Source: Lentisphaeria bacterium (lineage in GTDB: Bacteria; Verrucomicrobiota; Lentisphaeria; Victivallales; UBA1829). From it: a stretch of 64,000 bases of DNA. The position numbers and the translations under genes are program-made. Under the pieces are notes generated by a model, which was not told where the DNA came from, did no database searches, and saw nothing but the letters and a program-made list of their open reading frames with translations. Shown here one piece after another: positions 1 to 64,000 of this stretch. How positions within the stretch are numbered: the first letter of the stretch is position 1; every line of letters begins with the position of its first letter. The stretch lies in NCBI GenBank assembly GCA_017629515.1, contig JAGBXB010000054.1, forward strand, positions 60 through 64,059, given 5' to 3'.

Positions 1-234
1 AGCTCTGGGATCGATCTGATTGCGGGTGACATTGAAGCCGCCGCCGTGACAATCCTTGACGATAACTTCGGTCGCTCCGCCCCGGAAACACCCTTCAACG
101 CAGGCATTGATATCTGCCGCCATATAGCGTCTTGCAGCACCTATCAGATCCGGCCGGTTGAATTTTTCGCTTATGAAGCTGGGACTGCTGACTCCGCTGA
201 TCCCCTCAAGATCGGTCATGATATAGATTTTCAT
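1..234 (-). CDS. dppA: M55 family D-aminopeptidase (DppA-like), N-terminal part, runs off window edge
   Basis: Not in the ORF track. Manual translation from CAT at 232-234 gives MKIYIMTDLEGISGV...RYMAADINACVEGCFRGGATEVIVKDCHGGGFNV, matching the M55 D(M/L)EG and D(S/C)HG zinc motifs. Confidence 0.85.
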   Translation of the reverse strand, partial: MKIYIMTDLEGISGVSSPSFISEKFNRPDLIGAARRYMAADINACVEGCFRGGATEVIVKDCHGGGFNVTRNQIDPRA

Positions 235-399
235 TTTTCAGAACAATCCTTATGTTTATTGGTAATTGCTTTAATTTATCATGACAAAGAAGCTATTTCA
301 AGCAAAAAATATCTCATCCGGACTTGAAATTTTTTATTTTTGTGGTAAATTTAACGATATCGTGATATTGTCAGTCTGTGTCAGCCAGGGAACAAGGAT

Positions 400-996
400 A
401 TGCCCCGCTTATCGCCGCAAAACAAAGAACATCATACCGCAGTGATGCGGGAACGGATCTGCAGTACTTTTGCAGAGATGTTTGCATCGGACGGCGATGT
501 TTCCATGGAGCATCTGGCTGAAAGACTCGGTGTTGCCAAAGGAACTATCTACAACTATTTCCGCGACAAGTCGGAGCTTACATCGGCGGTTATGGAAATA
601 CGCCGTAAAAATATGGTGGAACTGATGGAACGCACCATCCTTCCGGAACTTCCGGCAGAAGAACAACTGGCGGTTTTTGTGCGTATAATGATCGATGACT
701 TCAATTTGTACCGTCATCTGAGGATGGAGTATCTGCGTTATAATCCGCTGGCTCCGGTACCCTCGCGCCCCAGACCGCTGGATATCCTTGAACAAATCAT
801 GGAACGCAGTATCGCTTCCGGTGAATTCAGGGAAAATGATCCTGCCGAAGCGGCGTTGTTCATCTTCTGTTCCCTTATCGGCAAATTCCGTCATCTGCTG
901 CGCAACAACCAGGCTGCCGATCCGGAGTATGAATTCCGGACTATGATGAATTTTCTGATCCCGGCACTCCGCAGCAATGCCGGTACGGAACATTAA
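400..996 (+). CDS. TetR/AcrR family transcriptional regulator
   Basis: HTH SMEHLAERLGVAKGTIYNYFRDKSEL. Confidence 0.9.
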   Translation: MPRLSPQNKEHHTAVMRERICSTFAEMFASDGDVSMEHLAERLGVAKGTIYNYFRDKSELTSAVMEIRRKNMVELMERTILPELPAEEQLAVFVRIMIDDFNLYRHLRMEYLRYNPLAPVPSRPRPLDILEQIMERSIASGEFRENDPAEAALFIFCSLIGKFRHLLRNNQAADPEYEFRTMMNFLIPALRSNAGTEH

Positions 997-1020
997 GGAT
1001 ATCGAGAAAGGAACAGGGGC

Positions 1021-1482
1021 ATGTCCAAAGCGGAAAAAGCGCGTGAACTTTTTATGGAGGGAGCCAACTGCGCTCAGGCTGTTTTCGGAGCTTTTGCTCA
1101 GGAGTGCGGGATCTCTGAAGAACAGGCATTTATCATGAGTTCAGGTTTCGGCGGAGGCGTCGGAAGACTGCGCGAAGTGTGCGGAGCCGTCAGCGGCATG
1201 GTCATGGTACTCAACATGATATACGGCTCTGCCGATCTGAAGGACAAAACAGCTAAAGATGCCCAGTATGCCCGGATCCAGCAGGTCGCAGAGGAGTTCC
1301 GCAAAGAATGCGGCTCGATCGTGTGCCGCGAATTGCTGGGCTTGACTCCAGGACACAAGGACACTCCGGTTTCAGAAGAAAGAAATGCCGGATATTATAA
1401 AAAACGCCCATGCGCCGACATGGTCGCTCTGGCAGCGGAAATAACCGAAAGATTTATCAATCAGGAAAGTGCTTGCCGGTAA
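1021..1482 (+). CDS. C-GCAxxG-C-C family putative redox protein
   Basis: Motifs NCAQAV, GFGGG, CGAVSG, CRELLG and a C-terminal Cys. Confidence 0.85.
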   Translation: MSKAEKARELFMEGANCAQAVFGAFAQECGISEEQAFIMSSGFGGGVGRLREVCGAVSGMVMVLNMIYGSADLKDKTAKDAQYARIQQVAEEFRKECGSIVCRELLGLTPGHKDTPVSEERNAGYYKKRPCADMVALAAEITERFINQESACR

Positions 1483-1861
1483 AAACGGTTTGAGGAATCG
1501 TGCCCCATTTTCCCCGACCTTTATCTGCACTTATGTTTTGCAGTTTCCGCAATATATAAGTGCCGCTTGAAGATTCAACAAAGCAGCACCTGGTCGTGCA
1601 GGGAACAAAACATCAAAAAAAGTGAATAAAAGCAATCCTGAATAAATCGTTTTCAGCAGTTGGTTCACAGTCTGTCCTGCCGCGGATGTTTTTGTCAATG
1701 TGCAAAATAAAGATGATTTTTTTATTATTCCGGTTGTAAAACACTGTATTGTGTGCTAAATTACATTTGACTCAAGCAAAAAAGGGGAATCTTGTGTGTT
1801 TTCGGATTCTTTTTCAATGAGCTTTTGAGTATCAACAAATCTAATCAGGAGTTAGAAAAAA

Positions 1862-2971
1862 ATGGCTGAGAGTGTTTCAACTAAAATTGAAGGCAAGAAA
1901 TCAGAATACAAGGGTAAAAAATTGCGCGTTGCCATTATCGGCTGCGGCGGTATTGCCCAGACTCACATGAAGGCGTATCAGGAGATCCCGGAAGTCGAAA
2001 TCGTCGCCGGTGTCGATATCAAAAAAGACCGCCTCGAACTGATGAACAAGGAATGGGGCATTCCCAAGAAGGCTCTCTTTACCGATTGGAACAAGATGCT
2101 CAAAGAGATCAAGCCCGACGCTGTCGACGTCTGCACCCCCAACGGAGTCCACTGCGCTCCCGTGGTCGATGCCTGTAACGCCGGCTGTCACGCAATGGTC
2201 GAAAAACCCATGGCCATGTCCCCCAAAGAATGTGAACAGATGATCGCTGCCGCCAAGAAGAACAAAGTCAAACTTTCTGTCGGATTCCAGCAGCGTTACC
2301 GCACCAACACCCAGGCTCTGATCCAGGCCCGTGAAGAAGGCCGTTTCGGCGATATCCTGTTTGTCAAGTGCCAGGCTCTCCGCCGTCGCGGTATCCCAAA
2401 CTGGGGTGTTTTCGGTCAGAAGGAACTCCAGGGCGGCGGTCCCATGATCGATATCGGCGTGCACATCCTCGAATGCGCCTGGGAATTCATGGGCTCCCCC
2501 AAACCGGTCGCAGCCAGCGGCAACTGCTGGACATATCTCGGCGACAAGCCCAGCAATATCCGTAACGCATGGCCCAACTGGGATTACAAGACCTACACTG
2601 TGGAAGACCTTGCCATCGGTCAGATCCGTTTTGAAAACGGTGCCATTCTGCAGATCGAATCCAGTTTTGCCGCACATATTCCCAAAAACGACATCTTCAA
2701 CTTCACCGCTATGGGAACCAAGGGCGGATGCTCCTGGGAAGATGTTGCCATCTATACCGACGAGCATGATATGATGATGAATATGACTCCTTCTTACATG
2801 CCCAACGACGGCTGGCTCACCATGTTCACCAAGAAGCTGAAAAACTGGGCTCAGGGATGTCTTAACGGAACTGAACTGGATGCTTCCGGTGAAGACGGTC
2901 TGGGCGTGCAGAAGATGCTCGATGCCATCTACCGTTCCGCCGAAGCCGGTAAAGAAGTCACCATCAAGTAA
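1862..2971 (+). CDS. Gfo/Idh/MocA family oxidoreductase
   Basis: IIGCGGIA Rossmann motif, EKPMA, GGGPMIDIGVH; RBS AGGAG. Confidence 0.92.
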   Translation: MAESVSTKIEGKKSEYKGKKLRVAIIGCGGIAQTHMKAYQEIPEVEIVAGVDIKKDRLELMNKEWGIPKKALFTDWNKMLKEIKPDAVDVCTPNGVHCAPVVDACNAGCHAMVEKPMAMSPKECEQMIAAAKKNKVKLSVGFQQRYRTNTQALIQAREEGRFGDILFVKCQALRRRGIPNWGVFGQKELQGGGPMIDIGVHILECAWEFMGSPKPVAASGNCWTYLGDKPSNIRNAWPNWDYKTYTVEDLAIGQIRFENGAILQIESSFAAHIPKNDIFNFTAMGTKGGCSWEDVAIYTDEHDMMMNMTPSYMPNDGWLTMFTKKLKNWAQGCLNGTELDASGEDGLGVQKMLDAIYRSAEAGKEVTIK

Positions 2972-3009
2972 AATATTTTTACAGAATATTCCCAAGGACA
3001 AAAAACCAA

Positions 3010-3873
3010 ATGAAAATCGGTGTTATTGTCGAATCCTTCTGCGAAGATCTGCATACAGCTCTGAAATCCGCCGCTTCCATGGGGATCCAGGGCGTTCAGA
3101 TCTACGCCTGCCACCACTCACACAAATCTCTGATCGAGATGAGTTCCGCAGAACGTTCTGATCTGCTCAAATACATCAAGGATCTCGGTCTGGTGGTTTC
3201 TTCGATCTGCGGAGATCTGGGCGGCCATGGTTTCCAGGACAAAGAAGGAAATCCCAAGCGTATCGAATTGAGCAAGCAGATCATCGACGCCTGCTGCGAA
3301 ATGGAAACTGCTGTGATGACCACCCATGTCGGTGTGGTCCCCACAAAAGATGAATCTCCTGTTTATCAGGAAATGGTGCGCGTTGCCAAGATCGTCGGCG
3401 AATATGCCGTCGCCAACGGTGTGACTCTCGCTATCGAAACCGGTCCGGAACCGGCTGTCCGCCTGCGTCACTATCTGGAAGATATCGGGCTCAAGGGCAT
3501 CGGTGTCAACTTCGACCCCGCCAATCTGGCGATGGTGGTCAAAGATGACGCGGAAACTGCTGCCGCAACTCTTGCACCCTGGATCGTCCATACTCACGCC
3601 AAGGACGGCAGAAATCTGCGTCCCTGCAACCCCGCTGATGAATACGGATCACTGGAACTTTCCGATCTGACTCCTGCTGCAAACCGGAAAAAACTCGGTC
3701 CGGCATTCCTGGAAGTTCCGCTGGGTCAGGGCGATGTGAACTGGGATGGTTATTTCCGTACCCTCAACAAGATCGGTTATAACGGATTCCTCACAATCGA
3801 GCGCGAGGTCGGCGACACTCCCAAAGCTGATATCCAGTTGGCTGTTGACTTCCTCAAAGCCCGTATCGGCTGA
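3010..3873 (+). CDS. Sugar phosphate isomerase/epimerase (xylose isomerase-like TIM barrel)
   Basis: LAIETGPE, NFDPANL, HTHAKD, TIERE metal motifs. Confidence 0.9.
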   Translation: MKIGVIVESFCEDLHTALKSAASMGIQGVQIYACHHSHKSLIEMSSAERSDLLKYIKDLGLVVSSICGDLGGHGFQDKEGNPKRIELSKQIIDACCEMETAVMTTHVGVVPTKDESPVYQEMVRVAKIVGEYAVANGVTLAIETGPEPAVRLRHYLEDIGLKGIGVNFDPANLAMVVKDDAETAAATLAPWIVHTHAKDGRNLRPCNPADEYGSLELSDLTPAANRKKLGPAFLEVPLGQGDVNWDGYFRTLNKIGYNGFLTIEREVGDTPKADIQLAVDFLKARIG

Positions 3874-3892
3874 GAGATGTTGTGATCATTCA

Positions 3893-3926
3893 CAAGGGCT
3901 GCTGTAAAACGCAGCCCGTTTTTTTT
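3893..3926 (+). terminator. Rho-independent terminator-like hairpin
   Basis: GGGCTGC...GCAGCCC followed by a T run. Confidence 0.6.
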
Positions 3927-3944
3927 GATACAAGGAATTGTTTT

Positions 3945-5138
3945 ATGAAAGATTTCCGTTTGGGAGTAGTTGGGCTCGGACATCGCGGACGGGCAATGTT
4001 TACCGAAGCATGCAAATGTCTTTTCGGCATCAAAGGTGTTGCCGCATGCGATATCAATCCGGCATTGTGGTACGATGACATATTGCGGGATAAAGCAGTG
4101 CATCCCTCCATGGCTTCACAGCTGCCCGATGTGAAGTTTTACGAGAGCTATGACGAGATGCTGGAAAAGGCTGATCTTGATATCGTCATGATCGAAACTC
4201 CCGCCACATGTCATGCAGAGTTCTGTATCAAAGCTCTCGACCGCGGGATACATGTATTTTCCGATATCCCGTCAGTCCGGGATCTGGTTGAAGCAAAAGA
4301 TCTCTGGGAGGCTCATTTGCGTTCCAGTGCCAAACTTATGACCGGAGCCACCACCATGGGCTGGGGATTCTGTCTGTCGCTGCAGGATCTTTACCATCAG
4401 GGCCTGCTGGGCAAGCCTTACGCTTTGGAAGCTGAATATATCCACGACTGCCGCGGTCTGTGGGAGGAAACCCCGTGGCGCAAGCCGACCACAAAATTCG
4501 CTTCGGTCCCCTGTTCCTATTCGACTCACTCGCTGGGTCCGATGCTTGCGGTGCTGGAAGAAGATCTGACCGAAGTGGTGTGCATTTCCTCCGGCAGTCA
4601 TGTGACTGAATTTCCTCATGCCAATGATTACACCTGCGCGCTGTTCCGGACACCTTCAAAAGTCACCGTACGGATGACATGTTCTTTTATCAACAACTGC
4701 AAATCCGGACTCCACAGTTTCCGGGTATTCGGAACGGAAGGCTGTTTTGAACATCTTTCGCACCGCGGCGAAAAACAGCCGATGCGGACGACTTTCAGCA
4801 GCAACAAACTGGTCGGAGCAGATGCTCCGGTCGAACTGCCGGTGGGATTCTCGCCTTTTTCAGATGCAGTGAAACGGCAGTACAAATACAAAGGCACTTT
4901 CGGACACGGCGGTGCTGATTCCTATTTGTGGCTGCGCTTTATCGAGGCCCTGCAGCGCGGCGACGAGGTGATGCCCATTTCACTCCGGGACGGTTTGCGC
5001 ATGACGCTGCCGGGGATCTACGCTGTGGAATCGGTGATCCGTGACGGAGAAAAGGTGGCGATCCATTATCCGTGGCAGAAAGAGGAGTTCCAGAAGGATA
5101 TCGAAACTTGCTCGCCCAGATGCACCGGACGCAAATAA
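3945..5138 (+). CDS. Gfo/Idh/MocA family oxidoreductase
   Basis: GVVGLGHRG, ETPATCHAE, HGGAD; start moved to ATG 3945 (RBS AAGGA). Confidence 0.85.
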   Translation: MKDFRLGVVGLGHRGRAMFTEACKCLFGIKGVAACDINPALWYDDILRDKAVHPSMASQLPDVKFYESYDEMLEKADLDIVMIETPATCHAEFCIKALDRGIHVFSDIPSVRDLVEAKDLWEAHLRSSAKLMTGATTMGWGFCLSLQDLYHQGLLGKPYALEAEYIHDCRGLWEETPWRKPTTKFASVPCSYSTHSLGPMLAVLEEDLTEVVCISSGSHVTEFPHANDYTCALFRTPSKVTVRMTCSFINNCKSGLHSFRVFGTEGCFEHLSHRGEKQPMRTTFSSNKLVGADAPVELPVGFSPFSDAVKRQYKYKGTFGHGGADSYLWLRFIEALQRGDEVMPISLRDGLRMTLPGIYAVESVIRDGEKVAIHYPWQKEEFQKDIETCSPRCTGRK

Positions 5139-5176
5139 AGTCCTGTTTTCCCCAACATCCCAACAGGGGCTGTTGC

Positions 5177-5210
5177 CAAACCTCAAAAAAGGTGAGCAAC
5201 AGCCTTTTTT
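5177..5210. terminator. Hairpin between convergent genes
   Basis: GGCTGTTGC...GCAACAGCC-T7. Confidence 0.6.
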
Positions 5211-5239
5211 TGGCTCTGTTCCAAACAAAGACCGGACTT

Positions 5240-6625
5240 TTACTTCGACTGTTCCGCCCCAGCCGAATGCGGGATTTTTCTTAATGCCATCCATAAAGTG
5301 ATCCCCAGAATAATGGAGGTCAGCAAATAGGATGCGGGGAAATTCATGATAAGGATCCAGTAATTCCTGGATAAAAACGGGAACAGACAAACGACCCAGA
5401 ATACCCGGAAAAGACAGATACCGAAAATGGAAATGGCGGTGGGCAGCACCGAATATCCCAATCCGCGCAAAGTTCCGGACAGCACATCGAGGATCATAAA
5501 AAGGAATCCGGGCAGCAGCTGCAGAGTGGCTCTGATGTTGGCAAACTCCAGCAATTCCCGGCTGGGATCATTCACGCACCAGGGCAGCCAGATCGACAGG
5601 GTGAAACGGGCAAGTCCGCCGAGGCTGAGTCCGATAAGGAGAGCGAATCCGATATTCCAGAAAAGTCCTTTCAGGATCCGTTCTTTGTTCCTGGCTCCGG
5701 CATTCTGTCCGGTGAATGTGATCGCAGTCTGATGCTGGGCATTGGCAATACTGTTTATCAATCCTCCTACGGAAAATCCGACTATGGTGGTCGCAGCGAT
5801 CGCTCCGGGACCGAAGTCATTGTTTGCGTGGGCAACCAGAATGTTGGAAATGGCAAAACAACCGTTCTGGAGCCCTGCCGGGAATCCATTGTAGCATACC
5901 TTGCCGAGAATGGCAAAATCTATCCTGAACAGTTTGCCGAAGAAAAATCTGTAAGCCCCATGCGATCTGTAAAGGGCACCGATAATGAGTACAAGCGAAA
6001 GGAACTGTGCCGTGATGGTGGCATAAGCCACGCCCAGCACCTCCATGTCAAAACATGCCACAAGAATGATGTTCAATACGACATTGACGATACCAGATGC
6101 GGAAAGGATCACCATCGGCAGATTGGGTTTTCCCACAGAACGCAGTACGCAGCAGCCGAAGGCGTAGACCACAACTGCGGGCAGTCCGCACAATATCACC
6201 CGGAAATAAGCCAGCGCATCTTCCATGATGGCTTCCGGGACCCGGAGCAGCCGGAATATATCTCTGCCGAATAGATATCCGGCAGCAAGCATGAATAAGC
6301 CGCAAACCAGCCCCAGGATGAGAGAAGAATGTACCGTCCGGTTGACATTTTTAAAATCTCTTGCTCCCATGAAACGGGAAACCATCGCACTGACACCGGC
6401 TCCCATTCCCAGAAATACCGTCACCAGAATCGAAGTTACCGGAGCTGAACCTCCGATCGCCGCCACTGCGTGTTCTGCGTTTTTGGCGAAACGGCCGACC
6501 ACGATGACATCAGCGGCATGAAAAAGGATCTGGGTGATGAACGTAATGGCAAGCGGGGTCATAAACTTGATGATCTGGATCGGGATCACCCCTTGCGTAA
6601 GATCCATTTTTCTGCTTGAAGCCAT
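5240..6625 (-). CDS. MATE family efflux transporter
   Basis: MDLTQG start, ADVIVVGRF, GQNAGA, multiple TM segments. Confidence 0.9.
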   Translation of the reverse strand: MASSRKMDLTQGVIPIQIIKFMTPLAITFITQILFHAADVIVVGRFAKNAEHAVAAIGGSAPVTSILVTVFLGMGAGVSAMVSRFMGARDFKNVNRTVHSSLILGLVCGLFMLAAGYLFGRDIFRLLRVPEAIMEDALAYFRVILCGLPAVVVYAFGCCVLRSVGKPNLPMVILSASGIVNVVLNIILVACFDMEVLGVAYATITAQFLSLVLIIGALYRSHGAYRFFFGKLFRIDFAILGKVCYNGFPAGLQNGCFAISNILVAHANNDFGPGAIAATTIVGFSVGGLINSIANAQHQTAITFTGQNAGARNKERILKGLFWNIGFALLIGLSLGGLARFTLSIWLPWCVNDPSRELLEFANIRATLQLLPGFLFMILDVLSGTLRGLGYSVLPTAISIFGICLFRVFWVVCLFPFLSRNYWILIMNFPASYLLTSIILGITLWMALRKIPHSAGAEQSK

Positions 6626-6700
6626 GGCTGTTTTACGGAACCCAGTCCTCTTGCATTTATGTAAAAAATCTTTGCTGCTCCGGAGCTGCAGAGTGTTGTT

Positions 6701-8053
6701 TTACAACACCATTCCGGCGATCCACCCGGCAGCCAGAAGCGGCAGATTGTAGTGGATAAAGGTTGGAATGGTACTGTCGTATATGTGATCGTGTTTGCCG
6801 TCGGCATTAAGTCCGGCGGTGGGACCGAGTACCGATTCTGAAACCGGAGAACCGGCATCGCCCAAAGCTCCTGCCACACCTACGATGGCAATGGTGGCAA
6901 GGGGAGAGATCCCCAGCTTCACGCACAGCGGCACATAGATCGCGGCAATAAGCGGCACGGTGGAAAATGATGAACCGATACCCATGGTTATCACCAGACC
7001 GATAAAGAGCATAAAAAATATTGCCAGTCCTTTCTGTTCCCCGATACAGAAAGCCAGCAGTCTGACCAGTGTATCAATAGTTCCGGTAGCTTTGAGGACT
7101 CCGGCAAAACCGTTGGCGGCGATCATCACGATACCGATACCGCCCATAAGGTAGACACCTCTGGTAAAAATATCCTGACTGTCTTTGATGGAGATCACTC
7201 CGGCAATGACAAAGACAATGACTCCTGCCAATGCGGCTATGACGAGAGAATCCAGCCATATCTGTCCTGCCAGGGCAACGGCTATGGCAACGACTCCGGC
7301 GATGATATTGAGGGGCTTGATTTCGGTTACGGTATTTTCTGCGGCAGTATTATTTTCCGACTTCCCGGAACCGGTATCGTAATCCCGTTTTTTGCGGTAG
7401 GAAATGAATACAGCGATGAGCAAACCAACCGTCATACCGATGGCGGGGATGAACATTGCTGCTGGAGCCATGGAGTTGGTAACCTGCAATCCGCTGTTGC
7501 AGATGCCTTTGATAAGGATCTCGTTCAGATAGATCTGACCGAAGCCGAAGGGCATGAACATATATGGAGTTATAAGTCCGAAAGTCAGGATACATGCGAC
7601 AGCCCGGCGGTCGAGTTTCAGTTTATCAAACAGCGGCAGCAGCGGGGGGATGAGTACCGGGATAAAAGCGATATGCACCGGAATGATATTCTGGGAGGAG
7701 ATCGCCGCCAGAGTAAGGATACCTAAAAGCATATACTTGAAAAGCAGTATATTTTTCGGAGTCGCCTCACGGTCAAGTTTTTTGAACAGCATTGACGCCA
7801 GCAGTTCGGTGATGCCGGAGCGGGAAATAGCTATGGAAAATGCTCCGAGCATGGCGTAACTGAAGGCGATCTGTGCACCATTGGCAAGACCGCTGTTGAA
7901 GGCCTTCATTATAGCCGTGCCGCTCATACCGGCGATAAAGCCGCCGCTTACAGCTGCGATGACCAGCGAAAAGACCACATTCAGCCGCAACGCCGACAGG
8001 ATAAGCATTATTACAACAGAGATAAGTACCGGATTTTTCAATATTTCTATCAT
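6701..8053 (-). CDS. YuiF-like / Na+/H+ antiporter family permease
   Basis: SQNIIPVHIAFIP, GDAGSPVSES.LGPT.GLNADG.HDHI motifs; start at MIEILKNP. Confidence 0.85.
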   Translation of the reverse strand: MIEILKNPVLISVVIMLILSALRLNVVFSLVIAAVSGGFIAGMSGTAIMKAFNSGLANGAQIAFSYAMLGAFSIAISRSGITELLASMLFKKLDREATPKNILLFKYMLLGILTLAAISSQNIIPVHIAFIPVLIPPLLPLFDKLKLDRRAVACILTFGLITPYMFMPFGFGQIYLNEILIKGICNSGLQVTNSMAPAAMFIPAIGMTVGLLIAVFISYRKKRDYDTGSGKSENNTAAENTVTEIKPLNIIAGVVAIAVALAGQIWLDSLVIAALAGVIVFVIAGVISIKDSQDIFTRGVYLMGGIGIVMIAANGFAGVLKATGTIDTLVRLLAFCIGEQKGLAIFFMLFIGLVITMGIGSSFSTVPLIAAIYVPLCVKLGISPLATIAIVGVAGALGDAGSPVSESVLGPTAGLNADGKHDHIYDSTIPTFIHYNLPLLAAGWIAGMVL

Positions 8054-8320
8054 TGCAGCGACTCCATAGTTAGTTAGCAAAAATAAAAAATAGCACTCAT
8101 TACGGCACTTGTCAAGAAAAAATTCGACAATAGAGAGATTTATCACTGACATTTTGCGGTACGCCGTTCATAAGATCCCGCCGTTCTGTGAAACTGCACG
8201 AAACATTTTTTCTTTTTTTCCTGATGAAATATCTTTTTCAGCTTGATTATTTCCCGGCAGCTGTTATATTGTGATAACTCACTGGAGAAATGTTCATTTC
8301 TTGCGTATAAACTGGAAACT

Positions 8321-9142
8321 ATGAAAAATAAACATACACCGCTGCTTGTCAGTGTACCGGTCAACCGGCAGGCCCGTTTTTCGATGGTCGCGCTGTTCCG
8401 TGAAAGGGTGGAGTTCATCCGGGATTACACCTTGCCTTTTAATTTACTGTCAGTGTGTACGCAGGCAGACGGAAAAGACGCTTCCGTCATGCGCAACTTG
8501 CGGACCGGCGAAGTGTTTTTCAGGGAGCCGGGGTTGTTTTCCCTTTGTCCATGCGGTCTGCCGATGAGATATCATCACACTTTCAGAAATGAACATATAG
8601 CGATACATTTCAAGCTGGAGCTATTTCCGGGTGTGGATGTATTTTCGGGGCAGCAGCATGTCATTCTGGAAAAATCTCTGCCTATGATGCAGGAAGTGCA
8701 AAGTATCTTTGAAACCGGAGATCCGGTGCTGCAGCTTTCCAGAAGTCAGGAGTTCGCCCTGCGTTTCTGTCATCGCCACTGGCCGGAATATTATGCTTTT
8801 GAACTCAGAGAAATGCAGCGGTTCAGCGATGTTTTGTATTTTGTCCGCGAACAGGCAGATGCTTCGACGACTGCGGCAGAACTTGCATCGCTCATGCATT
8901 TGCCGGAGTCCGCATTTTTCCGGGAATTCCGCACCGTTTTCAATATTTCTCCGAAACAATTTCTCCAGCAGGAGATATTCAATAAGGCCGCCCAGCTGCT
9001 GCTTATGCCGGAAATGTCGGTCAAATTGACCGCTGCACGATTGAATTTTACCTCGGAATTTTATTTTTCTCATTTCTTCAAGAGATTAAGCGGCGTTTCA
9101 CCCAAAAAATACAGAGAAACACATCTGTTTTCTGCTCAATGA
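8321..9142 (+). CDS. AraC family transcriptional regulator
   Basis: C-terminal FTSEFYFSHFFKRLSGVSPKKYR. Confidence 0.88.
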   Translation: MKNKHTPLLVSVPVNRQARFSMVALFRERVEFIRDYTLPFNLLSVCTQADGKDASVMRNLRTGEVFFREPGLFSLCPCGLPMRYHHTFRNEHIAIHFKLELFPGVDVFSGQQHVILEKSLPMMQEVQSIFETGDPVLQLSRSQEFALRFCHRHWPEYYAFELREMQRFSDVLYFVREQADASTTAAELASLMHLPESAFFREFRTVFNISPKQFLQQEIFNKAAQLLLMPEMSVKLTAARLNFTSEFYFSHFFKRLSGVSPKKYRETHLFSAQ

Positions 9143-9185
9143 TTTTTGTTCCCGGCAAAATGGCGAAATGAAAAAACGGAACGAT

Positions 9186-10073
9186 TCAGAGATTTACATT
9201 CTTTTTTCTCCAGTTCCCCGGAGTGACTCCATAATGCTCCCGGAATGCTTTGATAAAAGAAGGCACCGAAGCAAATCCGCATTCGTAAGAAAGCATTTTT
9301 GTTGAAATATTGTTTTTTGATTTCAGCAACTCCACCCCGCGGCGCAAACGCATTTCTTTGAGAAACACAAAAGGCGCAAGTTTGAATTCACGGTAAAACC
9401 ACCGCCGCAAAGATGCTTCACTGCATCCGGCTATGGCGATCAATTCTTTCATATCTATGGAACGGTGGAGATTGCCTTCCATAAATTTGACCACCTTCTG
9501 CATCGAAGACAAATTGTTTTCCTGCATGACATAGCATGACAGCTCCCCCAGCAATCTGTAGACGGCACTTGAAAGTTCCACTGTCGAATTTCCGGAAGAC
9601 TCCATCATCTGAGCGATCTCATCGAACATTTTCACCAACTTTTCCGGCTCAGGCACTTTTACGATACAGAAACTACAGAACCCGAAAGCACTGAGCAGAG
9701 CTTCCAAAGCCATTCCGTCAATGATCAGGCACAGTTTTCTGCGCCATTGGGTCCCGCTGTTGACCATTGTCACAGTGGTACCGGGCACAATAACAGAACA
9801 ATCTCCGGCAGATGCGATATGGGATTTGTCTTCCATCCGGAATTCAACAGCTCCTTCAAGAATCAGCTCCAGTGCAAGTTTCGGATAATTATTGTGCTTG
9901 AACCAGCGTTTGTCCCGACGGCTCTCATCCAAAAACTGGACCGGTGAAAGGGGAAACTTGGGATTGTTCGGCAAAACGACTTTTCTGTGCAGCATACCTT
10001 TACGCACCCCGGTATCCCAGGAGTCGAAACTATCCTCTTTGAAACCGATCTGTGAACGCGTTATCTCTGCCAT
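9186..10073 (-). CDS. AraC family transcriptional regulator
   Basis: CGFASVPSFIKAFREHYGVTPGNWR with a cupin-like N-terminus. Confidence 0.88.
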   Translation of the reverse strand: MAEITRSQIGFKEDSFDSWDTGVRKGMLHRKVVLPNNPKFPLSPVQFLDESRRDKRWFKHNNYPKLALELILEGAVEFRMEDKSHIASAGDCSVIVPGTTVTMVNSGTQWRRKLCLIIDGMALEALLSAFGFCSFCIVKVPEPEKLVKMFDEIAQMMESSGNSTVELSSAVYRLLGELSCYVMQENNLSSMQKVVKFMEGNLHRSIDMKELIAIAGCSEASLRRWFYREFKLAPFVFLKEMRLRRGVELLKSKNNISTKMLSYECGFASVPSFIKAFREHYGVTPGNWRKKNVNL

Positions 10074-10317
10074 TTTATGAGTATCCTGAATTAAAATAAA
10101 TTTTCCGAAAAACACACACTTCGGATAACTCTGTCATATAAGATAACATTCTGATGACAAAATAGCAAGCCTTTTTTTCGCCATGAACGGATTTTTATAT
10201 CAGATGACCGTTTCGGATAACTATACACTTCAAAAACAAGTTGCACAAAACAAATTCGGATTGTATATTTTTACAGTATGTTTCTTTTCATTAAAAAATA
10301 ATTTGTCGGAGAAATTT

Positions 10318-11346
10318 ATGGAACAGCTGATTCATTGTCCAAGTTCCCGCTTTCAAGCGGAGTGTTCACACACGCATCAGACAGCATCAACGCTTCGCAA
10401 GTCCGGAACATCATTCGCCAGATCATCATTCACGCTGATCGAACTGCTGGTGGGTGCAACTTGTCAAGTATGTGTTTTTCCGTTGTATTACCTCAAAAAA
10501 AATTATAAAAACTACACATCCTTACGCCCGACAGGGCGCACTTCACGCTTTTTTTGCGAATGCAAAAAAAGCTCTTCACACCTTCACACCTTCACTCAAT
10601 CGGCGTTTACGCTGATTGAACTATTGGTTGTCATTGCCATCATCGCCATTCTTGCAAGTATGCTTCTTCCGGCATTGAGCAGAGCAAGAGAGACAGCACG
10701 ACAGGTCAACTGCCTGAACAATCTCAAACAGATTTTTGTTTACTGGTCACTTTATGCCGATGACAGTAAAGGATATGTTTACGCAACCCATTATGAAGAT
10801 GCTTCTTCCGGCCGTACCTATGGCCACTGGTACAGAGTCCTTGCCAAAGACGCGGCAGGTTATGCTCCCTATACATTGAAACAGGTGGATGACAACAAGG
10901 TGAAAAGTCTCCGCTGTGAAACGGTATTGAATGTATTTAATAAAAACGGTTATGACATAATCTCCGGAACACAGCTTAATACTTATGCCACTTACAATGT
11001 CTGCCAGAACCTGAACAGCGAAGCCAATAACGGCTATTTTACAGGCACAAGAGACTCAAAAAGATATTTCAATCTTTTCAGCGTGAAAAACCCTTCCCAT
11101 TTGCACTATTTCAACTGTGCAAAGGATTACGCCAATCAAAGGATCTACGGACACCACGGCAACAGCAGCAAGATCCCTTTGCTTTTCTGCAGCGGAACGG
11201 CAAGAATGTTTGACTTCAAAAATGAAAAAAGACCTGCGGATAATTACTTTCCCCTGTTTAAATCTGCCTACGGCCCATTCTGGGAAAAACAGAAATTCAA
11301 CAATAGTTACTACCCCTGCAAAGGGGATGCTTTCACCGCAAGATAA
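10318..11346 (+). CDS. Prepilin-type N-terminal cleavage/methylation domain protein (DUF1559-like) with a duplicated FTLIELLV motif
   Basis: [44 protein letters not shown]; an extra FTLIELLV lies 59 aa upstream; start uncertain. Confidence 0.85.
10429..10629 (+). repeat. Degenerate 24-bp direct repeat (FTLIELLV codons) flanking a palindrome-rich in-frame segment
   Basis: TTCACGCTGATCGAACTGCTGGTG at 10429 versus TTTACGCTGATTGAACTATTGGTT at 10606. Confidence 0.8.
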
Positions 11347-11381
11347 TTTTTATAAAAACATAAAAAAAGAAAGGAAAAAAA

Positions 11382-14306
11382 ATGTTATTCACCCCGGCAA
11401 AGTCTGTTATCATTCTGCTTGCTTTATCCGCACTCCTTCCCCTTTGGGGCAAAGAGTATTTCCTCATGGAAAAAGGCAAAGCACTGTGTGAGATCGTTAT
11501 TCCCGCCGACGCTCCGGAAAATTACAAATATGCGGCAAAGGAACTTTCAAAATACCTTGCCCTCATCGGCAAAGGCAATGCCCCTGCCATTGTAAATAAG
11601 GCAACCGGCAAAGCCTATCCCATCTCCTTCAAGGAAACCAAAGATACTGCCCTGAAACAGGATGGATTCCGCATCACTGCAAATGACAAAGGACTCCTGA
11701 TCGAACACAATACAGGTGTGGGAGCCTTATACGGGGCATACGGGATCCTGAAAAAATATGGCGGGATCGTGTGGCTCGTTCCCGGTAAAGACGGGGAATA
11801 TTATAAAGTAAAGGAAGTGATTTCCGTTCCGGAGGGTTCTTTCATACGCAATCCTTTCCGCCGCATCCGTGCCGGAAACAATCTGGGACTTTCCCGGGAA
11901 GGCAGAGAGTGGCTCCCCCGCAATAACATGAACAATCTTACAAGCCGTCCGAAACTCAACAAAAATAAAGAGTATCAGGCACTGGGAGCAAAAGTAGCCG
12001 AAGGCTATCACTGCTTCACCCGGCTTCTTACAGGTGAATATGATAACTGGAAAAAAATGAATGCCAAACTGGATATTCTTTATAAGGAACACCCGGAATA
12101 CTTCCCTCTGATCAACGGCAAACGCACCCATCTCAACAACGCCCGGGGAACATTCAGTGACAAGCAGCCCTGCACCACCAATAAAGATGTGCTGCGTATC
12201 ATGAAGAAAAATCTGGAATACTGCATCGAAAACAGGGTCTATCCTGACGGGATCTACCTTTTCTACAATAATGACGGTACTGCCTGGTGCCAGTGCGAAA
12301 ACTGTAAGAAAGTGGATTCAAAAGCGGACAGGGAAAATAACTGGATGACCCACCGTTACTGGAAACTTTATCAGGATCTTACAAAAGATATCCTGAAAAA
12401 ATATCCGGATGCCATCATCATCGGCAATCCCTACCAGAACTTCCAGGAACTCCCCGAAAACAGATCCCTTATCCAGAAATCCGGCTGGATCGAACTGGGT
12501 TTCAACCGTACCTGCTGGCGGCATAATATAGATGATCCCAAATGCCTTACCAATCCCTCCTATCTGCGCAAATACCTTGCCTGGGGTTCTCTGGGCAACC
12601 CCATGACCAGCTGGGAACAGTTGACCTCGGCCGGACGCAATTTTCTTCCGGTGGAATTCACTGTCCGTGACCGCCTGAAATTCTATAAAAAGATCAATTG
12701 TGAAATGTTCCCGGAAGTGATGGCACCCTATACAAATATCAAACGCTGGCCGAAAATGACACAGGATATGTGGCTTGCCATGTGGCAGAGTATGTATTTT
12801 ATTGCCGGCGCCCAGTGGGATGAAAATTTCGACTTTGATAAAGAGTATGAAAAAATCAATTCTCTCTACTACGGCAAAGGCTGGGAAGGCGGCATGAAAG
12901 AATTGCGTACTTATCTTATAAAAGTTTACAGTGAAACTTCCGGCTGTGCCGGTCATGGTCACGGCAATCCGCTGGGGAAAATGCTGACCACCCCCGGAGC
13001 AAAAGGGAAAATTATTGCCCTCTTTGACAAAGCGGAAAAAGCCGCAGCAAAAGATCCGGATAAACGGGCACTCAAACATGTGAAAATGGACAGAGAATTT
13101 TTCAATCTCACCTGGGAAAACACCTATAATTCCTTCATCACCAATTTCCGGGAGATCACCGCCTACCGCCGAAAAGGCAATATAAAGATCGACGGAATCA
13201 TTGAGGAACAGGATTGGAAAAATGCGGATATCATTTCCAATTTCACCAATCAGAGAGGGGCAGTAAAAAACGGTAAAAGCGTCTTTGTTCCCGTTCCCGA
13301 TAAAGAACAGACCTTCCTGCGGATCGTCTATGAACCGGACTACATCTATTTTGCCATTGAAGCAATGGAACCAACTCCGGACAAGATGATAACAGCGATC
13401 ACAAAGAAAGATGGTCCTGTCTGGGATGACAATACTCTGGAGATCTTCCTCTCCCACCCGGATATGGGCAACAGCTACTATCAGATGATCTACAACGCCA
13501 GAGGCGTCTGCTATGACCATATTGTTGTACCCGGAAAAGGCAATGACAAAAAGTTTGATGCCAAAGGGGAGTTTGCGGTAAAAGTCCTGAAAGACCGCTG
13601 GGTACTGGAAGGAAGATTCCCCACCGATAATCTGGGAGAAAAATGCTTTGACGGAAATATCTGGAAACTCAATGTCGAAAGAAGAAGATTTCTTTCCGAT
13701 GGAACAAATATCCCTTCCAGTTTGAGTACAGGAATGGGCAAAAGCGTCGCCGTATTCCAGAATGTGAACTTTACAAAAGAACGCAAGATCCACCTTGCCA
13801 GTGCAGGAAGTATGGAAACAAGGGTCTTTGCCAATGGTTCCCTCAATGAACTGGAAGATGCGAAAAATAACGGCAATCTGAAAAGATGGAAAGTTATCGG
13901 CGGCAAAGCTCCGAAAAGCTGGATGTTCGGCGGTGCGGGAAAGGATTCGGAACTGGAAATGCTCCTCCACCCCGGAAGCAGCAACAACTATTATATCAGA
14001 AGTAAGAGTGGTCTGGTATTCCAGCGTTACCGGGCAGTCCCCACCCATGTAAAATACTCTCTCAAAGCAAAAGGCAAAGGAAAACTTTGGGTCTTCTGTC
14101 TGCAGGAAACACAGAAGAAAGGAGAAAAACGGGCTAAAGGACTCCCGGCTCATACTTTCAAAACCCTTTCCATAGATTCCAAAGACTGGCAGACTTATAC
14201 ATTTGAGTACAAAACCAACATCCCGGACATGCACATCTTCCCCGGTTTCAAAGTAACTTCCGGAGAAGTCTTTGTGGATGACCTGATGGCGGTACCGGTA
14301 AAATAA
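11382..14306 (+). CDS. Secreted DUF4838-like protein with a CBM9-like sugar-binding domain
   Basis: Signal peptide; GH20/GH67-like N-domain (DGFRI...LYGAY); HPEYFPL, QPC, WCQCENC; IKIDGIIEE.DW...DDNTLEIFL CBM9-like region. Confidence 0.75.
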   Translation: MLFTPAKSVIILLALSALLPLWGKEYFLMEKGKALCEIVIPADAPENYKYAAKELSKYLALIGKGNAPAIVNKATGKAYPISFKETKDTALKQDGFRITANDKGLLIEHNTGVGALYGAYGILKKYGGIVWLVPGKDGEYYKVKEVISVPEGSFIRNPFRRIRAGNNLGLSREGREWLPRNNMNNLTSRPKLNKNKEYQALGAKVAEGYHCFTRLLTGEYDNWKKMNAKLDILYKEHPEYFPLINGKRTHLNNARGTFSDKQPCTTNKDVLRIMKKNLEYCIENRVYPDGIYLFYNNDGTAWCQCENCKKVDSKADRENNWMTHRYWKLYQDLTKDILKKYPDAIIIGNPYQNFQELPENRSLIQKSGWIELGFNRTCWRHNIDDPKCLTNPSYLRKYLAWGSLGNPMTSWEQLTSAGRNFLPVEFTVRDRLKFYKKINCEMFPEVMAPYTNIKRWPKMTQDMWLAMWQSMYFIAGAQWDENFDFDKEYEKINSLYYGKGWEGGMKELRTYLIKVYSETSGCAGHGHGNPLGKMLTTPGAKGKIIALFDKAEKAAAKDPDKRALKHVKMDREFFNLTWENTYNSFITNFREITAYRRKGNIKIDGIIEEQDWKNADIISNFTNQRGAVKNGKSVFVPVPDKEQTFLRIVYEPDYIYFAIEAMEPTPDKMITAITKKDGPVWDDNTLEIFLSHPDMGNSYYQMIYNARGVCYDHIVVPGKGNDKKFDAKGEFAVKVLKDRWVLEGRFPTDNLGEKCFDGNIWKLNVERRRFLSDGTNIPSSLSTGMGKSVAVFQNVNFTKERKIHLASAGSMETRVFANGSLNELEDAKNNGNLKRWKVIGGKAPKSWMFGGAGKDSELEMLLHPGSSNNYYIRSKSGLVFQRYRAVPTHVKYSLKAKGKGKLWVFCLQETQKKGEKRAKGLPAHTFKTLSIDSKDWQTYTFEYKTNIPDMHIFPGFKVTSGEVFVDDLMAVPVK

Positions 14307-14329
14307 ATTTAAAAAAAATTTTTTCAACC

Positions 14330-14378
14330 TTGCGTCCGGTAAAAAGCAGATATAGATTATTACCGGACGCATTTTTAT
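14330..14378 (+). terminator. Terminator-like hairpin
   Basis: TGCGTCCGGTAA...TTACCGGACGCA-TTTTT. Confidence 0.65.
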
Positions 14379-14406
14379 TTAGAAAGGTTCAACAGGAGTT
14401 GTTTTT

Positions 14407-15720
14407 ATGCAGATAGCCCATTTTAAAAGAAATATCACCCCGGAAATCCCCTGCCTTGTCGCAGGATATACCTATACCGATGTGGCCAAAAAAGTAAGAG
14501 ATGATCTTTTTATGACAGGCTTATGCTGTGATGACGGTAAAAACAGAATCCTTATCCTCTCCTTTGATCTTCTTGCACTGGATGAGTGGTTTATAAAAAG
14601 AACAAGAAAAAACTGTGCAGAGATTCTGCAGGTACCGGAAAGTGCCGTGCTTTTTACCTGTACCCATAATCACTCCGGCCCCCAGACGATCGCAGAAGCC
14701 AATGCGGAAGATAAAGAAAATCTTCCTTATATGGAGATGTTGGAAAATGCCATTTATGAGGAAGCAAAGAAATTGAAAGAGGCTGTGTTCACTTCCTGCG
14801 ATGTATATTTTTACAGTGCCCGGACCGATGAAAACCGCAACCGCCGTTATACCTCTTGTGACAATATGGCTTCTTTCACTCCCCACCGGCGGGAAATGCT
14901 TCCTCTTGCAGACGGATTTGCCGATAAGGAGTTTGGCGCATTGATCTTTACCCTGCCGGGAAAACATGATCCCATTTATGCCGTCGGAAATTATGCCGCC
15001 CATCCCCTTGCCGGACATTGCGCCGGATTGGGGTCATACTGCATCTCGGCAGATTTCCCCGGCGCATTCAGAAAATATGTGGAAGAAGAGTCCGGTGCCG
15101 AGTGTATGTATATTTCCGGAGCCTCCGGGGATATGATCCCCAAAGAGGATGAACTTGGTTCGGAAGCCGCAAGGCAGATGGGGGTGAATCTGGCAAAAGT
15201 CATGCTGGGAGCAATGGTGGATGCGCCCCGCAATCCGGCAAGATTCAAATTGCAGGATCCCCATACAGGTTCTCTGATCACTTCTTTCAAAGCCCCCCTG
15301 CGGAAAAGATATTATAAAAACCCGGAAAAACTTGCTTCATATTATGTGGATCAGGAGGAGTTCTGCGAAGAGATCCAGATCGTGAATATCGGAGAGATCG
15401 CCTTTGTGGGTCTTCCCGGCGAACCTTGTGCGGAACTGGGACAGGAAATCAAATGGCACAGCCCATTTAAAAAGACCTTTATTGCTTTTTGTGCCACTTC
15501 CTATATTGATTATATCGTTCCGGCAAACTTTTTTATTTCCGGCGGGTATGAATCCAAAGTCCACCGTTTTTCCGCCCGCAATACCATTGATTTTGTCAAA
15601 TGCGCTGTTGACGGACTTTTCTCCTTGCATGACAAAGTATATCCCGTCGCTGACGGCATGGAACCCTATCCGGATAATCTGGATCTTCCCCTGGTGAATC
15701 TCCTGCCCAACCGTCAGTAA
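14407..15720 (+). CDS. Neutral/alkaline ceramidase-like amidohydrolase family protein
   Basis: CTHNHSGP, NYAAHP, ISADFPG, GASGD, GLPGEP motifs. Confidence 0.7.
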   Translation: MQIAHFKRNITPEIPCLVAGYTYTDVAKKVRDDLFMTGLCCDDGKNRILILSFDLLALDEWFIKRTRKNCAEILQVPESAVLFTCTHNHSGPQTIAEANAEDKENLPYMEMLENAIYEEAKKLKEAVFTSCDVYFYSARTDENRNRRYTSCDNMASFTPHRREMLPLADGFADKEFGALIFTLPGKHDPIYAVGNYAAHPLAGHCAGLGSYCISADFPGAFRKYVEEESGAECMYISGASGDMIPKEDELGSEAARQMGVNLAKVMLGAMVDAPRNPARFKLQDPHTGSLITSFKAPLRKRYYKNPEKLASYYVDQEEFCEEIQIVNIGEIAFVGLPGEPCAELGQEIKWHSPFKKTFIAFCATSYIDYIVPANFFISGGYESKVHRFSARNTIDFVKCAVDGLFSLHDKVYPVADGMEPYPDNLDLPLVNLLPNRQ

Positions 15721-15727
15721 TACCCCC

Positions 15728-15755
15728 TTGACTTTACCGCATTTTATGCTATATT
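15728..15755 (+). promoter_or_regulatory. sigma70-type promoter
   Basis: TTGACT-N16-TATATT with extended -10 TG. Confidence 0.55.
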
Positions 15756-15815
15756 AATGGCAAATAGGAAATATAGAAAAATACACGCAACAGAAAAAAA
15801 TACGATCCAGTTGCA

Positions 15816-16376
15816 GTGTTTCAACATGGAAAGAATCCGGATTTGACAGAAATCATCAAACAGGAAGCCCGTTTTTGGGGGTTTGGATATGTAAAACCGA
15901 AAACGGAAAAAAAGGTATGGGAAAACCTGAAAAAGAAAGGGATCAGCTGTTATCTTCCCCTGATCCCCAGAGCAAGGATGCACCATTCCACAAAAATCGT
16001 TACTCTTGTACCGCTTCTTCCTTCCTATATATTCCTCTGCCTTGATGATGAAGAACGCCGGGAATTGAAAAAAGCAGAAAAAGAGTTTATCCGGATTGAA
16101 TTATTACATGAAAAGGGACAGGAAGAGCAATTTATAAGAGAATTGAATATACTGACAAAATGCGAAGAACTGGCAAAAACCTCCCCCGTACTGGTCAATC
16201 CGGATATTGTTGCGGGAGATGATGTAATGATTATTGACGGGCCGCTGAAAGGCTTGCAGACAAAAGTCCTGCACCGGGACGATAAAACAGACAGTATCAT
16301 TATCAATCTGCCACTCTTCCATACCCACCTTGAATACCCCCTCCCCGCAGGAGAATTAAAAAAGATAACTTCATAA
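15816..16376 (+). CDS. NusG paralog (UpxY/RfaH-like antiterminator)
   Basis: W...YVKPKTEKKV, CYLPL, PLLPSYIF, KOW motif GDDVMIIDGPLKGL; start codon uncertain. Confidence 0.85.
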   Translation: MFQHGKNPDLTEIIKQEARFWGFGYVKPKTEKKVWENLKKKGISCYLPLIPRARMHHSTKIVTLVPLLPSYIFLCLDDEERRELKKAEKEFIRIELLHEKGQEEQFIRELNILTKCEELAKTSPVLVNPDIVAGDDVMIIDGPLKGLQTKVLHRDDKTDSIIINLPLFHTHLEYPLPAGELKKITS

Positions 16377-16385
16377 CATTTTTAT

Positions 16386-17300
16386 ATGGATTTCCAAAAG
16401 GTCAATCCTATGCTGCTTAAAGATACGATCACAAATCTCTCTCCCCGCAGGAAAACAGTTGCCGCGTTACTGGGCATCACCATGCTTTGCAGCGGTCTGC
16501 TTTTGCTCAATCATTTTCTCTTTCCCGAACAGGGAAGAGACTCCATGCTGTATATCGGATGGATAAAATGTTGGCATGAAGGAGGATTTAAGCTGGTCCT
16601 TGCAAAACATCCCGGCTATTATCTTCCCCCATTTTATTTTTACATTGGACATCTCTTCATGTATGCCGGGTTGTCGGCAGAGACGGCAGGATTGTGTATA
16701 TCCATGCTTTGCGGTATGTTCATGCCCCTTATCACCTTTGCAATGGCGTATGAAATAACACAGAAAAAAAATATTTCTCTTATTGCCGCACTTCTTGTGG
16801 CAGCAAATCCGATCCTTATTGAGTTGGCATGCTGTGTTCAAAGAGATATGCCTTATCTGTGTTTCTTTACCCTCTCCTGTTATCTCTTTATTGCCGGGAT
16901 CAGAAGAAACAAATGGTTTTGCTATCTGCTTTCGGGACTCGTTTTTATGCTTTCCTTTCTTACAAGATATGAAGCAATAGAGTTTCTCCCCCTTGTTGTA
17001 CTCTATTTTGTCCTTGCGCTGCTGTTCAGACATGATAAGTGGTATTATATCTGCCGCAATTTTCTCCTTTTTCTTGCCGGTGTCACTGTTTCCGGAGTAC
17101 TGCTTCTTACGGCGATGGATACTTCCGATGCAAAAATGATAAAACTGTATCAGAAATTTTATAAAGATAAAATGGCACTTACGAAAAGATTATACAGGAA
17201 AAAACCGCAAAAAACGCCAGGACAAGTCGGGAAAAAAGTTATCCCGGCAGCAAAAAAAGCTCTTCCTGTAAAAAAATCTATTAAGGAGGTGAAAAAATGA
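16386..17300 (+). CDS. GT-C (ArnT/GT39-like) membrane glycosyltransferase
   Basis: DSMLY, PPFYFYI, ANP, LTRYE motifs; polytopic membrane protein. Confidence 0.65.
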   Translation: MDFQKVNPMLLKDTITNLSPRRKTVAALLGITMLCSGLLLLNHFLFPEQGRDSMLYIGWIKCWHEGGFKLVLAKHPGYYLPPFYFYIGHLFMYAGLSAETAGLCISMLCGMFMPLITFAMAYEITQKKNISLIAALLVAANPILIELACCVQRDMPYLCFFTLSCYLFIAGIRRNKWFCYLLSGLVFMLSFLTRYEAIEFLPLVVLYFVLALLFRHDKWYYICRNFLLFLAGVTVSGVLLLTAMDTSDAKMIKLYQKFYKDKMALTKRLYRKKPQKTPGQVGKKVIPAAKKALPVKKSIKEVKK

Positions 17301-18115
17301 GCGCCGTCCTTGAAGTGTTTTACAGAAAAATCCCCTCTATTATTTTTGAACCTGTTGCAATATGCGGTTTGTTGGGACTGATTCTTGCCGTCATTTTCTT
17401 TCGGAAAGACTGGAAAAACAGGTATTATCTCTGGATAATATTTTCCTTGCTTCTTATGCTTTCCTGGCGGAGCATTATTCAAATTGTCTCTTCCAGATAT
17501 GGATTATTTCTGATGATACCTTTCAGTATTGCAGCAGGATATTTTTTCTCGAAACTGGAATTTCTCAACTTATATTTCAAAAAAATACCCCTAAAATACT
17601 TGAAATATCTTCCTTATCTGTGTGCAGGAATGATCGTTATTGCCGGTATCGCCAAAACTCTGGCAAAAGATCCTTATCAAGCCTATAAGAAAACAGGATT
17701 GGAAACCAGACAGGATATTGAGAAAAATAAAGAGGAGAAACTTTTTACTGCCGCCATCGGGGTATGTAACCAGGCAGCCAGACCCGGTCAACATTCCTAT
17801 TATTCCTCATTGCGCACTTATTGCCACCCCGCTTTGATACCGAAAGCAGGAAAGATCAACTTGTCAAAAGTGAAAAACATCATTCAACGGGAGTGTCACC
17901 GTAAAAACAGCAAATATGATGCGGTGTACTTCTTTCTCATTCAGGAAAGGAAAGACCCTGTCATTACCTCTTCCCATGTGCAGTTACCTGAAAATTCTTT
18001 TATCCTTGTTTCCTCGGAATACCGTAACAGAAAAAAGAAAAATATTTTGCGTGTATATAGATACATTCCTCCCAAAGGGACATTCCGGCGCCCGCTTCCG
18101 AAAATGAAAAAATAA
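17297..18115 (+). CDS. Hypothetical membrane protein
   Basis: Hydrophobic N-terminal half (SSRYG motif); ATGA overlap with the upstream gene. Confidence 0.7.
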   Translation: MSAVLEVFYRKIPSIIFEPVAICGLLGLILAVIFFRKDWKNRYYLWIIFSLLLMLSWRSIIQIVSSRYGLFLMIPFSIAAGYFFSKLEFLNLYFKKIPLKYLKYLPYLCAGMIVIAGIAKTLAKDPYQAYKKTGLETRQDIEKNKEEKLFTAAIGVCNQAARPGQHSYYSSLRTYCHPALIPKAGKINLSKVKNIIQRECHRKNSKYDAVYFFLIQERKDPVITSSHVQLPENSFILVSSEYRNRKKKNILRVYRYIPPKGTFRRPLPKMKK

Positions 18116-18138
18116 TTATTTTCTGCTGTTTAAAATCA

Positions 18139-18183
18139 AAAATTCCCGGAAAAGAATTTATCACATCTTTTCCGGGAATTTTT
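18139..18183. terminator. Bidirectional terminator
   Basis: AAAATTCCCGGAAAAGA...TCTTTTCCGGGAATTTT between convergent genes. Confidence 0.7.
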
Positions 18184-18425
18184 ATCTTCCTTTTTACATA
18201 CACATTGTAGACGAAATGGCTATGGGGACTCCTTGAACTGATTATTCTATTATCAAAACAAACAGAAAAAATTGTCTAAATAAAAGGCAAACAAGAGAAT
18301 AAAATAGATTATAATGAGGACTTAGCACTCTCAAGCATCAATCGCACACTATGCAAAGATTTTTGTTATAAAAAAACATTATTCACAGTAAGCCGCTTAC
18401 CCAAAAGTTCATACTGTTTATAGTA

Positions 18426-19562
18426 TCAGTAATTCAATATATATTTATTCAAAACTTCGTGATAGCGCGCAATTACGAAGTCAATATTAAACTCATTTTT
18501 CATCTTCATACGCCCTGCATATCCCATTTTCAGACGCTTTTCCTTGTTAAGTAATATAACTTTTTCTATGCATATAATTAAACTTTCAACATCCTTTGCA
18601 TTACATAAAAAACCACTAACGTTATTGTCAACTGTATCACGACACCCTACTGAGTTTGTTGTTATTAAAATTTTTTCCATTGCTGCACCTTCCATTAAAG
18701 AACGGGGAATACCTTCACGATAATAGGAGGGCAGCACAATACAATCAAATTGTTGAATAACAGGACGGACATCATCTGCAACTCCTAAATACTCGACAAA
18801 TCCTTTTTGAACCCATTGTTTCAGGTGTTCTTTCTGAATAGCACTGGGGTTATTTATGCCAACAAAACCTAACAGTGCAAAACGAGCATGCGGGTACTTT
18901 TTCTTGAGAATTTCAGCGGCCTTAACAAATTCTCCAACACCTTTATCCCATAACATCCTTGCGCACAATAAAAAAGATACATTTTGTGATTCTTGAACAG
19001 GCAATAGGGGGAGTGGTTTAAAGAATTCTAAATTAATACCTTCACTTTTAAGCAATTGGGCTTTTTCCGGAAAAACTAATTTTGATTCTACAAAAGTGTT
19101 CAAATCATCTTGATTAAGAAACCATACCTCATTTGGGAACCTAAACGCAAATTTATATAACATACGAGAGATCCAAGCAACAAAATTTTTATTGAGAAAG
19201 GTATATCCCAATCCAGTGGTAATGGCAATAACAGGAATTCCTGCAAAAAACGCAGCTATTGAACCATAAATATTGGGTTTGATCGTATAAAGAAAAATGA
19301 ATGTAGGATGCATATGCCGAAAAAGAAAAAATAACCTCATCATAAGTATTATGTCTTCAATAGGATTCACTCCCTTGGCAGAAAGTTTTACAGGTGTAAA
19401 ACGACATCCTAACTCTTCAATTTTTTTTGAAAATATCTCATCATAAGGAGCACATATGTTTACTTCATATCCCTTTTTTAAAAAACTCAAAAAAACTTCA
19501 CGTCTGAAGTTATACATACTCCAAGCGGTATTGCCAATAAACAAAATCTTTTCGACTCTCAT
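18426..19562 (-). CDS. GT4 family glycosyltransferase
   Basis: YTIKPNIYG, RMLWDKGV, YYREGIPRSLMEG (EX7E motif). Confidence 0.92.
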   Translation of the reverse strand: MRVEKILFIGNTAWSMYNFRREVFLSFLKKGYEVNICAPYDEIFSKKIEELGCRFTPVKLSAKGVNPIEDIILMMRLFFLFRHMHPTFIFLYTIKPNIYGSIAAFFAGIPVIAITTGLGYTFLNKNFVAWISRMLYKFAFRFPNEVWFLNQDDLNTFVESKLVFPEKAQLLKSEGINLEFFKPLPLLPVQESQNVSFLLCARMLWDKGVGEFVKAAEILKKKYPHARFALLGFVGINNPSAIQKEHLKQWVQKGFVEYLGVADDVRPVIQQFDCIVLPSYYREGIPRSLMEGAAMEKILITTNSVGCRDTVDNNVSGFLCNAKDVESLIICIEKVILLNKEKRLKMGYAGRMKMKNEFNIDFVIARYHEVLNKYILNY

Positions 19563-19574
19563 TGCAAATTGCTT

Positions 19575-20654
19575 TCAATGTTTGTTAGATAAAATGGGTG
19601 AATGGATTAGGGATGTATCCTTGAAATAAATATAAAATTGCATAAATAAAAGTAAAAATAAGAATATGAAATTGGTGCGGTAACGGATTGCTGACCCTGG
19701 ATTAAATACGCCAAAGGGCGCATGAATAAACAGAATCCCTCCGACAGTAATAAACAACACCATAAGATATAAACAATATTTTTTACAATTAGTAAAACTC
19801 ATCAGTAAAAAAGGAGTCAGTAGTTTAATAGTTGCAAATAATATCAATAGACTTTCACACGCTGTTAAAAAATGTAAAGGAGAATTTTTCATTTCCGATA
19901 CGGTAGGTCCCCAGAAAGCAATGAACATACTGTATGGCAAATACCGGAAAAAATCACCTTCTTCTACAAATATGTTATCCCTTGTAGAATTGCCACCTGC
20001 AAAATGTTCATACATTTGCATAGCAAAATAATCAACCGTCTCCTGGATATAGTAAAGCAATACAAGTTGGCTGACAATGATAACGAAACCAATCATAAAT
20101 GTCATTGCATTATTCAATTTAAATTTATGATAGAGCCAAATTAAGAATAAGCCTTCAAATATAAAAGGCATATAGTGCTTTTTAAATATTAGTAAAATTA
20201 CAAAGGCAAGCATATCACGAAAAGACACCTTAAAATCGCCGACAAAAAAGTTTGCAAACAGCACTCCAATAACAGCACTTGCAAATAAGCCGAACACTTC
20301 CTTGCCCAAAACCGATGTCCAAATACAAAAGGAGGGGGTCGATAACAAAAGTAATAAAAAAAGATTATTTATTTTGTTTTTAAGTTGTAATTCCTCAACT
20401 GCCCATTTAATTATTAAAAACGAAAAAAGAAAAAAAGAAAAATTTTGTAACACAGGAAATTTGAATATACTGAACAGATAACCTATCGAATCTACTATTG
20501 ATGTCGAAACATCACCTGTCAATACAACACGAAACTTATTAGCAGCTAAATAACGAGCATTATCCCCAAGCTGAGTAATATCTCCTACAAAAAATAATGT
20601 AAATAAATAGTAGAAGCTTCTTATAAAAAAATAATAATACCAAAAATATTTCAA
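19575..20654 (-). CDS. Putative Wzy polysaccharide polymerase
   Basis: AT-rich polytopic membrane protein inside a GT/flippase cluster; KE and NPGSAIRYR motifs. Confidence 0.6.
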   Translation of the reverse strand: MKYFWYYYFFIRSFYYLFTLFFVGDITQLGDNARYLAANKFRVVLTGDVSTSIVDSIGYLFSIFKFPVLQNFSFFLFSFLIIKWAVEELQLKNKINNLFLLLLLSTPSFCIWTSVLGKEVFGLFASAVIGVLFANFFVGDFKVSFRDMLAFVILLIFKKHYMPFIFEGLFLIWLYHKFKLNNAMTFMIGFVIIVSQLVLLYYIQETVDYFAMQMYEHFAGGNSTRDNIFVEEGDFFRYLPYSMFIAFWGPTVSEMKNSPLHFLTACESLLILFATIKLLTPFLLMSFTNCKKYCLYLMVLFITVGGILFIHAPFGVFNPGSAIRYRTNFIFLFLLLFMQFYIYFKDTSLIHSPILSNKH

Positions 20655-20737
20655 TCAAGTCCCCTGTATAACATCATGTATGATAATATTAATGAAATTT
20701 TTTAAAAAAGAACGCTAACAAATATATTATTTTAATG

Positions 20738-21694
20738 TTAACCTATTCTTGCTTTCATTAAAAATAATATGAAGCATGTTATAGAGTAATTTATCATCCC
20801 TGCCAATAAGAAAAGCTTTTTACTTAATGGCATATGCGTCCGGACAAATATACAATTTAAAAACTTTCTTTTGTATTGAAGAAATTCATGCTTACTTACA
20901 ATTTCAGGATGCCTTAACATAACATATAAAATTATTTGTTCATATGCCATTAGACAGGATTTAGCACATTGCCCACAACTTACTTCCGTTTCTATAAGGT
21001 CACGAATTTTTAACAAATCCTGAACATGACTGTATTTCCAATTTTTAGAAATAGATGACACATTGACAAAGTAATGATAAAATGGAACAGAAATATGACA
21101 TAAGTTGTTAGATTTACATAAATGATAAAAATTGCGAATAAAATCCTCATTCATACAGACATTTTTATCTAATAGTGTTATTGAACGACAAATATTTCTC
21201 TTATATAACTTTGTCCAAAGCGATGCATATGCAAGATTTGAACACATACGAAACATAAAACTACTGGAAGTTGTACAAGTTTCTTGTTTTATAATCTTTT
21301 TAGATTTTATTGCATCAGCATAATAATCACAATACACCATATCAGCATCAGTTGAGACCGCTTTATTGTACATAATTTCATACATATTCAAATCGACCCA
21401 ATCATCTGAATCACAATGAATAATATAATCACCATTTGCATGAGCAAGCCCAGTTTCACGGGCAGCTAAAAGCCCCCTGTTTACTTTATGGTGAATTATT
21501 TTTGTCTGATTTCTTCTTTGGGGATATTCGGCTAATACTTGCTCCAAAATCTCAATACTTTTATCTTTTGTACAATCATTCACAAAGATAAATTCAATTC
21601 CCTCCTGCATTGTCTGTTCAAACAGACTTCTAGCGCACCGTTCAATATATTTTTCAACGCCGTAAACCGGAATACAGACAGATACTTTAGGCAT
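20738..21694 (-). CDS. GT2 family glycosyltransferase
   Basis: KVSVCIPVYGVEKYI, VNDCTKD, CDSDD. Confidence 0.92.
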   Translation of the reverse strand: MPKVSVCIPVYGVEKYIERCARSLFEQTMQEGIEFIFVNDCTKDKSIEILEQVLAEYPQRRNQTKIIHHKVNRGLLAARETGLAHANGDYIIHCDSDDWVDLNMYEIMYNKAVSTDADMVYCDYYADAIKSKKIIKQETCTTSSSFMFRMCSNLAYASLWTKLYKRNICRSITLLDKNVCMNEDFIRNFYHLCKSNNLCHISVPFYHYFVNVSSISKNWKYSHVQDLLKIRDLIETEVSCGQCAKSCLMAYEQIILYVMLRHPEIVSKHEFLQYKRKFLNCIFVRTHMPLSKKLFLLAGMINYSITCFILFLMKARIG

Positions 21695-21710
21695 ATAAAT
21701 CTCCCGACAA

Positions 21711-22802
21711 TCAAATTCCCTGCCCAATGATTTGGGCGATTTTTTTCCAATATTGTGTAAAAATTGCCGGATCGTACTTATACACCGCATCCAAACCAAT
21801 ATTGTCAAATGCTTCCATTGCCTCTTCAATTGTATTCACAAAATGAATATATGGTAATTTTTTCAACCACAAGGAATAAACGCCCTCAACCTTTTGAGAT
21901 GAATTATTTAATGCTATACATGGAGTACCTGTGATTGCAGAAAATATCATTCCGTGTAATCTGTCTGTAATTACAAGTCTTGCAGAAGAAAACTCTTTAA
22001 ACTTATTTTTCAAAACCACTTCACGACATTGCAAAGGAATATCCGTTTTATAGACCATATCTGTAAAAGATACATTATCATATTTTCCTTGCACATAAGA
22101 AGTTAATTTCAGGCGTTCTGCAGATTTTATAACTTTTTCTTTGTCAGAGCGCAGACAAAATAATATTTTCTCCCGTTTATATTGTTGTTCTGATTTATTA
22201 AGGTAAAGAACAATATCCGGAGTTCCAATGACAGTGAATTTTTTATTGCAATTAAATACTTTCTCCATAAAATCAATAGATTTATCTCGAATAAATACTG
22301 TTAAATCCGGATGCTGCTCATAAGTATCCATGTATCTATGAAGATGCCGAGTGTGACAATTGTCTTTTTCCCAATAAATTGTTTGTGGAAAAATTATCAC
22401 TCTTTGACTACAAAACTCTCGCAAAGCAACATGAACCATAACTTCACAAATCCAATAGAGCGTCCCAAGATTACCGCCTCCATGCAATAATACGACACAG
22501 TCGTCTTTGTATTGAGACAATTTTTTATAACTTGAATAAAATGAACGGATTGGCACTTCAATTATATCTATTCCTGGAAAATAATCCATTAAAAATTTCT
22601 TTTCTGCTGCGGCAATGGCATGATCTCCAATATTTGAGTGTTCCGGGATTCCAATGATTAAAAACTTCTTTTGACCTTTTGTCTCTGCAAGATACTTCAA
22701 AATTTTTTGATCGGCTGTTCCCATTTTGTAAAGGACTATTGACAGGTATTCATACAAAGCGTCCGGCAAAATCTTTTTTATCGTTTTTTTCAATAGTTTC
22801 AT
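21711..22802 (-). CDS. Polysaccharide pyruvyl transferase
   Basis: HSNIGDHAI, GGGNLG, FPQT, ITDRLHGMIF. Confidence 0.9.
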   Translation of the reverse strand: MKLLKKTIKKILPDALYEYLSIVLYKMGTADQKILKYLAETKGQKKFLIIGIPEHSNIGDHAIAAAEKKFLMDYFPGIDIIEVPIRSFYSSYKKLSQYKDDCVVLLHGGGNLGTLYWICEVMVHVALREFCSQRVIIFPQTIYWEKDNCHTRHLHRYMDTYEQHPDLTVFIRDKSIDFMEKVFNCNKKFTVIGTPDIVLYLNKSEQQYKREKILFCLRSDKEKVIKSAERLKLTSYVQGKYDNVSFTDMVYKTDIPLQCREVVLKNKFKEFSSARLVITDRLHGMIFSAITGTPCIALNNSSQKVEGVYSLWLKKLPYIHFVNTIEEAMEAFDNIGLDAVYKYDPAIFTQYWKKIAQIIGQGI

Positions 22803-24337
22803 GCTTTCAATTTCCTTTTTATGTACATTGAGAGTTGCAATCTTTCAGATGCAGAAAGTCCAAACAGCACAGTTATAATTAGATTTATCAACGAAATCAA
22901 TACCAAATAAAGTATGATTGTATTCCATTTACCACTAACAAAAACTTGGGTAAGGATTCCACAAACAGCACTTATTCCTCCAACAATAGTTATCGGGATT
23001 ATAGCATTAAAAAAATAACTGATAACAGGGAAGTTTGCAACACGACACAGGTATATCAAGCGATAAAGCCACGCAAGGAAATTTATAACCGTATTAACCA
23101 AAGCAACAAAGTATGCAGGAACACCCATTTGCAGACAAATCAAAGAAAATAAGCATGTTGAACAAAGCAGTATGGACAATTCTATTTGATACCGGAGAAT
23201 ATTGCCAGTAGCCTGCACTGCTACCCACAGCGGTGCACTTATTGCATCAATTATAACACAAATGACCATAAACTGTGTAAAAATCACTACGCTGTCCGGC
23301 AAATTGTTCCCCAGCCAAAGTTTCAACAAAAACTCAGTTTGCAGTAAAAGTGGAAGTGCCACCAGCCACACTAAAAAAAACGAGTATTTAGAACAACTTT
23401 GCAACAAATCAAAAAATGCTTTGCGATCCGGATCATGAAAGGATTTCAATATTTGAGGGTTAAACGCTTGCTGAAAACTTATATAGAACTGGGTTATTGC
23501 TCCTCCAACTTGTGTAGCAATTCCCCATGTTGCATTAAGAATAACTCCACAAAATACATTCAAAAGCAGATTAAGTCCCTGTTGTCTGGATATGTTGGCA
23601 AGTGCACCAAAAAGGCTCCAGGAGAAAAATGAAGACATCTCTTTCAGATATTTTTTATCACAATGCAAGCCGATACGGCAGATAGAATATTTTTTCCAGC
23701 AATACAAGACATAAAAAAGGAGAATTATGAAATTGCTCAATGTATAAAATCCGGCGAAAAAAATGAGACGGTTTTCAGAGATCAAAAGTAATACTGCAAC
23801 AGACGCAAAATGCAAACAAACATCCAATATACTGATTTTAGCATAGGTTTGCATATTTTCATACGATGTTATTACTGCGATATAAGGGATCTGCAAAACC
23901 TTGAAAATAATCATAAAAATACTGAATTGATATACATTCAATGCCAAATTCATTTTGCAGCACGGGATATTCAGTTTGTTTTTCAAAAACCACAAACCTA
24001 TGGTTTCGGCAAACAGCACAACTAATGCAGATAGAACAATAAACAAGACAAGACTGGCAGAAAATACCCTGCGTATATTTTCTTCATTGTCTTTCCCCAG
24101 TTCACAACATAAAAAACGCTGAACAGTAGATTGCATTGCTCCACTGAAAAAACTGAATGCTGTAACTAAACCGAAAATTACATTGTAAAGCCCGTAATCT
24201 TCAATCCCCAAACTGGCAATCAACAATCTTACCGTGTAAAAGCCCAACAGCAATGCAAACAACATGCGTATATACAGTACCACCGTATTTTTGGTCATGC
24301 GTTTTTTATCAATATTATTTGAAGATGCGTTCATCAA
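22799..24337 (-). CDS. Wzx-type flippase (MOP superfamily)
   Basis: KNTVVLYIRM, LGIEDYGLYNV, AFNPQI.KS; about 14 TM segments. Confidence 0.85.
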   Translation of the reverse strand: MMNASSNNIDKKRMTKNTVVLYIRMLFALLLGFYTVRLLIASLGIEDYGLYNVIFGLVTAFSFFSGAMQSTVQRFLCCELGKDNEENIRRVFSASLVLFIVLSALVVLFAETIGLWFLKNKLNIPCCKMNLALNVYQFSIFMIIFKVLQIPYIAVITSYENMQTYAKISILDVCLHFASVAVLLLISENRLIFFAGFYTLSNFIILLFYVLYCWKKYSICRIGLHCDKKYLKEMSSFFSWSLFGALANISRQQGLNLLLNVFCGVILNATWGIATQVGGAITQFYISFQQAFNPQILKSFHDPDRKAFFDLLQSCSKYSFFLVWLVALPLLLQTEFLLKLWLGNNLPDSVVIFTQFMVICVIIDAISAPLWVAVQATGNILRYQIELSILLCSTCLFSLICLQMGVPAYFVALVNTVINFLAWLYRLIYLCRVANFPVISYFFNAIIPITIVGGISAVCGILTQVFVSGKWNTIILYLVLISLINLIITVLFGLSASERLQLSMYIKRKLKA

Positions 24338-24645
24338 ATTCTTTTTTGATAAGTATTATCCGGGATGTTCAATATTCAGGGTACAAGGAAAGATTGATCA
24401 TACAGTTTCTGTAATCCTGTTTCATCCTGAAATCTTTCCACAGCGCAGCACCGTAACGGGATTTAAAATTTCGTTACGGGAGGCAATAAAACACTTTTGT
24501 TTATTAATATAGAGGTAATAAGATAAATGTCAAGTTTATTTATTTTTTTTTTGATGGAAATGCTGTTTTTTCCGGGATGAAAGTAAAACGGGAACTTACT
24601 TTATAATAAGTTGGATACAGAAAATTTCATTGTATTCAAAAAGTA

Positions 24646-24682
24646 AAGGAATGAGTCCACTTGAATAGTAAACTCATTCCTT
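24646..24682 (-). terminator. Hairpin downstream of the QueG-like operon
   Basis: AAGGAATGAGT...ACTCATTCCTT. Confidence 0.5.
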
Positions 24683-24735
24683 CCAATTTAAACATTCTTT
24701 TCCCGGAATACCCGAAAAGACAACGGATATTTTTC

Positions 24736-25668
24736 TTAATCCAAAGGTAATTTCCAAACGGGCCTTTTCCGGAATAAAGTTTTGAATTTGCGTTTCAATA
24801 CCCCTTTTTCTTCCAGATGCACATAACAGGCTGTATCACATGCCCTTCCGCACATGGAAGAAACATAGCCATGCTTCATGGGAGGATAGAAATTGATCTG
24901 ATCAATGATCTCTCTTGCCCGTTCCGGGGAGAGATCCGCTTCGCCTGCAATAACTTTCAAGCGTTCAGGATCATTGAAAAAGGCATTAGGCGGCATAAAG
25001 GGATTTTTACTGCGGTTTGCCCCTTTGTAATAAGCAGAACACTGCCAGGAATCCCGTTTCCCATCCTCATAACGCAATGCATGTCCGGGGCAGGCTTTGA
25101 CGCACTCTCTGCAATCATCGCAAAGATGGGGAGTTACAAGGGGATCCGGGGGCAATTCTGCGTCGGTAATAATAAATCCCCAACGCTGGGAAGGACCGAA
25201 ATCATCGGTCAGGACAGAACCGGAAAAACCTATTTCCCCCAATCCGCAATCTACGGCACACGTTTCAAAATCCAATATGGTTTCCGCTTTTTTCCCACGG
25301 AAGACTTCATGGTGATCCACTTCAAAATTATTTTCCTCTTCTTCATTCATCACAAGTTGGAATCTCCTCTGGGGCAGTGCTTCAAAACCGGCTTCTTCCA
25401 GAACGGAACAACCGGCAAGCAATGCACCGGGGATCATGATCTCTTCCAATGTCTCAACGGATGTGGAGTACTGATAATATACCGTCCCTTCCTCGATCCC
25501 TCTGCGGGTTCCCCGCAACTGACGGTAGGCTATACAGATCACGCTTTTTGCTTCCGGCATCAATTTAATGATTGCCGGATCCCGCATACGGCTGATATTT
25601 CCGCAGCAGACGATATCTGCACGGCATTTTCTCAATGCCGCGAACAATTTTTCTTTCAGTTCTGTCAT
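24736..25668 (-). CDS. QueG/reductive dehalogenase-fold 2x[4Fe-4S] protein, paralog C
   Basis: AVDCGLGEIG...FGPSQRWGFIITDAEL; CDDCRECVKACP; WQC; CGRACDTAC. Confidence 0.8.
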   Translation of the reverse strand: MTELKEKLFAALRKCRADIVCCGNISRMRDPAIIKLMPEAKSVICIAYRQLRGTRRGIEEGTVYYQYSTSVETLEEIMIPGALLAGCSVLEEAGFEALPQRRFQLVMNEEEENNFEVDHHEVFRGKKAETILDFETCAVDCGLGEIGFSGSVLTDDFGPSQRWGFIITDAELPPDPLVTPHLCDDCRECVKACPGHALRYEDGKRDSWQCSAYYKGANRSKNPFMPPNAFFNDPERLKVIAGEADLSPERAREIIDQINFYPPMKHGYVSSMCGRACDTACYVHLEEKGVLKRKFKTLFRKRPVWKLPLD

Positions 25669-26570
25669 AATACACCTTTTTCTTTCAAGTGGCGGTAACA
25701 TGCCATATCACAGGCTTTCCCGCAGATACAGGGGATATATCCGGTTGTTTTACTGGGCAGGAAATTGATCTTTTTATAGATCTCTCTTGCGGATTGCCTG
25801 TCAAAGCGTTTATTACCGGAAAGGATGGCTTCTTTCTCCGGATCATCCATTAGGAAATCTTTCTCCATAAAGGGATTTGTTCCATGCGCCCCCCGGTAAT
25901 AAACGGCGCACTGCCAACTGTCCACGCCGTCATCGTCAATGGCTTTCCCGGGACAGACTTCTTTGCATTTTCCGCAATGATCGCACAAACTTTCCGGAAA
26001 AGGAGCATCACATTCCAGCGGCGCATCTGTCACAATGAAAGCCATACGCAGGAAAGGCCCCACCCCCGGCGCAATAAGATGACCGGAATCCCCCACTGCG
26101 CCCAATCCGCAGACTTTTGCGGCAAAGTTGAAGTCCATAATGATTTCCGGAGCGGGTTTATTTGGAGAAACGGCTTCGGCGTGGGCAAGTTCGTAAGTAT
26201 CCACTACTTCCGGATTGGTGGAGTGATCTCCTTTGATACGCAAGTTGGAAATATTTCTCTGCAAACAGGCGTCATAGCCTGCATTTTCGATCATGGAACC
26301 GATTTTAAAAAGAAAGATCTCTGCAAGATCCTCATCAATATATTTCACCCCCAGCTGGGTATATTGCATAAATTGTTTTCCCTCTTCCATCGTGCGGTAC
26401 AATGCACGGGGAACGCGGAAAAGGAATCCGATGACACATTTGGCATTGGGCAGGATCATTTTCGGATCCCGCCGGGGGTCAACGCCTTTGAAAAGTTCCA
26501 CATCCCCGATCCCTGTGGCGACTGCCCCCAGTTCTCTGGCTTTCTCTTTAATGATTTGAGCATTGAGCAT
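25665..26570 (-). CDS. QueG/reductive dehalogenase-fold 2x[4Fe-4S] protein, paralog B
   Basis: AAKVCGLGAVG...GPFLRMAFIVTDAPL; CDHCGKCKEVCP; WQC; CGKACDMAC. Confidence 0.8.
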   Translation of the reverse strand: MLNAQIIKEKARELGAVATGIGDVELFKGVDPRRDPKMILPNAKCVIGFLFRVPRALYRTMEEGKQFMQYTQLGVKYIDEDLAEIFLFKIGSMIENAGYDACLQRNISNLRIKGDHSTNPEVVDTYELAHAEAVSPNKPAPEIIMDFNFAAKVCGLGAVGDSGHLIAPGVGPFLRMAFIVTDAPLECDAPFPESLCDHCGKCKEVCPGKAIDDDGVDSWQCAVYYRGAHGTNPFMEKDFLMDDPEKEAILSGNKRFDRQSAREIYKKINFLPSKTTGYIPCICGKACDMACYRHLKEKGVL

Positions 26571-26583
26571 ATTTCATCCTTTC

Positions 26584-27651
26584 TCAACGGTCCATGACCC
26601 AGGGTTTACCTTTTCGCAAAGGCTCTTTGAATTTTCCCTCCATACAGCCGCCTTTCTTTTCCAGCATACTTACACATGCCCGGATACAGCCGCCGCATTT
26701 CGCCATATTATATCCCACCCATGTAGGGAAATATTTTTCCAGTGCCCGGTAAACTTTCAGGATCTCTTTTTCATTGGCAGTTGCTTTCCCTTCCAACAGA
26801 TCCAGATCACCGTTTTCGTTTTTATCCCACACTTCTTTCGGGACAAAGGGATTGAATTTTCTGCCCCCATGAGTATAGAAAGCATAACACTTCCATTCGT
26901 CGAGTTTTCCCCATTCACAGATCTTGCCGCCTACATTCACCCTGATACTTTCTGTTTTGCTCAAACAATTGCCGGGGCACTCCCGGACACAAGCCATACA
27001 ACGGCGGCAGAGGGGTTCTCCGTCATAAAGGGGGTCGGCAGTCAATTCCGCATCGGTAAAGATGAACGCAACGCGCTGCATGGGGCCGAAATCTTTTGTA
27101 AGGAACATTTTACTCCAACCGATCTCCCCCAGTCCGCATGCCACAGCGGCAAGCCGGAACTGGAATTGAAGATCCGGGGGGATCTGACCGGGACGGGCGG
27201 CACGGGTAAACTGGACAGAACGGTGGTGATTGGTTTTGCGTTTTGCCTGATTCATCACTTCGATCTGTTCTTCCGGAGAAAGAGTATTCCCCGGAGAGCC
27301 ATCCATATCGGAAACGCAGCCCCGTGCGCCGGTATTGCGGTAGATGAATGCTTCGTACCCGTTATCTTCGATCATCTGGCCCACCTGATACAATACTGCC
27401 GGGGCAAAGATCTCATTGATCCCTCCGTATGCCATGGAGGGGTACTGGTAGAATTGTGTTCCCTCCTCGATTCCCCGCTGTACTCCTCTGGGAATGCGGA
27501 AGACCATACCGATCACACTTTTTGCTTCAGGAAAGATATACCGGGGATCCATCTCTTTCGGAGCCCCTTCAAATCTGTCCATACTGCCGATACCGCACAT
27601 ATCGGCTCCGGCGGCAAGAGCGGCCTCTTTCACCATTTCATTTGTCAGCAT
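26584..27651 (-). CDS. QueG/reductive dehalogenase-fold 2x[4Fe-4S] protein, paralog A
   Basis: GADMCGIG, PEAKSVI, AAVACGLGEIG...FGPMQRVAFIFTDAEL; CRRCMACVRECP; WKC; CGGCIRAC. Confidence 0.8.
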   Translation of the reverse strand: MLTNEMVKEAALAAGADMCGIGSMDRFEGAPKEMDPRYIFPEAKSVIGMVFRIPRGVQRGIEEGTQFYQYPSMAYGGINEIFAPAVLYQVGQMIEDNGYEAFIYRNTGARGCVSDMDGSPGNTLSPEEQIEVMNQAKRKTNHHRSVQFTRAARPGQIPPDLQFQFRLAAVACGLGEIGWSKMFLTKDFGPMQRVAFIFTDAELTADPLYDGEPLCRRCMACVRECPGNCLSKTESIRVNVGGKICEWGKLDEWKCYAFYTHGGRKFNPFVPKEVWDKNENGDLDLLEGKATANEKEILKVYRALEKYFPTWVGYNMAKCGGCIRACVSMLEKKGGCMEGKFKEPLRKGKPWVMDR

Positions 27652-27741
27652 TTTTTCTCCTTTATTGAAGCGTTTCAAAAGTTCTCAAAAAAAGGCAAAC
27701 GCAGCCCTTTGATTTTTTGAATGACTTCTGAAATCACCTCT

Positions 27742-28761
27742 TTATACACCTTTATCCATACTTATTATGTCATTCAATTTCACCATCGCATTTTCCAATA
27801 CAGAAACACAATAGGAACAATTTTCACATTTTTTATCACATGCCAGGCGTTTTGCAAGGTAATCAGCCGGGATCTTTCTATTGTCAAGGATTGCGGAAGG
27901 GAATTTTTCCGAATGAGCGGGTTCCGTAAGATCCAGAAGATTGCCATGCCATTTGCCGTTGAAATAGGCAGTGACTACGGCAAGTGGATTGTAATTTGTC
28001 CTTGTGGCAAGTTTCATTCCGTCACAAAGTTCTTCATAGGCCGATACATCCTCCGGCCGGATGAAATTACTTTTCCCCAGCAGTTTTTTGCGTTTTTCTT
28101 CATCATCCAGATAGAGAGAACACAGTCCCTGAAAAAGAAAGGCATTGTCCATTTCCGCGATCTGATGCTGATGGGCAACAAGATTATCATGAAAAGTCCT
28201 CGCGGAACAATAATTGAGGCAGCCGCTGTTGGCTAATAAATACATTTTTTTGCCCTTGTTTCTACTGAACTGCCTCATACGCGATAAAACATTTCTGTCA
28301 TAATTATATTCCCTTTTCAGATAGAAACTGTGGAAATATTCTTCCAGATATTCTATTGCCTCCACTGTTCCAAGTTCCATATTGACGGAAGCACGCACTT
28401 CAAGAAAAGGGAAATTACTGCAAATAAACTTTGCAATAACAGGCGATGCTGTTGTAACGGAAGAAAGAGTGTAGGTGGAATGGATGAGATCGATACTGTC
28501 TCCAAGTTTCCGGAAAAAACTTCTGCCGAGAGCATTTCTCCCGTAACAGTTCCCATTTAAAAGCAAACAAAGTTTCACTCCTTTTTCAGAAAAAATTTTC
28601 AAATCTTCTTCCATGATTTTCTGTTCATCATACCCCTGAACGACTCCCCTTCCTGTGGTAAAATCCCCCCAGGGGAAATATAATTCCTGAATCTTTTCAG
28701 AGTGCTGCACAATGTATTGGATAAAACGCCTGTCGCTCTGGTATCCCACTTGAAATTTCAT
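27742..28761 (-). CDS. U32 family (peptidase-like, Fe-S) protein
   Basis: TIM-barrel pattern with LLNGNC, LANSGCLNYC...HDN, FIRPED, KLATR and a C-terminal CDKKCENCSYC. Confidence 0.7.
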   Translation of the reverse strand: MKFQVGYQSDRRFIQYIVQHSEKIQELYFPWGDFTTGRGVVQGYDEQKIMEEDLKIFSEKGVKLCLLLNGNCYGRNALGRSFFRKLGDSIDLIHSTYTLSSVTTASPVIAKFICSNFPFLEVRASVNMELGTVEAIEYLEEYFHSFYLKREYNYDRNVLSRMRQFSRNKGKKMYLLANSGCLNYCSARTFHDNLVAHQHQIAEMDNAFLFQGLCSLYLDDEEKRKKLLGKSNFIRPEDVSAYEELCDGMKLATRTNYNPLAVVTAYFNGKWHGNLLDLTEPAHSEKFPSAILDNRKIPADYLAKRLACDKKCENCSYCVSVLENAMVKLNDIISMDKGV

Positions 28762-28832
28762 AAGAAGAACTGTCCTTTTTTATTAACTGTCTCCGTAATA
28801 CATTTAATAATATAATTCCCCGCAATAAAAAA

Positions 28833-28873
28833 TCAAGTGTTTACTTGAAAAAAGACGGGAAAGATGCTATATT
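28833..28873. promoter_or_regulatory. Divergent promoter/operator region
   Basis: Palindrome TCAAGT-GTTT-ACTTGA overlaps TTGAAA-N17-TATATT immediately upstream of the LacI start. Confidence 0.45.
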
Positions 28874-28879
28874 TCCCGT

Positions 28880-29893
28880 ATGATAAGCATAAAAGAGATC
28901 GCCCGTCTGGCGGGTGTATCCGCAAAAACTGCGGAACGTGCGCTTTCCGGCGCAACGAAAGATAAAAGGCGCGATGCCAGAGAACGCGCAGGGAAAGTCA
29001 GAGAGATCGCCGCGTCCCACGGCTACCAGCCAAGTGAACTTGCGCTGGCGTTGCGTCGCGGCAGTACGCAAAGTATCGGTTTTTTAAGCGATGTCCTCAC
29101 CGACCAGTTCCTTGCAGCGGCGGCAGAAACCATTATGGATGAAGCGGCAAAAAATCATTACCGTACCTCTTTGAAAATCGCAAGATTTGATAAAGGCCAG
29201 ACTGAAGAAGAGATCAAATCTTTTCTTGCGTCCGGGGTGAATGCCATCATTACTTCCTGCGTCTCCCGGCAGCTTCCGGAACATATTTTCCATACACTGG
29301 AAAAAAATTCCTACCCGGTTTTCACCCTCTGCGGCAGAAGCACTTTTGATTTTTCCTCCGTTGCACCCGATTATTCTTCCGCATTGCCGCAAGCAGTGGG
29401 ATTTCTTGCAGAAAAAGGGCATAAAAAAATCATTCTTTCTCTTTTTGACGGCAAAGAATATGATAATAAGGTAACAGAAAATCTCTTCCGGAAAAGTTGC
29501 AGAAAAAACAAAGTGGATGGGGAGGTCCGTATCCATACCTCTTTACAGCAGGCAGCAGATCTTGCCGGTGAAATGCCCAAAGCAGTGATCCTGTACGGAA
29601 AATACTCCATGCGGCTTTTTATAGACCGGTGTATGCAGAAAAATCATATTCCTGACATCATTGGCTTTTACAATGAATGGACGTCTGCTTCCGCATTGAA
29701 ATTCCCTTTGCAGGGGATCATTCTGGAACAGGCGGAAAATGCCGTGCGTTTTGCCGTAAGGCAGGTGATCGGAGAACTCAATGGGGAAAAACGCTGTCAC
29801 AAACTTTTTACAGCAAAATTTGTAAAAAAAGAAGAATTTTCCTGTTTAAAACTCCCGGATCTTGCCAATCAGCGGCTTTTTGATATACAATGA
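28880..29893 (+). CDS. LacI family transcriptional regulator
   Basis: SIKEIARLAGVSAKTAERALS...GYQPSELALALRRG. Confidence 0.88.
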   Translation: MISIKEIARLAGVSAKTAERALSGATKDKRRDARERAGKVREIAASHGYQPSELALALRRGSTQSIGFLSDVLTDQFLAAAAETIMDEAAKNHYRTSLKIARFDKGQTEEEIKSFLASGVNAIITSCVSRQLPEHIFHTLEKNSYPVFTLCGRSTFDFSSVAPDYSSALPQAVGFLAEKGHKKIILSLFDGKEYDNKVTENLFRKSCRKNKVDGEVRIHTSLQQAADLAGEMPKAVILYGKYSMRLFIDRCMQKNHIPDIIGFYNEWTSASALKFPLQGIILEQAENAVRFAVRQVIGELNGEKRCHKLFTAKFVKKEEFSCLKLPDLANQRLFDIQ

Positions 29894-29927
29894 GATTTAC
29901 CCGGAAAACATACATGAGGAAAAGAAA

Positions 29928-31283
29928 ATGACAAGATTATTCGGACATGACGGCATCCGGGGGCGTGCCAATGAATACCCCATCACCCCGGAAGTGGCAT
30001 TAAGCGTGGGAAAAGCCATTGCGACATATTTTACCAGCATCAGCGGCAAAAAACGCCCACGCGCCATTATAGGCAAAGATACACGGTTATCCGGTTATAT
30101 GCTGGAAACAGCTCTCACCAGCGGTCTTGTCAGTGCGGGCATGGATGTTTTTGAGATAGGTCCTCTGCCCACGCCGGCTGTGGCGCATCTTACAAAATCC
30201 ATGTGTGCGGATTGCGGCATCATGATCACCGCTTCCCACAATCCCGCCAGCGACAATGGAATAAAAATTTTCACCTCATCCGGCTATAAACTGCCCGAAG
30301 AACTGGAAACAAAAATTGAAGATCTTGTTTTCACCCAGCAGAAAAATCTTTTCAGTCCCTCCCCCAACAATATCGGCAAAGCCTTCCGTATAGATGACGC
30401 CAGAGGCAGATATATCGAGTTTGCCAAAAGCAGTATCCACAACCATTCTTTAAGCGGGATCAGGGCGGTACTGGATTGCGCAAACGGAGCTGCCTACTAT
30501 ATAGCCCCCCTCATCTTCAATGAACTGGGCATGGATATATGCCGTACAGCCACAAGCCCGGACGGAAGCAATATCAATGATCAATGCGGAGCCATCCATC
30601 CCCAGAATATTGCAAGACTGGTAAAGGAACATAAAGCCGATATAGGCATCTCCTTTGACGGAGACGCAGACAGAGTCGTTTTCTGCGACGCTGGGGGCAA
30701 CATCATTGCCGGGGATAAGATCATTGCTTTATGTGCATTGGATTACAAACGGCGCAACCGCCTTGCCAAAAACACCCTTGCCCTTACCTGCATGAGCAAT
30801 ATGGGATTGGTGGAATCCCTGGGGAAAGAGGGAATAAATTGTGAAGTAACGCCTGTGGGGGATTTCTTTGTTATTGACCGTATGCGGGAAAAAGGTTTGA
30901 ATTTCGGAGGAGAGAATACAGGGCATTATGTTTTCCATGATTACACCACAACAGGAGATGGCATTATTTCCGCACTGCATGTGGCAAATATCATGAAAGA
31001 ACGCAATATGTCCTTGCAGGATCTTACCGGAAATATTTTTGAAGAATATCCCCAGATCCTCACCAGCCTTTCTGTAAGGCAGAAAGTACCGTTTGACCAA
31101 CTGCCCAAAGTCACAAGTATCATTGCTGATGCAGAAAATGCTCTGAAAGGTGTTGGCAGAGTCCTTGTGCGTTACGCCTGTTCCGAACGCAAATGCCGTA
31201 TTCTGGTGGAAGCGAAAAGAAAGGAAGAAGCGGAAAAATGGAGCAGAAACCTTACAGGAATCCTTGCAAAAGAACTTGTATAA
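29928..31283 (+). CDS. glmM: Phosphoglucosamine mutase-like (alpha-D-phosphohexomutase)
   Basis: GKDTRLSGYMLE, TASHNP, FDGDADR; some conserved motifs are altered. Confidence 0.8.
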   Translation: MTRLFGHDGIRGRANEYPITPEVALSVGKAIATYFTSISGKKRPRAIIGKDTRLSGYMLETALTSGLVSAGMDVFEIGPLPTPAVAHLTKSMCADCGIMITASHNPASDNGIKIFTSSGYKLPEELETKIEDLVFTQQKNLFSPSPNNIGKAFRIDDARGRYIEFAKSSIHNHSLSGIRAVLDCANGAAYYIAPLIFNELGMDICRTATSPDGSNINDQCGAIHPQNIARLVKEHKADIGISFDGDADRVVFCDAGGNIIAGDKIIALCALDYKRRNRLAKNTLALTCMSNMGLVESLGKEGINCEVTPVGDFFVIDRMREKGLNFGGENTGHYVFHDYTTTGDGIISALHVANIMKERNMSLQDLTGNIFEEYPQILTSLSVRQKVPFDQLPKVTSIIADAENALKGVGRVLVRYACSERKCRILVEAKRKEEAEKWSRNLTGILAKELV

Positions 31284-31302
31284 TTTTCAAAGGGACAGAA
31301 AA

Positions 31303-32022
31303 ATGAATCTCCTTCTGCTGACAGAAAAAAACAAACTGGAAAAAAATCTTTTCCTTGTGGATGATGAACGCGCGGAACATATCAAATGTACTCTTCACGG
31401 CAAAGAGGGGGACTCTTTGAAAGTCGGGTTTCTCAACGGCAACCGGGGGACAGGCATACTAATCAGCGTGGATAAGAAAAAAGTCATTGTAAAATGTGAT
31501 GATTTTTCCCTGCCGCCGCCTCCGGAATCTCCTGTCATTCCCATTATCAGTCTGCCCCGCCCCCAGAGTTTCAAAAAGACGCTGCATTTTATTGCGTCAA
31601 GCGGGATAAAGAAGGCATATTTCATCCATTCCGACGGTGTAGAAAAAAGTTACTGGAAGAGTTCGGCACTGGAAGAAAAAGCCATTGAAAAAGAATTGTT
31701 TCTCGGTCTGGAACAGGGGTGCGATACCATCATGCCCCATCTTGTATTCAAACGATCTTTCCAACATTTTCTTGCGGGAGAGGAATTTGCCTCTTTGTGT
31801 GAAAATAAGGAAAAACTTATTGCCCACCCCTACCATACCGCCGTCCCCTGTCCGGTGAAAGCGGAAAGACCCACCCTCCTCGCCATAGGACCGGAAAGCG
31901 GGTATATTGAGGAGGAGGTCAGAGCTTTTGTGGAAAAAGGTTTTCAGGCGGTCACATTGGGCAGTCACATTTTGAGAGTGGAATTTGCTCTTGCCGCCGC
32001 CTGCGGCAGATTGATGTTTTAA
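31303..32022 (+). CDS. rsmE: 16S rRNA m3U1498 methyltransferase-like
   Basis: IGPESGY, LGSHILRVE SPOUT motifs. Confidence 0.8.
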   Translation: MNLLLLTEKNKLEKNLFLVDDERAEHIKCTLHGKEGDSLKVGFLNGNRGTGILISVDKKKVIVKCDDFSLPPPPESPVIPIISLPRPQSFKKTLHFIASSGIKKAYFIHSDGVEKSYWKSSALEEKAIEKELFLGLEQGCDTIMPHLVFKRSFQHFLAGEEFASLCENKEKLIAHPYHTAVPCPVKAERPTLLAIGPESGYIEEEVRAFVEKGFQAVTLGSHILRVEFALAAACGRLMF

Positions 32023-32031
32023 GAAAAAATC

Positions 32032-33156
32032 TTACAAAAAGGATTCTGCCAGATCGTTCCAGAACTCCAAACCTTTTTCTGTGGGAAAAAGGCTCTCCCC
32101 TTTCCGGTGCAGCAAATTGTGCAGAATATTTTTTTCTATGGTTTTCCGCCAGAGAGAATCGAAAGAAATCCCGCCGGAAACTTTTTCCCAGTCTTCTTTT
32201 GTCCATCCGGAAACTTTCCGCAAACCCATAATAAACATTTCCGCAAGGCGGGTTTCATCTTCCACGATATCTTTTTCCGGTTCTTTTCCGGCAAGAAATC
32301 CCCCGAGGGGACTGTATTGCGTCCAGCGGTCTTTCCCGTCAAAGGAACATGCGGAAGGGCCGAGTCCCAGATAGGCGGCTCCTTTCCAGATATTGTCATT
32401 ATGCCGGCAATGGAAATTTTCTTTCGCATAATTGGATATTTCGTACCGGGAAAAACCTTTTTCTTTAAGATATTCTCCGGCAAATTCCCACATATCCGCC
32501 GAAAGACTTTCATCCTTTTCTGTTATATATTTTTCCGCAAGAAGAGTCCCCTCTTCCAATGTGAGGGAGTAACAGGATAAATGCTTTACAGGAAAGGAAA
32601 CAGCCGTTTGCAGATCCTTCTTCCAATCTTCCAGAGTTTGTCCGGGCAGGAAGTAGATCAGATCCAAACCGATATTGAAAATGGAATTTTTATTCAAAAG
32701 AGTGATGGCATTTTCCACCGTTTTTTCAATATTTTTATTGGGTTCTCTTCTTCCGATCCTTTCCCGGAAAACAGGGGAAAAACTCTGTACTCCCATACTT
32801 ACACGGTTGACAAAAGAACCCATGACCATACTTTTTTCTTCTGTAAGGGAAGAGGGATTGCACTCCATGGTGATCTCAATATTTTCTTCAAAAGTAAAAT
32901 TTTGCCGGATCTTCTGAAAAAGTTTTTCCATTTTTTCCGGCGGAAGGAGCGTGGGAGTACCGCCGCCAAAGTAGATGGAACGCAACACCTTGCATAATGG
33001 CGCATTTTCTTCCATGTGGGAAAAGAGTTTTTCCAGATATTTTTCCAACAGAGTTTCCTCCATATTTTTTTCTGAATAGAAAGCGCAGTAATCACACTTT
33101 CCGGCACAGAAAGGAATATGGATATACAACTCTGTAAAAGGACGTTTTTTCAGCAT
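32032..33156 (-). CDS. hemW: Radical SAM heme chaperone HemW
   Basis: YIHIPFCAGKCDYCAF, GGGTPT, YEISNYA. Confidence 0.88.
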   Translation of the reverse strand: MLKKRPFTELYIHIPFCAGKCDYCAFYSEKNMEETLLEKYLEKLFSHMEENAPLCKVLRSIYFGGGTPTLLPPEKMEKLFQKIRQNFTFEENIEITMECNPSSLTEEKSMVMGSFVNRVSMGVQSFSPVFRERIGRREPNKNIEKTVENAITLLNKNSIFNIGLDLIYFLPGQTLEDWKKDLQTAVSFPVKHLSCYSLTLEEGTLLAEKYITEKDESLSADMWEFAGEYLKEKGFSRYEISNYAKENFHCRHNDNIWKGAAYLGLGPSACSFDGKDRWTQYSPLGGFLAGKEPEKDIVEDETRLAEMFIMGLRKVSGWTKEDWEKVSGGISFDSLWRKTIEKNILHNLLHRKGESLFPTEKGLEFWNDLAESFL

Positions 33157-33170
33157 AGGACACAAAAAAC

Positions 33171-34553
33171 TCAATCTATCCCGTACTGGGCTATTTTTCT
33201 ATGTAAGGTTCTTCTGCTGATCCCCAGTTTTTCCGCTGCTTTTGTCCGGTTTCCGCCGCACTCATCCAAAGCGCGTAAAATGAGCAGTTTTTCATTTCTG
33301 GTAAGATCGCAGCTGGACGGGCTCAAAATCTTTCTGGTGATCCCCGGATCGGATTTTTCCCGGATATTTACAGGCACATTATCCAGATCTATAAGTTGGC
33401 CCCTTGTGAGGACCACCATCCGTTCAACGCAATTTTTCAGTTCCCGGATATTGCCGGGCCAGGAATAGGAACAGAGTGCGGACATGGCACTTTCGGATAT
33501 ACGCATATTGCTTCTGCCGTTTTCCTTTGAAAATACTTCGATATAATGATTGACGATGGGGGGGATATCCTCCAATCTTTCCCGCAAAGGTGGCAGTTTG
33601 ATATTCACCACATCCAGACGGTAGAAAAGATCTTCCCGGAATGTCCCCTCCCGCACCATCGCTTCCAGATCCCGGTTTGTGGCAGTGACCACTCTCACAT
33701 CCACCCGGATCGTTTCTGTCCCCCCCAGTCTTTCAAAGGAACGGTTTTCCAGCACCCGGAGGAGTTTTACCTGAATGGAAAGAGGGATCTCTCCTATTTC
33801 ATCGAGAAAAAGTGTTCCGCCGTCGGCAAGTTCAAACCTGCCTTTTTTCTGTTCCACAGCACCGGTAAATGCGCCTTTTTCGTGTCCGAAAAGTTCACTT
33901 TCCAGCAAAGTTTCCGGCAGAGCGGCACAATGCACCGGCACAAAACGGCCGCTTCTGCCGCTCAACTCATGTACTGCCTGGGCGATCAACTCTTTTCCCG
34001 TACCGCTTTCGCCGGAAATGGTGACAGTAGCCCGACTGGGGGCGACCTGCCGGATATTGTCAAGGATATTCTGCAAAGCGGCAGAATTTCCCAGAATATT
34101 GCTTACACCGAAACGGTTGGAAAGCTGTTTTTTCAATTCCCGGTTCTCCTCCCTGATCCTGCCGGACTCCAATGCCCGTTCCATAAGGATCTCCAAGCGG
34201 TCGAAATTCACCGGCTTTTCCATAAAGTCGAATGCGCCTTTTTTCATCGCCTCCACGGCACTTTCGATGGAACCGTAAGCCGTAAAAACGATACAGGGCG
34301 GAGGATTTTCCTTTGCCAGAGCTGTTTCCAATACCGTAAAACCATCTGCACCGGGCATACGGATATCCGTAAGGATAAGGTCATAGGAGTTGCGCTTGAT
34401 AAGATTGATCCCCATCAGACCATCTTCTGCAGTGGTCACATCATATTTCATACGCAGAAAGCGGTTGAGTACATCTCTTGTTCCCCGTTCATCATCCACA
34501 ATAAGGATGGAGGGTCTTTTTTCCTGTTCATACATATCTTTTTCCCTGACCAT
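33171..34553 (-). CDS. sigma54-dependent response regulator (NtrC/AtoC family)
   Basis: Receiver domain, GESGTGKE, GAFTGA, WPGNIREL, Fis-type HTH. Confidence 0.93.
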   Translation of the reverse strand: MVREKDMYEQEKRPSILIVDDERGTRDVLNRFLRMKYDVTTAEDGLMGINLIKRNSYDLILTDIRMPGADGFTVLETALAKENPPPCIVFTAYGSIESAVEAMKKGAFDFMEKPVNFDRLEILMERALESGRIREENRELKKQLSNRFGVSNILGNSAALQNILDNIRQVAPSRATVTISGESGTGKELIAQAVHELSGRSGRFVPVHCAALPETLLESELFGHEKGAFTGAVEQKKGRFELADGGTLFLDEIGEIPLSIQVKLLRVLENRSFERLGGTETIRVDVRVVTATNRDLEAMVREGTFREDLFYRLDVVNIKLPPLRERLEDIPPIVNHYIEVFSKENGRSNMRISESAMSALCSYSWPGNIRELKNCVERMVVLTRGQLIDLDNVPVNIREKSDPGITRKILSPSSCDLTRNEKLLILRALDECGGNRTKAAEKLGISRRTLHRKIAQYGID

Positions 34554-34556
34554 ATT

Positions 34557-35801
34557 TTATTCCTTTTCCTGTATGGCAATACTCCCGGCGGGGAGGCTTT
34601 TTCTTTTTCCGCTTTTTTCGGAAGTGGGCAGTACGCGGCACTGCACATCTGCACGTGGAAATGCTATGATAAATTTTGTCCCCTCCCCCACTGTACTGGC
34701 AAAGGAGATGTGGCCGCCATGTTCCCTTACGATGCGTTCCACCACCATAAGTCCGATACCGCTGCCTTTTTCTTTTGTGGTGAATCTGGGGGAAAAGATC
34801 CGGGAGGCATTTTCACTTTTTATACCGCTGCCGCTGTCGGAGAAAGCAATAAGAACGCTTCTGTCATCATTGGAACAGCTTATACGCAGTTCCCCGCCGC
34901 CGGTCATGGCCTGTACTGCATTTTTGATAAGGTTGTAGAACGATTGCTTCAACTGTTCCCTGTCGCCCCGGATCATGGGGAGAGTATCGCTCCATGAACA
35001 GTTTACTTTGATCCTTCTTCCTTCCAGTTCGATCCGCATGAAATTCAGGGTTTCCAGCACACAATCCTTTACATCCAGAAGCTGAAACACCCCTTTGGAG
35101 GGGCGCAATGCCCCCAGGAAATTATGGATGATATGATCCAGTCTTTCCACTTCCCCTCTTGCCGCAGCAGTCATTTCAGAAGCTTCCTCCACATCGAAAT
35201 TGCCGCTGTCAAGGAGCCGCTGGAAAAGTTGCAGATGCAGATAGATACTGTTCAGGGGGTTCCCGATCTCGTGGGCTACTTCTGCGGCAAGGAGACTGAT
35301 GAGAGCGGTTCTTTCGGTTTCTGCGGCATTATGGAGTCTGTCGTAGGTATTGGTGATATCGTTAAAGATAAGGGTGACACATTTTTCTGTTTCTGTCAAT
35401 TCCTTTCCCGGCATCCTGCCGGGGGCGTGGGAACGGTGCAGAGCATAAAAACTCAAAACCCGCCGTACGGGATAAAAAATCTCCACTTCCGTGCGTACAG
35501 TATGATCGGAGGAATCTGCGGAAGCGAAAATATTTTCCCAATCCACGCCTTTCACAAAAGAATTGATACTCACTCTGGAAAAATCGTCCGGGATACCGAA
35601 AATCTCTTTGGCAACGGCGTTATGGTATAAGATCCTGCCGTTTTCGGAGATGACTACTATCCCCTCCCGGATGGCATTGAAAAGATTTTCCAACATCCCG
35701 TGTTCCCTGGAAAGCAGATGGATGTAGGATTGGATACTGCCCGGATCAAAGGATTCCAGACGGGTCCCGAATTTACTGAAAAATGGGTTTTTCTTTGCCA
35801 T
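34557..35801 (-). CDS. PAS-domain sensor histidine kinase
   Basis: AHEIGNPL H-box, NLIKNA, DSGSGI, FTTKEKGSGIGL. Confidence 0.92.
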   Translation of the reverse strand: MAKKNPFFSKFGTRLESFDPGSIQSYIHLLSREHGMLENLFNAIREGIVVISENGRILYHNAVAKEIFGIPDDFSRVSINSFVKGVDWENIFASADSSDHTVRTEVEIFYPVRRVLSFYALHRSHAPGRMPGKELTETEKCVTLIFNDITNTYDRLHNAAETERTALISLLAAEVAHEIGNPLNSIYLHLQLFQRLLDSGNFDVEEASEMTAAARGEVERLDHIIHNFLGALRPSKGVFQLLDVKDCVLETLNFMRIELEGRRIKVNCSWSDTLPMIRGDREQLKQSFYNLIKNAVQAMTGGGELRISCSNDDRSVLIAFSDSGSGIKSENASRIFSPRFTTKEKGSGIGLMVVERIVREHGGHISFASTVGEGTKFIIAFPRADVQCRVLPTSEKSGKRKSLPAGSIAIQEKE

Positions 35802-36120
35802 AGATCTCCTCTTTGTGCAATTCTGTCCCGATAAAAAATCATTTCCATATGTGTAATTTTGACACACTACACCGTAATAATATACAGGAAAAAAACCAAA
35901 AAGCAAGAGCGGATAAAAGACTCCTCCGCAGATTTTACAGTAAAAAGAAAGTGAAAACATAAAAAAATACAGTTTTAATAACAGATTATACAGTTTTTAC
36001 AGTTTGCCATACGGAAAAACGGTGTTATATTTACCGTAATAAAGGTTCTTCAAGAAATGATAAACAGAAAAAATTTGCAGGAAGGACCTCTTTTTACAGT
36101 TTCAAAAAAGGAGAGGTAAA

Positions 36121-36492
36121 ATGATGGAAGGCGGAAAAAAAGTATGGTACTTTGCTGACGGTTACATTCCGGAAAAAGTAAAAAACGGTACGATGGAAGC
36201 CCATGAAGCCCTGATGCTTTTCAACACGGCTTCCTCCGATGCGGATGTTGTGATAGATATTTACTTTTCCGATCGTGCGCCAATAAAAAATATCCATGTG
36301 AACGTTCCGGCAGAAAGAATCATTTCCCTGCGGATGGATGATCCCAATGACCTTAACGGCAATGTGATCCCTCTTCTCACCCAGTATGCAGTAAGGATCA
36401 GTTCCTCCATTCCCATTGTCTGTCAGTTCGGCAGACTGGATACCACCCAGAACGCCATGTCCTACTATGTGGGGATCGGTTACGCAGAATAA
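36121..36492 (+). CDS. Sensory rhodopsin transducer (ASRT) family protein
   Basis: GKKVWYFADGYIP, HEALMLFN, VPAER, PIVCQFGRLDT. Confidence 0.8.
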   Translation: MMEGGKKVWYFADGYIPEKVKNGTMEAHEALMLFNTASSDADVVIDIYFSDRAPIKNIHVNVPAERIISLRMDDPNDLNGNVIPLLTQYAVRISSSIPIVCQFGRLDTTQNAMSYYVGIGYAE

Positions 36493-36528
36493 AAAATCAT
36501 AATGAATATACAAATCAAGGGGAAAAAA

Positions 36529-37308
36529 ATGAAAAAACAACCACGCAGTGTGAAAAACTTTACTCTTATCGAACTCCTCGTTGTCATTGCCATCATCGCC
36601 ATTCTTGCCGGGATGCTTCTTCCCGCATTGAACAAGGCAAGGGAGAAGGCAAGGGATATAGCCTGCACGAGCAATCAAAAACAACTCGGGCTGGGATTTT
36701 CTTTCTATCTTTCCGACAGTAAAGATATTTATCCCGGCGGCGGCAGTAATATGGAAAACTACCGGAAATGGCCATGGCACCACGTTTTCCTTATGCAGAA
36801 ATATATTACACACAAAATCCTTGTTGACCCATCTCTGAATGAAACCGATGCGGAAGAAAAAAAATACGGTCAGCCGGGAAGAGGAAAAACGGAAGTAGCC
36901 ATTTCCGATACAGCCGTCAACGGCTGCGGTTATCCCGGATATGGTTACAATTATTTCAATATCGGCTCGGATTTCGGCGGACGCAATGACTGGCTTAAAG
37001 GAACCAATGCCAGAGTAAGAGAGATCAAATATCCCAGTATCGTGTATATTGCGATGGATACAAAAGATGCCGCAATGAACTGTGGAAACGCCCTCGCCCG
37101 CAGTACCACAGCGACCAGTTCAGGAAACGGAGTAATCGATGCCCTTCGTCACAAAGGCAAAACCGCCATTCTTTTCGGCGACGGCAGCGTGGGGTACAAA
37201 AAAGCCCATCCCTTTAACCCCTATGCCCAGAACGGCTTGGATACCAGTAAGAAAACCGATCAGGCAAAATGCTGGACAGGCGGCCGTTTCGGCGGGGATG
37301 TACGGTAA
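36529..37308 (+). CDS. Prepilin-type / DUF1559-like protein with an H-X9-DG motif
   Basis: [30 protein letters not shown]; [13 protein letters not shown]. Confidence 0.88.
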
Positions 37309-37338
37309 AAGTATAAATGATAAACTACGGGAAAAAGT

Positions 37339-40290
37339 ATGAAAAATACAATCAAAGTTGCTGCACTCCTTATTGCATTGATTTTTACAGAAACTTTTCT
37401 CCATGCCTTTGATGTAGTGAAAGAGGGGAAAGCAAAAAGTTATATCCTTCTTTCAGAAAACAGCACCAAAGCAGAGGAATTTGCCGCAGAAGAGTTTGCA
37501 AAATATGTAAAAAAGATGACCAAAGCGGATCTTGTCATATCAAAGAAACCTCTCAAAAGTCTTGCTCCGGTGAAATTCCGTCTGGCAGATTCCCCTGACA
37601 TCAGAAAAGATCCTGCTTACGGAAAATTGCCCCAGTTGGGCAATGTGGGTTATATCGTTTCCGCCAATACCGGAGCTCTTACCATTATCGCCCGTACAAA
37701 ACAGGGCATCCATCACGGCAATTATTTTCTTCTGAAAAAGTACGGAGAGATCTATTTTCTCCATCCGGATGAACCGGAGATCGTTCCGGAAAAAAGTTCT
37801 TTCATCATCCCGGATCAGGTAACAGTACGCAATCCTTATTTCACCGACATCCGTCCTGCGGGCAATGCTCCCTACTGCGTCCCCGCCCACAGAGTTTTGT
37901 GGCGTATGCGCAACGGTTCCACGGTCACAACCCGTCCTGCAATACAGAGAAAAGGCAGAAAAGATCTTGTTGATCTGGAAGAAAAACTGGGACACGCTTT
38001 TTCTGCCGGCGGTCATTGTTTCACCCCGCTTCTTGTCGGTTCCTGGTCTGTAAAGGAGATCAAAAAACTGCATAAGGAACATCCGGAATATTTCGGGTTG
38101 CGCAATGGCAAACGGATCTGGTCGGATCTCTCCCTTTCCAACAAAGAACAACTCTGCCAGCCCTGCCTTTCCAATCCGGAAGTAATGAAACGCATTGCAG
38201 ACAATCTGCATAAGGAACTCAATACCACCTACGGCGGTCAGCCCATCACCTACCGTATCTACAATGACGACCATACATTCTGGTGCGAATGTGAAAACTG
38301 TAAAAAGATGGATGACCCCAAAGCAGGGAAACTTGGCAAAAACTCCAACCGTTACTGGGCACTTGTCAATTATCTTGCCAAAGAACTTCTGCCGAAAAAC
38401 CCCAATCTTACCCTTCTTGCCATCGCCTATCAGGATTACCGCGATGTGCCGACAAAGGTGAAACCCGATCCCCGTGTCCCCATCCAGATCGCCCCTCACG
38501 GAGATTGCTACAACCACACTCTGGACGATCCCAAATGTCCCACCAATCCCCGTTACCGGAAAATGTTTGAAGATTGGAAAAAGACCGGAGCAAAACTCTA
38601 TGTCTTTGAATACCACAACCAATTGCCCGGAGAGTGCAGATACATTCCCATTGAACGCAAATGGGTGGAATTTCTCCGCTACTACCATAAAAACAACGTT
38701 CTTTCCGCCAATGCTGTGATCTGTGACGGGGAATCCCCTCATACGAACCTGCCCTACTATTCCACATACAATTACAAAAATTCCTGGTATGCAAGATGGC
38801 AGATGGCGTATATGACCGGTCACTTCGCCTGGGATCTGTATGATGATTACGAGAAAGTATGGGAGAAGATCAATTCCCTTTACTATGGAAAAGCATGGAA
38901 ATATATCCGTCCCTACCGTCTGCTTCTGGAAAAATCCCTGAAAGAAACAGGGGTCTGCTTCGGTTACGGGACAAGTGCCGTTTCCTCCATCGGGAAATGT
39001 TATGAGTATAAAACGGTCGCCAAAGACTCTTCCGCCCTTTTGAAAAAAGCCGTGGAAAGCGTGAAAAATGATCCGCTTTACCTCAAAAGAGTATTAAGGG
39101 AAAAGGAATATTTTGAAAAGAACTGGGCATCTGCCGGATATAGTTCCATAAAAAATTCCGGTACTATTTATAAAGTCAACCGTGCCAAGACCCCCATCAT
39201 CATTGACGGAAAGTTTGATGAAAAAGCATATCTTTCGGCAACGGAACTTCCCGAACTTTTCGTCAACACCAACCGGGGCAAAAGATTTACTCCGGATGCC
39301 AAAACGAAAGGAAAAATCCTTTTTGATCCCAAAAACATTTATTTTGCCATTGAATGCAGCAAATATCAGGGCAAAGTCAATGACAGGGCAAAGGCAGACG
39401 GTCTTAAAGCCCTTACCGGAAGCCATATTGAACTCCTGCTTATGAGTGAACACCTTGAAGGCAAATATTACCATATCGGGATCACTCATAACGGTCATAC
39501 ATACAGTGCCCTCACCACAGACGGTACAAAACGGGATCTGAACAGAAAACTTGATTTTGAATACAAACTGATTGATACGCCCGATAAATATTTTCTGGAG
39601 ATCCGTATTCCCGCCCATCTTCTGGGAGGGATCCGGGAAGGGGATTGCTGGAAGATCAATTTCATGCGTACTTCCGTAGATAAAAACGGCAGGATGCAGC
39701 ACGCCACAACTTCCAGAGATACCCACTTCCACGATATCCCCAATGCCCCTGTCTTCACATTCGGAGAAGGCGGAGCATTGCTTCTCAACGGGGATTTCAA
39801 AACCACAGTAAAGGCTGTTCCCCCGAAACCTCCGAAGAAAAAGCCCGGATATGTCTGGAAATTTGAATCGGAAAAAATGCCTGCCCACTGGAAATTCCTC
39901 CCCGGCAATCCGGGAACTGCCGCATTGAAAAAGGATCCTGACGGCAAATCTTTCCTTTACTTTGCCAGCGGAGCAAATAATTATCCCATGATCTGGCAGC
40001 CCCTGCGTAATACAGGGGATGAAGTCAAAGAGTATTTTCTCTCCTTTACCGCAAGGGGAAAAGGCTCTCTTTCTGCCACGATATATTATAATGCAAACCG
40101 CAAACAACTCCCCGCAAAGACTTTCAGACTGGGGAAAGAATGGAAAGATTATTCCTGCAATATAGATATTTCCACTACATTGGGTACAAAATCCCTTTTC
40201 CTGAAAATCAATAAAGGAGTTGCAGAGATCAAAGACATCAAACTTGTCCCGGTCATTCTTGCTGATAATCCCGACGCATTGAAACATTGA
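37339..40290 (+). CDS. Secreted DUF4838-like protein with a CBM9-like domain
   Basis: Signal peptide; GHCFT, HPEYFGL, QPCLSNP, WCECENC, IIDGKFDE; paralog of the gene at 11382. Confidence 0.75.
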   Translation: MKNTIKVAALLIALIFTETFLHAFDVVKEGKAKSYILLSENSTKAEEFAAEEFAKYVKKMTKADLVISKKPLKSLAPVKFRLADSPDIRKDPAYGKLPQLGNVGYIVSANTGALTIIARTKQGIHHGNYFLLKKYGEIYFLHPDEPEIVPEKSSFIIPDQVTVRNPYFTDIRPAGNAPYCVPAHRVLWRMRNGSTVTTRPAIQRKGRKDLVDLEEKLGHAFSAGGHCFTPLLVGSWSVKEIKKLHKEHPEYFGLRNGKRIWSDLSLSNKEQLCQPCLSNPEVMKRIADNLHKELNTTYGGQPITYRIYNDDHTFWCECENCKKMDDPKAGKLGKNSNRYWALVNYLAKELLPKNPNLTLLAIAYQDYRDVPTKVKPDPRVPIQIAPHGDCYNHTLDDPKCPTNPRYRKMFEDWKKTGAKLYVFEYHNQLPGECRYIPIERKWVEFLRYYHKNNVLSANAVICDGESPHTNLPYYSTYNYKNSWYARWQMAYMTGHFAWDLYDDYEKVWEKINSLYYGKAWKYIRPYRLLLEKSLKETGVCFGYGTSAVSSIGKCYEYKTVAKDSSALLKKAVESVKNDPLYLKRVLREKEYFEKNWASAGYSSIKNSGTIYKVNRAKTPIIIDGKFDEKAYLSATELPELFVNTNRGKRFTPDAKTKGKILFDPKNIYFAIECSKYQGKVNDRAKADGLKALTGSHIELLLMSEHLEGKYYHIGITHNGHTYSALTTDGTKRDLNRKLDFEYKLIDTPDKYFLEIRIPAHLLGGIREGDCWKINFMRTSVDKNGRMQHATTSRDTHFHDIPNAPVFTFGEGGALLLNGDFKTTVKAVPPKPPKKKPGYVWKFESEKMPAHWKFLPGNPGTAALKKDPDGKSFLYFASGANNYPMIWQPLRNTGDEVKEYFLSFTARGKGSLSATIYYNANRKQLPAKTFRLGKEWKDYSCNIDISTTLGTKSLFLKINKGVAEIKDIKLVPVILADNPDALKH

Positions 40291-40304
40291 GATATTTTTT
40301 CTGT

Positions 40305-40353
40305 AAAGGGAAAGACTTTTCCTGTCAAAAGGAATCAGTCTTTCCCTTTTTTT
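40305..40353 (+). terminator. Rho-independent terminator
   Basis: AAAGGGAAAGACT...AGTCTTTCCCTTT followed by a T run. Confidence 0.7.
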
Positions 40354-40517
40354 CTCCCGGAAAAGGGGATCAAAAAACTGTATTCCAAGCCCGTAAAGGA
40401 CAGAGAAGGAATCTCTTTTTGAAAAATTATGGGATAGAGGTGAAAAAAAAAGATTTTTTTTGATTTTATATTTGAAATTTTAAAAAGTTGTGTCATATTA
40501 TAGTATCTTAATGATTT

Positions 40518-40592
40518 GCCGGCATAGCTCAGTGGTAGAGCTACGGTTTTGTAAACCGTCGGTCGTTGGTTCGAATCCGACTGCCGGCTCCA
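40518..40592 (+). tRNA. tRNA-Thr(TGT)
   Basis: Cloverleaf GCCGGCA/TGCCGGC, anticodon loop TTTGTAA, GTTCGAATC, encoded CCA. Confidence 0.95.
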
Positions 40593-40741
40593 TTTTTTTC
40601 TTTTCCTTTATTTTTCTGAACAGTTTTTTTGTATCGTTACGGCATATTATCCCTGCTTTTCCGGAAAATGTGTTGCATTTTTCCATTGGCGGCAGTATAG
40701 TAATGACAGAATTTTTTCATACACAAAACCGGAAACAGGCG

Positions 40742-45147
<4,406 letters not shown>

Positions 45148-45216
45148 TCCATTCCGGGAAAAAGATCAAGGGGGCGGGGACGCAGGCTCTCAACTCTGTA
45201 TTTCTCGCATATAAAC

Positions 45217-45870
45217 AAGCCCTGAATGGACGGCAGAACGAAAAAACACTGCCCCCCTCTTTCTGTCGCTCTTTCAGAGATTGTTTTTTTATTTTGTACT
45301 CCTACCCGGGGGTACGGTCCCTTACAGGTCCCTACCCGCCGGGCTATGTTCCTGCGGGGCTTTCAGCCCCTCCTGCCCTTTCAGGGCTGGTTTTGATATT
45401 TATTTTTTAATCCATACAATGAACCGGCAATAACCAATTTTGCAAAAATCTGCCTGAATCATTTTCCTGAACAACTAAATATACACTCCTCAAATATAAA
45501 GAAAAATAACGGGGTATTACAAAATGATAAGATAATTGTGATTTTTATTCACAGGTATCCCATAATTTTAGAAAAACACATTTTTCTCCAATATTTGAAC
45601 AGAGGATTTTCTGGTTTAAAAAAGTGATTTTGTCAGATTTCAATATTTGAGTCGGAGTAAAAGGATCAAAAAAGAATTTTATTCCACGGCGAAGCAAAAC
45701 AGCCCTGAAAGGGCAAAGGCTCTGTAAGAGCCGTAAGCAAACAGCCCGGTGGTAAGTCCTCTGAAGGAGGACGCAGCCCCGGGGTAAAATCCCGAAAAAA
45801 AATCAAGCTCTGAAAGAGCGGCAGAATATATCAGACACACTTTTTCCTTTCTGTCGCCCCTTTGGGGCTT
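45217..45870. repeat. Inverted pair of ~130-bp palindromic REP/MITE-like units
   Basis: 45261-45389 resembles the reverse complement of 45700-45826 (TTCTGYCGCTCTTTCAGAG ... GCCCTTTCAGGGCTG); extra partial units at 45217 and 45849. Confidence 0.7.
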
Positions 45871-46088
45871 TGTAAGGCTTTAAAATTTGATTTATAGTCT
45901 GATCAGTTGTGACAGCCTTACAGGAAACAATAAACTTCCAACTTGACATAAAAAAGTTTTCACAGGATATTTGTGATTCATTTCAGTAAATTTACTTTTT
46001 ATGGGATCGTTGTGATTTTTATTAGATAATTGCGTTATTTTTTTATTATCTGCTTGCATTTATCGTTTTGAAGCAGTAACTTATTTAT

Positions 46089-46325
46089 GCTGCCAATTGT
46101 GGCAGTGGCTAATTGACAACTGTTCATATTTTACGGCAAATACGTCCAAAACCGACCAAAATAAAACGTTTTTTGTCTTCTACACCCACAGGTGAATTGT
46201 GTCCAGCGGGATTGTGCCTTGATTTTTGCACAGTCTTGCCGGATGTTCCTTTTTGCATTGGGTGTAGTGGGCTCTTGGTCGGGCCTTGGACGTAGTGCAA
46301 ATCTGGAATATCCGGCTTTTTTTTT
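46089..46325 (+). ncRNA. Putative structured RNA leader/attenuator or sRNA
   Basis: Upstream TTGCAT-N17-TAACTT; nested long-range stems with G-U pairs on the + strand; terminal hairpin plus T9. Confidence 0.6.
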
Positions 46326-46430
46326 GCCTTGAGTATTCTATGATCTTGCGTTATTCACTGAAGACCTGTTTGTCCTTTGAATTTTCTTGCTGTTGATTAT
46401 TGAACGGTAAAAAGAGAAAGGATTAAAAAA

Positions 46431-46967
46431 ATGCACATCTTCGCAAACTTGATTGGAACGCAGGCACTTGCCATCATGGAAAAACAAATTAACTATGACG
46501 GTCCCTGCTATGTACGTCTTGTAGGCCGCAAATCCGGGGTTGTTGATTGGATTTTGACAATCTTCAAGGTTAATACAACAACAGTTCTGGAAGTTTATGC
46601 GGACAGAATAGAATATTCTTATGGTTCTTTATCCGGCTCTGTTTTAGAAGTAATTCCTCTTTCAAAAGTAAGTAATTTACTTTGTGGTTATTTCAAACCC
46701 GTTATTTTGTTAGTTATCGCTGCTATTTTTGTCCTTCTTGCGTTGCCAACATTCGGTACATCTCTTATTCCTGCTGTTCTTTGCCTCATTTATTATTTTC
46801 TCAAAAAATCTGTATTGATTTCTGTCATTCCCAACAGTGCAAGCGGCTGCGCCGTGGCATTCAAACGTTCCATTATTGAAAATCAAGACATTACCGAAAA
46901 AGAAGGAGAAGAAATCATCAAAGTGATAACACAATTGGTTGAAAATGCCAATAAAAAGAACTACTGA
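46431..46967 (+). CDS. Hypothetical membrane protein
   Basis: RBS AAAGGA; two adjacent TM-like segments; no family recognised. Confidence 0.7.
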   Translation: MHIFANLIGTQALAIMEKQINYDGPCYVRLVGRKSGVVDWILTIFKVNTTTVLEVYADRIEYSYGSLSGSVLEVIPLSKVSNLLCGYFKPVILLVIAAIFVLLALPTFGTSLIPAVLCLIYYFLKKSVLISVIPNSASGCAVAFKRSIIENQDITEKEGEEIIKVITQLVENANKKNY

Positions 46968-47035
46968 AAAAGGTTTTATAAAATCAGGGGAGCGGGCAAA
47001 AGTAAATATTTTGCATCAGCCCCCCCTTATTTCTG

Positions 47036-50000
47036 TTATGCCATGGGAACAATTATCACCTTTCCGCAACGCAATGCAAGAATTTTACATTCCACTTTTT
47101 CCAGCGGGATCTTCAATAAACTTGACGCCGCTCTTCTGTAAATATTCAACTGCGGGGAATATCTTTCCAGAAAGATTTTTTCCTCTTCCTCCCGGTCACT
47201 TTTATAGTCGATGACCGTTGCACTTATGCAAATACCCTCTTCATCATATTCCGCAACAAGACGGTCAAAAATCCCGGAAATATAATTGCCCGCCTCCTTA
47301 TCCGGAAGCAGAAAGGAGCGTTCTTTCCGCAAAGAAGCAGAAAAACTGCCCGGATGTTTCAAAGCGTTCCGTATGGCGGAACTTTCCCAGGCATATGCCA
47401 GAAGTTTCCCCTCTTCTGTTGCCAGCAGTTCTTTTCCGAAAGTCTTTTGCAAATATTCTTCCGGAGGAGAATTATCATAAAAATTGATCTTGCAGAAGAG
47501 TTCATGCACCTTTGTCCCAAGATCTGCTGCTGTACCAGAAAGAGAAAATCTTTTTGTTTGTGTGATCTTTGTAAAAATATCCGTATGTTGAGAAGGTTTG
47601 GGCGCATTGGATAATCTCTCCTTTTCAGGGAAATGAATAAGACTCAAACTGCTTGCGGAAGAAACTTTTTCACAACTTTGCGCATATTTTGCAAGGCATT
47701 TTCCGGTAAGGAGATTATTGCGTTCCACAAGTTCATTTTTTTTCTGCTCATTTTCTTTTTCAGAACGCTTTTTCTCTTCAAAAAGGCGTCTTTCCTCTAT
47801 TTCCCAGTTTTCATTCCCTCTTTCCCATAAGGAAACCATATCTGCATCAATATTCCTTACGGGCAATTGTTTACTTTCAAATATGCTTGCGCAAAGAGTT
47901 GCCATATTGATACTTTTACTGCTTTCGGTTTTTTCCTCGCCGAAAAGATACAAAGAGTGTTTCGCCCGGGTCATCCCCACATAGAGCATACAGCAGCTTT
48001 CATAGGCGCCTGCATCTTTTAATTTCGTTGCAAACTCATCCAGAACAGGTACACTTTTCAAATACTGTTTTGCCGGAAATGCCGTAAGGAAACGGGGGGA
48101 AAAATCTTCCGGATCTTTATTGAGGAATATTCCCTCATGCAATTTTATCCCAGCCATACTGTCCCCATTGATATCCGGCATGATCACGATATCAAAGGCA
48201 AGCCCTTTGGATTTATGATAGGTCATACACTGTACAGTATTGCGTAAGGAGATCTCATTGCCAGCCTCCTCATAGGCAAGGAGAAGGAATGTATCTATAT
48301 CCGTCATCCCCTGCTTGTCATATTTCCCTGCAGCCTCCGCAAGGCTTCTTAATCTTCGTTCATCGAAAGAAGTCAAGTTCTGCCGGAATGCCTCCATAAA
48401 GGAGCGGAAAAAGAGTTCAAAGCCCCCGTTGGCAAGATCGGAACGCACTCCATTATACAATGCCTCCGCTCCGGAAAGATCGGCAGGACACATATATCCC
48501 ATTTTCTCTGCCAGAACTTTCTCATCCACTTTTTCCTCTCCCAGTTCCAGCATTTCAAACATTTTTCCAACAAAAATATCTCCGGGATGTGCCGTTCCCA
48601 GAAGCACATAATAGGCAAGCACACAGAAAAGACTGTCTCTCACAGATAAACGGCTGTCCAGAGAAACCGGAAGATTGACCTTTTTCCCGGCAAGAAGATC
48701 CTGTATGGTAAATTGCCGGATATATTCGGCAAATTCCCCTGCCGCCGAGTTTGTCCGGAAAAGCACCCCTGTACTGAAAGGACATTTTTCATTGAATGGA
48801 TCCAGTTTGACCAACAGATCATATACTTTCCGGTACTTTCTTTCTCTGGCACTTTTTGTTTCCCCCCGACTGACGGCGGGAAGTTGATAATAACAACTGT
48901 ACCCTTTCTGTTTTGCGGCGGAATCGGAGGAAATATGTTTTTCATACTGCATTTTTTTCATTGCAGAATACAAAATCATTTTATCCTCCGCCTTTTTGAT
49001 ACCGACTATGGCATCCGGATTCATGAAAACCGTATTGACCATATCCAGCACCTCATTGCAGGAACGGTAGGATCTGATAAGCGTACTTTTTCTTATCCCC
49101 CGCTGACCATAAATACTTTCCGGAAATTTTTCCAGGATCATATTGAACAATCCCGGATTACCATTACGCCACTGGTAAATGGACTGCTTGATATCCCCCA
49201 CGTAGAAAAAGGATCTCCCTCCATCCGGATCGGTGATCGCCTCTTCCGCAAGGCGGGAAATGGCGTTCCACTGGTTGTCGCTGGTATCCTGAAATTCGTC
49301 GATAAGGTAATGATCGGTCTTTTCATCCATCCGTTCCTCTATCCCTGCCCGGTCGGAAAAGGGAAGAGCCAGTCCGCTTTCTCTGCTGTCGGAGGAGGGC
49401 CTCAATAAATAGGGGATATCGGAAAAGGTGATCTTGCCGGAACTGCGTACAAGAAGAGCATATTTTCTGTTGAAAAGATCCAGAAGTTTCCAGAGAGCCT
49501 CATTGCGTCTTACAAGACTTTTTATATTGCAGTAAAGGATATGCCGCATAAGAATAACAGTATTCTGATAAAAATCCCCCTGCAGAAGATACTCTTTCCG
49601 GTTGTAGGGAAGAAGCAGATCGCTTCTCCCCTCTTCCGTTACCGGAAACGCAGGAAGTGCAGAGGTGAATTTTTCCCATATACGGAGAGTATTTTCCTCT
49701 GCTTTGGGGTTATCCTCCGCTTTCAGGGCATCGGCGAGAATGGAGGAAAAATTGTTATATAGTCTTTTTGTATCAGTATTCTCTCTGTACGGGGAAAGGA
49801 AGTCATTCAGTTCGTCTATATAAGTTTCAGCGATTTTCTCCAATTTTTTCTTACTTGCAAAATAACTTTCCGGAACAAGATGCCGTAACTCTTCCGAACA
49901 CCAGAAGCAATAATCCGGACAGGCAAGAAAACAGTCATACAGAGAAAAAACAAGTTCTTTTACCGTCCCGTAAAGATATTTATTATTTTCCCCGAAGGAA

Positions 50001-50623
50001 ATTTCTTTGATGAGTTCCATGATCTCCCTGCGGTCTTCCTGCCCCAGTTCTTTCAAAAGTTCCAGAAGAGTATTGACCCGGTTTCCGGTATCACTTTCCT
50101 CCATGATGGATAACTGCCCGTAAATACCGCATTCCAGAGGAAAGGCACGGATGATATTGACAAAGAAACTGTCCAGGGTACTGATCTGCAATTTTTCTTT
50201 GCTTTTCAATAATCTTCCCAATATACCGCAGGCGCGTTTTGAATCAAAATTGCCGTTATGGAAAAGTGGGAAGTTTTCAGCAAACTTCTTTGCCTTTTCT
50301 TCCGATGAAGCCAGTTGGATCAATTCTTCTGCGATCTTGTCATAGATCTCGCCTGCCGCCTTTTTGGTAAAGGTGGAGGCAAGGATCCTGCCCGGATTCA
50401 CTCCGGCATGGAGCAGGGCTATATACCGCATGGCAAGGGAAAAAGTCTTTCCCGTTCCGGCAGAAGCCATGATAGCTTCATTTCCGGGAAGCATATTTCT
50501 GCATTCGGGAAATTCCTGTTCAAAAAGATCAGAACAGTCTCTTCCGGCTTCTTCCGGATATTTTTCTGAAGAGTTTTTTTCCATTGTCTCTTCAAAAAAG
50601 TATTCTTCTTCTCTGTCCATCAC
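47036..50623 (-). CDS. addA: AddA/RecB-like UvrD helicase-nuclease
   Basis: ASAGTGKT, IDEFQDT, VGDIKQSIYQWR, YHKSKGL, C-terminal GIFDR/IDYKS/QLNIY. Confidence 0.88.
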   Translation of the reverse strand: MMDREEEYFFEETMEKNSSEKYPEEAGRDCSDLFEQEFPECRNMLPGNEAIMASAGTGKTFSLAMRYIALLHAGVNPGRILASTFTKKAAGEIYDKIAEELIQLASSEEKAKKFAENFPLFHNGNFDSKRACGILGRLLKSKEKLQISTLDSFFVNIIRAFPLECGIYGQLSIMEESDTGNRVNTLLELLKELGQEDRREIMELIKEISFGENNKYLYGTVKELVFSLYDCFLACPDYCFWCSEELRHLVPESYFASKKKLEKIAETYIDELNDFLSPYRENTDTKRLYNNFSSILADALKAEDNPKAEENTLRIWEKFTSALPAFPVTEEGRSDLLLPYNRKEYLLQGDFYQNTVILMRHILYCNIKSLVRRNEALWKLLDLFNRKYALLVRSSGKITFSDIPYLLRPSSDSRESGLALPFSDRAGIEERMDEKTDHYLIDEFQDTSDNQWNAISRLAEEAITDPDGGRSFFYVGDIKQSIYQWRNGNPGLFNMILEKFPESIYGQRGIRKSTLIRSYRSCNEVLDMVNTVFMNPDAIVGIKKAEDKMILYSAMKKMQYEKHISSDSAAKQKGYSCYYQLPAVSRGETKSARERKYRKVYDLLVKLDPFNEKCPFSTGVLFRTNSAAGEFAEYIRQFTIQDLLAGKKVNLPVSLDSRLSVRDSLFCVLAYYVLLGTAHPGDIFVGKMFEMLELGEEKVDEKVLAEKMGYMCPADLSGAEALYNGVRSDLANGGFELFFRSFMEAFRQNLTSFDERRLRSLAEAAGKYDKQGMTDIDTFLLLAYEEAGNEISLRNTVQCMTYHKSKGLAFDIVIMPDINGDSMAGIKLHEGIFLNKDPEDFSPRFLTAFPAKQYLKSVPVLDEFATKLKDAGAYESCCMLYVGMTRAKHSLYLFGEEKTESSKSINMATLCASIFESKQLPVRNIDADMVSLWERGNENWEIEERRLFEEKKRSEKENEQKKNELVERNNLLTGKCLAKYAQSCEKVSSASSLSLIHFPEKERLSNAPKPSQHTDIFTKITQTKRFSLSGTAADLGTKVHELFCKINFYDNSPPEEYLQKTFGKELLATEEGKLLAYAWESSAIRNALKHPGSFSASLRKERSFLLPDKEAGNYISGIFDRLVAEYDEEGICISATVIDYKSDREEEEKIFLERYSPQLNIYRRAASSLLKIPLEKVECKILALRCGKVIIVPMA

Positions 50624-53514
50624 CGTTCTCCTCCTTCCCTGTTTTCCGCAGAAGGATTTTCCTTTGATTTATTTTTCTCTGCCGCATCCGGGAATTTTAC
50701 TCCCCGCAGTACAAGAGAGGGCATCTCCTGAAAGAGATCCGCAAAATCATCATATTTTACTTTCTTATCCGGGTCACCTTTGAAAAGTTTTTCTTTCATC
50801 ATCTGTAATTCAGACCCTATCGACTGTACTTTTTCTTCCGCTTTTTCCAGAATTTCCTCCATATCCTCCCAGATTTTTATTCCGGTGGAAGTAACGGCTT
50901 TGGGCAGATTGAAGTATCCGCACTCGATCTTCATTTTTTCCATATCCGGGAGGGAATATTTTTTTCTGAAAAAAGCGTCTTTTCTCAAAAGAATGGCATA
51001 TAAAGGCAGCTGTAAGGAGAGAAATTCCATCTTTTCCCCGCTTCCTTTACAATGGGCGTTTTCCGGTTCGATCCCGGAATTGGCGGTTTTGAAATCCAGT
51101 ACCCGCAAAACTTTTTTATCCTTTGAGATTTCAATTCTGTCGATCCTTCCCGTTATATCCATTCCGGCAAAATGGATCGCCCCTGTGCCGCCCTCCTCTT
51201 TCTTTCCTCCGAGAGTATATTCCTGACACAATAAGGAATACTTTTCCTCCTCCCGGAGCAGAATGGGAACAGCAGCATACAATCTTTGTAAAATAAGATC
51301 TTTCTGTAAATCCACAAGGAAAGAGAGTTTCTCCCCGTAATTTTCTGCAAGATATTTTTCCAGAAGTTCCCGCATCTTTTCCTGCAAAGAAAATATATCC
51401 CGTCCCTGACTTTCTTTCAAAGATTCAAAAACATAATGACAGGCGTTTCCGAAAGCGGCATCATCCATCTCCTTTGCTGTATAATCTTTCATCTCCATTT
51501 TCATAATGTGTTTCAGGAAAAAATGCAGCGGACTTTCCAGATAGGTGGAAAAAGCAGTAACAGATATCCGGATATTTTCCAGTTTATTTCTGTATTTTTC
51601 CACAGGCAGACGGAAATAAAAATCGTTGGGCAATATACTTTCCTGCTGCCTTTGTTCCGGCATGGGCAGAGGTGCGGAAAATAAAAGAGAAGCTCTGGAA
51701 AGCATATTTTCTCTTTTTCCGCGGAAAAGAAAGGGGGAAAATCTTGCAGGCGTACCGTCGGCAGAAAATTTGGAAGCAAAAAATCTTACTTTCCCACCTT
51801 TTTTTCTTCTGCGTGCAATACTTTCATAAAGGTAGAAAGCATCTCTTGCCGCCCTCTGGGGATTTCCGGGAAGCCCCAGGGCAAGACGCTGGGAATCATT
51901 GATAAAAGGATTGGGGTCGATCTTTTCCGGCACAAAACTTTCACTCATCCCGCAAAGAAGAAGTTCCTCCGCTTCCAGATTGGGCAGTTCCAGAAAACCA
52001 TGCAGTTCCACCCTGCGGGAGGCAAGTTCCCCGTAAAGCACATCCGAAGCACACATTTCTTCCAGCAGGGAGAAAAATTCCTCCTTTTCCAGTGCACGCA
52101 ATACGGGACTTGCCATACACTTTTTCAGAAACTCTTCCAGATGACGGCATTGGGCTTCAAAAGAGATATTTTCCGTATCTTTTCTATCGCAGGGGATACT
52201 GTAAATATCGGTAAGGATGGAGGCAAGATTTTCCGGAAGAGACCCGGAAGACATCTTTGCACATAAATAGTTACATTCTTCCAGAACCTTTTTCATTTCC
52301 TTATCTGCAAAGGGGATCAGTGCGGCAGGGTCTTCCGGAAGATGTTCCAGAAAAATGGTATCAAGTTTTGCCAGAAACGCATTTTCCTTCACAGAGGCAA
52401 GGTGACAGCAATAAAGAAGAAAATCCTCATGATGCACCAATTCCCGGAATGAATCAAAGGAATTGTTTCTCACAAACCGGATGAGGGCGGAAAGCAGTTT
52501 TCCTGTTCTCGTTCTGCCGAAACATACGCCGGAAGGATCATAAAACTGAATATTTTTCCCGCCCAGGTTCTGTAATTCTTCTTTGAAAAAGGGCATGAGG
52601 GAGGCATCAGCACAGGCAAAGGCACTTTTTTCCATTTCCAGCCCCCCTTTTCTTGCGGCAACTGCTACAGCAAGTTTTGCCAGATCCGCCGCCTTTTCCG
52701 TATGAAAAAATGTTTCCTCATCTTTTCCCTGTTCAAAGGCGGTATTTTCCCATTTTTCCGGAACAGGATTGCCCCATTCATCAAAATATTCTTCCATGGA
52801 AGAGGGTGCCTGTATCCATATTTCCACTTCTTTTGTATCCGCAAAGCGTTCCAGCCTTGCCTGTACCGCAGGGAGCAGTCCCGGAACAGCACAAACAATG
52901 ATCTTTTTATATTCCTCCAACTCTTCTTTTTTTTCCAATGCTTCCTGCCGGCTTTGGGGCAGAGTAAAATGCAAAAGAGAAAAACGGTCCACTTTCCCAT
53001 AGGCAGCCAATTCCTTATGGTAGAGTTTTTCCAGTTCCCGTATCTCTTTTCTGCGTTCGGGGTCGATTGCGGGAGTCCGGATAATGGCATCTTCCAGAGT
53101 CATTCCGCCGAGACTCAATTCTTTCAGGAAAGAAAAAAGCATTTTGCTTAAATAGAAAGCATCGGAAAATGAGGGGGCTTTTTCTTCCGTAAAAAGCGTT
53201 GGATATTTTCTGTGATCGCAGGAAGCCAGTACTCTTGCCAAAAGAATATTGCTCTCATATTCCGTTGCCGCATTTTCCAGATTTCTCCCTTTTTCCAGAA
53301 AACTCCCCTGGCTCATCACCTCCGGCACAAAAAGTCCATCCGGTACCTTTTGCGCCAGATGCCGGAAAAATTCCCTTATGGCAAAACTTCCCGGCATGAT
53401 CATCAATATCTGTCCCAAATCAGGACACGAAGAACTCAACTCTTCCGTCAGGATCTTTTCGGAAGCAAGAAACGGCAAGGCCCCCTCAAAACCTAAAAAT
53501 ACTCTTTTTTTCAT
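50620..53514 (-). CDS. addB: AddB-like PD-(D/E)XK nuclease subunit
   Basis: GRIDRIE, VLDFKT, LQLPLY; translationally coupled to addA. Confidence 0.78.
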   Translation of the reverse strand: MKKRVFLGFEGALPFLASEKILTEELSSSCPDLGQILMIMPGSFAIREFFRHLAQKVPDGLFVPEVMSQGSFLEKGRNLENAATEYESNILLARVLASCDHRKYPTLFTEEKAPSFSDAFYLSKMLFSFLKELSLGGMTLEDAIIRTPAIDPERRKEIRELEKLYHKELAAYGKVDRFSLLHFTLPQSRQEALEKKEELEEYKKIIVCAVPGLLPAVQARLERFADTKEVEIWIQAPSSMEEYFDEWGNPVPEKWENTAFEQGKDEETFFHTEKAADLAKLAVAVAARKGGLEMEKSAFACADASLMPFFKEELQNLGGKNIQFYDPSGVCFGRTRTGKLLSALIRFVRNNSFDSFRELVHHEDFLLYCCHLASVKENAFLAKLDTIFLEHLPEDPAALIPFADKEMKKVLEECNYLCAKMSSGSLPENLASILTDIYSIPCDRKDTENISFEAQCRHLEEFLKKCMASPVLRALEKEEFFSLLEEMCASDVLYGELASRRVELHGFLELPNLEAEELLLCGMSESFVPEKIDPNPFINDSQRLALGLPGNPQRAARDAFYLYESIARRRKKGGKVRFFASKFSADGTPARFSPFLFRGKRENMLSRASLLFSAPLPMPEQRQQESILPNDFYFRLPVEKYRNKLENIRISVTAFSTYLESPLHFFLKHIMKMEMKDYTAKEMDDAAFGNACHYVFESLKESQGRDIFSLQEKMRELLEKYLAENYGEKLSFLVDLQKDLILQRLYAAVPILLREEEKYSLLCQEYTLGGKKEEGGTGAIHFAGMDITGRIDRIEISKDKKVLRVLDFKTANSGIEPENAHCKGSGEKMEFLSLQLPLYAILLRKDAFFRKKYSLPDMEKMKIECGYFNLPKAVTSTGIKIWEDMEEILEKAEEKVQSIGSELQMMKEKLFKGDPDKKVKYDDFADLFQEMPSLVLRGVKFPDAAEKNKSKENPSAENREGGER

Positions 53515-54314
53515 TTATCCTCCCCCTGATGCAAGTTTCTGTACCTGCCTGGCGGAACCCCGAACATTTTACGGAACATTCTGGAAAAATGAAACCGGTC
53601 ATGTACGCCAATAAGTTCACAGATCTCATCAATATTCTTTTCCCCCTCCTCCAGAAACTGGGCGGCCTGCATATACCTCATATTCATAAGATACTGGTGG
53701 GGCGTACTGCCTGTAAACGCCGTAAAACGGCGCAAAAACGACCGTTTGGTCATATTGGCTTTTGCCGCAAGAAAATCCAGACTCAATTCTTCCGCCATGT
53801 GACTGCGCAAAAGATCGCATATCTTTGCTGTACGCATATCGGGCAGCAGCCTTGTCAGGGCTTCTTCCGGAAGTTTGGAAAGAGCCAGAGACGCAAGGGC
53901 GGTGGCAAGGAGGATCTGCCGGTTGGAACTCTTTGATTCAGTCGCCGGAACAAGAGAACGCAGTTCATCCAGCAAAGCAAAAAGTTCCGGAGTGATTTTC
54001 ACACTGTTGCACAAATGGGAACTGCTGCCGGAATATAAAGAGGTCTCAAAATGAAAATACAGCTGTTTCGGATTTTCCGTACACCAGGAAACAAGGTCAT
54101 TATTCGGGGGGAGAAGGTAAATATATCCCGGCAGAAGTTCGATTTTCTTTCCACCGGTGATCACCCCCGCTCCGGGAGCATCATGGCAGTATAAACGCCA
54201 GAAATGGGAAGATAAATGCAGTTTATCCCAGAAGGAACCCAATCTCACCTGCCCGCAGCCCACAATACGGAACCGGAAACTTTCCCTTAACGCATTTATG
54301 TCACTATTCTTCAT
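53511..54314 (-). CDS. AraC family transcriptional regulator
   Basis: DRFHFSRMFRKMFGVPPGRYR; divergent from the fucosidase gene. Confidence 0.88.
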   Translation of the reverse strand: MKNSDINALRESFRFRIVGCGQVRLGSFWDKLHLSSHFWRLYCHDAPGAGVITGGKKIELLPGYIYLLPPNNDLVSWCTENPKQLYFHFETSLYSGSSSHLCNSVKITPELFALLDELRSLVPATESKSSNRQILLATALASLALSKLPEEALTRLLPDMRTAKICDLLRSHMAEELSLDFLAAKANMTKRSFLRRFTAFTGSTPHQYLMNMRYMQAAQFLEEGEKNIDEICELIGVHDRFHFSRMFRKMFGVPPGRYRNLHQGEDK

Positions 54315-54454
54315 AATAAACCTGCAAAAATTCATGGAATCCAGTTTGCTTTTTTCATATTTTCTTGCTATAATATACAGTAAAACTTTTTTATTGCAAA
54401 TCACACATAACAAAAACGGAAGAAAAGAATCAATCAAAAGAGAAAGGATCCTTT

Positions 54455-55720
54455 ATGATCAAAGATTATCAGAAATGGTTCGTCCACGACAGATTCGGTA
54501 TGTTCATCCACTGGGGACTTTTTGCAGTTCCTGCAAGACACGAATGGCTGAAAAATCTGGAAAAACTCAATGACGAACAATACCAGAGATTTTTTGATGC
54601 ATTCAACCCGGATATGTTCGATCCGAAAGCATGGGCGAAAGCTGCCAAAGATGCAGGTATGAAATATTTTGTGGTCACCACAAAACACCATGAAGGATTC
54701 TGCATGTTCGATTCCCACTACACCGATTTCAAGATCACCAATACCGCTTACGGAAAAGATGCCATAAGAGAGATCGTGGATGCTTTCCGGGCAGAAGGGA
54801 TCAAAGTGGGGCTTTACCACTCCCTTATCGACTGGCATCATCCGGATTATGTCATCGACAGTGTGAACTACCCCTCCGGCCTGGGCAAGACAAAAGAAGA
54901 ACTTGCTGAAATGAATAAAGGAAGAGATCAGAAAAAATATATCAAATATCTGCATGACTCTGTCCGTCAGCTTTTGACCGAATATGGTAAAATCGATATC
55001 ATCTGGTTCGACTTTTCTTTCCCCGAACCCAAATATCCCACCGGTAAAGGCAAAGATGACTGGGATTCTGAAACCCTGGTCAAAATGATCCGTGAATTGC
55101 AGCCGGGGATCCTCATCAACAACCGCCTTGATCTTCCCGATGAAGCCGATATCCTCACTCCGGAACAGGTCATGCCGGATGAAAAAGTCACCAAATCCCG
55201 CGGCGCAACCGGAGAAGTATGGGAAGGGTGCCAGACCTTCTCCGGGCCTTGGGGTTATGGCAGGGATTTCAATAACTGGAAAAGCCCCAAACAGTGTATC
55301 GATCTTCTCATCAACCATGTCTGCCGGGATGGTAATCTCCTGATGAATGTAGGCCCCAACGGTCGCGGTTACATTGAAGAAAGAGCCATGGAACGCCTTG
55401 CCGCATACGCAAAATGGATGAAATATCACTCCTCTGCCATTTACGGCTGCGGTATGGCTCCGGCAGAATATCCCGAACCCAGAGATTGCCGCTATACCTA
55501 CAATCAGGAAACCGGACAACTCTTCCTGCATGTAATGAACTGGCCCTGCTTTGCCATTCATCTTAAAAATATGTACGGCAAACTTAAATTTGCCAAATTG
55601 ATGCTTGATGGAAGTGAAATTGGTTTCTCTGAAGATGAAGAAAGAAATACTGTGACATTGAAAGTACCGATCATCAAACCGGATACGGAAGTACCTGTTA
55701 TCGAACTTTTCCTGAAATAA
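54455..55720 (+). CDS. Alpha-L-fucosidase, GH29
   Basis: RFGMFIHWG, TTKHHEGF, IIWFDF, GNLLMNVGP. Confidence 0.93.
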   Translation: MIKDYQKWFVHDRFGMFIHWGLFAVPARHEWLKNLEKLNDEQYQRFFDAFNPDMFDPKAWAKAAKDAGMKYFVVTTKHHEGFCMFDSHYTDFKITNTAYGKDAIREIVDAFRAEGIKVGLYHSLIDWHHPDYVIDSVNYPSGLGKTKEELAEMNKGRDQKKYIKYLHDSVRQLLTEYGKIDIIWFDFSFPEPKYPTGKGKDDWDSETLVKMIRELQPGILINNRLDLPDEADILTPEQVMPDEKVTKSRGATGEVWEGCQTFSGPWGYGRDFNNWKSPKQCIDLLINHVCRDGNLLMNVGPNGRGYIEERAMERLAAYAKWMKYHSSAIYGCGMAPAEYPEPRDCRYTYNQETGQLFLHVMNWPCFAIHLKNMYGKLKFAKLMLDGSEIGFSEDEERNTVTLKVPIIKPDTEVPVIELFLK

Positions 55721-55743
55721 GAAAAGCCGGGAACAAAAAATGG

Positions 55744-55781
55744 AAAGGCTTGCTCCGGACTGTGGGAGCAAGCCTTTTTTT
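55744..55781. terminator. Bidirectional terminator
   Basis: AAAGGCTTGCTCC...GGAGCAAGCCTTT followed by a T run. Confidence 0.75.
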
Positions 55782-55807
55782 GTCCTGATTTATCCTTTTA
55801 CCCTTTT

Positions 55808-56677
55808 TCAACCTTTGAAAAAGCGGATGTTCAGAGAAGAAAAATATTCTCTTTCTTCTGTAAACATTTTTTCTTGCGCTTTGTCATCCTCAAAAAGTGC
55901 AAAAACGGTGGGGCCGCTTCCACTGACAAGAGGAGTGCCCCCATATTGACGGAATTTTTGAAAAATCATTTCCAGAAGCGGGAATTTATTCAATAACGCC
56001 TTTTGTAAATCATTGCGTAAAGAATTTTTCAGTAAAAATATGTCCCCTTCCTCCACAGCTTTTATTGCATCAGAAAAAAGAGGAAAAGTTTCCAGAGAAT
56101 CCCAATGGATATTCTGGTACGCCCATTTCGCACTTACAGGAAAAAGGGGAGCGGCAAAAAGCAGGGGAAAGTGCATTTCTTTCCGGATGGATAAGGGGGT
56201 AAGTTTCTCCCCTCTTCCGGTAGCGGCACAGGGGATGTTTTTCAGGAAAAAAGGCACATCCGAACCTATGGAAAGAGCGATGGGAAAAAGTTCCTCTTCC
56301 GGCAATGCCTGATAATATTGCTGCATGGCAAGCAATGTGAGAGCAGCATCGGAAGAGCCACCGCCCATTCCTGCGGCTACCGGATTGTTTTTTTCCAGGA
56401 AAATATGTATTCCTTTATCTTTCAAAGCACTTTTTTCATAATATTTTCCGGCAGCTTTCCAGCAAAGATTCCTATTGTCACAGGGGACGCTTCTTTCATC
56501 ACACTTTATGGTTATTCCGGGTGAATTTTCAAAGGTAAAGGTAAGAATATCGCAAACGGAGGCTACCGGATAGAAAAGAGTTTCTATTTCTGTAAAAGAA
56601 TCCGGTCTTACTGCCACAGTGCGCAAAAAGAAATTTGTTTTGGCATGAGCCTTTTTTGTAAGAACATTTTTTTGCAT
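55808..56677 (-). CDS. ispE: 4-diphosphocytidyl-2C-methyl-D-erythritol kinase
   Basis: AHAKTN, PVAAGMGGGSSDAA, GSDVPFF, GRGE, SGSGPTVF. Confidence 0.92.
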   Translation of the reverse strand: MQKNVLTKKAHAKTNFFLRTVAVRPDSFTEIETLFYPVASVCDILTFTFENSPGITIKCDERSVPCDNRNLCWKAAGKYYEKSALKDKGIHIFLEKNNPVAAGMGGGSSDAALTLLAMQQYYQALPEEELFPIALSIGSDVPFFLKNIPCAATGRGEKLTPLSIRKEMHFPLLFAAPLFPVSAKWAYQNIHWDSLETFPLFSDAIKAVEEGDIFLLKNSLRNDLQKALLNKFPLLEMIFQKFRQYGGTPLVSGSGPTVFALFEDDKAQEKMFTEEREYFSSLNIRFFKG

Positions 56678-56812
56678 AGATTTTCCTTTTTTTCCTTTAT
56701 AATCTACCTCCTGCCCCGTCATTATGCAAATTCCTGTTGTAAAACTTTTCCATTTTTCCCTATTGTCCGGAGCAGAAAGCGGAGAATTTTTAAGAAAAAA
56801 GCAATTTTACAC

Positions 56813-56840
56813 TTGACAAAACAAAAAACAAGTGTATATT
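56813..56840 (+). promoter_or_regulatory. tRNA promoter
   Basis: TTGACA-N16-TATATT just upstream of tRNA-Pro. Confidence 0.65.
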
Positions 56841-56854
56841 AGATGTCATCAAGT

Positions 56855-56932
56855 CGGGATGTAGCGCAGCCTGGTTAGCGCGTTTGTCTGGGGGACAAAA
56901 GGTCGTGAGTTCGATTCTCATCATCCCGACCA
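56855..56932 (+). tRNA. tRNA-Pro(GGG)
   Basis: CGGGATG/CATCCCG acceptor stem, anticodon loop CTGGGGG, encoded CCA. Confidence 0.95.
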
Positions 56933-56983
56933 TTTTTTTTGCCCAAATTCCGGGCAAAAAAACATGAAGCCCATCAGGGCTTC

Positions 56984-57050
56984 GCTTCATGGCACGCAGT
57001 GCCGCTTCATACGGCGCAGCCGTGTTTCATGCACCGCAGGTGCGCTTCAT
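56984..57050. repeat. 20-bp-period hairpin array GYTTCAT-(5-bp stem)-GCA-(5-bp stem)
   Basis: Linkers at 56984, 57004, 57024, 57044; stems GGCAC/GTGCC, ACGGC/GCCGT, GCACC/GGTGC. Confidence 0.85.
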
Positions 57051-57065
57051 AAAACCGCTTTTTCA

Positions 57066-57215
57066 GACTTGTCCCGCCGTAGCCTATGGCGAAGGAGGAT
57101 AAAGCAGCACTATATTCATTCCACCATGAAGTATTGTTCCGCTATGCTCCACAACATGAAGCACTCACGATCGTCCGTATGACTTGTCCTCCGTAGCTCA
57201 CAGAGCTACGAGGAT
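57066..57215. repeat. Two copies of a REP-like GACTTGTCC..CCGTAGC..GAGGAT element
   Basis: Copies at 57066-57100 and 57181-57215. Confidence 0.65.
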
Positions 57216-57418
57216 GAAAAAATGAAAAACAAGAATTTTCCCATTTGTAATATATACCTCATACTGACATCATCTCCGTTTTGATCCCAAAATCTCCGAT
57301 TCATCAGCAGCGATTCTGATCTATAACACAGAGGAATCTCATAAAATTTAAAGTTTTTTCATTTCCGGGCTTGACTTTTCTATTTTCACATGTATATTAT
57401 TTGCCATTGTAACGATCA

Positions 57419-57494
57419 GTTCCTATCGTCTAGAGGCCTAGGACACCAGGTTTTCATCCTGGTAACACGGGTTCGAATCCCGTTGGGAATGCCA
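57419..57494 (+). tRNA. tRNA-Glu(TTC)
   Basis: Cloverleaf, anticodon loop TTTTCAT, CCA; promoter TTGACT-N16-TATATT at 57371. Confidence 0.95.
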
Positions 57495-57511
57495 TTTATG
57501 TACCTGTGCCT

Positions 57512-57587
57512 GTTCTCATCGTCTAGAGGCCTAGGACACCAGGTTCTCATCCTGGTAACACGGGTTCGAATCCCGTTGGGAATGCCA
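57512..57587 (+). tRNA. tRNA-Glu(CTC)
   Basis: Cloverleaf, anticodon loop TTCTCAT, CCA. Confidence 0.95.
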
Positions 57588-57825
57588 TTTTTTCCCGAAC
57601 ATGGATTTATTCTTGACCATTGTTTGATTTTATTTTACCACGACAAAAATCAGGCAGGATTCTTTTTCGGTTATTGAAAAATAAAAAAATTGTGTTATTG
57701 TAAACAGCTGTTTCAAAATTGCTGAAAAATCCAGATCATTTTACAAAATTTCTATTCAGAAACAAGTAATCCGGAAATCAGTCTTAATTTTATCTGAAAT
57801 AACGCCCTTTAAGAGTGGAGAAAAA

Positions 57826-59484
57826 ATGATAACAGCAGGATACATTATTTGTGGAATATTTCTTTTTCTGATGACCGCTTTGAGTTTGTTTGGCTGGGGA
57901 ACACTTCTTGGAAAAATTTGTAAAATCAAATTTTCAGATGAAAACAGACGGGAAGAAAAGATTCTTATGGGCTTTTTTATTCTGTTTTTGACTGCAAGTA
58001 CATGGAATTTATTTTTGCCACTCGGGAAATTATTTGCAATTTTATTTCTTCTCACCGGATGTTTCCTGACATTAATTTACAGAAAAGAGGCAAAATGGAA
58101 CAAACATGATCTCTGGCTTATTATTCCCTTATTCTTATTTTCCTTTTTTGCACTCGGCAAAACAACCGTTTATGATGCAATGCTTTATTACTACGATACG
58201 ATCCAATGGATCAACGAATATGCGGTTATACCGGGTTTAGCGAATATACACGGACGTTTGGGATTCAATCAATTTTATTTTTACTTTCCGGCACTTCTGG
58301 AAGCAATCTTCCCCAATTATGGTATAAATCTTGCCAATCCATTTCTGGGATTTCTGGCAATAAGTTTCTTTATCAGTTTAAGCAAAAATGCTTCCGCAAG
58401 ATGGTTATCTGCATTGATGACAGGTTATATTGCTTCTTACAGTCTCCGGGGTGAACTTTCATCCGCATCCCCGGATACTGCCGCTACCTTTTTTATGCTG
58501 ATCATGCTCACATCATTTACTTTGCAGCTTAAAGAAAAAAGAGACGACAAATTTCCGTTCTTTCTTTTTCTTGCAATCATTTGTGTTTTAACAAAACTTT
58601 CTCTTGCCGTTACGGCCGGAGGAATTGTATGCATCCTGTTTCTTCTGGAAAAAGAGAAGAGAAAAAGTTTGCTCTGCTGTTTACCTTTTGCGAGCATTTT
58701 AACTGGACTATGGATATTGCGCAGTATATATTTAACCGGTTACTTTGTCTATCCGCTTATTTGGCCCAGTATTGCTGTCCCCTGGCGTTTATCCGGGGAA
58801 ACGGTAAGCAATGAAGTTCTCAGCATTACAGGTTGGGCAAGAATGCCGGGGGAAAATTATCTTAATGCCGCTACACAGGGAATGTCATACTGGATCAAAA
58901 ACTATTTTATGGAAAAAGGACACCTTTTTTTAACATATTTCCGTTGTTTTACAGCAGCTGTTGCGTTATGGTTATATTTTGCGGAAAAAAGAAGAGAAAA
59001 TTTCATTAGACTTCTGCTCCTTTATTTACCACTTACAGCAGGCATTATCTTCTGGTGGTTTACTGCTCCGGATCCCCGTTTTGCTTATGCCATATTGATA
59101 TTTTTTATTCTTTACCCCGTTGCTTCTGCATTTGAAAAATTCAATTGTTCCAATAAAGCATTACTGATAATTTCTATGACGATATTTTTGATTTTTTTCC
59201 CAACCCTTGCGGCTCCTGAATTTTTAAGGCAACTCTTTTCTACAGGTTATTCCCCCCGACCGGAACGGAAATATGACACAAAAATATCTGATCACGGAGT
59301 TGTTTTGAATATAACATGGGATATGAAAAATGAAGAATTAAATAAAAAAAATCTTGGTAAAAACTCATCTTCCAAAGTACCTTTACCCTCCTCACCTTAC
59401 TACAATGCAAATTTAAAATTACTCGGCAATAATATTCAAGATGGATTTACAGTACAAAAAGGCATTAAAACAACTGTAAAATAA
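57826..59484 (+). CDS. Polytopic membrane protein (LIC_10190-like, possible GT-C fold)
   Basis: DAMLYY, PGLANIHGRLGFN, SPD, GYFVYP, APDPRF; AT-rich. Confidence 0.6.
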   Translation: MITAGYIICGIFLFLMTALSLFGWGTLLGKICKIKFSDENRREEKILMGFFILFLTASTWNLFLPLGKLFAILFLLTGCFLTLIYRKEAKWNKHDLWLIIPLFLFSFFALGKTTVYDAMLYYYDTIQWINEYAVIPGLANIHGRLGFNQFYFYFPALLEAIFPNYGINLANPFLGFLAISFFISLSKNASARWLSALMTGYIASYSLRGELSSASPDTAATFFMLIMLTSFTLQLKEKRDDKFPFFLFLAIICVLTKLSLAVTAGGIVCILFLLEKEKRKSLLCCLPFASILTGLWILRSIYLTGYFVYPLIWPSIAVPWRLSGETVSNEVLSITGWARMPGENYLNAATQGMSYWIKNYFMEKGHLFLTYFRCFTAAVALWLYFAEKRRENFIRLLLLYLPLTAGIIFWWFTAPDPRFAYAILIFFILYPVASAFEKFNCSNKALLIISMTIFLIFFPTLAAPEFLRQLFSTGYSPRPERKYDTKISDHGVVLNITWDMKNEELNKKNLGKNSSSKVPLPSSPYYNANLKLLGNNIQDGFTVQKGIKTTVK

Positions 59485-59634
59485 AAAAATAACGGACAAA
59501 AGTAAAAAGAAATCTTTTATTTCTTTGTTTTGTGATGTTTTTTTTTGCTTCTTAAAGGCCTTTTTCCATTTAAAAAAATCTCTTCCGTGCTATATTATCT
59601 TATTATGATATATAAATACGGAGAGTCGGGAATA

Positions 59635-61818
59635 ATGAAAAGTACAGTTTTTCAATTGGGCGCAACTCTTTTTCAGGCAAATGGAGAAAAAGAATTTCTT
59701 GCAGAAAAAAACACCCCGGTATTCATGGCTGAAAATGCTTCTGTTACCGGAAAAATACAAAAGGATTTTACACCTGAAGGAATAGAATCTTTCCGGAGTT
59801 CTTTTTCAGTTTCCAAAGAAAAACAGGGCAGATTTTTTATTGATCTGCTCTTCCCCTCCTATCAGAAAGACTGGTTTATTTTCATCCCTTCCGCCTGCTA
59901 TGACGGAAACAGGTTCACCCTTATCCCGGCCCCCCCCATGAAACTGTTTATGGTGGATTTCACTCCGGAAGATCCCCTTGATCCTCCTGTCACCATGTTG
60001 GAACTGCCCTCTCTGGACAATGGGTTCAACAGGCAGATCACTGATGGCTCTGCGCCGGTAGTGGGAATCTGGAAAAAGAATGAAAATGAGGCTGTTTTTC
60101 TCTCCTTTGAACAGGGAACAAGTCTTGGTTTCCACGGGATCGAAATGCAGGTAAATGAAGATAATGCGTTGAAAATACGCCTTTCCATCCCCTCTTTACG
60201 CAGAAAAGTATTCCCCATTTGCAAAAATCTGGATACTCCTGCCCGTCTTGTTGCAGGTACAGAAATTGAAACAGCTTTCCAGATCCGGAAGTATGAAGTA
60301 AAAGATTTTGCTTCTTTCTACCGATTCTTTGCGGAGATCCGCAATAAATTCCCGGAACAGAAGGAATATTGCAATACCCGTTCTTTCTCCCATGCGGCAG
60401 ATATCATGATGGAGCATTTCAACAAAGACAGATGGAATGAAAAATGGGGCTTTTACGGCAAAAGTATCAAGAATAATATGAGAGTTGATTTCGGCTGGGT
60501 CTCCTTTGTGGAACTTCCTGCCATTCTTGTCCGTGGCGGGGAGGAAGAAACGGAAAGAGTCTGTAAACAACTTACCGGATATTTTGAAAATGCCCCCCGG
60601 GAAAGCGGCCTTTTCCATCCGGCAGTACAGGAACGGGATGGCGTTCTTTCCTATGAACACTCTTTTGTGCAGAGAAGTCTTCCATCCTTCCCCCGGCCCT
60701 GGGGGTATCTGCGTCATCAGTGCGAATCCCTTCTCACCTGCCTGAAATGTCTGATGATCCTTGAAGAAAAAGGCAGAAACATTCCGGAAAACTGGAAAAA
60801 CGCTCTTACCGGATTGGCTGATGCGTTGCAGGGGATCTGGGAAAAATACGGTCAGCTGGGCTTTATGGTGGACTTGGAGACAAAAGAGATCCTCTGCGGA
60901 AATTCCGACAGCGGCTGTACTGCTCCCGCAGCATTGCTTCTTGCTTCAAAATATCTGGGAAGAAAAGATTTTTACCATACGGCACTGGAAATGGGGGATT
61001 TTTATCTTGCACGGCTGAATAAATATGGCTATACCTTTGGCGGCCCGGGGGACGCTCTTATGGCTCCCGACAGTGAATCCGCCTTTGCCATGCTGGAAAT
61101 GTTTACCCTTCTTTATGAAGATACGCAGGATGAAAAATGGCTTTCCGCCGCTGAATTTTCTGCGGACTACTGTTCCAGCTGGACTCCTGCCGTTGCATGG
61201 AAGTTTCCGGAAAACTCCCTCTTTGACCGCATGAAGATCGACTGCCGCGGGGCAGTTCAGGCAAACTTGCAGAATCAGCATGGAGCTCCCGGCCCCTGCA
61301 CACTTTCCGCATCGGCTTTGATGAGATTGTACTGTTATACCGGCAAAGAGCGTTTCCTGCTGCTTTTACAGGAAATCGCCCATAACTGTGTGCAGTATAT
61401 TTCCACAAAAGATCATCCCATGCGTTGCGATGCGACAGGAAAAGAACTGGAATACGGGGCGATCTGTGAAAAAGTCTTCTTCCAGGATTACAGCGGTCAG
61501 CAGGGGGACAATCCCAGTTATGACGGCGGCTGGACGGAAAGCAGTGTACTGCTTACCATTACCGAAGATCCGGGCATACTCTGGGATCTGGAAAAGAACA
61601 AAGTCTTTGTTCTTGACCATGTGGAAGCAGAGATTTGCAACAGCGGTATAAAGGTGAAAAACCCTCTTTCCTATCCTGTTTCTGTTACCTGCAAGATTCT
61701 GGATAAGGAAGCACGCATCCCCTCTCTGGAAAAAGGTTTGTTCCCCTGTAACGCATATAAACAACTCACCCTTGCTCCGGGGGAGACAAAAACTTTTACT
61801 GCACTGGAATTGAAATAA
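59635..61818 (+). CDS. Hypothetical protein, probable (alpha/alpha)6 glycoside hydrolase-like
   Basis: Beta-rich N-domain then helical repeats (GGPGD..APDSESAF, LYEDTQDEKWL, ANLQNQH, YTGKERFL). Confidence 0.55.
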   Translation: MKSTVFQLGATLFQANGEKEFLAEKNTPVFMAENASVTGKIQKDFTPEGIESFRSSFSVSKEKQGRFFIDLLFPSYQKDWFIFIPSACYDGNRFTLIPAPPMKLFMVDFTPEDPLDPPVTMLELPSLDNGFNRQITDGSAPVVGIWKKNENEAVFLSFEQGTSLGFHGIEMQVNEDNALKIRLSIPSLRRKVFPICKNLDTPARLVAGTEIETAFQIRKYEVKDFASFYRFFAEIRNKFPEQKEYCNTRSFSHAADIMMEHFNKDRWNEKWGFYGKSIKNNMRVDFGWVSFVELPAILVRGGEEETERVCKQLTGYFENAPRESGLFHPAVQERDGVLSYEHSFVQRSLPSFPRPWGYLRHQCESLLTCLKCLMILEEKGRNIPENWKNALTGLADALQGIWEKYGQLGFMVDLETKEILCGNSDSGCTAPAALLLASKYLGRKDFYHTALEMGDFYLARLNKYGYTFGGPGDALMAPDSESAFAMLEMFTLLYEDTQDEKWLSAAEFSADYCSSWTPAVAWKFPENSLFDRMKIDCRGAVQANLQNQHGAPGPCTLSASALMRLYCYTGKERFLLLLQEIAHNCVQYISTKDHPMRCDATGKELEYGAICEKVFFQDYSGQQGDNPSYDGGWTESSVLLTITEDPGILWDLEKNKVFVLDHVEAEICNSGIKVKNPLSYPVSVTCKILDKEARIPSLEKGLFPCNAYKQLTLAPGETKTFTALELK

Positions 61819-61842
61819 ATAAACCTAACGAAAGGAAATATT

Positions 61843-63489
61843 ATGTTGGAAAGTCTGAAAAAAAATCCCGCTTTCACCAAAAGACGGGGACCGGTTGTAT
61901 TGATGATCATGGATGGCGTGGGCATTGGAAAATATGCCGAAGGGGATGCAGTTCTGGATTCCCCCACTCCTTTCCTGCACAAACTTATGAAAGAAGAACC
62001 CATGACCCTTCTCAAAGCCCATGGTACTGCTGTGGGACTGCCCTCCGATGATGATATGGGCAACAGTGAAGTAGGACACAATGCCATGGGTTGCGGAAGA
62101 GTTTTCGCCCAGGGCGCAAAACTGGTCACCCAGGCTATTGAAACCGGCAAAATGTTTGAAGGAGCCACCTGGAAAAAGATCGTGGATAAAGTCAACAATG
62201 CTTCTTCCACACTTCATTTCATCGGACTCTTTTCCGATGGAAATGTCCACAGTAATATAGCCCACCTTAAAGGCATGATCGAACAGGCAAAGAAAGACGG
62301 CGTCAAATGCGTGCGTATCCATACTCTCCTTGACGGCCGTGACGTGCCTGAAACTTCCGCCCTTGATTATATCGATCCCTTTGAAGAATATCTCAAAAAT
62401 CTGGGGGAAGATTATGCCATTGCCTCCGGCGGCGGCCGCATGACCATTACCATGGACCGTTACGGTGCCAACTGGGATATGGTCAAACAGGGTTGGGCTA
62501 CCCATGTGAAAGGGGAAGGCAGATTCTTTGCTTCCGCCCATGAAGCTGTGGAAACATTGCGTGCTGAAAGTAAAGCCATTGACCAGGATCTTCCTGCATT
62601 TGTGATCTCCAGAGACGGCAAAACTCCTCTGGGAGCCATCAAAGACGGCGATGCAGTCATCTACTTCAACTTCCGCGGTGACCGTGCCATTGAGATCAGT
62701 CAGGCCTTCGATCAGGGGGATGAATTTGACAAGTTCGACAGAGGGGCAAAGCCCGATGTACTGTATGCCGGTATGATGGAATATGACGGAGACTTGCACA
62801 TCCCCAACAACTTCCTTGTAAATCCCCCGGAAATCGACCGGACTCTGGATGAATATCTCTGCTCTTCCTCCATCCGTCAGTTTGCCGTAAGCGAAACCCA
62901 GAAATACGGTCATGTGACCTACTTCTTCAATGGTAACCGTTCCGGAAAATTCGATGAAGCAGCTGAAGAATATGTGGAAGTCAAATCCGATGTGGTTCCC
63001 TTTGAACAGCGTCCCTGGATGAAATGTGCGGAAATCACCGATATCGTCTGCGATACCATCAAAGAAGGCAAATTTGATTTCATCCGTCTCAACTACCCCA
63101 ACGGGGATATGGTGGGTCATACCGGAGATTATCAGGCTGTCCAGGTCTCCATGGGCGCATTGGATCTCTGTCTGAAACGGGTCTATGATGCGGTTACTGC
63201 CGCAGGCGGTGTCCTTGTCATCACCGCCGACCACGGAAACGCCGACGATATGTATGAACACAATAAGGACGGTTCTGTGAAACGGGGCAAAGACGGTGCC
63301 ATCAAACGTAAAACCAGTCACTCCCTCAATCCTGTTCCCTGTATCATCTATGACCCGGAATACAAAGAGGACTATTCCAAAGAACTCAATACCGGTCTCG
63401 GGATCAGTTCTGTTGCCGCAACCTGCATGTGTCTGCTTGGACTCGTTCCTCCCGCAGATTATGATAAAGCGGTCATCAATGTAAAATAA
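61843..63489 (+). CDS. gpmI: 2,3-bisphosphoglycerate-independent phosphoglycerate mutase
   Basis: MGNSEVGH, DGRDV, NFRGDR, ETQKYGHVT, DMVGHTG, TADHGN. Confidence 0.96.
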   Translation: MLESLKKNPAFTKRRGPVVLMIMDGVGIGKYAEGDAVLDSPTPFLHKLMKEEPMTLLKAHGTAVGLPSDDDMGNSEVGHNAMGCGRVFAQGAKLVTQAIETGKMFEGATWKKIVDKVNNASSTLHFIGLFSDGNVHSNIAHLKGMIEQAKKDGVKCVRIHTLLDGRDVPETSALDYIDPFEEYLKNLGEDYAIASGGGRMTITMDRYGANWDMVKQGWATHVKGEGRFFASAHEAVETLRAESKAIDQDLPAFVISRDGKTPLGAIKDGDAVIYFNFRGDRAIEISQAFDQGDEFDKFDRGAKPDVLYAGMMEYDGDLHIPNNFLVNPPEIDRTLDEYLCSSSIRQFAVSETQKYGHVTYFFNGNRSGKFDEAAEEYVEVKSDVVPFEQRPWMKCAEITDIVCDTIKEGKFDFIRLNYPNGDMVGHTGDYQAVQVSMGALDLCLKRVYDAVTAAGGVLVITADHGNADDMYEHNKDGSVKRGKDGAIKRKTSHSLNPVPCIIYDPEYKEDYSKELNTGLGISSVAATCMCLLGLVPPADYDKAVINVK

Positions 63490-63497
63490 AAGTCCTC

Positions 63498-63520
63498 CGG
63501 GTACGGTTCTTCCGTACCCG
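63498..63520 (+). terminator. Hairpin after gpmI
   Basis: CGGGTACGG-TTCTT-CCGTACCCG. Confidence 0.5.
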
Positions 63521-63540
63521 TTCAAAAAGAAAGGTTTGTC

Positions 63541-64000
63541 ATGGTTTCAGAAAACAGCGGAAAAAAGCCCCTTCTTCTTGTGGATGCTTATTCCCAGATC
63601 TACCGGGGATTTTATGCGGTACGCTCTTTAAGCAATTCAAAGGGCCTGCCCTCCAATGCTGTTTTTGCCATGGCAAAACTTCTTTTGAGACTGGAAAAAG
63701 AGTATCCTGCTTTCGACGGGGCATTTGTTTTTGATAAAGGAAAAATAGAAAAACGCCTTGCCGTTGCCCCGGATTATAAAGCAAACCGCCCCCCCATGCC
63801 GGAGGAACTGAAAATACAGATCCCTTATATCCGGGATCTTATCCGTGCTTTCGGCTGGAATATTATTGAATATGAAGGCTATGAAGCCGATGACCTTATG
63901 GGGGCAATGGCAAAATCTTTTGACGGAAGAAAAGTATTGATCCTCTCTTCCGATAAGGATATAAGCCAGGTCATTGATAAAGAGGACAGAGTCAATATGC
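63541..64000 (+). CDS. polA: 5'-3' exonuclease domain (DNA polymerase I N-terminus), truncated by window edge
   Basis: Manual translation: LLLVDAYSQIYRGFYA...YKANRPPMPEEL...GYEADD...SSDKD. Could be a stand-alone exonuclease instead. Confidence 0.8.
   Translation, partial: MVSENSGKKPLLLVDAYSQIYRGFYAVRSLSNSKGLPSNAVFAMAKLLLRLEKEYPAFDGAFVFDKGKIEKRLAVAPDYKANRPPMPEELKIQIPYIRDLIRAFGWNIIEYEGYEADDLMGAMAKSFDGRKVLILSSDKDISQVIDKEDRVNM

Follow-up and report, generated by a model that had tools for sequence, protein, structure and literature searches.

The fold of the epoxyqueuosine reductase QueG (TIGR00276; 5d08, 5d0a, 5d6s) and of the reductive dehalogenases (RdhA; TIGR02486; PceA 4uqu, 8q4h, NpRdhA 4ras/6zxu) binds cobalamin, and MMACHC/CblC is a third family in which it does so. 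In QueG, a cobalamin-type core is followed by a two-cluster ferredoxin part; CblC, a trafficking and processing protein, has no Fe-S part. A survey counts diverse cytosolic RdhA-like genes as putative dehalogenases and places some of them near IclR/MarR regulators and galactose genes (PMC12219181). The U32 family (PF01136) has a TIM-barrel fold and includes the oxidases UbiU/UbiV, TrhP and RlhA as well as peptidases, with one solved structure (5d88, U32 peptidase Mk0906). According to a review, the substrates of the known U32 oxidases are RNA bases and ubiquinone precursors, and their electron partner is not known (PMC11574389).

A Lentisphaeria bacterium (GCA_017629515.1) encodes proteins of both folds side by side. 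The window analysed is a 64,000-nt stretch of contig JAGBXB010000054.1, to which all positions refer. Its ORF list holds four co-oriented ORFs on the minus strand, encoding a U32-like TIM-barrel protein (27742..28761; 339 aa), a divergent candidate for a U32-fold Fe-S protein, and three paralogs of RdhA/QueG fold, each predicted to hold two [4Fe-4S] clusters: A (26584..27678; 364 aa from a TTG at 27678), B (25665..26570; 301 aa) and C (24736..25668; 310 aa). The likely true start of A is the ATG at 27651 (residue 10), since this residue is the start in the orthologs and in the Atlas record. A and B are 13 nt apart. The ORF of C, first listed as 24736-25701, is best read as 24736-25668 because the TGA stop of B overlaps its ATG by 4 nt as ATGA (...GGTGTATTATGACAGAA...) and C orthologs use the same start. 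A LacI-family gene (28880..29893, plus strand; 337 aa) diverges from the unit. This is the layout given by a first-pass annotation of the sequence, which had also reported no RdhB-like anchor gene; according to the ORF list, the operon has no room for such a small gene. A promoter-like site (28809..28836, minus strand; TTGATT, 16 nt, TATATT; 9 of 12 consensus matches) precedes the start codon of the U32-like gene by 48 nt, and a terminator-like hairpin (24645..24683, minus strand; 17-bp stem followed by a T-rich tail) lies 53 nt past the stop of C. With these consensus matches at its flanks, the locus is a candidate for one regulated transcription unit.

The LacI-family protein passed the cut-offs of PF00356 (29.7 bits; cut-off 27) and PF00532 (27.3 bits; cut-off 22.2). 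Every NCBIfam equivalog score was far below cut-off, and it is therefore not one of the named regulators. Its orthologs adjoin the cassette in related loci, and their cluster spans 25 loci. Its gene is preceded by a promoter-like consensus match of its own (28845..28873, plus strand; TTGAAA, 17 nt, TG-TATATT; 10 of 12), which ends 6 nt before the ATG and whose columns are conserved across the intergenic alignment. The inverted repeat TAACTGT-N9-ACATTTA (28784..28806) is a candidate operator of this regulator. Across the intergenic regions between the U32-like and LacI genes at five loci, its columns vary little or not at all, and the 2.9-Mb assembly holds one exact site, in addition to a one-mismatch site within an ORF on another contig. 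The LacI-family protein would probably repress the operon through this palindrome, just downstream of the promoter-like site, until released by a sugar-derived inducer.

The paralogs are 34-39% identical to one another. All three carry the segment described in the first-pass annotation, with A178, C181-G-L-G184, G187, G198-P199, R202, T208-D209-A210 and L212 invariant (A numbering), and the two Cys cluster motifs also reported there are represented by eight further invariant cysteines (C224, C227, C230, C234, C264, C328, C331 and C335). As in QueG, a two-cluster ferredoxin part follows the cobalamin-type core, and the block (A/C)G(L/I)G...G(P/S)..R/Y...T(D/N) plus CxxCxxCxxxC is common to both. 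As had been noted, a Tat leader is missing: A, B and C show no twin-arginine pattern within their first 40 residues, and like QueG they are cytoplasmic. The profile of A is closest to the RDH complex 8q4h (2.5e-14; 119 profile positions including an insert in the ferredoxin part), followed by PceA (2.9e-9) and QueG (2e-4), and that of B matches PceA (7e-12) and QueG (1.5e-10). At the sequence level, these similarities reach over about 65-120 residues only. They cover the core block and the first Fe-S motif, and the match of A to 8q4h takes in part of the ferredoxin domain as well. The AF2 model of B (pLDDT 81) has QueG as its best structural match (VIA Z 16.2-16.8; 205-214 residues aligned, all within QueG residues 2-253), followed by PceA (14.1), 8q4h (13.7), NpRdhA (13.3) and, over the core fold, MMACHC (10.5). 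The top of the list consists of cobalamin proteins only, and FMN nitroreductases reach Z 5-6. Judged from this fold similarity, A, B and C probably bind a cobalamin-type cofactor. The genome encodes proteins with B12-binding domains; a search of the assembly, which is 82% complete, gave no cobalamin riboswitch.

The remaining gene of the unit had been called U32, and this assignment stood at the level of fold. The AF2 model (pLDDT 89.3) has 5d88 as its best solved match (Foldseek E 1e-10; VIA Z 18.6, rmsd 3.1, 221 residues aligned; next row Z 13.2). Its profile matches the genome's own U32 proteins weakly (hhalign E 1.2e-4, prob 54.7%), and PF01136 hits occur in 8 of 120 U32-like homologs among the matches listed. 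The protein itself has no PF01136 hit at E<=0.1, and a six-frame PF01136 search of the genome misses its gene but finds three ordinary U32 genes elsewhere. Four cysteines (C72, C181, C185 and C214) are invariant in 49 U32-like homologs and might ligate a [4Fe-4S] cluster. In the alignment, two of the four fall on cysteines of the U32 motif, although the arrangement is C72...C181-X3-C185...C214 and not CX6CX15CX3C. Where at least 90% of the family has Cys166, the protein of the window has Ser. The U32-like protein occurs in anaerobes, as U32 proteins do, but consists of a single domain, and its linkage is with RdhA/QueG-like reductases and sugar genes, not with quinone or RNA pathways.

Of the 58 loci with sufficient flanking sequence (1300 nt or more upstream of A and 2100 nt or more downstream), 55 carry all four genes, and therefore the set is more than a chance association. 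Among 21 genome loci, 19 show the complete set, and the carriers belong to Lentisphaeria, other Verrucomicrobiota, Planctomycetota and Clostridia. The position of the U32-like gene varies (before A, after C, or divergent), and minimal cassettes consist of one or two reductases and the U32-like gene. A is the most conserved subunit, with 70-92% identity between Lentisphaeria and Clostridia loci. By distribution it is an accessory gene: of the 301 genomes in the phylum sample 26 have it, and a genome of the same genus lacks it. The U32-like gene is present in all 26 A-positive genomes of this sample; the linkage is not absolute, and five loci (L086, L087, L091, L121 and L123) have A-B-C without it. 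The habitat is the animal gut, with large shares from two studies. No description of the four-gene module was found in the open-access literature searched, in keeping with the view that the pathway is undescribed.

Neighbouring genes were counted over 101 clustered loci. Regulators near the module were LacI-type at 25 loci and AraC-type at 19. A cupin gene lies between A and B at 22 loci (cupin family in 26), and other neighbours encode DUF5696 (GH101-like) proteins (16 loci), Gfo/Idh/MocA enzymes (7 loci), GH63-like proteins (5 plus 6 loci), MFS transporters (at least 4 loci), GH130, GH3, GH88, GH36, GH42, GH20, GH2 and FGGY kinases. Because the neighbouring glycosidases differ among loci, no single substrate emerges. 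The regulators, glycosidases, transporters, sugar kinases and conserved palindrome fit the earlier proposal of an inducible module with a sugar-derived ligand, and the substrate would be a carbohydrate-derived molecule or, less probably, a xenobiotic or organohalide.

The first-pass annotation had suggested a heteromeric reductase, and modelling supports this. Predictions of the complex, with B, C and A as partner, scored 0.96 in three runs, compared with 0.74 for the best of three controls and 0.00 for unrelated partners; even after replacement of C, A reached 0.74. The runs share at least 87% of contacts, with a partner pLDDT of at least 79. Among solved complexes, 58 of 80 reached this mark, and among mismatched pairs 2 of 110; our predictions differed from this calibration in using self-built alignments and three chains. 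Since PceA reportedly crystallises as a dimer, resemblance to known structures may account for part of the high score. According to these models, A, B and C probably assemble as a heterotrimer. Much of the family signature RG..RGIEEG..QY lies within the predicted subunit interface and not in an obvious pocket.

The fold leaves several functions to be weighed. In the least probable, which we regard as hardly credible, the module modifies RNA or a cofactor, the paralogs acting as epoxyqueuosine reductases of the QueG type and the U32-like protein as a hydroxylase of the TrhP/RlhA/UbiU type. Some sources do name B homologs 'epoxyqueuosine reductase QueG', B has its best structural match in QueG, and the reported U32 oxidase substrates are of this kind (PMC11574389). 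However, A, B and C score 22.9-42.7 bits with TIGR00276 against a cut-off of 200, compared with 275-374 bits for true QueG of the phylum, and the DYH motif, which the first-pass annotation had already noted as absent from them, is present in 0 of 38 A/B/C rows but in all 10 of the true QueG taken from this phylum. In the tree, QueG, A, B and C each form one clade (SH-aLRT 100), A, B and C each remaining single across phyla; B and C are sister clades (SH-aLRT 96), and where a minimal cassette has a single reductase, it groups with A. B aligns to QueG residues 2-253 only and thus has no counterpart of the C-terminal tRNA-binding part. The genome encodes QueH and Tgt, so that the queuosine step is already covered by QueH. 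Low TIGR00276 scores, missing DYH, separate clades and QueH led us to reject A, B and C as QueG, and the patchy, accessory distribution and an operon of three paralogs with a U32-like gene under sugar-type regulators also argue against this function. Cytoplasmic reductive dehalogenases comparable to NpRdhA/BhbA, acting on natural or man-made organohalides and possibly on halogenated sugars or glycosides, would explain why the profile of A is nearest to respiratory RdhA and why the GP..R block has its Arg in line with that of PceA GPNVR, which we take to be an active-site residue. The survey likewise counts cytosolic RdhA-like genes as putative dehalogenases (PMC12219181). Nevertheless, this function is improbable: A, B and C reach 33-48 bits with TIGR02486 (cut-off 160 bits), lack a Tat leader, an RdhB anchor and a fused NADPH reductase, and come from the animal gut, with glycosidases, sugar kinases and sugar regulators as neighbours instead of organohalide, aromatic or haloacid genes. 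Moreover, dehalogenases are not known to come as a fixed three-paralog set with a U32-like partner.

A doubtful but less remote alternative makes the U32-like barrel the sole catalyst, an oxygen-free hydroxylase, dehydratase or isomerase on a sugar, with A, B and C serving it as a dedicated multi-cluster electron wire or scaffold after loss of corrinoid chemistry. Retention of the eight cluster cysteines, replacement of the catalytic DYH of QueG and the interface position of much of the family signature are compatible with it, as is the missing electron partner of U32 oxidases (PMC11574389). On the other hand, a mere wire would not usually be as constrained as A, all three paralogs retain the complete cobalamin-type domain, which resembles B12 proteins (Z 10-17) rather than flavin nitroreductases (Z 5-6), and A-B-C stands at five loci that have no U32-like gene.

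To an inducible, cytoplasmic, heteromeric Fe-S and probably corrinoid reductase, acting with a U32-fold Fe-S enzyme on a carbohydrate-derived substrate in anaerobic glycan degraders, we give slightly better than an even chance. The overall reading of the first-pass annotation is thus supported, both the position of the paralogs outside the QueG clade and the recurring U32/triad synteny being in its favour. The locus would encode an oxygen-independent redox system in which each paralog holds two [4Fe-4S] clusters and a cobalamin-type pocket as in QueG and reductive dehalogenases. A, the type paired alone with a U32-like protein in minimal cassettes, would be the constrained, probably catalytic subunit, and the older duplicates B and C would act as its partners, conduct electrons or provide additional active sites. 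Since no dedicated reductase is encoded in the cassette, electrons would come from a low-potential carrier such as ferredoxin and pass through the clusters to the corrinoid. By analogy with the epoxide-to-alkene conversion by QueG, the corrinoid would cleave, by two-electron reductive elimination, a C-O or other C-heteroatom bond of a small carbohydrate-derived molecule freed or imported by the adjoining glycosidases and transporters. The U32-like barrel with its four invariant cysteines would catalyse a coupled step on the same substrate, perhaps an oxidation or hydroxylation that needs no oxygen, or a reaction of isomerase or lyase type.

An RNA library contains one 279-nt contig that matches a part of gene A with full identity; as DNA carry-over is possible, this is a weak sign that the gene is expressed. 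Among the best 150 family representatives, 33 are proteins of at least 500 aa, and all 14 of these with domain tables printed hold two to three tandem reductase modules. U32-like paralogs also stand alone, including a tandem array of five.

The cassette occupies the minus strand in the order U32-like gene (339 aa; 27742-28761), A (26584-27678), B (25665-26570) and C (24736-25668), and is divergent from a LacI-family regulator gene (337 aa; 28880-29893, plus strand). This arrangement of four co-oriented genes divergent from a LacI gene had been described in the first-pass annotation, and the ORF listing and the Pfam scores of the regulator (PF00356, 29.7 bits with a cut-off of 27; PF00532, 27.3 bits with a cut-off of 22.2) agree with it. 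The likely start of A is codon 10 (27651), which is where its orthologs and the Atlas record begin. C was delimited as 24736-25668 (raw ORF, 24736-25701) because its orthologs start at the ATG inside the ATGA of B. A and B are separated by 13 nt. The TGA of B and the ATG of C are joined as ATGA with a 4-nt overlap (junction sequence GGTGTATTATGACAGAA), and this junction and the ortholog starts confirm the overlap noted earlier. Consensus scans found promoter-like sites for the cassette (28836-28809, minus strand) and for the regulator gene (28845-28873, plus strand), and a terminator-like hairpin with a 17-bp stem (24683-24645, minus strand), all of putative function. In the promoter-like region of the regulator (28845-28882), the -10-like hexamer ends 6 nt ahead of the LacI-family ATG. 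Therefore, the regulator mRNA may be leaderless or nearly so.

The regulator has the N-terminal LacI helix-turn-helix and the periplasmic-binding-protein-like sugar domain that define the LacI/GalR family, and no NCBIfam model for a named LacI equivalog reached its cut-off. A palindrome, TAACTGT-N9-ACA(G/T)TTA (28784-28806), lies in the U32-like/LacI intergenic region as a candidate operator and is kept in five loci. The whole genome contains one exact site, which fits a local, dedicated regulator; a genome-wide regulon search with the palindrome yielded no other credible site and hence no hint of the substrate.

A, B and C are mutually 34-39% identical. Their alignment confirmed the shared segment and cysteine cluster motifs that had been read from the sequence: a common block A..CGLG..G...GP..R..FI.TDA.L and eight further invariant cysteines, which are enough for two [4Fe-4S] clusters. 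Pfam detected only weak ferredoxin motifs in them, and an Atlas look-up of A matched only unnamed "ferredoxin-type" clusters. The family is large, with about 2000 homologs of B in a word-index search and 1985 representatives at E≤1e-10 in a family profile search. Against solved chains, the B-family profile matched PceA (7e-12), 8q4h (1e-10) and QueG (1.5e-10), and the A-family profile matched PceA (2.9e-9), 8q4h (2.5e-14) and QueG (2e-4). The fold of the paralogs was compared through B, whose AlphaFold2 model (47 sequences) had a pLDDT of 81. Foldseek ranked QueG first (1e-9), followed by RdhA enzymes and then MMACHC. In VIA alignments, the model gave Z scores of 16.2-16.8 with QueG, aligned to QueG residues 2-253 only, 14.1 with PceA, 13.7 with 8q4h, 13.3 with NpRdhA, about 10.5 with MMACHC and 5-6 with FMN nitroreductases. 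Because the scores to QueG, RdhA and MMACHC are far higher than those to FMN nitroreductases, B is predicted to share its fold with the B12-binding branch of the nitroreductase-like superfamily, with the corrinoid itself putative. At the fold level, the core of the RdhA/QueG superfamily (class III B12 enzymes) and its two-[4Fe-4S] ferredoxin part are both present.

U32 oxidases are known for prephenate-dependent, O2-independent hydroxylation. The "U32" label given in the first-pass annotation to the gene heading the operon held for the fold and failed for PF01136 membership. No PF01136 match (cut-off 22.4 bits) was found in the protein at E≤0.1, and a six-frame PF01136 search of the genome recovered three other U32 genes at 226-235 bits and missed this one. 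Among the 120 homologs listed, eight had a precomputed PF01136 match and a few bore the source annotation U32 peptidase or PrtC-like. A PDB sequence search gave no match below E=1. The structural model (49 sequences; pLDDT 89.3) has the U32 TIM-barrel fold and its best match was 5d88, which we take to be the single solved U32 structure (Foldseek E 1e-10, TM 0.72 on the target, next rows 7e-6 or worse; VIA Z 18.6, rmsd 3.1, 221 of 247 residues aligned, next row Z 13.2). Aligned by hhalign with the U32 proteins of its own genome, it gave E 1.2e-4 and a probability of 54.7% over 221 columns. Four cysteines (C72, C181, C185 and C214) are invariant in 49 homologs, and C181 and C214 align with two cysteines of the U32 motif. 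Most of the family also has C166-X14-C181-X3-C185. Residue 166 is Ser in the window's protein, which keeps the four invariant cysteines, and Cys in at least 90% of the 49 homologs. The four-Cys motif of U32 oxidases is CX6CX15CX3C according to the review PMC11574389. Unlike UbiU/V, TrhP and RlhA, the U32-like protein does not have this motif; it has four cysteines with another spacing. We therefore class it as a divergent protein of the U32 fold in which four cysteines probably hold a cluster, and not as a PF01136 member.

Several results suggest that A, B and C form one enzyme, as the first-pass annotation had considered possible. When B and C were modelled as a complex with A as the partner chain, each of three runs scored 0.96; the best of three controls was 0.74 (C replaced), and unrelated partners gave 0.00. 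This mark was attained by 58 of 80 solved complexes and two of 110 mismatched pairs, a calibration that is only roughly valid here since our prediction used its own alignments and three chains. The runs agreed in at least 87% of contacts, with a partner pLDDT of at least 79. Because PceA crystallises as a homodimer, resemblance to known structures may have raised the score. Much of the signature region lies in the predicted interface (A residues 60-78 and C residues 49-78). The overlap of the B and C genes, the fixed gene order and the congruent sub-structure of the A, B and C clades are further hints toward one enzyme. Natural fusions also occur: 33 of the 150 best family representatives (P0280, P0289, P0290, P0306 and 29 more) are at least 500 aa long, most of them about 725-836 aa, and the domain tables of 14 such proteins each showed two or three tandem reductase modules. 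All 14 have two full modules, and some have a degenerate middle one as well.

The cassette is conserved as a unit. With B as query, 21 genome loci were recovered, spread over Lentisphaeria/Victivallales, Opitutales, Verrucomicrobiaceae, Planctomycetaceae and Clostridia, and a metagenome contig scan added 80 loci. All four genes were seen in 19 of the 21 genome loci, the other two being cut by contig ends, and in 55 of the 58 loci where the sequence flanking A extends for 1300 nt or more upstream and 2100 nt or more downstream. The U32/triad synteny is thus not confined to this genome; its absence from all other genomes would have counted against the proposed module. The three exceptions among the 58 (L086, L087 and L091) have A-B-C without the U32-like gene. 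These counts were taken from tblastn because a greedy ORF caller put antisense ORFs in some high-GC loci and mislabelled them. The U32-like gene is mostly ahead of A, after C in three loci (L060, L063 and L065) and divergent in two. Identities between phyla were 70-92% for A, 54-83% for B and 48-80% for C; the U32-like protein is 45-74% identical. Carriers are anaerobes of gut, rumen and sediment in at least four phylum-level groups, and the loci that contain the genes are sugar-regulated. A homolog of A (E≤1e-60) was present in 26 of 301 sampled genomes of the phylum. These include 10 of the 21 genomes from the window's own family, but the genome of the same genus lacks it, and therefore the cassette is accessory. 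A homolog of the U32-like protein (E≤1e-30) was present in 59 of the 301, all 26 A-positive genomes included. Among the hits, genomes G163 and G166 are complete, each as one contig.

Variants of the cassette were also found. One locus (L116) has two reductases and a U32-like gene behind an IclR regulator, and two (L117 and L118) have one reductase and a U32-like gene behind AraC regulators. Triads without an adjacent U32-like gene in genomes G163 (L121, 9922-10776) and G154 (L123, 3798-4730) have a xylose-isomerase-like TIM barrel (PF01261) beside them, which may take over the function of the U32-like barrel. A 1211-aa DUF4838 protein is also encoded beside the triad in L121. In genome G238 (L122, 7316-13240), five U32-like paralogs with 31-35% identity to the window's protein stand in tandem; a MetH-like gene adjoins them, and no reductase gene was found near.

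Flanking ORFs of 101 loci were clustered and annotated with Pfam. The most frequent neighbours were a cupin family of about 118 aa (26 loci, between A and B in 22), LacI-type regulators (25 loci), divergent AraC-type regulators (19 loci) and a DUF5696 protein with weak GH101 similarity that usually adjoins the cassette (16 loci). Less frequent were Gfo/Idh/MocA oxidoreductases (seven loci), GH63/MGH1-like proteins (five and six loci), a radical-SAM/SPASM family (five loci, between the U32-like gene and A in four), a YgjV-type membrane protein (five loci) and MFS transporters (at least four loci). GH130, GH3, GH88, GH36, GH42, GH20 and GH2 proteins, a rhamnosidase-like protein, polysaccharide deacetylase, FGGY kinases and solute-binding proteins were scattered among the neighbours. 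The radical-SAM/SPASM gene encodes 331 aa in L077 (8983-9978), L084, L089 and related loci, and the fifth member lies upstream of its cassette. In some Clostridia-type loci, the YgjV-type gene is within the cassette.

On sequence grounds, A, B and C are not QueG. The profile search suggested in the first-pass annotation put them far under the 200-bit cut-off of the QueG equivalog TIGR00276 (A 24.8, B 42.7 and C 36.9 bits in the protein scan; 22.9-40.8 bits against the window's genome), whereas true QueG of the phylum scored 275-374 bits. The NCBIfam reductive dehalogenase and QueG models gave local matches over about 65-105 residues, at 25-48 bits (cut-offs 160 and 200). The DYH motif, noted earlier as missing from the paralogs, is present in 10 of 10 QueG rows and in none of 38 A/B/C rows; the residues aligned with it are GIN in A, YID in B and TLE in C, and the A/B/C family has the signature RG..RGIEEG..QY at this place. 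The key residues of QueG are His106, Asp134 and Arg141 according to PMC5175355, from which the DYH histidine is probably the His106 proton relay of Bacillus subtilis QueG; the profile alignments stop short of the Asp134/Arg141 region, and this histidine is the one key residue mapped onto A/B/C. A quick IQ-TREE search (LG+G4) was run on 52 rows (A, 13; B, 13; C, 12; QueG, 10; reductases of variant cassettes, four). In this tree, which had no RdhA rows and tests the QueG clade only, QueG, A, B and C each formed one clade (SH-aLRT 100), joined through a long branch. The paralogs therefore did not fall inside the QueG clade, the placement that would have spoken against the earlier proposal. B and C were sisters (96), and the single reductases of minimal cassettes grouped with A (99).

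Among the rival explanations, modification of RNA or of a cofactor would accord with QueG as the nearest fold of B. In the window's genome (82%-complete assembly), no QueG above the cut-off was found, whereas QueH (169 bits) and Tgt are present, and QueH already covers the QueG step. True QueG was found in 48 of 121 sampled genomes of the phylum, none of 11 in the window's family and none of 20 in the sister family. The C-terminal tRNA-binding (HEAT) domain of QueG has no counterpart in the 301-aa B model, and no HEAT or DUF1730 Pfam match was found in A, B or C; with the distinct clades and the DYH result, this explanation is nearly excluded. The Tgt match (G000:C126:78979-80043, outside the window) contains one in-frame TAA, which is either a real break or an alignment overrunning the gene end.

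Respiratory RdhA is made with a Tat signal peptide, and its gene adjoins one for the RdhB membrane anchor. No twin-arginine pattern was found in the first 40 residues of A, B or C, and the 13-nt gap and 4-nt overlap leave no room for an RdhB-like small gene in the operon, so that the missing Tat leader and anchor reported earlier stand. The scores with RdhA TIGR02486 (A 33.4, B 47.7 and C 36.6 bits) are far under the cut-off of 160.35 bits. Dehalogenation by A/B/C in the cytoplasm is a rival that would suit the likeness to PceA, while these features and the carbohydrate-related neighbours speak against it. A cold-seep survey (PMC12219181) classes diverse "RdhA-like" genes as putative dehalogenases, and its set may include relatives of the A/B/C family. 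As another rival, A/B/C could be an electron wire, with the barrel as sole catalyst. The modelled B12-branch fold of B and the triads without a U32-like gene argue against this. In the best-supported reading, the cassette encodes a heteromeric Fe-S reductase, probably with a corrinoid, that is cytoplasmic and inducible and acts together with a U32-fold Fe-S enzyme on a carbohydrate-derived substrate. By analogy with QueG and RdhA, the reaction would be a reductive cleavage of a C-O or C-heteroatom bond, with a coupled step on the barrel. B12-binding-domain proteins are encoded in the window's genome; a cobalamin riboswitch was not found in the 82%-complete assembly, which is no proof of absence.

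A more specific version, which we consider improbable, is an oxygen-independent sugar-editing machine in which a B12/Fe-S heterotrimer and the U32-type Fe-S enzyme couple oxidation on the barrel to reduction on the corrinoid. Electronic coupling would link an oxidative C-H or C-OH step on the barrel with reductive C-O cleavage on the corrinoid, so that a carbohydrate would, on balance, be deoxygenated or have a hydroxyl group moved without net redox change. If so, anaerobes would channel an otherwise non-fermentable sugar derivative into glycolysis. To our knowledge, the established reactions of RdhA/QueG-class B12 enzymes are limited to dehalogenation and epoxyqueuosine reduction, and those of U32 enzymes to aromatic or heteroaromatic hydroxylation. 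With sugar editing, class III B12 enzymes would gain their first carbohydrate substrate and U32 enzymes their first non-aromatic one.

We regard the cassette as a single module that combines new branches of two superfamilies, class III B12 and U32. It ties a third, widespread branch of the RdhA/QueG class to a divergent U32 branch. In the main text of open-access papers, we found no description of the triad and U32-like module. Open-access papers on QueG-like proteins included none on the A/B/C family, those on RdhA-like proteins concerned dehalogenation in all matches listed, and none was found for DUF5696 or for U32 joined with an epoxyqueuosine reductase gene cluster or with reductive dehalogenase and polysaccharide. 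If the substrate were identified, anaerobic carbohydrate metabolism would gain a reaction, and database labels such as "QueG", "ferredoxin", "U32 peptidase" and "putative dehalogenase" could be corrected. The cassette would then also be a tractable system for the role of U32 Fe-S barrels and for who gives or takes their electrons.

Among sequencing runs with large shares, the window was present in animal-gut metagenomes of two studies, one of which may be the source of the window. An RNA library contained one 279-nt contig identical to part of A and 85-90%-identical pieces of A from relatives. The contig is a weak sign of A expression, as DNA carry-over is possible.

Directly downstream of the cassette, a low-GC block (18000-24400; 31-34% compared with about 45% elsewhere) encodes a GT2 glycosyltransferase, a polysaccharide pyruvyl transferase and a 512-aa multi-pass membrane protein that has no Pfam match and is flippase-like by eye. 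The block is probably a horizontally acquired surface-polysaccharide island, and its polysaccharide-synthesis genes are unrelated to the cassette. Upstream on the regulator side, 33171-34553 contains a sigma-54-dependent response regulator (NtrC type) and a HemW-like radical-SAM gene, which are probably unrelated to the cassette as well.
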